Source of the DNA: Octopus sinensis
Lineage: Eukaryota
Length of the DNA stretch: 64,000 nucleotides
Assembly (NCBI RefSeq): GCF_006345805.1
Contig: NW_021831989.1
Coordinates: 558,001-622,000, forward strand
Direction: 5' to 3'
Numbering within the stretch: position 1 is the stretch's first letter; each line of letters begins with the position of its first letter. The notes beneath the pieces were generated by a model. The model had not been told where the DNA came from, did no database searches, and saw only the letters and a list, made by a program, of their open reading frames with translations. A program made the translations under genes and the position numbers. This document shows positions 1 to 64,000 of the stretch, one piece after another.

Positions 1-900
1 GGAATACTAAAGCTTCACAAGAAGTGCTGTGAATTTTATTTTACTGTGAAACGCCCTATTATCAAACAAATTATAAAAGACTGCAAAATTTGTAAAGTAT
101 TTTTGATTAAATATACTTAGGTATCCGATTCTAATTACTATGTACGGCAAGAAGTCCAAATGAAAGATTTCAGGCGGATCTTATTGATGTTAGAAGATAT
201 AAAGATTTTAACGATGGATATAATTGGATATTAACAATTATTGACATCTACAGCAAATTCGTAGTCTGCAAATCCTCAAAAAATAAATCTGTTTTTGGTA
301 AAACTTAACATTTACTTTAAGAAGTAGAAATAAATTAAAAAAAATTTTTCGTCAAATTGGATATTGTCAAATTTTACAAACGAACAACGGATTGGAATTC
401 AAAAATCAACTGATGGATCAACTATGCGGAGAAAATAAACTCAAACATATTTATGGAAGACCAAATTATATCCAGTCACAAGTTTATAAATTTGAAATAA
501 ATTAGGGTGTAATTGAGCGCTTTAACGAAACATTGACACGGGGTATGGCAAAACTGATGGATAAAGAAGGAACTAAAAATTGGAAACAATTTTTGGACAA
601 AGTAACTTTTTCTTATAATACGACACACCACTCGGCGATCAATGAGAAAGGGTATTTTCGAAATTAACACTGTGATTCATGAAATACCAGGTTGTAATCT
701 TATTTATAATTTAGATGAAAATAATGAGACATCGTTTGTCGAAGATAAACTTAATGGTAAATTTACGATGCATTTATTTTTAGAAACGAATAATAAAATT
801 TTTTATTTCACTCCTCCAGGCATGAATTCATCTTATTTTAAAAGAATGAATAAAAAGGGGAGTACACAGGTCAAAATATGATTTCGAAATAGGAATGAGG
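1..900 (+). pseudogene. GIN/Ginger-like rve integrase, degenerate, 5' part outside window, with ultra-short introns
   Basis: Manual translation gives CKICK ... ERFQADLIDVRRY..GYNWILTIIDIYSKF ... QTNNGLEFKN ... QSQ|GVIERFNETL ... YNTTHHSAI. 24-nt GT-AG introns at 97-120 and 482-505. Frameshifts present. Confidence 0.8.
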
Positions 901-1146
901 TATAATTAAATAATAACAGTTTAAGATCGAAGCTTAAAAAATTGTGGGACGAATCCGTCATTGAAGCTACACAGATTTGAATCCACAAGAAAATGAATGT
1001 AAAAAATATAATGTCTAATAACTAGGGCAACCGGAAAGTTGCTCTTAAAAATGTAAAAAATTGACCTTAAAAGTCAACTAAATTGCTTCAAAAAATAAAA
1101 AAAGTTGACATAATATGCATAAAAAGTTGCCCCAAGAAACAGAAAT

Positions 1147-1937
1147 TTATTTATTAAAGCACAACATTAAATAATATTTAACATTTTCAGGTAAGAAATT
1201 TCTATCTTTGGTTAAAATTTTGTGAAGAATAGAAAACGATCTTTCTACTTCACACGATGTTGCCGGGCAATCCAATAATAATGCGTGGTGAAATGAAGTA
1301 ATTGGTAGCTTAGATAACTCCATTATTTTGAAAATGTCTTTTCTTGAAATTCGTAAGCTTATGTAGTCTCGAATTTTGCATTGGGAGCTGTATTGATTGC
1401 AATACAATCAATTAAAAAATATTCTTTTGGATTTTTTAACGTTCCAACAAGACAATTAATATACTTCTCTTTTCCAAAATCACTTTCGTCAATCATTAAA
1501 ACAATTTGTTCACTTGAAACTGTGTTAATAATTTGTGAAACCATCCTTTCACCTAGAAATGTAACAATGTCTCTGCATTTGGTTTCCGAAGGAACAGAAT
1601 GTCCATATTTATTAAAAAAACCAATAATTGATGTATTTCGTAACTTATGAAGTGGAATATTTGCTGATAAAAATGCATTTACAAGATCCACGGCAAAACA
1701 ATCAGCAGTAACCTCATTTTTACTATGAGTATCCAAAGTATTATTCGTATCTGGGATTCTCAGAATATGCTTTTTAGAATGTCTGTGCTTATCAATAAAC
1801 CATTGCTTATTAGCAGTTACGTAAGAATTACATAATTTGCAGAATAATTTTCCATCCAGTGAAGATGAAAACTCCTTAGGATATTTTTTAACAATAGAAG
1901 AAATTCGCTTAGTGTTGGAACTCCTGTTTTTAAGCAT
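1147..1937 (-). pseudogene. hAT transposase remnant (N-terminal zinc finger, start of catalytic domain, C-terminal dimerization motif)
   Basis: ORF track: LFCKLCNSYV...DKHRHSKKH, LVNAFLSANIPLHKL, LMIDES, and PATSCEVERSFS. The middle of the catalytic domain is missing. Confidence 0.8.
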
Positions 1938-2390
1938 TGTAAAAAAGCAGTCAACAAAAAGCGAAGAAACGTTGTTGTTGCATAACCCCGGTCTCACATT
2001 AGGGTATGAGACCGGCGGCTAGCAGAAACGACAGCGCCTTCGCGGGTTGCTCCCAAAGGACCTCGGGGGAGTGGACAGCAAATTTCCTGCGGACAGGGAG
2101 GAGAACAGGGCAGCGGAAAAGGTGGTCAGTTGAGTGATCTTCGGCACAGCAGAGGTTGCATACCGGGGAGATCACGGCGTTCAATGAGTGAGCGTAGGAG
2201 TTTAATGAGTGATGGTGGTCCGAGCGGAAACGAGCAAGGTTGATCTGAGCGGAACGCTCCAGAAGCATTTCGGAGGGGTGAACTTCTGGAGGAAGTTTGT
2301 TGAGGACAGAGTTAGGCTTCAGCCTTAGAATGGACGACGTTGAAATGAAGTCGTGGATTTTTTTCATTGGCTGTGAACATTGGTTTAGGG

Positions 2391-3248
2391 CAGACGTCAC
2401 CAAACTACGGCCCGCGACAACATTTTATCCGGCCCGCGCACTATTTCGAGATATTCAATTAATACCTGAATAATTAACTTAAATAAAAACTTTAATTAAA
2501 AAATTAAACTATTTTGCAAGATTTAATTCGAAAAAAAACTTATCAGCATTAACGTTAAATTTTTCTTTGTTGCTATGTCTAATATGAAAAGAAAGGTTGA
2601 CCGCGAATGCCGTGTATTCAATAAATTATGGGAATTGAAGTATTTTTTTGCGAAAGATGAATTAAAGCAGAAAGCTTATTGTTTAATATGCCACGAACAT
2701 CTCTCTGTTATGAAGGAGTATAACATTCGACGTCATTATGAAACGAATCATGCTCCGATATATTCCAAGTACACTGGAAAGCTACGTGAGGATAAAGTTG
2801 AATCACTGAAACGCACTTTACAAATTCAACAAGGCCTTATAAAAAAAAATTTTGAAAATAATGAAAATGTAACAAGAGCTGGATACGAGATAACGAAAAT
2901 TATTTCACAACACGGGAAACCCTTTAGTGATGGGATGTATATCAAAAATTGCATTATTGAAGCAGTTAATTGTTTGTGCCCACTAAATTCTTCCTTATTT
3001 GATGGAATAAGTTTGTCGGCGAGTTCTGTATCACGGAGAACTGAAGAGCTTGGAAAAAATATATTTACAAATTGTGAAAAGACAAGTAATATGTTGTGGT
3101 ATTCTCTTGCATTGGATGAGTCAGTTGACATTTCGGGAACATCGCAACTTCTTATTTTTATTCGTGGAGTTGATGAGAATATTTCCATAACTGAAGAACT
3201 GGCATCTGTTTGTTCTATTCATGGAACAACCACTGGAAAAGATATTTT
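2391..3248 (+). mobile_element. Buster/SPIN (GTF2IRD2-like) hAT, 3'-truncated
   Basis: Left end CAGACGTCACCAAACTACGGCCCGCG. ORF 2575-3258 has CLICHEHLSVMKEYNIRRHYETNH, SLALDESVD, LLIFIRGV, TTGKDI. No right TIR. Confidence 0.85.
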
Positions 3249-3585
3249 AGGCCATTGATTTTGGCAAGTACCCGGGAGTATAGTTTGGCAGGCGTGTTCT
3301 TCAATGCACGGCCGTTGTCATTTAGCGTGTTTAGGGCAGTGCAAGGGTGGTAGAATTTTCGCGAAGCGAATAGGAATTGTGCTCCTCTCATGTTTAGATG
3401 TTCCTCTATCGGGAGGAGGTTGGTTTCACAGTGCAGATGGTCGATGGGTGTTGATTTGAGGCACCCGGATATGATGCGCATGGCTTGTTTTGAATTGATT
3501 GGAGAGCCAAAGAGGAGCTCATAGATAGACAGGGAGCCCACTCGGACTCGCGTAGCTTAGGACAGGGCGAATGTATTGTTTATAC

Positions 3586-5712
3586 CAGGCCTGGCCAACC
3601 CAAATCGCATCGCGGGCCACTTTGTCCAAATGAATCCTTTCCGCGGGCCGCATATACATGACATACTAAGGATAGATATCAAAAAACACAGATAAGATTT
3701 TATTTAGTAAAATAGCATTCAGTCCAATTATACGTATCAATGAGAAATCTGTTTTTCTTTATCTTCACTAATTTTTTCAAATCAACTTCACAATTACTAG
3801 TTGCACATCTTAATTGGTTTTCTAAGTTTTTATCTGTTAAAGAAGATCTATATCTACTTTTACTAAACTTTAATTTCGAAAAGAAGATTCACATACGAAG
3901 TAGATCCAAAGGGCTTACAACTCTTTGTGCAAAAATTCTTAAGTTGGGATATTTTTCTGCAGTCACATATTTGTTATAAAAGTCAATTTTGGATATAGTA
4001 GGATAAACAAGTCTTAGTTCACTGTTGCACTGTAGGTCAATTATTTCCGTCTGCAAAGTATTTGAAACAATAGAAACGTCAACATGAAATGGAGAAGAAA
4101 ATGTTTCAAACATTTTCTCATATTTTTTTAGTTCCGAGAATCGACTGTCAAATGCTGCAGCAAGATTTTTTATTTCATCAGCGTACTTGAAGAAATTTTT
4201 ACAATGGCTAATTTTAAATTGATTTAGCGTTGGAAAATGTTGATCATTTCCATTTCTTATTTGACATTCAAACAATGACAATTTCATTCGAAATGCTTTG
4301 ACTTGATGGCATGCATTAGTAATCAAATTATCCTGTCCTTGTAACTCCTTGTTTAATTGATTAATTTTTTCGGTTATATTACCAAAAGCACAGATCTAGC
4401 ATCCATTCTTCATCATTTAATTCAGTTAATGTCATTTTCTTATGCATCATAAAACTTTTGATTTCTTCTCTCAAGTCAAAAAAACGTTTTAAACATTTTC
4501 CGCGACTCAGCCATCTGACATTGGAAAAATACACAAGATCACCATAGTGAGAATATAACTCGTTCAATAATTTTTAAACTGGCGATGTTGAAGTGCATGA
4601 GAACGAATGAATTTATAGTTCTTACAACCACACTCATAACATGGTTCATAGACAACACTTGCGCGCACAAATTGGTGATGTATCAAGCAGTGTATTACAA
4701 ATAAATCATTTTTTATGCTTCTTGACTCCATCTCATCCATTATTAGCTTACAACTCCTTTATTTCTTCCAATCATAGCCGGCGCCCCATCTGTTGTCAAT
4801 CCAGCAAGGGTCTCTAAATTCGCTCCATTGTCGGATAAACATTTCATAACAGCTTGGAAAATATCTTCGCCCTTTGTAGTATCTTTCAAACTGACAAGGT
4901 TAAGCATTTCTTGTTTCACTTGAAAAGATTCGGTAACTCCACGAATATATACTACAAGTTGAGACGTGTCTGATATATCCGTGCATTCGTCAAAGGCCAA
5001 AGAATAACTTTTGAAATATTTTATTTGATCACGCAAAGTCACCACAATTTCATTTGAAATGTCATTAACCCTGCGACATATGGTTTGACGTGACAAGCTA
5101 ATGTTTTAAAACTTTTTAGTTTTATCTGGCAAAATGTCTTTCACGACAGCATCAAACACTCTTTTACGAATTCTCCATCCGAAAATGATTTCATTCTCTT
5201 TGAAATTATCATTGCAACAGAGTAGCTTGCTTTAACAGTATCAGAAGAAGAGTGTATCGATGAATTTAATAGTCTTTGCTGATTTCTCAATTCAGATTTA
5301 AGCGAATCCAGTTTCCTTGTTTTCAATTCCTTACTAAATTTCGCGTATTCGGAATGCTTTGTTTCATAATGTCTTCTTACATTGTACTCTTTCACCACCG
5401 ATACTTTCTCCTTGCAAATTAAACATGTTGGCTTGGAATTATGCATTATAAAAAAGTAATCTTCTTCCCAATGATTGCTGAATTGCCTGTTTTCTTCAAA
5501 AATTTTCCTTTCTTCATATTGATAACAGCTACAAAAATAGATAAACTTTAAAATTTATTAAACTTATAAAATTATCTTTATTTATTAAACTTAAGAAAAA
5601 TTTATCTTGAATGTATTTATAGGTTAACTACATACAAAATTTCTCTCGCGGGCCGCACCAAACTCCATCGCGGGCCGCATGCGGCCCGCGGGCCTTGGGT
5701 TGGCCAGCCCTG
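3586..5712 (-). mobile_element. Buster/SPIN hAT, near full length, frameshifted transposase
   Basis: TIRs CAGG(C/G)CTGGCCAACCC at both ends. TSD GTTTATAC left (3578-3585) versus GTTATAC right (one-base deletion). ORF pieces CLICKEKVSVVKEYNVRRHYETKH, LAFDECTD, TDGAPAM, VRWLSRG. Confidence 0.9.
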
Positions 5713-7651
5713 GTTATACACACGTTTGAGAAGTGGTTTCTGCGCACCGTGATGTGACCACTTATTGCTTCAGGATATTTGTACGCCTGTTAGCCTTGTC
5801 AGAGATCTTCGAGACATGTTGTTGAAGGACATCGGGTCGAAGGTTAGTCCGAGAACAGGGGGTGTTTTGATAGTGGGAGAACGAGCCAAAGAGAGATAGG
5901 TTGGGATGTATGTTTGATTGTCTTCTGTCGGAAGATAATAGGGTGACCGAGGACTTGGAGGGCGAGGCCTCGAGCCTGTTTTCTCTGAGCCAATTCTCAA
6001 CGGAGTGAGTTGTTGCTGAAGGTTGAAGGAGGCAGCTTGTAGTCTTCGTGTTTTGAGGCAATAATAATGTCGTCAGCGTAAGATAGTGTCAAGTTGTTAG
6101 GGTCGTTTGCCGGGAAGTCATGCAAGTAAAGATTGAACAGGGATGGAGACAGCACGGAGCCCTGCGGTACCCCCGTTGGAAGATAGCGTTGTTGGAACAA
6201 TGGTCCATGAGGGAGACGTAGCCCATGCGGCCCGATAAGAAGTTAGCAAGCCAGGATTTGTAGTTTGAGTTAGGCCGGTCGTGAGAATTTTCTTGGTGAG
6301 ACCGCAACGGGGGACGCTGTCAAAAGCTTTAGATATGTCGATGGAAGCTAGAACTGTTCGTTTAGGGGGCTCTTTCTCATTGAAGCCGTCCAGGACGAAC
6401 TGGGAAAGCGTTGTTAAGTGAGTGGTTGTTGAGTGCAGTGGTTTGAAGCCATGTGGGGTGGGATGTTGGTAAGTGCTTCGAGACTCGTGAAAGGATTAGT
6501 CTTTCGAGGATTTTAGATAGCGTGCACAAAAGAGAGATTGGGCGGTAGGAGCTTGGAATGCCAGCCGGTTTGTTCGGTTTGATTAACGGGATGATACGTG
6601 ATTTTTTCCAAAGAGATGGAATTTCGTTTTTTACAACGGAATTGTTGAAAATAGACACTATAGCGTTGATGGCGTTAGGGCCAAGTCTTTTAAGGTGGTG
6701 GATAGAAATGTTGTCAGGCCCCGTGGCGGGGGAATTCTTCGAGTTTTTTATACACTGCGAAACTTCGTCTGCAGTGAAAGGCGGTAAGGATTCCGTGCGA
6801 GGTAAGCTCCTCCGAGATTTGGTGACCTTCCGATCGTTTTTGTTTGACGTTTTGTGGCTTAAGGAGGCGTAGTAGTTCATGAGCGAGTTTGCCTCCTGAA
6901 CCGGATTCAGTGGGATGTTTGAGTTAGAAGTGGCAGATTCATGGGACTTGGGCTTTTCATAAATCAAATCATTCATGTCCTTCAGGGTCTTCCAAATTTT
7001 GGAGCTGTTAGATCTGTAGTCGATTGAGGTGATAAATTCGGTCCACTTAGAATCTGCGTGCAGGTTAATGGCAGCGGTGATTTGTTTGTTTAGGTTAGCC
7101 AATTCAATGGAGGACTCGGCAGAGTGCCTTGATATCTGTTTCAGCTTGTTGCGAGTCTTTATGAGGGATTTCACTTCGTGGCTGTAATTAGGGCGGAACT
7201 TTTCAATTTTTCCTTGGGGGATGAATTTTTTGGAGGTGGAAATGATGAGAGCATTAAGGTGATTGACTGCTGCATCAGTCGAGCGAAAGCTGTTGATGTT
7301 GAAATCGTTCAGAGAGTTTTCTAGGGCAAGGCGGTATTCGTCCCAGGAAGCTCTTTTGTAGTTAGTGTAACAGCGGCGTTGTAGGTCAATGTTAGATTTT
7401 AGAGCATTCTCGATTAGATTTTAAAGCATTAGCGAAGAAACGTGCACTATGAAATTATATTAATATTAAAAAAAAATGTTATTATAAATTTTTATTACTC
7501 AATAAAATAAAAGTTGACAATAAGAGTAAAAAAGTTGCTCAATAAAAAAGTTGACGGTAAGAGTAGAAAATTGATTTTGTTGCTTTTATAACTTTTTATA
7601 TATACATTTTTTATCGAAATAATTTGACTAATATCATTTTAACACTATAAT

Positions 7652-7905
7652 TTTTTTTTTTATTTGTTATGAAAGCAAGAAAGAAATTAAAGATAGCTAA
7701 GTTAATTAAAGGCCTCACGAGACACCCGACCAGCCTCGCAAATGGCGAAGCCGTTCCCTCGGATCACAGCAATCGACAGACGTTCCAGGAGCCAAGAAAA
7801 CTCTCTTGGATCGTGACTAGTCCTTGAAATCCGTCGACGGAGCGAGCGAAGGAAGCGGAGTGTCTTGGGACCAAAGATCCCGGAGGACTCCACGGCAATT
7901 GGAGT
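7652..7905 (-). mobile_element. ~250-bp 3' fragment of a CRE-clade RLE retrotransposon with poly(A) tail
   Basis: ORF VESSGIFGP...ERLSIAVIRGN. Poly(T) on + strand from 7651. Direct repeat ACACTATAATT at 7642-7652 and 7906-7916. Confidence 0.85.
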
Positions 7906-8884
7906 ACACTATAATTAAACCAAAAACTCAAGTTGACTTTGTTGACTTTCGGTTGCCCTACTAATAACAGATTAATAGTTAGTTGTCTTTCCTAACATTT
8001 AGAATCTAAATAAAATTTTAGATCGAATTACGAAATGATACCAAGATAGTTACTATGAATAGAGTTAAAAATGTTAAGTTTTTAGAATTTTTAGCAATTA
8101 TCTTGAGTCAGTAATTAGTGTCAAACTATGTAGGTCACCCTGTCAACCCTGTCAACAACGAAGGTTGCTTATTTCCTAATAACACCAACAATGAAGGTTG
8201 TCAATCAGCGTGGTATGGTCGCCAGCGTAGTTTGCGACATATTATTTTATTTACGATTATTTTCGAAAATAAATCCAAATTAATTAATCAATTTGACCAA
8301 TAATTAAAGCAAAGCTAATTTTTAGAAACTTTCTAAAGTGTCATGTTCATTTATTCATAATGACAGAAATCAAAACACTGATTTTTATTGCTGATCATCA
8401 ATTCTGTCACCAACTGAGCTCATATTCTTTCGTCTTTTTATGAAAAATATTTTTCATAAACTAATAACAACTGCTTTAAATAAAATACTTTTTTTTCATC
8501 TTTTATTTTTACAAAATAACAATAACTCAGTTAAACACCACAAATTCTTTTAAAGTACTGTCTTTCTGTGTTAGATAATAAATTTGAAATTGACTTTTAA
8601 ATTTTCGTATTTTTTTCTCCATTGCTCGTCTTATTTAATAAATAAATTCATTGGTCTCTTAGTTTGTTTTATTAAGATGTATTTCAGCTTTCCTGATGGT
8701 TTGGTTTGCGTGGAATGCCCACAAAAAAGGAACCACTAGAAATGTCTTAATTTGAATTAAACATTCTGATTTTTCACAGTTTGTGTTGAATAAAAGGATG
8801 CCTAAATGATTAAATTCACAATAATATGTTTGCAGCAGGGACAATTGCTCTTTTGTTTGAATTTGATTTTTAAAAAAAGTTCAT

Positions 8885-11800
8885 ATGTTTTTTTTTTTTT
8901 CGAATGGTTGTTGTTGCTGTTTCTATTTTTATTATTTTTGTTATCATTTCATTATTCTATCATCTATTAATCTATCCTGTCGTTATCATTCTATTAATCG
9001 TTCCTTTTCCTTTTTCTTTCGCTTTATTGCATCATTCTTTACATGGCAACTGTTCCTTGTAAATCATCCAATTCCCGCAAGAAGGGCCGCTTGTGCTCCT
9101 CTTGCGATCTGTACTTCCATCTATCCTGCGTCGGGCTCTCCAGGGCCAGCTCGGCCGTTATCCAATGCTGGAAGTGCCCGAGTTGCCTTGGTCTACCAAA
9201 CGCATATCCCCAATTCCCGGGAGCCATTTTACCCCTTCTCAATTCCTCAAATCCTTATCTGCTTTCCGAAGCGAATCATTCATCCCAGTAAGGATTCCAA
9301 AATCGGCCAGACCCACTGTGGCCAAGTCCCTCGCAGCCCTGATCGACCAGGCGCTGGCTTCCAGCGCTCCTGACCCTTGGTTCAAGCTGTTCTCTTTCTT
9401 CCCGTTTGCCTCAATTCTTCTCCCATGCGCTCATGCGCTGCTAATCACGTTTCTTCTGCCCAGCGGATCAAGGACCGTTGTACATCTTACGTCCACTCAG
9501 AGTTCAACTCTGATTGGCTGTCTGTCTCTCTTACGCCCCCTTGTAAGGAGGCACCCTCAAACGGCCCGGTCTCGCAGAATTGCGCTTTTCCCGGCAGCTC
9601 CGAAGCAAACTCCTCCAGGGCGATATCTCTGGAGCAGTGCGCGCAATTTCATCCAACTCCTCTGTGGCTCCTCGGTGTGATGCTGTCCTGAATCAACTCC
9701 GCAGCAAACACCCCCAAGCTCCCACCGACCTCCGTGCAACACCGACGTAGTTTCGGCTCCGTCCAACCCGATAACCTCGTCTGAGGTTCGGCCGCTCTCG
9801 GGTCTTTTGCGCCCAGTAGCAGCGGCGGGATAGACGGTGTAAAGCCCATCCACCTACGCGATCTCCTGAGCCCATTGACCCACGAATCCGGAAAAGACCT
9901 GCTATCTTCTGTCACTCGTCTTTGTTCGCACATTGTCTCGGGCGAGATTCCAACCGTCGCCAGAGATCTTCTTTTCTCTGCTGGCCTCATTGCCCTGTCG
10001 AAAGCCGATGGTGGCGTGAGGCCCATTGCGGTCGGTAACGTTTTCAGGAGACTCTCGGCCAAGATAATGTCCCGCAGGGTGGTTCCCCCCTGAGCCTGGA
10101 GTTTCTCCCTTTCCAGTACGGTGTCGGCGTCCAAGGTGCCTGCGAAATTCTCGCGCACGGCACTCGCCAACTTGTCCAGTCAAAGCCAGAGACTGCAAGT
10201 TCATCGTGAAGCTGGACGTCAGCAACGCATTCAACTGCGTCCGTCGGGACCATCTGCTCGAAGTGGTCTCGGCACGTTGCCCCGTTCTCTTCCCAATTGT
10301 AAAGCTGGCATACTCTGCCCCAAGCTGCCTTCTGATCCATGATCAGATCATCATGTCAGAATGCGGCATTCAGCAGGGTGACCCACTGGGCCCATTGCTG
10401 TTTGCCCCTCTGTTGACCACATTGCACGGAACCTTTCTTCCACTGTTAACTTCTGGTACCTGGACGACGTGACGATTGGTGGACCTACAGAGGTCGTTAT
10501 GGAAGACGTTAAGAGAATCACTTCCGGTTTCTCCAAGATCGGACTATCTCTTAACGGCGAAAAATGCGAACTCGTAAACATTCTCTTGCCCCCGCCGCTC
10601 TCCGCAACACATTCTCCTCTCTCAGCAGCCTGATCGTTGGTTAAGGCTAACGCCCACCAGCGATCTATTATCTTGGGCTCTCCAATTTCCGCTGTTGGCA
10701 TAGAAAATGCCTTATCGTGTAAATGGGACGAAATAAACTACTCACTGATCGGATCCGTGGGCTTGGCTCGCATCTTGCGTTTTTCTTGTTGAAGAACTTT
10801 CTTTTCGTCCCCAGACTGACCTATATTCTCCGTTCCTCCCCGTGTTTCGCTGCCACAGACTCATTATCCAGAATCGATAATCTTGTCCACCAATCGCTAA
10901 CATTCCACCTCAATTTGAGGTTCACTGGTGACGGTTTTACCCGTGCCAGTTTACCAACTCGCTTCGGGGGGATCGGGATCCGCCCTTGTGCGGACCTGGC
11001 CCTACCCTGCTATCTCTCATCCATGTCGGCTTCCAGGAATCCGTTTGCTCAGTTCTACTTCCCTCTCTCGAACTTAATGAGCTCTCGGAATTCTCATCTG
11101 CATGCCGTACGTGGTGCTCACTCGACCTTGATTTTCCCACGATCCCTTCAGTTCAAAGGGGCTGGGACGAAATTCTCTGCTTGAACACATTACGAAAACT
11201 TCGCTCCAAGTCGGACCAACTCCAGCTGGCCACCCTTAACTGCGCCTGTCAGCCGCACACGGGTGACTGCTCAAAGCTCTCCCCACTCCTAGTACGGGGT
11301 TACTACTGGACGACGAATCCTTGCGGATTGGGATCAGCTTACGATTGGGTTTGGACATCTGCCAGCCCCACCCTTGCCGGTGCGGGTCCTCAATTTCGTC
11401 AAACGGCTTGCACGCCTGTCGTGTAAGAAGAGTGCCGGGGGAGAATTCCCCGTCACACTCATCTGAATGACGTTGTGGAGGGCTCTAGAGTCGGCTGGTT
11501 TCCCTTCCACCCTAGAGCCAGTCGGCCTTTCCCGGAGCGACGGCAAGCGTCCCGACGGGATGACGACCTTTCCTTTTAGGGAAGGCAAGTCCCTGGTTTG
11601 GGATGCCACGTGTGTCGACTCTTTTTCGGCGACAATGCTTCCCAGGACTGTCGCAAACCCGGGTTCCGCCAGTGCGCTGGCTGAAGAGACAAAGATGACG
11701 AAATACCGGTGTATTTCGGACGCTTTTGAGTTTGCCCCCCTCGCCTTCGAAACCTCTGGAATCGTCGGAAAGGCTGCGACTCAACTCCTCACCGCCATTG

Positions 11801-11990
11801 GTAGAAAAATCTCCACACAAAAACAAACGACCGGAGGGAGACGAGCTGGCTGTTCCAGCGAATCTCGGTTGCTGTGCTCCGCGGAAACTGCCACTCAATA
11901 CGCAGCGCGGCATCGTTGAGCTGACCCTCAGGCCCTCGACAATTCCCTTAGCCACCCAATTGCTTACTTTTTTCTTTTACCTCAAAGAAT
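8885..11990 (+). mobile_element. CRE-clade non-LTR retrotransposon (PHD finger + RT + RLE), near full length, frameshifted; ends approximate
   Basis: Fragments CSSCDLYFHLSC..WKCPSC, IPVRIPKSAR, KADGGVRPIAVG, KLDVSNAFN, IQQGDPLGP, WYLDD, GKRPDG..WDATC, FETSG. Confidence 0.88.
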
Positions 11991-12254
11991 CTAATTTAAA
12001 AGTTCAAAACTTTAAAGTATTGTCATCATTCTAATCAACAAAAAATATTTTAAATGAAAAAAGAATATTTTTATTTAACATTTAAAAAAGGACATCTTTT
12101 TCCTTATATGTCCCAGGTACGCACCCATTTTTGAATTTTTATATTTTTTTTAATCGGTCTCACAACACCAAGTAATGGCACTATTCAACGTTTTTTAGCC
12201 GGTAGCACAATACCACTGGTAGCACTGTGCCAACCGGCCATTATAGGCTTCCAG

Positions 12255-14235
12255 AAAATAGTTGCTCTCAAAGTCCTCTTTCGTTCAAGACCGAATTTAT
12301 ACTCTTCCAGTTTTTCAAAAGTTTGGAAAAACAGTCGACTATCTGTCTGGGAGGGTGAATTTGACTCGAAATACAGTCCGACCCCAAAATGGGGCAGACC
12401 CCAGGGGGGGGCACCCTCGGATTTTGGGGCACCCCCGCAATTTGGGGCACTTTATTCCAAAAGTACATTTTGGCAGAAAAAAAATAAAAATCGATAAAAA
12501 ATTATGGAATTTTGGGGGGCACCATAAAATCATTTATAAGGAATTAAAAATAAATAAAATTATAATAAATTAATTATTTTTTGTTTTATTTTCAATTTAT
12601 ATTTTTATTGTTGTGGTTATGGATTACGAAACTAAATTGAAGATTGCTAAAGAAATTTTGAAGAAAAATTTATCTGAGAGGCAACTAATGAAAAAGTACA
12701 ACACAAGTAAAGGAACAATATCAAGAATAAAACGAAATATTGTACCTTTCTTGCAACACGGCAATACTATTTCTGAGGAATATGACACATTTAAAGCCGA
12801 TAAAGATAATTTGATGATCAAGTCTTTGAAAATTTCAAAGACTACGCGGTAGATAAAATTCCGATTTCAGGCCCTATTTTGAAAAAAATTGCCTTAGTTA
12901 CAGCTTCAAAAATTGGATTTACTTCTTTTAAAGCTTCCAATGGGTGGCTTGATAGATTTAAATTGCGGCATGAACTTCAATTCAAGTCAATATGTGGTGA
13001 AAAAGCTTCATGTGATTTATCTTATGTGAAAAATTATTTGAAAAATATGACCAGAAAGTATTAAAATATGGACCTGAGAATATATTTAATTGTGATGAAA
13101 CTGCGCTTTTTATAAAAAGAACTCCTCAAAAATCATTTGTTGAACAAGGCGAACCGTGTTTTGGTTATAAACAAGGGAAAAAAAGACTCACTGTTCTTCT
13201 ATGCTGCAGTTTAATCGGGGAAAAACTTAATCCATTGATTATTGGAAAATATAAAAAACCTCGGTGTCTAAAAATTTTGATGTTCAAGATTTTGGGTTAT
13301 TGTATTCATCTTCTCAAAATGCATGGATGACTGGAAAGACTTTTATGAGTTGGCTTACACTTATAAATGAATCGTTTTGCAAAAACAACAGAAAAATATT
13401 ATTAATACTTGACAATGCGGGATGCCATAAAACTGCCGAATGTTCGAACATCGAATTTTTATTTTGCCGAAAAATACAACGCCCTATTTACAACCTTTGG
13501 ATATGGGAATAATCAAGATTTTTAAAGATTATTATTCCCTTTCTTAATGGAATTTTTATGTTTTCAAGATTTCGAAAACGATTTTACACATTCTATTGGT
13601 AAATTAAATTGCGTCAGGTTATGATGCTAATTTCAAAAGGATGGGAGAAAATAGATGCTAAAAGTATTGTTAATTGTTGGAAGAAAATCGACAGGAACCG
13701 TGATTCTTATGCAACAAAAAACTGTCTAACAGATGAACATTTAGATCAAGTTGTTAACGAAACATTGATGGAGAATGCGAAGACATGAACAATAATGTTT
13801 ATGATACATATTCAGAAACCGAAAATAGTGAAAATGTCGTAGCAAAAACAAAAGATCTGCTAACAATTTAGAAGAAAAAATTTCTAATGTTGCACCAAGT
13901 ATGCTCCGAGATTTTTTTGATTTTCGGCTGAAATTGACGAACAATATCAGACAAAACTCTACAAATAAAAAGAAAATAACTGAATATTTTAGTAAAAATG
14001 TTTTTTGATGTTTATTAATGGTTTAATTTTTAAAAAAATAACAAACCCCTGTTTTTGGGGCACCCCCGCATTTTGGGGCACTTGGTGCCCCATTTGGGGG
14101 TCGGACTGTATGCAGTTGTCGGCGGGTTATTTGCAAGATAAGAATATTTTTGCATACACGGGATCACTATGCGTCCATTGCAAAAAAGCAGACAGTGATT
14201 ATGTCCGAAGACATAATAAAGTGTTAAAGTATATC
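12255..14235 (+). pseudogene. Fragment of an R4/NeSL-like RLE retrotransposon, split by the pogo element (pieces ~12255-12373 and 14109-14235)
   Basis: Joining across the TA site gives ...LTRNMQLSAGYLQDKNIF..CVHCKKADSDYVRRHNKVLKYI, a CCHC-like plus RHN motif that precedes RLE domains. Confidence 0.5.
12374..14108 (+). mobile_element. pogo/Tigger DNA transposon with both TIRs, defective CENP-B-like transposase
   Basis: TIRs CAGTCCGACCCC(A/C)AAATGGGGCA, flanked by TA on both sides. Motifs ASNGWLDRFK, FNCDETAL, LILDNAGCH, LQPLDMGII, with frameshifts. Confidence 0.92.
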
Positions 14236-14620
14236 ACGAGTTGCTCCCAAAAGACCTTGGGGAGTGAACAGTAAGTTTTTTGCGGATGGGAAAAGACCAG
14301 AGCAGGGAAAAAATGATCAGTTGAGCACTTGTCAACATAGCAAAAGCTACAGAAAAAAGAGATCAAATGGTTCATTAAGTGAGGTAAAAGTTTAAAAAGT
14401 GGTAATAACACAAGCGAAAAAATGCAAGGTTGATCTGAGAAGAGCGCTCCAAAAGCAATTCGGGGGGATCAACTTCTGGTGGAAGTTTTTTGAGGACGGG
14501 GTTAGGCGTCAGTCTTAGAATGGACAAGGTAGAAATAAAATCGTGGATTTTTTTATAAACTGTGAACATTGGTTTAAGCCTTTGAATTTACCAAGGATCC
14601 GGAAGTATTGTTTTGCAGAC
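14235..14620 (-). mobile_element. Diverged fragment of the same LINE family as 1971-7430
   Basis: Nucleotide and peptide similarity to 2040-2390 (KKIHDFIST..ILRL.PN.VL.KLPPEV.P.E.LLERS.QINLA). Confidence 0.8.
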
Positions 14621-15143
14621 GTGCTTTTTGGTGCATCTTAATTGAATTTTGTAAAGTTTTTTGTATTTTAATTTCCCCCAAAACGTTTTAGGCATTAAAG
14701 TTATGACTTTTAGCTTTGCTTGACAACTGATTTACCATGTTTAGGAAATTAATGTAAATTACCATTTGAACAGTCGAGAGTTATTGATTAAGTTGTTATC
14801 AAGTTGTTCAAATTTTTAATTTTTATCTTTTTCCGCTATTTAACATTCATTACTTCAAATTTTGAATATTGTGTTACTAACGATAAATTTTTATTTTTTA
14901 CGATATGAGGCTGAATTTTAAATACAGTAACATCTCAGACACGGAAATAAAAATCTATGCTAATTCAGGTTATTGGTAATACTATTTTTCATTTACCGGG
15001 AGGCTACTCTTCCGGATCTAAAAGCGAAAATTAAGCCGAATTTGATAACAGAACTTTTCTGTTTTGAAAGATATCGAAAAGATCAGGAAAATTCTCAATC
15101 ATGTCAGTGGAGTATTTAGTAAATGGATTCCGAAAGTGTGAAG

Positions 15144-16530
15144 GGTACTGTTGCATTTCATCCTGCATGAAAATAGCCTCTAAATGAATTAATAAAAATT
15201 TTTATGAATATTAGATCGAAAATTTAAAAAATTAAACTATGCCGAATTTGTAAATTTTATTCTAATTTTTTTTAAAAAAAATTGAATTTTTACCGGCTTG
15301 TAGAGATGAATGATACAGTTGTCATGCGAAAATTTGCAAAACTGAAGGACTATGAACTTCCCCGTACTGAAATGGAGTCAGTTGCCTTCCTTCAAGAGGT
15401 TGGAATCTTTCCCAAAGAAAAAAAATGTCAAAACAGACATTTTATGACCCTTCTCCAACAGCAGGAGAATACAACATGGGTGTGCCATAAAAGTGGGTGT
15501 CGAACATATAGTTCTATTAGAAACGGTATAAGAGAGTACTTTATTTTTAGGTACGTGGCTCGAAGGCACGAAAGTGACCTTACAGTCATGTATTCGATTT
15601 ATGTACATGTGGAGTTTCGACAGACACAGTATTTTATGGTGTCGACGTCAACTGGAATGGAGCGGCCATACAATTCGTAATTGGTCTCACTCCCTGCGAG
15701 AGGTTTGCGCATATTATTTAGCAAATCGTCCGAACACACTGATTGGTATTAGTGTTCCATTAGATTGTTAGGTGGTATTGGCAAAGTTGTCCAAGTTGAC
15801 GAATGCATGTTTTAAACGGAAAAACAATGCAGGACGGATTCTCCTCGACAATGGGTGTTGGGGGAATCTGTCGTGGAAGTAAGACTGTTTCATCAAGATG
15901 GTTCCAGATCGTTCCAAAAGAACTCTAACCGCCGCAATACAGGAAAATATCGCACCGGGATCAGTGATACACACTGACAAATGGAAGGGTAATTCTACTT
16001 TATTCTTGCTAATAGGTTATTCAACGCCAGATCAATGCTCTTGCTTATGTGCATAAGAGACAAAGGGGGCCCCGCGTCACTTCATGGGTGCATATTTTCC
16101 AGGTATTAAATACTCCTAATAACATTTATAGAATTTTTATGGAGAAGGCAAGCAAGTGAGCATTTAGACAACTCCTTCGATGAGCTAATAGATGCCATCG
16201 TCAAATTTTGTCCGCCGAATATCACGCTTCGTACTATCAGCTGACCTTTTTTGTTGTAATAAGATTTTTTCACTGAGGGAATGATGATAAGCATCTTTAT
16301 TAACCAACAACTGTGTCTTTTTAGACAAGTGGTCGTTAATAGCTCAGATTTAATTTTGTCGGTATTGTTTTGACACCACTAAGCCGGTAAAAAATTTAAA
16401 TTTAAAAAATAAAATAAAATTTACAAAATCGGCATAGTTCAATTTTTTAAATTTTTGATCTAATATTCATAAAAATTTTCATTAATTCATTTAGATGCTA
16501 TTTTCGTGCAGGATGAAATGCACAAGTACC
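15144..16530 (+). mobile_element. Merlin (IS1016/ISXO2-like) DNA transposon with ~150-bp TIRs and an intron-split transposase (~15306-16244), internally deleted
   Basis: TIRs begin GGTACT (15144-~15299 and ~16381-16530). Spliced peptide SIRNGTWLEG ... LIGGIGKVVQVDEC ... QWVLGGICR ... IHTDKWKGY ... EFLWRR. Introns at 15526-15550, 15746-15771, 15989-16015, 16103-16131. Confidence 0.88.
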
Positions 16531-17130
16531 GAAGCCTTAGCGGATAAAATTATTATTGAAAATATTAAGTTAAAATTATTTAAATTGACTAAAAGTCTGG
16601 TAGAAAGCGTAATTTCTTGTGGGTTCACTTCGATAAATATATTATTCCGGGAAAGACTGGCAATCGAGCCAGATGCCGTAATTGCGGGAAGGAGGTACAT
16701 GGTCTCGTATCCCGGATGAGGCAGCATTATTTGTTATACCAAACTAATTTTGATGTCTCTGAAAATTATTTGTTATACCGAACAATTGAATGTGGTTTAA
16801 TCAGCGAATTGCCTTAGAGGATTAGGGACCAATCATTAATTAATTTTGTTACTGTGATGACGTTATTGAATAAAAAATTGATGTAACTATTCTAAAAACA
16901 CTTCTTTTGCTGCTTTCTTTGAGTATTATGCTGAACATTATTAATATGCTTCCCCAGCTCTGATTAATTTAAGCAATACATGTTCGCTCTAAACTTATTG
17001 AGTTAATTATCACTTTGTGGGAGTCGAACTCTTACCTTCTAAAACAATTCCACTTTTCAAAAAAAATTTTGGTGCAGCCGCCTAACAGGTGGAATAGAAC
17101 GAATTTTTTCGACTTTTGGATTCTTACATT

Positions 17131-17765
17131 ATTATTATTATTATTTAAGCCAAACAAAATCACCGTCTTAACCATTAACTAACACGTTCAGGTGATTCCG
17201 ACACTTCTCAACAGTCGAGCCATCTTTTCACGATGTTCCTACCGTGACCCCACACACTTTCTGTATGTACGGTGAATGGTTTGTGGTCCATTTCCACGAT
17301 CCCCCCCATTTGCCTCTACGAGAGACTCTAGTGTTCTATGGACAATTTCCCTATCGGTATGGTCCTTCAGCAGGTTGATAGATCTTTCTTGAATTTTTTC
17401 GATTTTTAGCCGGTTCGTTGCCGCTAGGTTACAGCCCCAAGCAGCACATGCATAGCCTATTGTTGGCTCGATATACTGCTTGTAAAGGGTCTCTACCCCT
17501 GGCGGATAAGTTCTCCCACAGTTCCAAGGAAAGTATCAAACGTTACTCCCAATATTCTGTGTTTTCTTTTGTGGTATTGGAATTCCGTTCAACGTGACAT
17601 CAATAGTTTTCGTCCCCATCTTCTATTTTTTTTTCGTGAATAGAGTGACTGCTGACTTTTCGGAACATGCATGTAGTCTGTTTTCATATAGCCATCCATA
17701 TAGTCGTCCAGTATTTCTTTTGTAGTCTTTCCTTCGCGTATTCGACATTTACATCCCTAGATGCG
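17131..17765 (-). mobile_element. 5'-truncated Jockey/I-type LINE with (TAA)n tail
   Basis: Minus-strand KQYIEPTIGYACAAWG...KIEKIQERSINL. (ATT)n at 17128-17145. Second copy at 27768-28065. Confidence 0.75.
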
Positions 17766-17787
17766 ACATTAGATTACGAAATGGTTT

Positions 17788-18946
17788 ATTATTATTATTA
17801 TTGCAAAATACGTAGATATATATAGTTATAATTTTACTCGTGCAGCATTAAAAACAATCCTTTGAACCAGCCTCCTCCAACCTCCTCTGTCGTGAGCGAG
17901 TTTCCTCAGCTCGTCCAGATCCTCACCACTCCTTAGCCTTTCTTCACACATTTCAGGTCTCCGTCAAGTGTTTCCGGCAGCGTAACACGTGGACGTCCAC
18001 GGAAGCTCGATCCCTCTTTCAGGAAGTAGCCCTCCATTGCTATGTTAGCTGGGGCAAGCATGTCCATTCGTAGAATATGGCCAAATAACCTCCACCGCAT
18101 ATTGACGATTTCCACACTCAGAGGGCCAGTTCTGCATCTATTGTATAGCGATTCCTGGTTGATTCTTATAGGCCAGTTCAATCCCAGTAGGGATCTAAGT
18201 TGCCTGCGGTGAAAAGAATCGAGTCCACGTTGTTCAGTACTAGACATTCCCCAGGTCGCCGAATTATATGTCAGGATTGGTTTGACAAAGGCTTCATACA
18301 TCCTCAGACGAAGTGACGTACAGAGTCGTCGTTTGCCGATCCACTCTTTCTTTATCTTGTTCATCGTGGCCCAAGCGAGAGCCTTTCTTCTGACAATATC
18401 ATGGCCGTCCCCAAGTAGAGAACCGAGTTTGTTCGTTTTGCGCCAGGCTTCACTTGAGCTGCTCTCCATCCTCATGATTTCAACGATGTCGGTTTTTTCC
18501 AACGTTCATTTTAAGGAACCATCTGTTCAGCTCAGCAGGTGCCACTTCAAGGAGTCGAAGTAAGGCCGATTTGTCGTCTGACACGAAGTCGACGTCATCT
18601 GCATATACAATTTCGACGATATTGCCAGCATAGAATTTTCGAAGGTCTCGTAGTGCCGTCTCCAGATAGATCACGAATAGCAACGGCGAGAGGGCGTCTC
18701 CCTGAGGGGTACCGACGTTGCACGTGAATTCACGGGAAAACGCCGTGCCGACCCGCACCTTGAGCTTTGTGTTCGATAGTAGTACTCTTATCATATTGAT
18801 AGAGTCAGGGTCCAGGAATTGTTCCAGTATTTTGAGGAGTAGACCACGGCGTACCGTGTCAAGGGCCTAGACAGGTCTATTCCCAGGACTGTTGTTGCAC
18901 TTTTGTATTCTGGATACGTCCCTAACCCTAACCCTAACCCTAACCC
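17788..18946 (-). mobile_element. 5'-truncated RTE/RTEX-like LINE with (TAA)n tail
   Basis: GIDLSR..DTVRR, TPQGDALSP, YADD, LYEAFVKPILTY-like segment, RWRLFGHILR, GRPRVT. TSD TACGAAAT(A)GGTTT at 17775-17787 and 18948-18961. Confidence 0.9.
18920..18946 (-). repeat. Interstitial telomeric repeat, (TTAGGG)4.5
   Basis: CCCTAACCCTAACCCTAACCCTAACCC read directly on the + strand. Confidence 0.97.
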
Positions 18947-19146
18947 GTACGAAATAGGTTTGGAATTGAAAAGACTGCCAAACTTGTCTTTATTTACAAG
19001 CTTTTAAATAAATACGATTTCTATTGTTTTCATTTTTATTTATTTTGAATAATCTTTTAAACCAGCTTAGTCCAGCCCTCAGTGCATGATCCCAAAAAGG
19101 CCTGACAAGCCGATGCATGCCAGGCCCGATAGGCACTTTCCATGCC

Positions 19147-21677
19147 AATCTAATTTGTTGGTGTTAAAAACAGGCGTTTCCTTTTTATGCCCGCAACCAC
19201 TTAGGGTCGCAATATATTTTTCTTTGACAGTTTTGAAACGAAAAATTTTTATTTTAAAAGAGGCGATTAGTAAAGGGTAGATAAAGACTTCGGCATTCCT
19301 GCTTTTTCAGTCCCGCACACACGCTCACCTCTCAGCCTCAAACTAAGATTTACCTCCTTACCTGCAATCCGGCTAGCCCACCCAGACATTATCTTCTCTA
19401 AGACCTCAGGGAGGCCTTTGAGGGACAATTCCTGGGTGTCCGAGAGCTCCACTCACCATCCTAAGCCATGGGCTAGCCGGATGGCTCGTCTTCTGACTTT
19501 CTTGAGCGCGTCAACGTACTTCTCCCGGTCCTCGCAGAAGTGCCAGGCATGAACGCCATATGTCAACACGGGTAACACCATGGCGTTAAACACGCGTAGC
19601 CAAGCACCTCTCCGCAGCCGGAAAGCACGCAACGCGCCTAATCGCTGCATTGCAGGCATTTTCGTACGTGCAATGTGATCATCCAACTTACCGGTCGGGT
19701 TGAAGAAACGAAAAATTTGGATATTTCCCAACGAAACGAAAAATTTTATTTCAAAATAAAAGGCTGTTAGTAGAGGGTATAATTCAAGAGCACCCCCAAA
19801 TAAGTCATTCGATCAACTGCAGCAATTGCTGACTCGTTCAGCAATAACCTAGGGACGTAATTGATGTAACCCCTCGTCCTTTTACAGACTTTGAGAACAC
19901 TGCACTTGTCCGCACGCATCTTTAGACCTCTACTCCCACACCAGTTTATAAGTCCATTCACAGCAACCTGTAGCCTACGACACGAACACTCAGGTTTCAT
20001 CGAGTGATCCCAGAGGATGATGTCGTCTGCATAAATCACCATTTCAGTACGAGCATTGACTGGGATGGGCGCAGAAGCCATAAAGACATTAAAAAGCGTG
20101 TGACTCACCAAAGAGCCCTGAGGGACCCCGCGAAGGACTGTTCTGACTTTAGAAAAGACCCCCTGATTCCGCACGACCTGTCCGCGAGATCCAGACCCGC
20201 CGCAGTGTTCTTACTTCGGGAGATCGCTGCCAGAATCTCCGCTTCGGAAATATCGCCTGCATCGTTTTTTGATATGCCCAGCTGGCAGCGCTTGTCCCAC
20301 GTCAATATCTGCTGGACAGTATCAAAGGACGATGTCTCCACGAACTGGCTTCCGTCAGTTCCAGAGATGTCATCGAGGTGGGTTGAAAATATTTCAGCCA
20401 CCTCAACCGGGTCCGAAACAAAGGTTCCATCAGAGCGTTTAAGGCGCACTGAATTTGCTACCCCCTCTCCCCGACAAGCTCTTCAACTGTTTCCAGAAGT
20501 CTGGGAAGCGGGCGTCTAGGCGTCTGCAGGCTCGCTCCCATCGTGAACTTTCGAGTTCGCGGATTTCTCTTCGAATCTCCCTCTGAAGTCGGCTAATCCA
20601 GCCACCAAACCAAACACGGTTTTCCTCGTAAACGCATTTGTCCCGTAGTCTGGATAGCCGGCGCTTAAACCTAATTTTATTTAAGACTTGGTACGGGAGC
20701 GTGGAATGTGACTTACCCTGCACTGAGTTCTGTTTGAAATTATCTCGCATATAATCAGTCAGGTCAACATTGATTCCATTTCCAGGTTGTCCCAAGAACC
20801 CGACCGGAGGTCGAAGTATCCCGGAACCCTTTGAGGGACTGGCTCGCGGAGTTCGTGCAATAGAGGCAGATGGTAGCTTCCAATATCGGGCAATAAAATT
20901 GTTTTACTAACCAAATTTAGCATTCCAGGACTGACCAAAGCAAGCCCTAGCCAGTCTCGTCCGCCTCGCGAATCGATGTGGTTTGGCTCACTTGAAGACC
21001 GGACTTCCAGCCCGAGGTCTTCAACCAGCGTTTTCAGAGCCAAACCATGCGCGTTGGTTACCCTGAAACCTAGCTCTATGTGCTTGGCATTCAGGTCTCC
21101 AACAACCATCGCCTTCGGATGCTTTCCAAAGAACTCCCACACGTGCCAGGAACACGCCGTAAAGTTCTTGAATACATCGCCCCTAGGTAAAATGTAAAGT
21201 TACCTATACGAGGCTAGTTCCCGTGCCACATATTGACCCCTGTTTCCAGGGTATGCGACAACAGTTGTAGCCATCAACTACGTACGGACCCCCCTTTACC
21301 TTCGTTTCGTTGACCACCAGAATGTCCGCACTCGTGGTGGCCAACATGCTCTGAACGTGTCTCCTTTACCGGACAAGGAGCGCTCGTTCACCGATATAAT
21401 GATGACCATCATATCGGCTCCTCGCCAAGGATTTTCTTGGCCTCAGCCATTTTGCAATGTAGCATATCAGCTATACTGCACTTCGTCGCCCTACATAATT
21501 TAAGTAGGAGCACACACAACCGCACCGCAGGACTAATAGTGTCCTGGGCGCTCGCCAGAAGGGGAGTGCGGTGGCATTTCCACGTATGGAAGACGCCTTT
21601 TCCCCTAGATTAATTTAATTTGTTTGTATTAAAAGCAGGCGTTTCTTTTTTATGCCCACAACCACTTAGGGTCGCAA
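19147..21677 (-). mobile_element. Jockey-like LINE (APE + internally deleted RT), bounded by ~66-bp direct repeats
   Basis: APE motifs VNETK, VGDLNAKH, DIGSYH. RT motifs VPQGS, YADD, YLG. Direct repeats at 19147-19212 and 21612-21677 (60/66 identical). Confidence 0.8.
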
Positions 21678-22149
21678 AATATTGGATATTTCCCCACATG
21701 CTTGTTGAGCTACTCGTAAATAATTCAAACAACAAAATGTATATATCTTGTAGACTTCCTGAAAGAATGACAAATATTCAATGAATTAAGTATTATATAA
21801 TAAGAATCGTTAAACTTTTTAATAGAATACATTTCAAAGATATGTATTGATACATTTTCCAATTAAAACAATATGTTCTCCTCTTACTTAAACTCTTCAC
21901 TTAATCTATGATTTGTCATTCTTTAAGCAACTCTTTTAGTGCTAGTATTCCTTTAAAATCCCCAACATATTTTGGTGATTAGAGATGAACCGACAGTCTC
22001 ACGGGTGTTGATACCATCCATATCTACTGTGACCATCTTTTCTGTTATTTGAGACTCTAGGTCACAATGGGGAAACTAAGATATTAAGAAAAATTCATTT
22101 AAAGAAAAACAAGTCTTAATTTTTTGTTATAGAATAACCATCAATTGAA

Positions 22150-23750
22150 AATAGAGAAGTTAACTAAATTAGATGAGTCGCCGAGCGAATGGACAGGCAA
22201 TTTCCACGTAATATCGCGAACGATATCCGCTGAAAAAGGCAGCTCGTTTCACGATTATCATGACTCCTCCTCGAGATGATTAAACCAATCTCTGAGAGGA
22301 GTTTGAAGGCTTTGGGTCCAATTATCCCACTGGTCTCGAAAGCCAGAGGAATGAAGCAGCAGGTATCGGTCAAAGAACCATATTTTGCAGTTTTCCTAGA
22401 TTCGGCAAGGGCAGATGCAGATCCAGGACGAAGAGCGGAGTCAACCAACGATCATGAGAAAAATGAGTCTACGCAGGTAACATCCCACACGAGTGCCATT
22501 CCCTCCCTAAACGGGAATAAAGTCGACCCGTCAGAGCGTTTTCCGTCCCCACGGTCTAGTCCTATCGGTTCTAATATCGAGGGGAATCCAGAGGCGTTAA
22601 GCGCGCGCTTCACAACGTCGTTCAATGAGGCGTGCCTGGGAATCTTGCCGGCACAGAGGCGACAAGAGAGAGGGTGTAAACCTCTCCTGTCAATGAGTTG
22701 TTTACATCTGCAATGGTACGGCTGGCAAATCTCTATGCCAAGCCGTAAACAGATTCCGATGTGGACTGATTCGTCGTCCAGGAACATGCCCGCTGACGAG
22801 ATCGGTAACGCATTCAGCCAATCGCCCGAATGCGGTTGACAGGCACAATTAATGCTTGCCAACTGAAACTGATCGGCGTGTGACCGGATATCTTCAATTA
22901 TGTGAGAACAATATATGTTGTCCCAGTTCTTTTGAGCCGACGGAATGTCCAGGACTTTAAGCCCCCGAGAAACCCACACGTTGACACCAGCCGCATATTC
23001 CAACAACTCGCACTGTTCAGAAGAGGGAAAAAGAACAGAGTTGACGAAATTAGTGGAAGCGGACAACGATGATAGGTAACACGGAAAGGATAAGTCGCGG
23101 CAAGAGCGAATACCGATGCCCACATAACGGATGGGGAAATTAGCACGCACCATATCATCAAATTTGAGTTTTATGTTTACCAGTAGCCCAAGGGCTTTGG
23201 AAACCAGATTATCCAGGCGAGATAAGTATTCTTGTTCTCGGAAGCACGGCGTAGAGCGCATGAGAAAAATAAGTTTCGGAATAAAGAGATAGTTCTTGAG
23301 TAGAAAAAGCCCGAGGTGTGATTCGAGTTTACAGATACGCGAAATGAGGATTTCTATCTCCTCTTTTTTGTTAGCCAGAGCCTTCTTAGTACCCTTACCA
23401 CTGATTGGTGATCCGAGGATAATCAGGTCGTTAAAAGCGGTGATTCTCAAATGCTCAATACGATGAGCTAAAGTTGAGAAGATAGATTTAAATTTGAGTG
23501 GATTTGCAGACAGGCGGATTAGTTCAAAACGAGTCTGATAGAAGCAAATCCAGAAATAATTCTTGTGACATCATTTTTCACGACCTCCAAATCTCCACCA
23601 AGTGTGACGTCATCAAGATACCAAAGATTGACTTTTGAAGATAATTGAGACGCAATATGATGCACTCCTAGGGAGATCAAAAGAGGCCCCAATGGGTCAC
23701 CCTGTTGGATCCCCGATTCAGACATAATAACGTTGTCAGCAAACAATTTT
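22150..23750 (-). mobile_element. CRE-clade retrotransposon, 5'-truncated (RT 3' half + RLE)
   Basis: ORFs 23519-23746 (IQQGDPLGP, WYLDD), 22452-23450 (CRCK..GLHPLSC..RHASLND..RGDGKRSDG..WDVTC) and 22164-22448 (FETSG..FAILRGN). Confidence 0.9.
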
Positions 23751-25230
23751 CTTTAACACAGCTGATTGTATGTAAGTTCGAGTTCTGTCTTCAATAGCCA
23801 ACTTTTCAATATAGCTCTTAAAAAAATTGGAAACGAGCCCCTCCTAGGTCAAAACCAGTTGAATTATTTTTACTTGAGCATCGTAAAGAATCGACAACTC
23901 CCCGGCTAATAGATAGTATTTATGGTATTTCTCGACCTCGACCTGGAGTGGAGAAAATTTGTGTAATTTAATCATAATAAATTGAAATTTAAATCACAGT
24001 GATGCAATTTCTAAATCTCGCTCTATCAACTTTGAACTTGGTTTTAATTTATTTTTAAATTAAGAACACCGTCAAAGCCTGAAAACAAAATTAGTTGGGT
24101 TATTTCGAAATTCATAATCAAGAAGCCAAGTCGATCTCGCAAATTTCATCAATCCCCTACACAAACTAAATGTCAAACAGAATATGCTGACTGATTTCAA
24201 CCTAAATGTCAAACAGGATATGTTGACTGAGTGGACTTTGTGGTTGTGAGTAAATCTGAGACATTTGTTGTTCTAAACAGAATTCAAAAAATAGGGATTA
24301 AATATTGAGCCAAAAGCTATCCAAACTGGTCATTTTTCGACGTAATATATCAACGTAAGGAAATGTCAAAGCCTCCTCAGCTCCTCTTTCCTAATGACAT
24401 GGCCACTTTGATGTTCTGAGGGTTAGACAGAGTGACTGGTCAAACTTTGAATATTCATGTCTCTGTGGTTTCTAAGTTTCCTAGTAGAAATATATATTCC
24501 TCGTAATCTGCATCAAATGGGGGGAGGTTCTTAGAGTATTTTGTTTAGGGATAGTCTCCAGATGGCCCTCATAGAGATAAAGTCATGTATTAATGCCGAT
24601 CTTTTTTTCTCTGTTTCCCAAAAGGATTTTCAACAAAATTCTTTCCAGATCAGCAAAGGTAGCACATATTGTCCTTTAGTTGGCGGATTTGCGAAGATTG
24701 TAAGCCGGGTGGTAAGCAGCCGAAGATTCATCCCAAAATTGGAACCCCCCACATTTCAAGATTTGTTTCCCAATGAAAATTATCAATAGGGGAAGATTTT
24801 AAACATCTGATTATCGCTCGAAGCCCAGAAAAGTCGAATTATAACAAATTCATTTTTTGTCAAGAACTATAATTCTGGAACATAAAGGCCTTCGAAAAAA
24901 TGATTTAAAGAAACTCGACACCTTTCATATAATCTAACTCCGCATACTGAATGGAATCTTTGGCAAAGAAAAATTTCAAACGAAAACTATATACGCTATG
25001 TAATTCTAGATTAATCATCATGAAAGTGACCTTATCGAGATGTCAGTTATTTAGACATATTCTTAGACTTTGTCAAAAACACCGAACAACCGAATAATGG
25101 AAAATTATTCTCGCGATACATTTTTTTAATTTTATTTTATTAACTATAACATTTAATAAAAATATAATTAAATGTCAAGCCAACAGTATAAAAGATAAAT
25201 AAACTTTTAAATATTTTTAAAGATTAGAAA

Positions 25231-26765
25231 ATGAAAATTTTCTTCATCATTTTAAACATATTTTACATTGGATGTAACTACATAAATTCTCCTCAAATTT
25301 CAAGAGACGAACCTTTAATTCTTACTGACTACTTAAATAAGGGACAAGGAGAATTGGCTAGGGAATTGAGCAGAGTTGAACCTATAATAGGAAATGCTGA
25401 GCTCTACGCTGGTTTTTTCAGAGTAAGCACTGAATGTGAAAGAAATACATATTTCTGGTATTTTCCAGCCGAGGTTTAATTATTTTTATGATCACAAAAG
25501 AACGGAAACATATCAGCACCTATTCTAGTTTGGTTGCAGGGTGGACCCGGAGCTTCTTCGATTTATGGTGCTTTTGTGGAAAATGGTCCATACTTTTTTA
25601 CTTCAGACGACGAATGTTATTTATTTTTGATTAATTATGTAGTAAAATTAAGAGAAATTTCGTGGACAAAAGAGTTTAGCGTTATTTACATCGACAATCC
25701 TGTATATTTTAATTAATTACTTCCAGGTCGGATCTGGATTTAGTTTTTCAGATATAGAGTGCTATCTTACAAATGAAGAACAAATTGGTTATTATTTAAC
25801 AATGTAATCTTATCAAATTGACACGAGTTAGTTTCATGCAACAATTTTATCTGCTTTTTCCAGAATTGAGGATTAACCCCCTTTACATTACTGGAGAATC
25901 TTATGCCGGAAAATATATTCCTGCAATGGTTTCTGCAATAGATCAATATAACTGGAACAATCCAACGCCAATTAATTTAGTTGGAATGGCAATTGGAGAT
26001 GGTTTGTGTGATCCGTATAATGTATGTTAATTGAGCTATAAAAAAGATGTTTGACTATGGAACGTATCTGTATAATATTGGACTTATTTTTGATAATCAA
26101 ATTGGCAAATTTGATGATTTAAATTTTTTGGCACGGCAGAACATTGAAGCTGGAAATTTTTATCGAAGCAGTGAGGTTTCTTTTATTAAATAAACGAAGT
26201 ATTTTGATGAAATATTTGACCTATTCTATGAACTAACTGGTCTTACTAACCAATATAATTATATACTCGACGGGGTTTTAGTTCAATAATTCATAAGTTT
26301 AGGAAGCTCCCTATCAAAATTATATTGATTTTTTAAACGAAAATTCTCATCGATTTAATGCAGGAAATTTAACATTTTGTGATGACTGTGTTCTTCCCAA
26401 TCGGAAGCTATATGAAGATATTCCCAAATCAATGGCCTCCACAATACAAAACGTCCTCAATGCAGGCTATAAAGTGATTTAATTATTATTATCAGACTCT
26501 CTTTTATTCCGGACAAGTTGACGTAATCGTCCCCTATATTGCGACCAGTGCATTTTTAAGAGAACTTAATTGGATTGGAAAAGAAGAATTTTCAAATGCT
26601 CCTCAACAAATTTGGTACTCGACAAACGGATCCAGAGTGAATGGATATTATAGAACTGCTGGAAATTTAATGCAGCTAATTGTGAGAGATTCTGGACACA
26701 TGGTTCCAACTGATCAACCAGAAGCAGGAGTCGAAATGCTCAAGCTTTTCATCTATGGATTCTAA
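25231..26765 (+). CDS. CPVL: Serine carboxypeptidase (peptidase S10), vitellogenic carboxypeptidase/CPVL-like; 9 exons
   Basis: Signal-peptide-like start. Motifs WLQGGPG, YIDNP|VGSGFS, GESYAG (Ser), GQVD (Asp), SGHMVPTDQP (His). Removing eight GT-AG introns (27, 27, 25, 28, 25, 24, 28, 22 nt; first at 25474-25500) gives one open frame ending in TAA. Confidence 0.92.
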
Positions 26766-27049
26766 TTAATTATTTATTTCTGGTTTCTGGTTTATACTAA
26801 CATATTTTGTTACTAATTTACTGATTACTAAACAATTTTCTGATAATTCATGTTATCTTTAAAAAATTAGCGGTTTAAAGTTATTTGAGGTTTAAAAAAA
26901 TTTTGTTATCTAATCTTCTATTTAATACGTGAGCAATAAAATTTTTGTTTACAAAAATTTAAGTATTAAATGACTCTTCCCATTACGGAATTTATAACAA
27001 ACAGATTTATTACTCCAGGTAACTACAGTGGATTTTATTTTTAACGAAA

Positions 27050-27720
27050 ATTCAAAATTATTTATTTTTACACATAAAATCAGTTATATCTTGCATTACA
27101 TTTCGTAATTTACCCATAATTGATATATTTGAAGATAAATTTTGTAGAATGAACTTTTCCATAGTCTCAATTGCACACATTGCATCACAGAAACAAATTT
27201 TCTCTATATCCTCATCATTTTTATCCTTATCTTCACAGAACTCAATTGTTCCAAAAATTCTTCCTCGTTGTAGTTACAAACCGGAGTGTCCTGCTTTGCC
27301 CAATTGTTAAATACTTTTTCTAAGCAATTCATTACTCTTGTTTTTGTAATTTCATCCCACGCTTCAATCAATGGTATTGCTTTAACTAGTTTGAAATTTC
27401 TGATTTTTTCATTTTTGAGATCAATAGATGACATTTTCAATAAAAAATGAACATGGCTTTCATATAAAAATACAGGATTGGCTAATTGCTCATCTCCTGA
27501 TATAATAGTACGAGATTTTATTCTTAAAAGAATTGATCCATGTACTTGAAGCTTTAAAATTCGGAAATGAATTTTTTTGCATTTTTTGTTGTCATTTGTT
27601 GTAGCAAGCCATTTTTAATAGTATCGCCGAATGATCTTGTATTCTGAATCCATTCATAAAGTGGCATATTAATTAAGGTAAACTTCGAGGAAATTTTGTT
27701 AGAATTCATATTTTCAAAAT
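27050..27720 (-). pseudogene. Degenerate pogo/Tigger-like transposase fragment
   Basis: C-terminal-like segment FKLVKAIPLIEAWDEITKTRVMNCLEK. Many stops and no TIRs found. Confidence 0.45.
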
Positions 27721-27767
27721 AGGATTAATTCCTTAGATTTTGTTTATTGTTCCTATTGGCATTTTGA

Positions 27768-28065
27768 ATTATTATTATTATTATTTAAGCCAAAAACAGA
27801 ATCACCGTCTTAACCATTAACTAACGTGTTCAGGTGATTCCGACACTTCTCAACAGTCTAGCCATCTTTTCACGATGTTCAGACCGTGACCCCACACACT
27901 TTCTGTATGTACGGTGAAATGCTTGTGGTCCATCTCCACGATCCCTCCCACTTGCCTCTACAAGAGACTCCAGTGTTCGATGGACAATTTTCATGTCGGT
28001 ATGGTCCTTCAGTATGTTTATGGATTTTTCTTGGATTTTCTCGATTTTTAGTTGGTTCGTTGCAG
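27768..28065 (-). mobile_element. 3' fragment of the LINE family at 17131-17765, (TAA)n tail
   Basis: Closely similar to 17128-17420 (attattattatttaagccaaa..accgtcttaaccattaactaac..ttcaggtgattccgacacttctcaacag). Confidence 0.85.
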
Positions 28066-28330
28066 GAATACTTTACTCAATTGAGATTGTGTAATGTTTT
28101 TAAATTTTTTATAGTAAAAAACTTGGAGGTTTCTTTGAAGACTATATGTTTTTCGATTGTTTTATGCGTTATTATTACGTGAACACATGAATCAAATTCA
28201 AAAAATTGTTTTCGTTAATAAAATTTTCGTTAAAAATTGAGTTTCTTATGATTTTTAGTATATTTAAAAAAAATTGTTAAATTAAAAAATTATATTCTGT
28301 GTATCCTATTGTATTCTATTCTAATATATT

Positions 28331-31200
28331 CATGGAAAAAGTAGATAATCCCATATGTTTTTCTTGCAAGAAATCGAACGGACGGAAATTTTTTCTCTTT
28401 CTTGTATTGGTCTTAAGAGGAAGCAGGGATTTGCCCTCCAGACGTGGAATTGCTCTTCGTGCGTAGTTCCTGGATGGTGTCGACCTCCCTTTGTCCTTCC
28501 CGTTTCTGATGCAGAGGATTTCCTGCGATATCTGTCCGCTCTGCGACGGTGCAGGTACATCCCCGTTAGGATTCCGAAGGCAGTCAGGTTACTTGCTGCG
28601 GAGAGTCTTGCCACCTTGATCGGAAATACCACGAAGAGTAACTCCGATGCCCTTTCATGGGCAAAACTATTCCTCTTTCCCGTCTACGCTTTGGGCGTCC
28701 AGATACAGCACCGAACGAATGGGCAATCCCTCGCTAAGTGTTGAAAGCGCAGATCGCTGAATTCATGTTCAATTTTGAGTCCGTCCTCTGCCCCATACCG
28801 AAGAGACGCACAAAGTTGAAAGAAGCCCATCAAAGGCATCTGAGGCCGAAAGGATACGCCAGGTGGTACAAACAAAACTCATGAAGTGGGACGTAAAGGC
28901 CGCTGTACGCGCCATATTCTCGGACCTGGGCACTCTTCCATACAACACTGCTACTGTTTCCGCATTGAAGTCGAAACATCCCAGCGCCCCTGAAGACTTT
29001 CGTGAATTCCACTTCCCTAATGTCATGCCATTAGTATCCTCGGCCGCGGACGTCTCCGATAGCCTGAAATCTTTCCGCCGCAGCAGCTCTGGCGGTGTGG
29101 ATGGCCCAAGCCCTGGGCATGTTCGTGATTTGATATGCCGGCGCTTAGGGGAAAACAGTACTGCCTTGCTTGAAAAGATCGTTGTCCGGCGACTTATGCT
29201 CGTTTGCCCGCGAACTGATCTTTTCCTCATGTTTGACGGCCCTAAAGAAGGCGGATGGCGGAGCTCGCCCCATTGTTGTTGGAAACATTTTTCGAAGGAC
29301 TGGTTCCAAGATAGCAAGCAAGGCAGGTTCTGGGGCACTTCTACCGTACTTCGTACCAACACAGCTCGGAGTTGGTATCCGAGGAGGCGCCGAGGTCGGG
29401 GTCCACGCTCTATGTGAGTTTGTTATCTCTTCCACGGATTCCCAACGAATTCTGGCCAAGATCGACTTAAAGAATGCATTCAATTCTGTTAGGAAAGACT
29501 ATATCCTTGAAGCCTGCGCCAAAAAAATTCCGTCCATCCTACCGATTGTCAACTTGGCATACTCAAGTTTTCCGCGCTTATATTCGGGACAACTATACCT
29601 GATTCTGCCAATGGAGTTCAACAAGGTGACCCTCTAGGTCCTTTCTTATTCTCCCTCGCAATCCACCAAACAACGAGATATTGTAAAACTGACTTTAACA
29701 TGTGATATTTGGATGATGGAGTAATTGGAGGAACCCCGAAGGCATCTTGGAAACGCTGAGGTCGCTTGTGTTTAATTTCGAAGCGCTGGGGCTTGAATTC
29801 AACAGCGGCAAATGTGAAATTGTGAATGTCAACACGGACGAACTTTCCTTTCGAAAGTGGATGACCGAATTTGACAAACTGCTACTTGGATGTACCTTCC
29901 CTCTCAAAGAAGACTTGATTTTTGTTGGATTTCCTATTTTTGAGAGTGGTATCAAAGCTGTTATGAAGGCTAAAATTTTGGAATTTTCCCTTCTCTCTGA
30001 AAAATTACGTTGTGTGGATAGCCACATTAGGCTCTTTTTATTGAGGAACTGTCTATCTATTCCAAAGTTAACATACGTTTTGAAGACGGCCCAGTTCTAT
30101 GAGGAAACAGATCTTCTCGAAGATTATTCCGAGCGCATGAGAGCTTGCACTGAGGACATCCTCAACGTCAGCTTCGATACGCAGTCGTGGAGACAGGCGA
30201 CTCTTCCAATTTCCTTTGGAAGGATCGGCCTGATCATTCCGGCAGACTAGCGCACGGCGCATATTTTCCCTCATTCCTCTCGTCCAAAGATATTATTGAC
30301 ACTGTTCTTTCTCAAATAAATGAACAGAGGAATTCATTTGCTGTTGATGATTGCGTCGCCGTATGGGAAAAGCTGGGACTGCCATTGCCGTCTGATGTGA
30401 CCTGCCAATCGGAGTGGACGTCAAAAGTTTACGCCAATACGTATTCAAGGCTAAAGGAAAGCATGGACCAGAGAAGGTTGGATTGTTTACAAGCGGGTAG
30501 CCAGCCCCTAAGCGGCGCGTGGCTAAACTGTTACCCTTATAATACAACTAATTGACTTCTTAATGATGAAGCCGTAAGAATTGGAGTCTGCGCCTCGGTC
30601 TACGCGTTTATGCAAAACACCAATGCCGGTGCGGCGTGTGGGCCGACGAGTTTGGATATCACTCCCTCTCATGTCGAAACGGAATTGGACGTTCCTCACG
30701 GCATTCCCAACTGAACCAGATCATCTGTCGATCTCTTCAAACTGCTGGATTCCACACACAATTGGAACCTGCAGGGATTTTCGTAGAGGACGGCAGAAGA
30801 CCCGATGGGATGACCACATTTCCATTTCAGAGAGGAAAGTGTCTGGTTTGGGACGTCACGTGTGTGAACTCCTTTTCCAATCAGAATATTAAATTATGTA
30901 TCGAAAATCTGGGATCCCCGTCTGAACGGGCTGAGAAGAGAAAAACTGAGAAATACGCTGGAATTGGGAATGGCAGAGTGTTTGTCCCCCTGGCTGTTGA
31001 GACGTCAGGAATACAGGGGCCTTCTACTCGGACCCTACTCCAGCGCATTGCCTCATTAATCGAAAGGGTTACCGGCGACCCGTGTGAGCACCGGTATTTA
31101 ATCGAACGAATATCTATAGCCATAGTCAGAGGCAATACTCTGGCTATCTGCCAATGACGATTTTTCTCTTGTCCTTTCTTTATTAATAAAAAGAATATCA
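28331..31200 (+). mobile_element. CRE-clade retrotransposon (PHD-like finger + RT + RLE), near full length, frameshifted
   Basis: ICFSCKKSNGR..SLSCIGL..WNCSSC, YIPVRIPKAVR, KKADGGARPI, KIDLKNAFN, CGVWADEFGYHSLSC, GRRPDG..WDVTC, VETSG, IAIVRGN. Confidence 0.9.
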
Positions 31201-31249
31201 TTAAATCCTTATTATGACTAACTTTGAACTGCTTAAAAGCCAAAGAGAT

Positions 31250-32100
31250 GGCAAACTTTTACTACACCGCAAATATTAGTATAATACAGATAGAAAAAAG
31301 ACGGTGTTACCTATAGAGGTGCAGAAATCGAGAATGGATGCTCAAAACAAGTTGAGTAAAAAAATGCTCATAATCATGGCCCCTTTGAGGATTATGAGAT
31401 AAAAAGCATGAAACTAGTTTCTGACCTGAAAGATGCCGCAAAGGTGTCAGAAGACAGAACTATGAATGTGGTGTCAAGAAGCCTCATTGGAGCCAATGTT
31501 GACATCATTAAAATCCTGCCAAAGGAACGTTCATTGACTCACTCGTTCGACGGGAAAGAGAAACACTGATACCAAATTTTGTTCCAGCCATTCCTGAAAT
31601 TCTTTGGTATAATGATCGGGGCGAAATTTTTTATCGCAAGGATTCCGGAATTAATGATGTAATTACGTCATTTTTTGTTCGGATTATCAGGTTGACATTT
31701 TGAGAAAATCAGATGTCTGGGTTATTGATGGTACCGTGCCTAATCAAGTCGAACAATTGATTACAATCCAAGGAAAATATTTATGTAAATTCTGGCCTCT
31801 TGCGCACCATCTTTTGCTCAACAAAACAGAAAATGCCTACTGTGCATTATTTGAAGAAATAAAGACACTTGTTACTTCATCAGCAAGTATTTTATTTGAT
31901 TTTGAAAAGGGGTTAATCAATTCCACAAAATCAGTTTTTTCGTCGTCTAATGTATTTGGCTGTAATTTCCATTTCGGCCAAATCATCTGGCGGAAAATAC
32001 AATGTCTTGGTCTTGTGGGAGCCTACAAAGACGTTTCATCGTGGGAACGAAAATTATTGAGGAAATGCCGTAAAAAAACCTTGAACTGAGAATAGCATGT
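31250..32100 (+). pseudogene. Mutator-like (MULE) transposase remnant
   Basis: HNH after FLYWCH-like segment. WVIDGT, LLNKTENAY, ILFDFEKGLINS, GCNFHFGQIIWRKIQCLGL. Confidence 0.75.
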
Positions 32101-32324
32101 GAAAATTTTCATGAATTTAAAGTAGATTGCTATTTTAAGCTAATTGATGGTTTGATTTGCTTTAAAAGTTCAGAATAAAAAGTAATTTGTAAAAATTTCA
32201 TTTACCCTTAAAATATTTTTCTTCGAAGACGAGTTGTCGCTTAACGAACTATAGTTATTTAAAAAATCATAATAAACAGAGAAGAATTTATAGCTTAGGC
32301 ATACTATGATTTTTGATTTTTAAA

Positions 32325-32510
32325 ACAATGTCCCTCAAAGGCCTCCATGAGATCCTAGAGAAGATAATGTTTGGGTGGCAGGTAAGGCGGTAAGTCTTAG
32401 TTTGCGATTGAGAGGTGAGCGTGTGTGCGGAACTGAAAAGGCAGGAATACCGAAGGTCCTTATCTATCCTCTACTAACTGCCCCCTTTAAATAAAAATTT
32501 TTCTTTCGTA
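32325..32510 (+). mobile_element. Short 3'-end copy of the LINE family at 19147-21677
   Basis: Similar to the reverse complement of 19235-19435 (tccctcaaaggcctc..gagaggtgagcgtgtgtgcgg.actgaaaa.gcaggaat.ccgaag). Confidence 0.75.
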
Positions 32511-32829
32511 AGGTATTTGTCATTTTATAATACAGTAAACCCTCTCTATAGTGAACCCTCTCTATAGTGAACAGGCCATATTAATGCAATCTACAATAAC
32601 AAATATTAGTAATTCTCATTAATATATTTATTATAAAATGAATACCACGTTTAAAAATGTATAATATCATTTATTTAAATATTTTTGTGTTCACTATTAA
32701 AGAATAGAATTTAGAATAGAATAGTGTTTATTGAGCGAAAAGAAAAAGAAAAACAAGGAAGAAATCATCGGCGGGGAGATAAAAACAAGGCACCGAAGTG
32801 TCTCTTTCCATGCGTATCCCCAATACTAG

Positions 32830-35427
32830 TCATGTTTGACGACAATTCTCCAAGACCATCCGGATCGTGGGCACAGAGGATTCTTGTGAGTCTTTTAACC
32901 TTCCGTCAAGTTGTACTCCGTAAGCCAATTTCATAGCGAAACGTCTTGTCTTTTCCAACTGTTCGATCAGGTAGTCACTCTCCTCCGTACCGTACCAGCC
33001 CTCGTAGCCATATGTGAGGACTGGCTGCACACACGTTTTGTATACGTAGATGTACGTTTCCGGATCCAGATGGAACCTGGATAAGCTTTTGAGGATCCTC
33101 ACACTCCTCTTTCTCTGATTTGCTATATGCTCTACGTACGAGCCACGACAGTTGATGGTTGCTCCCAGGTAAGAAAGATTTTTGCTTTTCGAGAGATCCA
33201 TCACATAGCTACTCATCGCATATGCACACGACTCCGCATAGCGACTCCCTCTCCGCAACCATGAAATGGTGCTCTTCTCCGGTGCTAGGGTCAAACCCTT
33301 CTCTATAGTCCACATCTTTAGCGTTGCAATGTATGATTTCAGTCGTCTCCAAGACTGCGATATCCTTTTCGAGGTATCCATGACCAGGATATCGTCAGCA
33401 TAGATAACGAGCTTGCCAGTACGTGTCAACGGCAGAGGAATGTCCGCCAAGAAGAGGTTGAATAGAAGTGGACTCAAGATAGATCCCTGCGGGACTCCCC
33501 TTCTAAGTTCCACACACCCTGATAGGCGGTTTCCACAGCGGACAAATGATTGTCTTCCTGACAAGAAGCTCTCCAGCCATCGATAGGTCTTTATCCCGGC
33601 TCCGATGTCATGGATTCTGGAGAGTAGGCCCAGGTGCCACACGCTATCGAAGGCTTTGGCCAGATCCAGACACACCACAGTTAGCCATGCTTCATTTCTG
33701 TCAGCACGGGATAATTGGTGCTCTAACTCCCTGAGGCAGTCCCCTGTGGATCTTCCTCCACGAAATCCCCATTGTTCGGGTAAAAGCAAATTTTGTGATT
33801 CTATATGACCAGAGAGTCTGTTAAAGACAATCTTTTCCATTGTCTTAGAGAAAGCACAAATGAGGCTAATTGGCCGGTAGTTCTGTGCCAGCAGTGTCGA
33901 TTTACCAGATTTTTGAATCATTCGAACAATCGTATGCTTCCACGCCGATGGAAGGTGTCCGAACGTCCAGCTGGCGTGAAACAACATAGTCAATGCTCGT
34001 ATCAAGATTTCAGGGGCCTTCTTTAACAACTTCGGATGGATGTAGTCGAAGCCAGGCGCCTTGTTCTTCAACCCAGCAATTGCCCTTTCAACCTCTTCCT
34101 GTGTTATCGCCCCACATAATGGTCCCTCCGATAATTGCGAAGAGCCAAGCTTCTTCACAATTCGGTCATAAGTCCCTCGTGGAACGGTAGATTCGACCTC
34201 TTGAACCTGACTGAGTTGGTTCCTGAGTACTTCCGGGATACGATCAGAGGAGATATATTTCCCGCCTGGTTCTTTTAGTGAAATTTCAAATCCTTTGGCA
34301 TCATTTCTGGTAAGGCGTTGATATGCTTTCCAGAAATTAGGGTTTCGCTTATCCAGTTTTCTGCATTCAGACCTCCATTTACTTTCGACCTCAGTCTTGG
34401 CCATTTTTGCAATAGTAGATTTTATCTTGTCGATCTCCAATTTCAGGCGGCATTTGATTGACTCAACCCGACATCTTCTCCTGCGATTTTCCAGGGTACC
34501 TTTCGTTCTGATCAGAGTGACAGGTTTCGAATTCATCCGCTTTTGCGTTCCTTTGGGTTTCCATACATTTTTTAATGCATAAACATCCAGGAATTTTATG
34601 ATTGACGATCTAAGGTGATCATCGAGATTGTCAATATCATCTCTGCTTCTCAGAGGCTGGGACACGACATTTCGAAGAGAATCCCGCATATATGATTCGA
34701 ATAAACTCCAGTTCATGTTCACGAGGTTGTAACCAATGAACAAGTCCTCCGTAACATTCATAGTCATCTTTATCAACATTGTTTGCGGCACGTGGTCAGA
34801 GCCAATGTCCGCTTCCAACCTCCGTATGTAACATAAAGGACTAATTGATGCCGAGCATAGAAAGAGACCCAAGCGATCAGCCCTGCCTCTGTCTGCATAA
34901 TGATTCAGTTCTTCCGATGTAAAGACCGAAAAACCCAAGCTACTGGCCAAGTCCTCAAGGACAGTTCCATCCATATTCGTAGTTTCACATCCATAACTCA
35001 CATTTTTGGCATTAAGATCTCCTGCTAGGATTGACAGGCAATTTTCCTCAAAGAACGTCCCAATAACGTTTGAATAGCGCCTTAGCGACTTTGAGTACAT
35101 TCCCCCGACGGTTAGCCAGCCAGCAGTCGTGTGCAGCTCGAGCACAATAAGTTCACAGAGTGACTCCTCCACAATTCTGATGTTTCTTACCTTAAGGTTC
35201 GCCCTGTAGTAGACTGAGGTTCCTGTCCCCGCCACTGAGTTTATTTTCCATGGTATATTAATAGACTTATAGCCTTCGAATTCCACCCTCGTAGCTTCCT
35301 TCAGCTTAGTCTCATTGATAATCAATATGTGAGACTTCGCTGTGGCCAGCAGGAGCCTCAGCTCCGATGCCCGTCTCGCAAGCGAGCGGGCATTTAGAAT
35401 TGTCAGAGCAAGGAATCCTTCCGACAT
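32830..35427 (-). CDS. LINE ORF2, uninterrupted 865 aa (AP endonuclease + reverse transcriptase)
   Basis: LNARSL, NETK, GDLNAK, GSDH; YRPISL, LDLAKAFDSV, PQGSILSP, YADD, YLG. Confidence 0.95.
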   Translation of the reverse strand: MSEGFLALTILNARSLARRASELRLLLATAKSHILIINETKLKEATRVEFEGYKSINIPWKINSVAGTGTSVYYRANLKVRNIRIVEESLCELIVLELHTTAGWLTVGGMYSKSLRRYSNVIGTFFEENCLSILAGDLNAKNVSYGCETTNMDGTVLEDLASSLGFSVFTSEELNHYADRGRADRLGLFLCSASISPLCYIRRLEADIGSDHVPQTMLIKMTMNVTEDLFIGYNLVNMNWSLFESYMRDSLRNVVSQPLRSRDDIDNLDDHLRSSIIKFLDVYALKNVWKPKGTQKRMNSKPVTLIRTKGTLENRRRRCRVESIKCRLKLEIDKIKSTIAKMAKTEVESKWRSECRKLDKRNPNFWKAYQRLTRNDAKGFEISLKEPGGKYISSDRIPEVLRNQLSQVQEVESTVPRGTYDRIVKKLGSSQLSEGPLCGAITQEEVERAIAGLKNKAPGFDYIHPKLLKKAPEILIRALTMLFHASWTFGHLPSAWKHTIVRMIQKSGKSTLLAQNYRPISLICAFSKTMEKIVFNRLSGHIESQNLLLPEQWGFRGGRSTGDCLRELEHQLSRADRNEAWLTVVCLDLAKAFDSVWHLGLLSRIHDIGAGIKTYRWLESFLSGRQSFVRCGNRLSGCVELRRGVPQGSILSPLLFNLFLADIPLPLTRTGKLVIYADDILVMDTSKRISQSWRRLKSYIATLKMWTIEKGLTLAPEKSTISWLRRGSRYAESCAYAMSSYVMDLSKSKNLSYLGATINCRGSYVEHIANQRKRSVRILKSLSRFHLDPETYIYVYKTCVQPVLTYGYEGWYGTEESDYLIEQLEKTRRFAMKLAYGVQLDGRLKDSQESSVPTIRMVLENCRQT

Positions 35428-35939
35428 GGGTGGCTGACCTCCCGTGGGAGCGCCACCTTTTTCGGTAAAGAGGGTCTGCCTGCTTTCCGTTTGCCACCGG
35501 TTTCAGCCGGCTCTGGAGGCGTCCCATCGTCCTCCAGCCGGGCTTCGGGGCTTGGCAGCTGAACTCCAGATTTTGCTACTGCAGTTTTTTTCACTGCTCT
35601 CGCCTTCGGGGCGGCGGGTTTTGTTTCTGGGCATGGGTCCGTTTGAATTCCCGTGTTAATGAAGCAGGTCTGACTTCCGGATTCGAAGTTCTTGACGATA
35701 ACGTCAGTTTGAACACCAATATCGCATTTCGGATTAAATAACTTCTTCGACCAAGACATTTGTATGCCAGACATTTGTATTGCATTTACACGATTTCTCT
35801 TAGTGGGAGTCACTTCCAGTTTCTTCTTTGTCGATTGTTTCGCCACCGGACAGCCCAACCAGTTCGCCCGGTGTCCATGTGATCCGCAGTTGATGCACGG
35901 GAGTTTGACGTGTGTTCCGATCGCACATTGGGTGCGATC
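35403..35939 (-). pseudogene. LINE ORF1 C-terminal part (gag-like CCHC knuckle), overlapping the ORF2 start
   Basis: In-frame upstream of ORF 35403-35858 the sequence reads KLPCINCGSHGHRANWLGCP. Confidence 0.75.
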
Positions 35940-35966
35940 GAATAGAATTTAATATTTTTACATATA

Positions 35967-38340
35967 CAGTCCCGTCCAAATGTTAGAGGCACCCTATTTT
36001 TTTCCCTAAAAAGGCACTTATTTATTATTTTTCGAAAGATTTCAAAGAATAATTTAAGTTTTTAAAGGAAATTAAACATTTTCAAAGTTTTTATAAATAT
36101 TCGACCGATAGTATTCTCAAACTTGAAAACAAAAAATAATTGGTCGCTCATATGTTAGAGGCACCTATGTAAAAAGCAATAATTCTATAATTTATTGTGA
36201 CCGGTTTTATTTTGGACCAGTTTATTTTGGACACGACATGCTCATATTATAATAAAATTATATTTTTTGTTTATTTCTCCACTAAAAAAAAGAGATAATA
36301 AATAAAAATAATAAAAAACCTTAATATTTATTTAATTATTAAAGCGTGCATAGAATTGAAAATAATCAGTGATATTAAGAATAGTATATTAATTGATTCC
36401 AATATGGACAAAGAAAAAGTATCGCCTTAAAAAAATCGCAAAATTTTTTAATTTTGTTGACGAAAGGCATATTTTGTAAAGAATAACAAAAATCTTCCGT
36501 TTTTTTTGTTCGGAAGAGAGAGAACTTCTAGCTAAAAACTATCCAATTAGAAACAGAAATAGATTCCATGATTGCTTTCGAGGGAGGAGAAATGCCAGAA
36601 GAAAATGATAATTTCATACATGAAAACAGAACTCAAAATATCAGAGAAATGAGAAAAGAAGTTTAGAGAACATACAAAAAGCTGGAGAAAATATGAAGAG
36701 AAAAAGAAGGGGGTTGCAAATAGGGGTTTTAAAATTAAATTAAAAATTAGGGTGTTTAGAATTAGATTTTGGGTGTTAGGGCTATTATTAGAATGTATAT
36801 GTGTTAGGATTATATTTAAATTTTTAATTAATAGAATTATATTTAGTTTTTAATTTTTTTGGAATGGAAGACCAATTTTTAAATAAATATCGTAACGGCA
36901 ACGCTGTAATTATCAAATTTGTTGATTGGTTGGTTTGTGCATACTTCCATTTTTTAAAAAACAAAATGAAATCAAGGAAAAACTATATAAAAGTATAATT
37001 TAACATTAACTAATATATTTTTAGTGGAATAAAATTTTTATTATTGATTTTTTTCTCGGTCAAAAATAAAACCTGGTCCAAAATAAAACCTGTGACATTT
37101 ATTATTATTAATTCTAATAAAAAATTCAAATGCCTCGTGTATCAGTCTATAACAGGTTCTCGTCATCGAAAAATTAAAATTTGGCGAATCTCAGGTGAAA
37201 ATATCCAAAGATTTGGGAATCTCTCGTTGTGCCATTCAAAAAATTAAAAAGCGATTTTTACACGGATATTTATATAACGATATGCCAAAAAGGGAAGGAA
37301 CAAAAAATTAACCAAAAATGATGAACGCTATCTTATCAAATGTCAAAATTACACCCAAAAATGACCACCAACGATCTTCTTATATGATGTAACTTTTCCG
37401 GAAAAGTGAGTCTTTCGACAATTAAACGAATTTTGAGACGCAACAATTTATTCGGACGCATTGCAGTGAAAAAACCAAAATTGACTGCATCTCAGGTTGA
37501 AAAAGGTATACATGGTGTCTTACTAAAATTCCGTGGAATCAACGACTGGAATTTAGTGATATTTTCTGATGAATGCCGGATTCAGTTAATCAGATGTCTA
37601 GGCAATACATAAGAAGACCCCCTGGATCAAAATTAAAGAAAGAATATTCAATTGAAACTGTGAAATTTCCTTTATCAATTACGATATGGGGAGCAATTAA
37701 AAGCAATGGGCAAAGATCAATTGTCCTTTGCCGAAAAACAGTCGACTCCGCCGAATATCAACGCGTTATAAAAGAAGGATTTGAAAATTTTTATGAAGAA
37801 AATTATTTTCTTCAACAAGATGGAGCAACATGTCATACATCAAAATTCACTAGAGCGTTTATGGCCGAAAACAACATAAAACTCATGGAAAAATGGCCAA
37901 GTCAATCTCCTGACTTAAATATAACTGAAAATCTATGGGCATTTTAAAAAAGAAGTTAAAAACTGTGGAGCATCAACGATTCACAAATTATGAATGAAAC
38001 AAAGAAGGCCTGGGAAAACATTGATACAGGTGTGGTTATTAAGCTTTTTGAGTCAATTCCAAGAAGAATATCTTCGGTAGTCATAATAATGGAGGAATGA
38101 CTAAATATTAAATTTTGATAATTTTGTCTTTCGTTATTGAAATGTGCCTCTAACATATGAACGATGTATTATTTTGAGTTTCTTAGTAAATACACATTAT
38201 AAACTAAATGTGCTCAAAAATTTTAGGTTAAGATTTTTTATTCAATAGTTTGTTATTAACAAAAAACTTTTTTCAAAAAATGACAAATAAGTGCCTTTTT
38301 AGGAAAAAAATAGGGTGCCTCTAACATTTGGACGGGACTG
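35967..38340 (+). mobile_element. Tc1-family transposon of IR/DR type, defective DD34E-like transposase (~37130-38100)
   Basis: Outer TIRs CAGTCCCGTCCAAATGTTAGAGGCACCCTATTTTT flanked by TA. Inner repeats (CATATGTTAGAGGCAC) at ~36150 and ~38145. Motifs IFSDEC, LQQDGATCH, WPSQSPDLNITENLW. Confidence 0.93.
36201..37092. mobile_element. Unclassified non-autonomous TIR element nested in the Tc1
   Basis: ~40-bp TIRs C(C/A)GGTTTTATTTTGGACCAG with an internal repeat. Flanking TGA at 36198-36200 and 37093-37095. Confidence 0.75.
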
Positions 38341-39656
38341 TATATTTAAAATTCTTTAAAATGAATAAACTACACGTTCTACAGTTGTTAGCATGGTGGA
38401 AAATCGAAAACGCCTGTCATTTTTTTCAAAAGAAGGAAGTAATCGAATTTTATCATAAAAATAGACATTGCACACAGCGAGATTTATCCCTTTATTTCAA
38501 TGTTTCTCTGGGCTGCATAAACAAAATTTTGAAAAATTCTGAAAGAATACTTAATGTTCAAGATGACCAAAAAAGAAGAAAATTTACTTGCCCAAGTCTC
38601 AACCATTCGACAGAGATCTATTTGAATGGTTCGTTAAAAAAAATCATTTGGATTTACAATCAATGAATATCTTTTGAAGTCCATGTCTCTAAAAATGGTG
38701 AAAGTTTGTAATATTCAAGGATTTCAAGCATCAAATGGATGGCTTGAGAAATTTAAAAATCGATATTGCATTGCTTCCCGTGCTTTATGTGGGGAAAATC
38801 AATTTGTTGAAACCTCTGTGATTGAAAATTTTACAGAAAGCCTCAATAGAAAATTAGAACAATATTGTTCAAAAAATATTTTTAATTTGGACGAAACTGG
38901 ATTGTTTTTTAAACTTTTGTCGAACAGAACATTAGCTGTTGACTCGGACAAAAATCTGTCTAATAAACCGATAAAAGAAAGAGTAACTGTTATGTTTTGC
39001 GTTAGTATGATGGGAGAAAAACTTGACCCATTTGTTATTGGAAAAGCCAAAAATCCACGCTGCTTTAAAGGAAGAAGAAATCTAATTAATAATTTACAAG
39101 TGAAATACAAATAAAATAAAAAAGCATGGATGACATGGTTATTTCTCAGAATGGCTCATAGAATTGAACAAAAAAATGATTTTGCAAAAAAGAAAAATTC
39201 TAATTCTACTTGATAATGCGACTGTACACTCACGTGATTTAGAGTTCAGTAACATCGAACTCTTTTTTTCCCTCCAAATACAACATCGAAGTTACAACCC
39301 CTTGATCAAGGAATAATAAAATCATTCAAAGACAGGTATAGACAACTCCTATGTGCACACTTGATTGAATTTTATACTAATGATGACAATGTAGATCACG
39401 AAAAAGTTACGGAAAAGTTGAAGAAATTCACTCTATTGAATTGCTTGGTATTCATAAATAAAGCTTGGTTAGAAGTGTCGGAATTAACAATTACAAATTG
39501 TTTCAAGAAAGCATTTTTGAAAATGCGTTAATACAGAACCTGACAAAACAAATATTTTTCCTACAAAACATTTCATTGCAAAAAAATATTGATAATAAAA
39601 AAATAAAATCTTATTAATAAAAAAGTTTAAAAAGTTGAAAAGATTAGCATTAATCA

Positions 39657-40706
39657 ATGGTTTTAGTTGAATTAACTCGAGACACCCTCGAAAAAATTAG
39701 GGAGTATTTGGAATCAGGCCACCTTGATGATTTCTTGAGTTCGGAAGAAAGGGCACGAATACGGAGATATGCCAAAAAATTTAGTTTCAAGGAGAACAAC
39801 ACCTACATTTTTAAAAATGGCTCAAAGTTGCGTTTTTTTTGTATCGAAGACACTGAACTTAAGTTAAAATTCATTGAAGTAGTGTATTTGTTTATTTAAA
39901 TTAGGCTCAACACAATCTTAATCACTTTGGACGTGATAAATTGTACAGTTTATTGACACTCACCATTTATGGTGCCAGACGTACTGATGTGGCATCTGTG
40001 GTATCTAAATGTGTTTATTGTCAGGTAAATTACCAATTTTATTAATTCTAGTCGAAACGATTGCTTGCGACTAAACCAGCAATAACGCCTATTATTGCTT
40101 CTTCCCCAAGAGAACGATACATTGTAGATCTTATCGATTTAAGACGCTATTCGACCCGAAATGAAAATTATTCCTGGGTAATTTAGTAATCTAAATAATA
40201 GATTCTTGTTTTATTGGATTCCTTTTCAAAATTTGCTATGGTAGAATGTGCTTTTACCAAATCAGCTAAGGAGATCCGCGGAATCCTAGATGATATGTTT
40301 TGTATTATCGGGGGTCCACTTATTCTCCATACTGATAATGGCAAGGAGTTTAGAAATTCTGAAATAAAACAACTTTGTGAAGAATACGAAATTGACCATG
40401 TTACCGGACGACCACGAGCCCCGTGGATACAAGGGCAAGTTGAAAGGTATTTCTGTGTTTAATTTCAATAGAATTAACCAATCTTTAAAACGATGGATCT
40501 CATCCACGAGTGAATCAAATGGAAATTTTGGATGCTATAAAACACGCGTGAAGAAAATAGCAAGAGACTACAATAAATCCGCCCACGAAACTACAAAACA
40601 AAGGCCTTTTGACCTCTTGTTCGGAACTGATTTGGAGAAACCAAATAAAAAACTAACAAATTCTGAGGTCGTGAAAAAAGGAAAAAAGCCCTTGAAAATA
40701 TTGTAA
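39657..40706 (+). CDS. GIN/Ginger-like integrase, 5 exons, open after splicing (315 aa)
   Basis: Introns at 39879-39904, 40025-40051, 40178-40201, 40447-40471. Spliced product has HHCC (HNLNH..CVYC), D (VDLID), D (TDNG) and E (VER). Confidence 0.85.
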
Positions 40707-41330
40707 AATCGGGAGAAAAAATGAAAAGGCGGAGAAAATGGAAATATGCCATTGTTACAAATTCGACGCGGCCGAAGGCCGCATAGGGAAAAATATTCAC
40801 ATTGAATCATCCGGCCGTAGGCCGGATTTTATTTTAGAGTTTTAATGATAAAAATAGAAATTTACAACATTATTAAAAATTAAAAATGGATTTTTCTAAT
40901 AAACTTTATTGTTGAGAATTGTTTGGCTAACCTTGGTTAAAGCGCTTTTAAATAAAATGCAAAATCAATACGGTAATTATCTGGAAATGACTGGATGTTG
41001 GTTTTTTATGAACTCAGTAACTTCAATATTTTGGCAAAAATAATATTAAAATCAACAAAAGAATGAACAGAAAAAGAAAATAACTTCCGAAAGGTAGTTT
41101 TTATTAAAAATTTTATACATAACCGATCTGGCGCCCCTACCTATCTGGACGGTGACATTTAATTTGACAAAATAGATTTTGAAATAGAATTCAAATATTT
41201 TTTTGAATTTTTTTCTAAGTCCAAAAATGTAACCACCAAGGCTCGGTAGCACCCAGGGCATGTAATAGAGTATTTCCATAACTGAAGGAGAAATCCATTT
41301 TTTAAGGTTTAAATAAAGAAGCGTGAAAGT

Positions 41331-42200
41331 ATGCGGATAGTGAGACTAACTAAAAAAATTCTCAGTATTATACAAAATATCAAAGAAGAAAATTCAGAAA
41401 TTGGATTTCCAGATAGCATGAGCCGCCTCCACAGGTTCAGGATCAGAAAACTATCTGAATCTTTTACATTCGAAAATAGAGTTGTATTCTACAATAGAAC
41501 TGGTCTAAAATTGCGTTTTTTTGCGAGGATGAAATGGAGCTGAAGCTTAAATTTATTGAAGTAGAATTTATCCCAATATAATTTAGGCGGCACGTAATCT
41601 TAATCACTTTGGACGGGACCGTTTAGTCTCAAAGCTGAGAAGATTGATTTATGGAGTCACAAGGGAAGAGATACAGCGTGTAATTTCTCGTTGTGCACCA
41701 TGCAAGGTAAATTTGATTTTTCACAGTTAACAAATTGTTAGTCTAAAAAATTGGTGTGCTCAAAGCCAACGATAACCCCGATAACTGCGAGAAGGAGTCG
41801 AGACAGATACATTGCAGATCTGATTGATTTTCGACGTTATTCAGAAATCAGTCATTTTAGTGTAAATTTTGGTTATAATTGATGGTTTTTCTAAATATGT
41901 CGTTGTCGAACTTGCCGTGACTAAAACATCAAAAGAAATTTCAGAATTATTTCAAAAAGTATTTTATCTCATCGGCCCACAAATAATTTTGCATAAGGAT
42001 AATGGAACAGAATTTTGCAACCTTCATATTGAAAATTTATGCGAAAATTTTCAAAAAATTGAAAATATAAAATTAAACACATACAAGGTCGACCAAGAGC
42101 AACGTGGATACAAGGTCAAGTCGAGAGGTTGTATTTTAACTATTTTCTTAATTAGATTTAACCAAAGTATAAAGCGATGGATCTCATATGGCTAAAATGA
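41331..42200 (+). pseudogene. Second GIN/Ginger-like integrase paralogue, frameshifted, with introns at the same positions
   Basis: KFIE|, CAPCK|, IADLIDFRRY, HKDNGTEF, VER|FNQSIKRWIS. Introns at 41561-41586, 41707-41741, 42128-42156. Confidence 0.8.
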
Positions 42201-43902
42201 GGCGAATAGTGATGCAGGATGACAATGAAATTATTAGATATGATTGCTCGGGACATTATCCCAACCTTCTCGTAAAAAATGCGAAGTGTCACCTCGCAGT
42301 AAAAAAAGATTTTTAATCTGCGCACTCGAATTCTTCATTTGAGAAATACACTCAACTTTAAAAAATTGATGAGCCATCTTACAGAAAGACAACACATCTT
42401 CTTAACGATGGCAAGATCTACCGGAGGTCCCCTTGAAGAGGAGTATCTTGCCTATGAGAAGTGTGTTAGGAAATTTGAAAAAAACCATCCACCTTTTGGA
42501 CGTTTATTAAGAATTCGAGATAAGGAAGAGATAAAGGAGACGCACTGACACGGGGATCACTTGTTTAGACGATAACTATTCCTCTTTCCTGTGTTCGCGG
42601 GGTTAAATAATAATTCTTCATTTTAAGCCTCACTTGGGGCTATTTTCTTTTTTCTACGAATTGAATTTTTACTTTTACTAAAATGAACTACAACTATAAA
42701 AACACAAAATAAAATACTAAAAAAGATCAAAATTTAAAACAAATAATAATTAAAAAAATCAAAATAAACAATAAAATACTAGAAATAATCAAACTTAATT
42801 TTAGAAATCCTTATGAATGGAGATTGATTAATTGACAAAATGAATAAAAATTTACTAGCAAAAATACTTTATCCAGGATATTTTACCAGTAGTCAAATTA
42901 ATTAATCTTCAAACAAATAAAAAAAATAATATTAAACAAAAAAGCATTAACAGCAAGAACAAATAAAATAAGAATTAACAAACAAAAACACAACAAAAGA
43001 AAATAAAGTGCATAACACGTGATAATCTATTGAATTAATTCGATAAATTTAAAACATTTAAAAAATTAAATTTTCGATTATTTAAATTTATTAAAAAAGG
43101 AAACTAATTAACTAAGTAATTTTTCCAGTTATCTAAACCCAACTGTCTTAAGTACCGCTTGTGGTATTTGGTGACCATTCCATCCCAGGGCATCACACAC
43201 GGGATGACATGGATGAGTTGCAGGCAGCTGATGAGGCTTACGGCTGTCTGTCAAAGGAGATCGGGAGAATAAAGGAGATGAAGAATGCCTACAACACTAC
43301 TCTGCAGAATTTTTAAGTACTCCACCCCTGAAAATTGTACAAGGGGATGCCATTCAATATGTCTTGTGGCTCATTGCTTCTTCCGATGAACCTCATTTTT
43401 TGATAAATATAAAATGTGATTTGATTAGTTATTTTTAAACAATGTATTTTTAAACAATTAGTGTCATGTGGGGGACTAAAATGGTCGGTAAAGTCATATC
43501 GAATTGGCCTGGACAAAAACAGTTAGGTTTTGTTGCATTTTTGCCACTTTTTTTCCTTGGGGGTGCCTTCATTGAGTTCACAATGATCCATTTACGGATT
43601 AATGGAATTAATTTTTGTTGGCATTTTGTATGCTCATTGTAGACGAGGTCTTCAAGCACAATCACTCTAACAAGATGGCCCTCCAGATTATTCAATCTGA
43701 AAAGTTTAATCACCAATAAAGTGTTAATTGTGTCTTAACAATAAATTATGATGTCAACATTTCATTTAAGAGTGTCCTTGGGTAACCAACGTAGTCGCCA
43801 TTGCAGTAAATTATCTTTATTAGAAAGAAATGTTGAATTTTTATCAATTGACTGTGATTAAATGTGTATTATTTAAAATTATAGGTGAAAGTTTGTTTAA
43901 TT

Positions 43903-44230
43903 CTAATTCTTTGTCAAGCATTCGAGAATATTCAAACAATTTCCTATACGCACCTTGCAGGCAAGATTCTCTTTAAAATATTTACCATCGTATTTAAATA
44001 TTGTAGCCACATAGATTTTTGGATATGAAACTTTAGTTTCTTGAAAAACTGCTTGCTGATCTTCAGATCTCTTCATAAGACCATTTTCTAAATAGGCTGC
44101 AACTCCAGTTCCATATAATTTCTGGTTTTTTGTGTAAAAACGCCTAGAAGTTTCTTCAATACTTGCTGCCACTAATCCCGTTGAGATTTCTCCTCGTGTG
44201 CAAAGAGTTGAGGGGTATGAATAATCCCGA
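43903..44230 (-). pseudogene. Degenerate LINE AP-endonuclease-like fragment
   Basis: LYGTGVAAYLENGL...IYVATIFK resembles the APE segment at ~35220. Weak. Confidence 0.35.
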
Positions 44231-44239
44231 TCAAAAAAT

Positions 44240-44850
44240 GAGCACAAGGACATGACCTTAGCGATCATCGGGGAATCTGGTTCGCGCCTCTCGAGTTCAA
44301 TCACCAAACTTGTTTGAAGGATCATTGATGAAAGGATCACACTCTTTGCAAAGCATCTTCTTTTCGTTGCCCGTCTACACGCTTTCCAAAAACCTGACGG
44401 AGGCGTCCACCCAATTGCAGTTGGGAACTCCTTCAGAAGGCTCCGCAGCAAAGTCGCTGCCGGAAGAGTTGCGATGATAATTAGGACCGAGCTTTCACGC
44501 ACCTAAGTCGGTATCGGCGTACGTGGCGGCTGCGAAGGAGTTGTTCATGCCTGCGAACGAGGGGTATTTTCTCAATGGGCAAACTCGTTACTACTAATTT
44601 TATTGGGATGAAGCTGAATATCACCAACACTTTCAACAACATGCGTCGCTTGGAAGTTTGTGCTCCCACTGTCCTGCAAGATGAGTGTAGACAGGACACA
44701 CAGACACAAGGCCCTCAGCAAAATCGTAAAAGCCGATCTTGAGTCAGCGGGCCAGTCAGCGGTCGGACTCGATCGAGGGGACGGCAAAATGCATGTTCCC
44801 CTTACTCGTCCGGGAGAGCCCTTGTGTGTGTCCGATCCAAGTCGCAAATG
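44240..44850 (+). pseudogene. Multiply deleted CRE-clade fragment
   Basis: FQKPDGGVHPIAVGNSFRRL, then RHKALSKIVKADLESAG..GLDRGDGK. Confidence 0.7.
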
Positions 44851-44879
44851 TAATTTGTGAATCTCCCACCGCATTTCGC

Positions 44880-45300
44880 GACACCATAATAGATCCCTAC
44901 GAACTTTTATTAAAGAATGCAGAGGACATAAACGACTCTATCCAGGACTGTGGGGGGAATCTCCCTTTTGCCCTTATAATGACCATCAACTGACACCGCA
45001 GAACTCAGAACAAATTTATACGAAACCCGCCTTACTGAGTAACAGACCATGCTTTAGTCAACCTACTATCCCGTTCAATCTCTCCGGGTTTCAAGGTAGA
45101 GAGATTCGTATGTAAAAGGGTGCCACTTCCGGTGGCAAAACTCAGAATGCAGAATAAGATCGAAGCCCACTCTCTGGACAGATTGGGAATTAAGATCGGT
45201 TTCAAAAAAATTTCATTCGGATGGTTTAATAAACCAGAAGCAAAGTGCTTCAGATGTCAGAAATTTGGACATATTTCAAAATTCTGCAAGGAACAGGTGC
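44880..45300 (+). pseudogene. LINE ORF1 (gag-like) fragment
   Basis: CCHC knuckle KCFRCQKFGHISKFC preceded by IKIGF. Confidence 0.6.
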
Positions 45301-45720
45301 GCTCTTACCGTGGACCACAATATCTGGTTTGTTGTGCTAAACAACAATCGAGGTGCGTATAGGAGCATCCACCTAATGCACACCTTCGAGTTCTCACACA
45401 CTGATTGACCGCCGCCATACTTATTGGAGAGCAGAAGATGGAGGGATCTCACCACCTCGTTATGCATTCATGAGTAATCATGGTAAAGGATACTTCCGCA
45501 CTTCGTTGCTAAATAATCAACGCTCATCAACTTTCTTTTACAGTGGTTACATTGTTTCTTGTTGACCATTAAAAACGTTTCTAAACTGCAAATATGAAAA
45601 TAACCCTTCTGATCGGGGAGAATTATTCCCATATCTCTTTCGACAAGATAAATAATCAAATTTTGCTGAAGTTGAGATAACATCTTTCCAAAACTTACAT
45701 CAAGTGGAGATCGAAAAATA
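45280..45720 (-). pseudogene. R4/NeSL-like RLE retrotransposon fragment
   Basis: CNHCKRKLMSVDYLATKCGSILYHDY, then HNEVVRSLHLLLSNKYG. Confidence 0.6.
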
Positions 45721-46129
45721 AGAAAATATACCTTCTATCCAAAAAGCTGAAATTAATCTATCACTCAAGAGTGAAATTGCCTACCTGAATCACTTTGCGA
45801 AATGACGATGCAGCCACTAGAAGGAGAAGTTGCATTAATTAATATCTGAATTTTTAATTGTCGATAGTTAATAAAAAAGAGAAAAGCGTTTAGAAATTGA
45901 CTTAATCGGACCAGCAAGCCGAATGAAACAACTGTCCCCGCACACAACGACCAACAGGATCCTTTGTATTAGGAAAGTAAATTCCCTAAGATCCTAGGAA
46001 CGTCATGAACAAAGGTGGCCAAGTTTCTTGAGATAATTAATTGTTTTTGTTACAAAGACATACGAAGTCTCAACAACAATTGTGCAAAATCTAGTGCTGT
46101 ATAACAAGCACTGATATTTCTATAATTTT

Positions 46130-46600
46130 GTAAATTCAGCCCTATTAGCATGAGACCCGGGTAGAGAGGCGAATTCGTTGATGACAGATTTCGAGAAAGT
46201 ATCAACACATGTGGCATCCCAAACTAATGGTTTACCAATATTAAAAACCAACCACGTAGAGCCATTAGACCTTTTTCCATCACCACAGTCGAGACAAATT
46301 GTCTTGCGGACAAAAGGATAGCCATCTTTTTGAAGGCCTTTAGAATGAGAGCCGGATTATGAGGTATATGATCTGCGCTTTTCTTGCAGGAAAGAGTATG
46401 GAGTCCGTATGTGTCCATCGTTGATCCACACCGGCAAGGGTAGGGGTTACACATGGTAGTCCGAGACGAAGGCATATTCCTAGCGGAGATCGTATTCCCA
46501 TCAGAATTCCGAGATCTTCCCGTTTTGTCGACTTCAACAGAGTCGGTCATTTTTGATCAGACCATTCCGAATTGGAACCGATTTTTCTGTTTTGTAATAT
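46130..46600 (-). pseudogene. CRE-clade RLE fragment
   Basis: PCRCGSTMDTYGLHTLSCKKSA..H, and KPLVWDATCVDTFS. Confidence 0.75.
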
Positions 46601-46689
46601 TTGTCTTTTCTCCAAGTTCAAGGTTCGTTCTCGAACAAATCGCTTTCCTTTCCCATCAAAGAAAATATAAATAAGTTCAGAATAAATTC

Positions 46690-47580
46690 TTCATTCTGCC
46701 TCCTCTAATGGGCAAGTGCAATAAATCAACTCCAACCATTCATAAAGACAACCTTATTTGACTACGCAAACGTGTCAACTCCTGCCTAATGGCGCACGAC
46801 GTTTGTTCTGCGGTCCGTATTTTTTCATCTTCTGATTCCATTACTCCGGATGTAGTCAAAATCCTAAACTCTAAGCATCCGACTGGCAATCTGCCTAACT
46901 TTTGTGATCAAACTCCTGATGGGTCTCGATTGCTTTTTCGTCTATCCAAAACTTTTTGTTTTCTCTGAAAGCTTTCAGAGGTAATAGTAGTGGTGGTATT
47001 GACGGTCTCCGTTCAGTTCACTTAATCGACCTCATTTCCTTGTCTTTCACAATCTATCACCAAGCTATGTAACTTATTTCTCCGCGGGGATATATCTGAG
47101 CATGCTAGATTGCTGCTTTTCTTCACTACGAACCTGACAGCATTAGAGAAAAAAGACTGCGGAATTAGGCCTATGCTGTCGAAAACGTTTCCCGCCGTCT
47201 GTTCGCAAAATTTAGATGCAAGCTGGTAATTCCATTTATTAGTGACAAAATCCAGCCCATTCAGTTGGGCGTTGACGTTTTTGGTGGGGGCGAGGCCTCG
47301 GTTCACGTATCCCGGTGTTTTATTGAATCACCTCCGGCTATTATTTAAAGTGGATGTTGAGAATGCGTTCAGTTCTCTCAACAGAAAACATCTTACTTAA
47401 GGATTGTAAAGACAGAATTTCTTCATTTTTGCAATGTATTTTTCTTTTATATAGGTACCCACGCCTTTTGGTTGGGGGTGACTCCTTTATTTCATTTTCC
47501 TGTGGTGAACAGCGGGCCGATCCTTTGGGTCCATTATTATTTGCTGTTTCCGTAGATTTTGCAATGTATCCTGGAACTCG
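46690..47580 (+). pseudogene. CRE-clade RT fragment
   Basis: LNSKHP, SSGGIDGLR..HLIDL, ALEKKDCGIRP, KVDVENAF, ADPLGPLLF. Confidence 0.75.
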
Positions 47581-47590
47581 ACAATAACAA

Positions 47591-48236
47591 GGACGGACAA
47601 CTCGCCTAGGAAAAAATGTATACTTGGGGTATTAAAATTTGTATTTCAATAGTTTTCTTTTTCTTTTGTTTTTTCATTCTTGAGGGTTGGGTTTAAAAGC
47701 ATGAATAAAATAATTTTAACGATTTTTTAGAAGTAACTAATAATAAAAGAATTTTAGAATAACATGAATTTTTAAAATCAATCTATGTTAGACTTGCCGT
47801 CTTAAGTAAGCATCATTTTATAATTTGCCCCCAGCGGGGTAGGGGATAAAAAAACTTTATAATTGATAATGTCAAGACCGATAAGTAGCACAAAATCTTT
47901 ATTTCTAAAATTGTCAATTGATATTTTATTATAGTTCAAATCGACGTTTTTTGTAAAAATAAAAATTGAAAAAGTTCTATTTATGAAAAATTTAATTTAA
48001 AATTCTTCTTTTTGTTAAAATTTTTAATTAAATTAAATCCTAATAAATGGCTACAATTAAAAAGATATTAGGCCAAAGAAAGAGTGAGGTGGTAATTTTG
48101 GACAACTATCTTTACAATAAGGATAGGGACATTGACGAAAAAACGTTGCTGATATTTATTTTTTACCCCTACATATAAATTTTCTCTAACATATAAAATT
48201 TTTATTGTTTTCTTCCTAGGCGAGTTGTCTGGCACC
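47591..48236. mobile_element. Possible MULE-derived short element with inverted ends
   Basis: GACAACTCGCCTAGGA at ~47596 and its inverse at ~48214-48229. Internal FLYWCH-like start MATIKKILGQRKSEVVILDNYLYNK. No TSD found. Confidence 0.4.
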
Positions 48237-48659
48237 GATTTCAATAAATCAATATTATTGATTACCTAATAATAATGAATTTAGTAATTAGAAACAATAA
48301 TTTGACATGGTTTATTTAATTCGAGGAATAACGGATAGGATTTCATTTCCGTATGCCGAATCTTGTTCAATGTAGCTGGAAACCGAATCCTTCATCGAAT
48401 CCTATTTATTGGTAAAAATCAATTAACCGAGAAATTAAGTATTTGTTGAGTATTTTGATCATTATTTTGTAGAAATTCATTATTAGGTTGTTCTTTACAA
48501 TCGTCATTTTGAGATAAACCACAAACTTCTATAAGTTCAACGTTCATATTATAATAATATTTTTTAAATCAAATTAAAAATTTATAGAATTTTTGTGCAT
48601 AAATTAACCAACAAAAAATTAAAAACCTTACCAGAAAGATCTAAATATGTAAGTTAAAG

Positions 48660-49720
48660 TGGGGGAATCCAACTATGACCTGCTTTCAAGTGAATATTTA
48701 TTGACTGTCAGGAAACGTAGGCTACAAGAACATAAACCTGAACTTTGCAAAGGGAGATACGGCTTGTATATTGACCCCGGTTTTTATGGTATGTGACAGC
48801 AGTTGTAGCCATCAACTACGTACGGACCAGCCTTTACCTTCGTTTCGTTGACCACAAAAATGTCCGCACTCGTGGTGGTCAACATCTTCCGAACGGCGTC
48901 TCCTTTACCGGAAAGGACCGGGTTAACAATAAACAGTGTTTCCTTAACAATTTTGAATGATCCATCGAGGAAAACAAGAACTCCATCAGAGTGACTGATA
49001 AGCCTACGTCATCCGACGTAACTTTATGCTCTTCATCCCTGGTCAGTCCTTGGAACAAAGGCGAAAGGAGAAAAATCATTCTTAAATCGATAGATGAATC
49101 TTTTTTTCCTACTGAGAAAGTCCCGGAGGTGTTCCGCCTGCAGCAGTTGGACCCTTCGTCATTCCTGCCTCAGGAAATATTCACGAAGTCGACTAAAATT
49201 TTTGCTCAAAATATGTAATAGATGAACCCTTATGCCATGAAAGAGACGATCGCGGCGATCAGAAGTTATAAAAACAATGCACCTAGATTTGACTTCATCT
49301 CTATGGTGATGTTCAAGAAGGCACCCGGATGTCTGATTCGTATTCTTGTAAAACTATTCAATGCCAGTTGAGACAATAGTCATGTCACAGCTGGCTGGAA
49401 GCGAACAATCGTCCGAATGCTCACAAAGCCTGGTAAACTGAATACATAGGCTGAAGTTATAGAGCAATTAGCCTTATCTCCACAATCTCGAAGATAATAT
49501 AATGAATCATTTTCAATCGTTTATCGGCTTACGCCGAACAAAATAATTTACTCGCGGAAGAACAATGAGGATTTAGACCTGGTTGATCAACAGCTCACTT
49601 TTTCTCGCTTCACGATGAAAAACTGTAAGGCTTGCCTAACGGAGGTCTTTTGGAACATCTGTCAGGTGTTTGGCAGTGTCTGACACTTTGGATTGTTAAA
49701 GAAAGTGGCAGAATCAGATG
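48660..49720. mobile_element. Jockey-like LINE fragment with an inverted 5' part (APE on -, linker/RT on +)
   Basis: 48760-48915 matches 21230-21375 (APE start, - strand). 49200-49700 on + reads FNAS..WKRTIVRMLTKPGK..YRAISL..QNNLLAEEQ.GFR. Confidence 0.7.
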
Positions 49721-49935
49721 ATAAAAAAATATTATTTAAAAAACAAAGACAAATGCATGCCATTTTTAATTATTGAGTTTTCTTTCTAAAAATATTTTTC
49801 TATCAATAGGAAATTTTATAACCACACAATTAATTTTATAATTTGACAACGTTCAATTGACTAAATAATTCTTTAGAAAATTAAAAAAAATTAATACGGA
49901 TTTTAATCAGTTTAGTAAAGTATTAATTTTTAGTT

Positions 49936-50623
49936 TTAGTCTCCTTGCATTAACGAATAAAACTCTAAAATATATGATTTAATTTGTTTTCAACCATTAA
50001 AATCTACTTCTCCTGATCCGTCCTTATCAGTCTCGTTAATCATTTCCTCGATTTCATCGTTAGAAAGATTTTCCCCAAGAGATTTAAGTATATACCGTAA
50101 ATCGTCAACATCAATTTGATTTCTTTTATTTGCTAACATCCTGAAGGCATGTCTTAGTTCAGCTTCTTCTTGATCTTCTCGTATTTTTTTCTCTAATAAA
50201 TTTATAAACATTTCGAATTCTATGTTTCCGTTATCTAAAACAAATGCTTGATAACATAAACCGTTGCAGTCAATGTCATTTTCCCATTTCTTTACTTGTT
50301 CAGGACGCAAATTATGCCCAATCGATTTAAAAACGTTTGTCAATTCTTTAAGTGGAATTTCTTTTCCGTTTTTTTTGTCGATTTCAAAAAAAGAGTTTTT
50401 TACTTCTGATTTATTAATACAAATAATGAAATTTTTCGTAATATTTATTAAAAGAATAATTATTTAATACGCAATTACTAATTCTCATTCTTTTATAGAT
50501 AATATCAGATAAGATTTGCTGTGATTTTTAATGAAACAATAGAAAATATATACTTGTTATATATTCATCAGATATTCTAATTTCCGACTAAAAACATAAA
50601 TATGACTTTAAAACTTGTTTCAT
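49936..50623 (-). CDS. TnC: Troponin C, mollusc/lophotrochozoan type (151 aa, 5 exons)
   Basis: Spliced product MKQSEIRISDEYITKVKNSFFEIDKKN...EDQEEAELRHAFRML..QIDVDDLRYILKSLGENLSNDEIEEMINETDKDGSGEVDFNEFYSLMQGD. Introns at 50588-50614, 50406-50553, 50235-50261, 49965-49994. Only EF-hand IV is canonical. Family assignment is from recalled scallop/oyster TnC sequences. Confidence 0.8.
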
Positions 50624-51099
50624 TTCAGATAAGTGGATTTCATATTATATATAGCATGATCGATTCATCAAAATGACAGATATACGTAGAATGCTGTCAT
50701 ATTTGACAGATATTTCCATAAATTACATGTTTTTCTTTATTATTCTTCAATAATCCGCGGCTTTAATTCCAATGGAAGGCCTACGTTCAGTGGGAGGCCA
50801 GAACATGCATTATTAGAATGGCTAAAAAAAGACTATCGGAGGATGGGAGGAAAGCTTGAATTTTAAGACGACCTAGACGATATTCGAATCCTAGCCAGAG
50901 ACAAAAGGTTATGCGAATTGGTGACAGCGAGAATCTTTTTGGTTGCAGACCCCTTGTGACTGCATAAAAAAATTTGCAGACCGCCAACATATTTTTACAA
51001 TTTTTTTGTCAAAATTATTATTAAAAAGAAAATAAAATTAATAAGAAAGTTGAAGTTGTTTTTTATGCAATGTTATCATTTTGAGGTTCAGTTATCGAC

Positions 51100-51700
51100 A
51101 AACATACTCAATGTCATCTTCAATATTCAATCTACACGATGAGTATTTTTCATATTGAAAAGTGTTGAAAAGCCATGTTTGCATAAATACGTTGTCGGAA
51201 CAATAAGCCACGAATTTAATGAATTTGGGCTCAGGGAAGGATAAAAATAACACATTTCACACCAAAATCTTGACAAATTCACAACAACGGCACTAATAGT
51301 TAATATTAAACAGTTCACAAACTTAATTGTATCCACAAAATCAACTTCCCTGAAGCGATTTGTTGAGTGAATTTATACAAGATAAAACATCTCTCCAGAA
51401 GGCAAGCTTGGATAGCCATCAACTATCCATCAACTTTGAAGTAGATTCCGTACGACATCATCGAGAACATATCTTAAATCTGAAGGTCGTGTTTTTGCAG
51501 TTAGTGCATATCGATGTACCATACAATACAAATGTTTCATTTTCTCGTTAGCCAGTCTAATTTTACCTTTAATGGCAAAATCAAAGCTAATCATTGCTGG
51601 TGCTCCATCGGTTTTAAAAATGCCTTTTAAACATAGATCCATGTAAAGGATAATCCATACTTGTTATTGTATTCAAAGATTTAATTACAAGTCCTTAGCA
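51100..51700 (-). pseudogene. Degenerate Buster/ZBED5-like hAT transposase fragment
   Basis: TDGAPAM, HLYCMVHRYAL, PTTYLCKHGFSTL. Confidence 0.7.
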
Positions 51701-51969
51701 TCCTGACACTTTTCCTAATTAAGATTATTTTTATAATAAATCGATAGATTTGACTTTGCACATTGACAATTTTTTTGATCTTAGTTTTTGGGCAATTATC
51801 TTTAATACTTTAAATATTCTTTGAAATTAATAGAGATAAAAATGATCTCTTTTTATTCGCAATTAAAATTCCATAAATTAACTACTCAGGAAAAAAAATT
51901 GCTAATTAAGGATCTAAGATAATCGACAATGAAATATTAATAAAAAGCAGTAAATAATAAGCAAATTAC

Positions 51970-53666
51970 TAGTAGTATCAAAAAGAATTGACACATAATC
52001 TGAAATTATATATACAAAAAAGGAACTTTGTATTTCCAAACCTTGGCTTCTAGTTCAATGACTAAGCTGTCACTACTAGAATGTTTGAGTATGTCAATCT
52101 ATATCAATAATCAAAAAATATCATACAGGAGGAACGACTCTATGTCTGACTTCGTTGGTAACGAGGTCATCATTCTGAACGATCGGCGACTCTTTATCAA
52201 CAGAATAATGATCCAGTGAGAAAGAAGACAGCTGTATCACTCGACTATTAAGTACGGAAACAGTTTCAACCAAGTTCTTAACCTGGTCTACAAAATTAAA
52301 GAAAAATACCAACCAGATAACATAGCACACTTGGTTTGTTCCAATTCCAACTCAACTCTCAATTGGGTCGTCACGTTGTCAACCCAATCTGATGATATTT
52401 CATCATTTCCTTCCTCAAGAGCAGTCAAATCATGTACGGTAACTTTCAGATCAAAACAAGTACATACCAAATTTAAAATTGCCATGTCTTGCAGGGAGAC
52501 AGTCTTCATTCTCGCTCTCACATATAAATGCTGGTTTAGTCACGCTATTGTCTTGTAGGAATGTACGTTGTTCGTATTCCTCTATTACGGATTTAAGCTC
52601 GCGAACAGTCTCCTCAGAGTTCTGTGAGTAACAGCTTAAAATAAACATTAAGAAGTTTTTGGAGTTTGTCCCTTTCTTCAAACAGATTATTAAGTCTTGT
52701 TTCGCTGATTTCTATCTCCTGTTTATATTTGGAATTCCAGTCATTAAGGGATTCAATTTGTCTCAGCAAAGACGACATCTTAACCTTCAAATCAAAAAAA
52801 TAAAGAATACGTCATTATTCGCCAAATCCATCGACAATTCATCCTTTTCTTTCAAAGTAGATTCCAATTGTGACTAAAAATCACAAAAGTATCAAAAACT
52901 TTGTATATCATTTCACGCTTAGCTGCCATGGAAATCACAGTCTCCTCGTCAAGCCCAGTTAGTGGTTTGGGGCCGAATAATGATAACTGTTCGTGTAAAT
53001 AATTAATCCTGAGAACAAGTTCATTGACCTTGATGTTTTCCTGACAAATATAGCAGTTTAAAAACTTTGAGATGGAAGTTAATTGAATCCTCCCAAATAC
53101 TCAGATTGGACTCGAATAACTCCAATTGTCTTTCCACGTTTTCATGTCCCGTCGTCACTTCCTCGACAAGCATCTCCAATTCCCCCAGTAGTCCATTGCT
53201 GACCACAATTTCTTCATTTTGACTAAAATAAATAAAAAACAATACTTTTCTTTTAAGTCGACTTTGCAGATTACACATGGATGGAATGCTAAGGAAATTA
53301 TTGTTTGGGGAATAACCTCCATCAGGTGTTGTTACACTGACTCCGAATTGGAGGATTGTGTTGTGGAAGATTTCATAAGCAGGTTGATTGTCCTGGTCGT
53401 GATTAATTCTGCGGTTATTTATGAACGTCCCGTTGCTGCTGTTTGTGTCTTTGATGTATACCTGTGATTAAATTAAAATGGATTACTTTGTTATTTTTAG
53501 ACCAAATTATTGCGTGATTTTTTGAAAGAACTCGACATTCGAAAAGTCCGTTTTCTGGACAAGAACTTCCGTCAGCCTGGCGACCGATTATTATTTGATT
53601 TGAGAGGTCCAAATGTTTGTTTTCGAATTTGAAAGACTCTTTGATACATCTTAGGATGAGTTGCAT
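51970..53666 (-). CDS. SLMAP: SLMAP-like protein (N-terminal FHA domain + coiled coil); 3' end uncertain
   Basis: IIIGR..NGLFECRVLSKNHA..|VYIKDTNSSNGTFINN..ILQFGVSV..|FHPCVICKV. At least nine 23-28 nt GT-AG introns keep one frame open through an acidic coiled-coil region. Confidence 0.8.
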
Positions 53667-55794
53667 CTTTGCTTTCTTCTAAATAAAAAAGGTCACCAAC
53701 AAATGCACACTACGATTCGTTAAATTTAATTTATTCGTATAAAGATTAAAATTTTATATATTTAAAATATTTAAATGATTAATTAATTATTATTGTAAAA
53801 TTATTAAAAACTTGTTATTACATTTTCAAGTCGTTAATACTTTTATGCCAGTCCGCTCATCTCTTTAGAAATTGAATTTAAAATAATTTAATTCTTTCAA
53901 ACAATAAATTTATAAAATTCGTTGTCAAGACGAATGCCATTGTTTTCTGCATGTAGAGTCCCAATAGATATTACCTCTAGTAGTCCTCTAAGGGTAGCTG
54001 TTTTCTCAAGGGAGGACGACAGACGTCAGTTAGGGAGCTGCCCACTTGAGACTAAGACAAATTTTTATAAATGTCTGGAATATCTTACAGAGAGCTCTGA
54101 ATCTAAATTTGATGTGGAAATGTTTACTTCCGAATTTAGAATATTCCTATAAAAGGAAAATGTTTAATTTCGCATGGAATTTCTTTATTTGAAGAAATAA
54201 GTCCATACTCGAAAGTCTAAACCTTATAGACTGCAAAACTTTTTATAAACATGAACGGTACATTTTATCGTGGTTGGATATGCTAGTTATATATATCCCT
54301 CTTAATTCAATTCCATCAAATTTTATAATTATATATGCGGGAGAATCAAATATGTTAAAGTAATAAACAAAAATACTCTTTCTTAAAACCTCAAAAATCT
54401 AAATTGGTAGACAATGTTATATGGTCACAATGAATGGAACGTACCCAACCAGCAAATAACCGGAGGTATAAAAATATAAAGATTATGTAACTTTACTCTT
54501 TATTAATAAAAAGAAACTAATTTACTAATTATTTGCCAGAACCTTCAAAGCAAACAGAGGATGGCACTCCACGGATCTCCCTTTTTTTCCTCCTCTTCTC
54601 TGGCACTGTAAACCTCCGAGAAGGTGCAGTATAGCGCCTCTTGCTGACTAAATGTCAGGAAAGACCTGGATAGGCGAGCATCAAACAAGATACTCTCCAC
54701 AATCCTCTTAAGAACAGTTGACCGCATAGAAGCCTGTAGAGATTTATCACAAAAATCTAGGAAATAAAACCGAAGCATGGCAGATGGATTTTATACTAAA
54801 CCTGAGCAATCAAGACATTCACCGTTACTGATCTGATTAAACTTTGCATCGACAGATTGATACGTCTTGGGAAAAAGGTGGACAAGTTCGTTTGACGTCG
54901 TGCTTGAACTCATCGAATTTTGAAAGTAAAGTACTTAAATAAAGATTGAAAAACAGCAACAAAACAACAAAATTGAAAAAACCAGATAAAATTAGTTTTT
55001 AATTATTGCGTCTGCCTTCAGTCGATTTCCCTCCTCTTCAAGCCCGAGCCAATGTCTTCAACGGGCACACTTACCTATTTTACAGGGCAGGCCACTTTTA
55101 TGGTTGTTCTCGAGTCTGATTAGATGGTCTCATTAGGAAAAGCTTTCTCCGCCGTTGCCTTTGCAAACCGGGTAATTTGACGATCTTCGGGTGGGTACAT
55201 GCCAAACTTATATTCTGTAAGCATACTCTCCAATGTTTTCCGAATGACCACAGACTGGCAGATTGAATATTTAGATCCCTTTATTAAAATATTGAGTTTT
55301 AAGGAAATATTAATTGAATTATGTGAATCAATAAATTTAAAAGTCTAATAATATAATTGATAGTTTAGAACTGACTCTCTCTTTGGATATAAAAATTATT
55401 AAATCTTTATGTAAAAGTACTATTTGAGGATCCTCGGTATATGCGTCTATAAAAGCAGCTATTTGAATTAATACTGTGAGCTAAAGCAATAGTGTCGTCT
55501 AAAAAATTTTTTTATTAGGTAGATTGAAAATAACTTTTCACAGAGCCATTCATCTGCAAAATACCTGCCTGATTTAATCGAGCATTTCAGTTAACGATAT
55601 TAATTTTAGAAAAATTTATTATTACGGTCTTGAATTTATTCCGTAAGTAGTTGTTACACTCTCGTTAGTTCTTTTCATTATTATGTTTTTTATTTTGGAT
55701 TATTTTTTAGCTTTTTTAAACTTTTTTTTTCTATCAATGTATTTTTTTAACAAAAGGAAGAAAATATAGGTTAATTAAGGTTGTTTAAGAGCAG

Positions 55795-55955
55795 AAAGGA
55801 TAGCGTGGCTATTACCCCTGACAACGGTTGTTGAAAGGCGTTGAAACAGCCATTCGGTCTCCCTTCTATCTTTCGTCTGAACCGAGATCAGGGATCCAAG
55901 TTTCCTAATGAAAGCGATTGATTCCGGACCAAAGACTCCGGATGACTCCACAAAC
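55795..55955 (-). pseudogene. CRE-clade RLE 3' fragment
   Basis: VESSGVFGPESIAFIRKLGSLISVQTKDRRE. Confidence 0.7.
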
Positions 55956-56779
55956 TATTTAAACTATTTAAAGTAAAGGTATAAACTATTAATACCGTTA
56001 AAAAAATACAGACAGCTTTTAAATGATACTTGTTTTTAAAACGAAAAAAACCTAGAAAGTATATTATTCCCGCTGTAAACAACCGTTGTGGGTTTGATTC
56101 CAGAAGAGGATGGGGTTAATCTTGTCAATGTTTCCCCCCTTGAGGCACAAATGTTTAAAAGAGACCTCTTATTCTCCCTGATTTACGTTATTGATAGGAG
56201 GCTGCCAGGGCATTTACAATCTCTTCATTTTTGAAGATTTGGAGGTCTATGTTGATCAGGCGGCACAGTGTTTAAATGCTAGCTGTTGTCCATTTGGTGG
56301 AAGGTTCATTGCATCTACGATGCTTTGAAGAGGGTTTGACAAGTGACGCCGTCATCAGTGGCCTTCCACTGCGAAACAGAAATCAAATAAAGATCATTTC
56401 CAGGCCCTATCTACGATTAGTTAAAAAAATTAACTCTTTACTAAAAATAAAGTGTTTGTCGTGCCTGTGCGAAGCAGGGAAGATAAGGGTTATGATAAAA
56501 ACGAAAGGCATATCCAACTTAATACTTTAATGATGATAATTAAAATAAAAACACAATTTTAGATTCAAATTAGTGAGGTTTTTTGAATATGTTCAGTAAT
56601 ATTTCAGCATTTAAGTCAACAGATTCAAAAATTTTTCTAGACTAATTTTTTTTAATTTTCATCAGTATCATAAAAATTTATTGAATTATTTATTAATTAT
56701 ATTTATATGAAAATTTGAATATATGTTTTTCCACTGGAAGACCATAATAAAATTATAAAATTACTTGTATTTATTTTAA

Positions 56780-57418
56780 ATGCACAAAGCTTATCATCTT
56801 TATGCGCCAAGTCATAACAAATATTTGCAAAAAAAATGGGACGATCTGAAATATTTAGAGCATAGATGTAGAGTATGATTTTATTAAAATATTTGTTTCA
56901 GGTTAAATCTGCTTCTCATGTCGTCGATAATAAACCTCCACTAAATGTTCCGCATTTGAAGGCTCCCTCTAAAAAAACTAGGGTTAGAATAAATACTAAT
57001 CATTTAGCTTGCAAAAGAAGAACAAGATAATATTGACAAAATGAATTTTAAAATTTTAAATTCAATAAATAACTATAAAAGCACATCATTTAAGCCCACT
57101 TTTTACTCTATTAAAAGGTTATAAAAATTAAATATAAACTTTCTTTAGCCTAAATTCGGAAAGTAATAAGAAAACTGCAGCGACTATTTCAAGTGAAAAT
57201 AGTGATATTCTGAAACGCCTTGACAATGTGAAAAAAGTATATTCAAGAAAAAATTGGGAAAAAGATTTTAAAAAGAATCTCGTTTATATGAACATGATTA
57301 CTTGTTATCCTCTGAATTGGTGGAAATATAAGGTATTCTTAAAAAAATATTCATTATTGATTTTAAAAAGTTCTATTGTTTAATCTACTCTTCTGATCGA
57401 TCTAATGTGATTTCTTAG
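56780..57418 (+). CDS. CFAP97-domain (KIAA1430/hemingway family) protein; last exon uncertain
   Basis: Spliced product MHKAYHLYAPSHNKYLQKKWDDLKYLEHRCR|VKSASHVVDNKPP..HLK..KK..|..|SLNSE..ISSENSDILKRL..VYSRKNWEKDF..MITCYP..WW. Introns of 29, 25 and 31 nt. Absent from the ORF track. Family assignment is from recalled motifs. Confidence 0.8.
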
Positions 57419-57779
57419 GATACCAGAGTAGTCTACAGCAAGTTAGAAAAGTTCCCTCCTACCATGTCTAAAATCTATGGAATTGAAAAAACTAATAAAT
57501 CATAAATTTAAGCTAAATTTATTGACTAACTAATATCTTTAACATTATAATGTTTACAAACGTCATTGATGATTAATGTCTTAATTATTATCCTTAAACA
57601 AATAATTTAATGTAAATAAAATAATCCATTAAAGTTGTTATTTCTATTATATGCAGTTTTAAAAAGGCTATCATGCTATTAAAGTCATTAAATTTCAAAA
57701 AAATTATAATTTTGGCAAAGTATTTTAATACTGCAGTTGAAGAAAGTTTTATAGAGAAATAAAATCAATACTCTTCCAT

Positions 57780-57910
57780 TAGTGAAGACTTCTGGATGAA
57801 ACCAATGGCGGTAGAGACCAGTGTTATTCTTGGAGGAACCCTTGTGAATTTGTTTTGTTTGTCGACTCTCTTATCTCAAAAAGATCGTGAAACCCTAGCA
57901 TTTTCAAGTT
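57780..57910 (+). pseudogene. Short degenerate CRE-clade RLE fragment
   Basis: KPMAVETSVILG...SQKDRE. Confidence 0.4.
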
Positions 57911-58699
57911 GTCATGTTTTTTGGAATAAAAAGTATGTTCTGGTTATTGTTGACCAAATGTATGCTCTGAACATTTACTTGTAGCTTTTCTGCATATGTT
58001 TTAGAGCACGTTGCCACCAATCTATTAAACTTCAAAAAAACTTACAACATCATAATTTTTTTATTGCGGATTTGGGAAAGTATCAAGCAAGGAGGTCATA
58101 TTTGTCAAGTTTTTCGACTTTCATACGTTTTTATATTTCATAGGATGCGTCGTCACTTGAATTAGTTTCATTTAATTTTTTAATAAAATGACATAGCGAG
58201 GAAAGTCTGAATCAGATTGAAGCATCTGAAGATGTAATAAAACAACCATTTCTGACATCATGGCCAATTTCCCAGGGTATGTAATATTAAAATATTGTAA
58301 CAACCTTATTCCTGATGATTTTGTTAGAGCTTTTTTCTTTTCTGTAATTATTTAACTGTAAAAAATTTTTAGGCTTTGACAATTACTAGAAATATCTCCT
58401 CTTGAATACTCAAAAAGCATGTCACAGAGACTAAAGAGAGCAACATCATTGGTAGATTATATCATTTTTCAGGTCTGATATTTATTAAAATCTTGTTTGT
58501 GATCACTGAAAATTCTATTCTGACAAATGAAATTTTTCAACTCATCACGCGATCTCATTGCTAAAATACTACGTTGGCCTGATCGAAATTTGAGCCAAAT
58601 GAGTACGATGGGACCTTGTTGTCCAAACAGTACTTCGAAAGAATCACGTCCACGTGTTGGCAAGCAATAAGGAGAAATGATAATTGTCTTGTAGGGAGC

Positions 58700-59700
58700 T
58701 AGGACGTGGACTGAGTAACATCGTCCACTTTAGTAAACAAATTCTTACTAAAATGCACGACACCTTGTGGAGTGGGTCAAGTGTATCCCAAAGGAAGGCT
58801 GCCATCCTTGTTGTTGAAAAAGTGCGTGGTACTATATTTGGACCATAAAAGGTTACTTATCGGCTAAGTATAATCTGAGTGCTACCCAAGTGAGGTCCCT
58901 AGTAGAGTGCATCAAAATTACGTGATTTTTTCTCGGTTTTCACCATGATCTTGGTGTTTAAACAAATAAAATAAATTGTGTGATGTGCGGCATTCCTCAA
59001 ATGGATCATTCTAACATGGAAATAGTCATTTACACAGATTATATTTTAATTATGGAGTTTTTATGAAAAAATCAATATAATGGAAAAGCACTCTCGTCAT
59101 TTTGAAAAAATTGCTAAATAGTGTCAGGATAAATACTTGTCCTTATCTTTTGAAAAAGTGCTGGTTGTTGGATTGGCAAGAACAGAAGGAAACCTGATTC
59201 TTGTATTAGCATCGAGTTATAAAATCCGTGGAAAATCTAAAATATCTTGGAATAGTTGTGGATGCATCTGGATCATGTTAGACTCATATAATCAACAGAA
59301 ATAACAAAACTACTGCAATGCTGTATACGATTTCGGTTGAAACCGGAAACCTTCCTATACGTATACTCTGCCTGAATAGAGCCCTTCCTGATTTATGGAT
59401 TTTAAGGATGGTTCAAAAGCTATGAAGGAAAAAACTTTGAATTTTTGGAAAAAACGTGAAAATATTTATTAAGATCGGCACATGGCTTGGATTTAAAATC
59501 TAAACTAACCCCAAAGTTGGAGGGATCTGTACGATCCATTGAAAATTGTTACACCACTTAAATCAATAGTCGTGCAAGGAATCATTATTTTGTCGATGGG
59601 ACATCTGCTTTCGTATTAAAGTAGACTCCAATCAGCAAAAAACTTGGTTCTTTTGTTTTCTTGGTTTCGTTTGGTTCTTCTCCTTTTCCCGCTCAATCAT
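58700..59700 (+). pseudogene. Heavily decayed Jockey-like LINE
   Basis: KYLGIVVDASGS and neighbouring segments resemble the C-terminus of ORF2 at 32830-35427. Many stops. Confidence 0.45.
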
Positions 59701-60329
59701 TCATGGATTTTATTTCTTTAGCATAGTCAAATTATTTATAAACTTTTAAGTCTTTTTGAGATAAAAAGACGAAATACTCATCGATATTTTCACAATTTCA
59801 GAAAAGTATCCACATTTTCAAGTAAACATTATGAAGAGACCTTGAATTTCTTAACATAACAATTTATGATTAACAAATTCGAATGTTTTCTTGATATAAT
59901 CCACATTGCAATTAGAGAATTTTCATACTTACTACTGGCACACTGGTTTATTAGCCATTTTTACTTTGCACCTTGACATTGCTTTCTAGCTTCAAGTCAG
60001 TATCTGAAATAAAATTAAATGTTTATATATAATTTTCTCCATGATTTTGATTTCACTTTTAAGAAAAGTTGAGATACTTGTTAATTTTTTTAAGCTAATT
60101 GTCCAGCATAAGTTATATCATTTGTTTCATTTAAGTTTAGTAAAAAATCAAACTGTATTTTTGTTTAAATCTTGAACTTAAAAAATCAAAAACCGTTTGG
60201 TAATCAAAGTGTCTGTAGACCAGCGGTGCTCAACCTGGGCTCAAAAATAAATTTAATAATTTTAATTTTTGTCAATGTTTCAAGAAAGCTAAATCCACTT
60301 CTTCATACTTACAGTCATTAACGGAATTC

Positions 60330-60540
60330 ATTCGTGCTGTTTTTACAAGCAACAAAAAGACCTTGCTTTGCTCCGTAGACATCCACAAAGCCTTCGAATC
60401 TGTCTCGAGGAAGCTCCTATAAGGAAGATATTCTAAACTGAATTTCCGCCGAAACTCAAACTATGAATCACCAACTTCCTAAGTAGACGAATATGAAGGG
60501 TGTGCCTCGGAGGTCCCTGCTCTGGACAACTTTATGAGCG
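60330..60540 (+). pseudogene. LINE RT fragment
   Basis: VDIHKAFESVSR and ITNFLSRR motifs. Confidence 0.5.
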
Positions 60541-60608
60541 TGTCCTTTTTGTTGATACCCACTGGACTTTCCATCAGGCTGTTTTTTTTCCAGGTTACAA
60601 AAAAAACT

Positions 60609-63600
60609 TTAAATAATGTTATTTAATTTTATGAATAGTTTGGAATAAATTAGTAAAGAATCCAAGTTTAGTAAAGAATCCAAAATAAATGACAAATATA
60701 AGCTAAAGGTTGGAGGGATAGTACATATCAAATTCCTATCACCCCGCACATCGTCAACCCGTCCTACTGCGGGCCACACCTTGTTAGGAGAATTATTAAT
60801 TCCCTGGAAATAAAAATAGTCGCAAACTAATGGAAATGCTGCAACTTCACGAGAATATGGTCTATCCCAGTGCGAAGAACACACTACCCGTGCAGTATGA
60901 GGGGACATCTAAATTAATATAAAATTAAAGTACTTTGATTGGATTGCAAAGACGATCTATTTTTCCATTTTCCACATCTCGGATTTCTGAACGAATTCCT
61001 AAAAAAACTCTAGATAAATAGACCAATCATGGCATCACAGAATCTATTTAATTCTACCAAGGACTCTGATTCAGTAGGCTCTATCATGAGGACACTTCTC
61101 AAAGGGAAAGCCACAGTTGGAGCATGATATCCTTTCGTGTTAAAAAGAAAGAATCACCATAGTCCATCAGTCTTTTAGCAACATCTATTGGTTCGATAGA
61201 AGCCGACTTGTTAAACTCTTCCAAACAAATGACAAACTCATGTGCACAGAACCCTACCAAAGTGACTCCAAAATACCTTGATCATTGTGGAAAAGAATTC
61301 TGTAATGAGGGGCCAGACGGACTCGAAGGTAGTTTGCGTTGAGAAGTGCTATCTTAGAGGCATCGGAAAGACCACTGGCCCCCATCATTTTTAGGTAGAG
61401 TAAAGAAATCAACAAAATAGAAGCTGATCCGTAGTTCGCACTCGAAACTGAAAAACCAGGAACACCACTCAGTGGGTCTGTAGGCAAAAAGGGTACGAGA
61501 TCCTCCCGACTTTAAGTAATAAACCGATAAGTACACTCCAATAGGTCCCATTCCGGGCCCCCCGCCACCATGAGGAATCGTGAATGTCTTGTGAAGGTTA
61601 ATGTGGCACACGTCCGCACCATATTCGGCCGGAAGACAAAGGCCAACTTGTGCATTCAGATTTGCACCGTCGAGATAGATTTTTCCCCCAACATTGTGTA
61701 CGAGCTGACAAATCCGTTGAATTTGGCTATCGAATACTCCAAAAGTTGAGGGATATGTTATCATCAGACAGGCGATTCTTTCTCCAAAACGCTTGCACTA
61801 AAAACGTCAATTTTATCTCATTACTAAATCCTCGAGTTGATCGAAATCGATTCCGCCGTTTTTACATGTTCTTAAAATCTTTACTTCCATTCCCGCCATT
61901 GCGGCACTGGCGGGATTAGTTCCATGTGCGGACTCGGGAATGAGGCAAATCTGAATTGTCTAAACAAAATGAACTTTCCGCTGAGTCTCTCTCCGACTTT
62001 CAAAGTACCGAATAATGGCGAGGAGTCCTGCCAACTCTCCCTGGGCACCACTTATAATTTGATTTAAACTTCAACCTGTTTGGTTGGAATGAAAATTTAG
62101 AAAATCCCGTGATTTGACAGAGATAGTCTTCAAGTTCTTTAATTAGACGAATGTAGCCAGATGCTTGTTCGTGAGGGACGAATGGATGAATTGCACTAAA
62201 ACCTTCCCAAGAAAGGGGCTTTAGATTATGCTGGTTTAGGTTACAGTCAAGGCTGTGGCTGAGTTCAGCTTCATTGTGCAGGATCCCAACGTTATCATCG
62301 AATGGACGAGGGAAATGTCCTTATTTTCCAACCGTTTTAGCAACCTCATAAACTCTGTCTCTGTCCTATAACTATTTTTATTATTTAACTCAAATTATTA
62401 CTCTTTAAAGACTCGCGCTGTTAAAAAATCAGTTTTCCGAGAAAATTTGTTGTTTTGTTCGAAAGTCGAAGGTGTGGCAGTCCACGCCTCATTCTGAAAG
62501 ATAGGGAACATTAAATTACTTTGTACGCTACGTCGAACACTTTGCACATTGTTTGCATATCTTTGGAAGTTACAGTCTCGTCCAACGCAACAATGATCTT
62601 TTTCAGATAAGTTAAAATCTTACGTGTCCATTAAAGTTGTATCGAAAGTTAAGTCCATTTTGTATTGCCCTGGCTCGAATTTGATCACAGTTCATTTGGT
62701 CAACCCTGACAGCAATAGTGTCAAAAAAGTCATTAGACATGATCTCATATCCACCTTTCTTAAGTTCTAATAGTTTTAAAGTGCTGATATTTACGTTCGG
62801 CCAGATATTTCGCGTTTGAATTCGATTGTTTAGCAAATGTCTCAAGATTCTCTCGCCCGTGATATACACAATAAAAAGCACATAAATTCGCAAGCAATGC
62901 TTGAGATGTACATATGTTGCTTGTAGCCGATCCCCTCCGAATGTGCTGTTCACGAGTTTGCAGGGCTAGTCTGTAGCTATCCTCTCCGTCTTTAGTGCTC
63001 GAATAATTCACCAATCTTACATAGATTTTCCGATTATTCTGCCAGGTAGACTTCTAACGTAATCTCTCCGACAAGCTATAAAGGCTGCGTGGGGTCCTCC
63101 AAATCCAAGAGGCTGGCCGAGTCGTTGGGAGGATCCAACAGCAATGTCAACTCCAAAGTCTCCTGGGGGAGTTATTAGAGTGAGTGCAAGCAAGTCAGTA
63201 GCACAAATTGTTACAATCTACTCAAAATAAATTAAGGAATATATCACGTTTTGTTCCTTCGATTTAGAAACAAGCAAAGAATAGTCTTTAATTTCGCCTA
63301 GAGTATTCGGGTATTGAAATACAACAGCAGCAATGTCATTGATTTGACTAAAGTTACTCAAAGGTAGCACAGACAATTCCCAACCAAATAATCTATAATT
63401 AAAAAACAGTGTACTTTGAACGAGAATAAACAACCGACATAGTTTGGGGGTGCATATTTTCGTCAACAACAAAATGCCGCCTCTTTGTAATACTAAATAT
63501 ATATTGAATCTAAACTGAACCGATGAGCCATGGCCATTGCCTCAGCCACGGCGGTTCCTTCGTCCAAAAGCGATGCATTGGAAATTGGAAGACCTGTCAA

Positions 63601-64000
63601 GTCTGAAATAACAGTCTGGTATATAAAAAGAGCCTCAAGACGGCCCTGAGATATTTCTGCCTGATATGGAGTGTATGCAGTGTACCTTCAAAAATTTATC
63701 AATAAGGTACACCAGGCAGGGTTTTCAAGGACATTCCTAATTATAGTAGTCGGGACATGGCAGTTATGGTAACCCATTCCAATAAATGAACGATAAACCT
63801 TGTTTGATTTTGACAGGAGTTCTGCATATTTTAGAGCCTGGTATTCATCTAAATTTTTTAAAAATTAAAAACTTAGTTCTAGAGGGAGTTTGAGCCGTTT
63901 TTTGATTAGAATATCAGAAGGAATTGCTTTTGAAGCAAGGTCCTCAAGAGTCTTAAATATTGTACAAAATATTCTACCTCTGCTTCGACCGACCTCAACA
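60609..64000 (-). CDS. GLDC: Glycine dehydrogenase (decarboxylating), glycine cleavage P protein; 5' end beyond window
   Basis: [95 protein letters not shown] (PLP lysine), MIEPTESE. About 20 introns of 22-30 nt, with an open frame after splicing. Confidence 0.96.

Follow-up and report, generated by a model that had tools for sequence, protein, structure and literature searches.

Of the steps of non-LTR retrotransposition, the attachment of the 5′ end is understood least. During target-primed reverse transcription (TPRT) the cDNA is primed at a nick in the bottom strand, on the left edge of the future target site duplication (TSD), and a top-strand nick at the right edge produces a single-stranded 3′ overhang. 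Filler or extra nucleotides are known from the 5′ junctions of truncated LINE insertions, both of L1 and of a zebrafish LINE, and in ordinary truncated LINE insertions the join exploits a short stretch of microhomology between target and element, which is then present a single time. U6-L1 chimeric retrocopies, made by template switching of the LINE reverse transcriptase (RT), were reportedly described by Buzdin in 2002, and endonuclease-independent insertion of LINE-1 at telomeres is said to have been described by Morrish in 2007; the Penelope-like elements (PLEs) that lack an endonuclease are telomere-attached elements. Telomeric repeats also occur as short interstitial telomeric sequences (ITSs) at repaired double-strand breaks, for which extension of a 3′ end by telomerase is the favoured explanation (Nergadze et al. 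2004/2007, PMC2246262; Santagostino et al. 2020, PMC7215372). No link with transposons was found for the TERC-ITS loci of primates and rodents (PMC8537989).

The DNA analysed here is a stretch of 64 kb (hereafter the window), and it includes a 5′-truncated, apparently RTE-like non-LTR retrotransposon with telomeric repeats at its 5′ junction, inside the TSD. The element is read on the window minus strand. An earlier note on this DNA had described the insertion as a TSD copy, a C, GGG(TTAGGG)4, a truncated RT and a second TSD copy, and extraction by coordinates returned all of the parts where they had been placed:

Upstream of 18961, minus strand: 5′ flank, ...TTTTCAATTCC
18961-18948, minus strand: upstream (5′-side) TSD copy, AAACCTATTTCGTA, 14 nt
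18947, minus strand: extra base, C in element sense, 1 nt
18946-18920, minus strand: telomeric tract, GGG(TTAGGG)4 = GGGTTAGGGTTAGGGTTAGGGTTAGGG, 27 nt, G-strand, same sense as the element
18919-17826, minus strand: RT ORF remnant, 5′-truncated, of an apparently RTE-like non-LTR retrotransposon, starting ACGTATCCAGAATAC... / ACGTATCCAGAATACAAAAGT...
17828-17826, minus strand: stop codon TAA of the RT remnant
17825-17803, minus strand: 3′ UTR, CTATATATATCTACGTATTTTGC, 23 nt
17802-17788, minus strand: 3′ tail, (AAT)5 simple repeat
17787-17775, minus strand: downstream (3′-side) TSD copy, AAACCATTTCGTA, 13 nt
Below 17775, minus strand: 3′ flank, ATCTAATG...

The two TSD copies are of 14 and 13 nt, the downstream copy being one T shorter, and they abut both ends of the element exactly, an arrangement with a chance probability of ~4e-7 for a 13-nt match with one indel. 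The RT is of the non-LTR type and the TSD lies exactly at the 5′ end and at the 3′ tail; by its 14-nt TSD and intact tail this is an ordinary endonuclease-dependent TPRT insertion. The junction, at which the tract passes into the remnant as GGG|ACGTATCC, is genuine, sharply bounded and unusual, and it is a single locus. The literature searched offered no precedent for a LINE 5′ junction with telomeric repeats within the TSD.

The case for insertion is made by the TSD and the exact element termini, and not by the coding frame of the target, although the earlier note had regarded the target as confirmed by a hAT frame that resumes beyond the element. When the flanks are rejoined with the 14-nt TSD copy, and only with that copy, a frame of 49 codons reads through the rebuilt empty site without a stop (..SFLRVFDIYIPRCDIRL|RNRFGIEKTAKLVFIYKLLN.. 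/ ..SFLRVFDIYIPRCDIRL|RNRFGIEKTAKLVFIYKLLNKYDF..), and this part of the claim holds. The frame resembles a hAT C-terminus by eye, and a zf-BED domain (Pfam, E=9.5e-5) is located ~1 kb upstream of the insertion. The assignment to hAT did not gain support from Pfam or from homologues, as the joined flank gave no Pfam hit to the hAT dimerisation domain (Dimer_Tnp_hAT) at E<=1, a large homologue search returned no homologues of it, and tblastn against an octopus hAT-like locus did not confirm it as hAT; an uninterrupted paralogue of the target spanning the junction was not found in the window either. The target is plausibly a decayed hAT-like stretch, for which the resuming frame is an extra argument rather than a confirmation. 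Otherwise the site is AT-rich and unremarkable, its TSD is 14 nt long, and the element does not target telomeres.

In Tandem Repeats Finder the tract comes out as 4.5 copies of a 6-nt unit with 100% match. In the whole 64 kb, both strands included, this 27-nt tract is the sole telomeric run of at least 10 nt, and its length was reached in 0 of 100 shuffles; telomeric runs of 8–9 nt, five of which are seen in the window, are expected ~7 times from the shuffles. The repeats are present at the 5′ end of the element only, in G-strand sense and within a non-telomeric TSD, and they are missing from the rebuilt target. From the downstream TSD copy it can be seen that the target ran on as ...CGTA|ATCT, with neither the C nor the G-rich repeats; the base that follows the 3′ TSD copy is A and not C, such that the extra C is likewise absent from the target. 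Because the tract lies within the TSD it is not target sequence, and an origin from the target is ruled out. The wider proposal in the earlier note, of somatic remodelling as in dicyemids and a generally promiscuous telomerase, finds no support in one tract in 64 kb at a locus that lies in assembled sequence.

The RT remnant matches Pfam RVT_1 (E=1.3e-17, profile positions 73-190) and has 136 database homologues, with relatives at 45–57% amino-acid identity. Its closest relatives are annotated in Octopus sinensis (54–57% amino-acid identity), followed by copies from sponge, sea slug and oomycete, several of which are named 'endonuclease-reverse transcriptase'; all of the relatives retrieved are RT-only fragments. 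In an alignment, seven longer relatives have continuous RT sequence over the homologous position, with the motifs upstream of GIDxSxAFD and with no repeat-encoded insert, and at the homologous point the relatives read RWR[SC]A-T[HC]QR[FY][KE]S... The nucleotides of the three octopus copies are ...GCN ACN (C/T)(A/G)C CAA AGA T(A/T)C (A/G)A(A/G) AG(T/C)..., encoding A-T-[HC]-Q-R-[FY]-[KE]-S, and the window copy has the tract followed by ACG TAT CCA GAA TAC AAA AGT (T-Y-P-E-Y-K-S), its homology to the three Octopus sinensis relatives starting at the ACG codon that adjoins the tract. With plain RT codons in the relatives and homology from ACG onwards, the tract is therefore not element sequence, and an origin as part of the ORF, through which the relatives read, is ruled out as well. 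The earlier view that the repeats belong neither to the target nor to the ORF is thus borne out, and the check proposed with it, that other copies lack the repeats, gave the anticipated answer in the relatives, on which alone it was run.

The remnant begins inside the RT domain, 13 codons ahead of GIDLSRA(L)DTV, and by the alignment the 5′ truncation inside the domain is genuine. The earlier note had correctly placed the truncation in the RT, but not as close to GIDLSR as was thought, since the tract and this motif are separated by 12 further homologous codons (TYPEYKSATTVL). Three frameshifts, at ~18866, ~18495 and ~17939, break the frame of the remnant, and two of the three are in homopolymer runs; there is no in-frame stop across ~345 codons, and some of the indels may be assembly noise. 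The element has a 23-nt 3′ UTR and an (AAT)5 tail, not poly(A), as fits the very short 3′ UTR and terminal simple repeat of the RTE clade, and it is this type of tail, together with the source names of the relatives, that suggests the RTE-like label. RTE elements also have a single ORF that starts with an AP-type endonuclease, a part that falls outside this copy, truncated as it is inside the RT.

Searches of the 64-kb window with blastn and tblastn revealed no other copies of the RTE-like family, and exact 22-23-mers of the element are absent from metagenome contigs and from prokaryote genome contigs. Two repeats of the window, the RTE-like copy and one more, have ~70% nucleotide identity to Octopus sinensis sequences, which would fit either an organism associated with cephalopods or a horizontal transfer and establishes neither. 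A second repeat family in the window is SINE-like and has the same type of tail, (AAT)6; a search for TSDs around the other (AAT)n tails in the window gave one weak candidate only, consistent with chance. The window also contains an intact LINE ORF of 865 aa, the best matches of which have only 26% identity, pointing to a lineage that has been sampled poorly. At the five Octopus sinensis loci with the closest relatives (~100 kb) there is no telomeric repeat at or near the RTE copies. The Octopus sinensis locus L003 has a degenerate 145-bp CCCTAA/CCCTAC array (13353-13497) ~2.5 kb from an RTE copy, and the ORF list calls no RT-coding ORF beside this array; the ~100-kb sample is too small for inference.

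At this site the top-strand overhang of TPRT would read 5′-...AAACCTATTTCGTA-3′OH, and the G-strand of the tract is continuous with exactly that sole free top-strand 3′ end. The earlier note had reasoned that the upstream flank runs on, from its 3′ end, into the G-strand, and this polarity logic is sound given the TPRT overhang. The repeat was probably built in while the 5′ junction was being formed, as a part of integration. As to what made it, our preferred explanation is telomerase, which we put forward tentatively and at rather less than even confidence; extension of the overhang by telomerase is favoured over template switching, and a single locus cannot separate them. The insertion would then be a single endonuclease-dependent TPRT event in which the 5′-truncated RTE-like LINE, the 27-nt repeat and the C entered together. 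The cDNA was primed by the bottom-strand nick on the (AAU)n tail, and the TSD shows that the top-strand nick 14 nt away left the free 3′ overhang ...AAACCTATTTCGTA-3′. This overhang may then have been extended by telomerase through ~4.5 repeats, with the C either a stray addition or copied from a base of the telomerase RNA that directly adjoins its template. The LINE RT, having copied its RNA only to ...ACGUAUCC, would presumably have jumped onto the 3′ end of the lengthened overhang and copied the repeats and the TSD, and second-strand synthesis and ligation would have completed the insertion.

Two further arrangements are ruled out by their structure. A telomere-attached or healed element should have the opposite polarity, with CCCTAA on the sense strand and no TSD, and a TSD is present here; had the LINE enzyme copied the template of the telomerase RNA, ~1.5 repeats would result, and in the opposite sense. 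We also noted that CGTA both ends the upstream TSD and starts the element (A-CGTA-TCC), such that the 28-nt filler is bracketed by a 4-nt direct repeat (chance ~2%).

A single-stranded 3′ overhang of 14 nt is the type of substrate that telomerase requires, and its extension adds one step only to normal TPRT. The exact 4.5-unit array of hexamers, inserted relative to the rebuilt empty site as in telomerase-derived ITSs, resembles the short ITSs at repaired breaks (PMC2246262, PMC7215372). The earlier note had gone on to attribute the tract to extension of the second-strand cut by telomerase; the polarity fits, but the same polarity and structure are expected from a template switch by the RT. 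The LINE RT would in that case have left its own RNA at ...ACGUAUCC and moved to a new template, either G-rich telomeric RNA (part of a TERRA or a tel-sRNA of ~24 nt) or ssDNA of the G-strand, copied ~27 nt, added an untemplated G to the cDNA (C in the sense strand) and then jumped to the top-strand overhang, giving a U6-L1-type chimeric retrocopy with a telomeric 5′ partner. We think this possible, if on the unlikely side. The 5′ partner is in LINE sense and fused to a 5′-truncated LINE, with one TSD around both, which is the U6-L1 layout; only the observed polarity is predicted, telomeric RNA being mainly UUAGGG, and the extra C is where an untemplated base is expected at the last jump, with no register required. 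The polarity is itself weak evidence, because telomerase acting on the 3′ end of the cDNA would give the opposite polarity and still be called telomerase, whereas a template switch predicts only the one observed. Telomeric small RNAs of ~24 nt are G-strand-biased (PMC3434024) and the tract, at 27–28 nt, is near them in size; telomeric repeat RNAs are present in other taxa and putative in this organism. Against this, the literature searched yielded no chimera of a LINE with TERRA or with a tel-sRNA, an RT that jumps onto TERRA should often run into subtelomeric sequence, of which there is none here, and two jumps are needed compared with one for telomerase. Telomeric RNAs are also far scarcer than the snRNAs that are the usual chimera partners. 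The register of the repeats counts on the other side, as the junction of flank and tract is out of register (..CGTA-C-GGGTTAGGG), with 0 nt, or 2 nt (TA) if the C is ignored. Among the horse loci attributed to telomerase 77.5% have at least one in-register nucleotide, compared with at most 25% by chance, and 22.5% have none, compared with 75% expected without telomerase (PMC7215372). The out-of-register C would thereby favour template switching ~threefold; this is softened by the rodent loci, where a few extra nucleotides ahead of the repeats are derived from the telomerase RNA (PMC2246262) and provide a precedent for non-register bases, and the C weighs mildly against direct priming by telomerase. 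There is no fragment of telomerase RNA at the junction, an Rfam search of the 64-kb window gave no hit, the TERC-ITS surveys show no transposon link (PMC8537989), and the locus is one. Extension by telomerase also leaves the CGTA on both sides unexplained; its presence twice and unused is predicted by neither of these two models and may be coincidence.

The same CGTA would be accounted for by a two-event history, in which the LINE inserted and a staggered double-strand break later fell exactly at the 5′ junction, to be repaired by telomeric insertion with a 4-nt duplication (CGTA); the earlier junction would have been tract-free, reading ...TTTCGTATCC... CGTA is indeed found on both sides of the insert (chance ~2%), and short target duplications and 1-nt fillers are seen with some telomeric insertions at breaks (PMC2246262, PMC7215372), the proportion of horse loci with a duplication being 4.5%, or 7.6% when loci combining duplication, deletion and addition are included (PMC7215372). 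The break must, however, strike one given base pair of 64,000 in a window that has one tract, and the A before the right-hand CGTA restores a Thr codon (ACN) that is conserved in all three octopus relatives, so that ACGTA looks native to the element rather than a duplicated target with filler. A later, independent telomeric insertion is very unlikely. Somewhat less improbable, though still a poor prospect, is that the inserted RNA already bore the repeats, either because a truncated or internally deleted master copy lay beside telomeric repeats and was transcribed through (a 5′ transduction), or because the 5′ terminus of the family begins with telomere-like repeats and an internal deletion followed. 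Truncated RTE-type copies, and SINE-like elements with the shared (AAT)n tail, do appear to have been mobilised in the genome; the relatives at 45–65% identity speak against a source copy of this kind, since in them the position is occupied by plain coding sequence and the surroundings are free of telomeric repeats, as does the need for trans-mobilisation of a copy without the endonuclease and half of the RT. The ordinary AT-rich target with its 14-nt TSD, at which the element is not telomere-targeted, also argues against it. The least likely explanation of all is an artefact of assembly or sequencing in which unrelated reads were joined via the telomeric repeat. The two of three remnant frameshifts that are in homopolymer runs are a hint of indel noise, but a chimeric join would neither recreate a 13/14-nt TSD exactly at both ends of the element nor restore an open frame over the rebuilt empty site.

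Foreign sequence trapped at a 5′ junction reveals which 3′ ends and polymerases reached the integration intermediate. If telomerase made the tract, TPRT intermediates would join double-strand breaks as substrates for de novo addition of telomere repeats, and short ITSs beside LINE 5′ ends could serve as a genome-wide read-out of this activity; if the LINE enzyme copied a telomeric RNA, this would be the first telomeric partner among template-switch chimeras. Either reading poses a census question that is testable in any well-assembled genome, and one locus proves neither. We give little credence to the stronger proposition that telomerase regularly competes, in this lineage, for the top-strand 3′ overhang of LINE integration intermediates. 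Were it true, LINE integration would be an unrecognised and polarity-fixed source of interstitial telomeric repeats, and a telomeric tract at the 5′ junction of a LINE would be a trace of telomerase activity at a non-telomeric end, something to be expected of an animal that fragments and heals its chromosomes.

Among described systems the ITSs of repaired breaks share with this locus an exact (TTAGGG)n of a few units, inserted suddenly at an internal site, with the possibility of 1-nt fillers or short duplications. The locus differs from them in that the 'break' would be the staggered cut of a LINE integration intermediate, a LINE cDNA takes the place of the second chromosome end in the join, and the repeats start out of register with the 3′ end; for ITSs the vertebrate surveys found no link with transposons (PMC8537989). 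Like the U6-L1 chimeras, the insertion has foreign sequence in sense orientation at the 5′ end of a truncated LINE, one TSD, and the LINE's own 3′ tail, whereas its 5′ partner would be telomeric RNA or ssDNA instead of an abundant snRNA, with only 27 nt copied. As with the fillers of LINE 5′ junctions, there are bases that belong neither to the target nor to the element between the upstream TSD and the truncated end, and CGTA microhomology is present; unlike those fillers, the insert is 28 nt long and has a recognisable, specific source, and the microhomology occurs on both sides and is not used for the join. The locus stands apart from telomere-targeted or telomere-attached retroelements (TRAS/SART, endonuclease-independent L1 and endonuclease-lacking PLEs), which insert within or onto telomeric arrays and have repeats at the 3′ junction or on both sides. 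With the last two of these it has in common that telomeric repeats are physically joined to a retroelement and that telomerase-like and LINE reverse transcription interplay, but in those systems cDNA synthesis starts from the G-strand 3′ end, the repeats abut the 3′ end of the element or, at a healed 5′ end, give a sense strand with CCCTAA, and a TSD is lacking. The present insertion has a TSD of 14 nt, its (AAT)n tail is intact and joined to the target, and its sense strand carries TTAGGG at the 5′ end; the junction is best filed under processes already known, as telomeric insertion at DNA ends or as a template-switch chimera.

The 28-nt filler separating the upstream TSD from the RT remnant of the RTE-like insertion has CGTA on both flanks, with the TSD ending in CGTA (18944-18951) and the element starting as A-CGTA (18915-18919). 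The chance of CGTA flanking the filler on both sides is ~2%, and the pair looks like microhomology left unused. Damage to the RTE-like copy is confined to indels and may in part be assembly error: there are three frameshifts in the RT remnant (~18866, ~18495, and ~17939), two of them in homopolymer runs, a scan of its reading frame revealed no in-frame stops, and the TSD copies (17775-17787 and 18948-18961) are a 1-nt indel apart.

Other features in the window are as follows.

2575-3258, plus strand: ORF encoding a C2H2 zinc finger of the Spin-doc type (E=2e-11)
16617-16817, plus strand: zf-BED finger (E=9.5e-5)
17128-17421 and 27768-28063, minus-strand sense: two copies of a ~295-bp repeat
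19453-21142, minus strand: second non-LTR element, decayed, matching RVT_1 (19767-20174, E=2.6e-13) and Exo_endo_phos_2 (20759-21142, E=1.1e-7)
32830-35427, minus strand: intact 865-aa ORF with Exo_endo_phos_2 and RVT_1 domains

The two zinc-finger features are probably remnants derived from transposase. The copies of the ~295-bp repeat are 90% identical and terminate in (AAT)6, the same type of tail as in the RTE-like copy; a search gave no clear TSDs, and the repeat may be a non-autonomous element that relies on the same machinery as the RTE-like copy. The decayed non-LTR element lies 0.5 kb from the RTE-like insertion.

Two unrelated segments of the window (17788-18919, which includes the RT remnant, and 9965-10507) match a single Octopus sinensis locus, L001 (9875-11009 and 5677-6215, respectively), at 66–71% nucleotide identity, and the RT of the RTE-like copy shares 57% amino-acid identity with that of L001. 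The intact window LINE has no close relative; its 865-aa ORF is only 26% identical to the best database relative and may represent an active LINE from a lineage that has not been sampled. A further Octopus sinensis locus with a related RTE copy, L003 (VCDQ01000828.1), contains this feature:

13353-13497: interstitial array of 145 bp, built of degenerate CCCTAA/CCCTAC repeats and embedded in AT-rich sequence

The L003 RTE copy is ~2.5 kb away, and no RT-coding ORF is called next to the array in the ORF list of this locus. The likeness to L001 may reflect either a cephalopod-related window genome or transposable element exchange with cephalopods.
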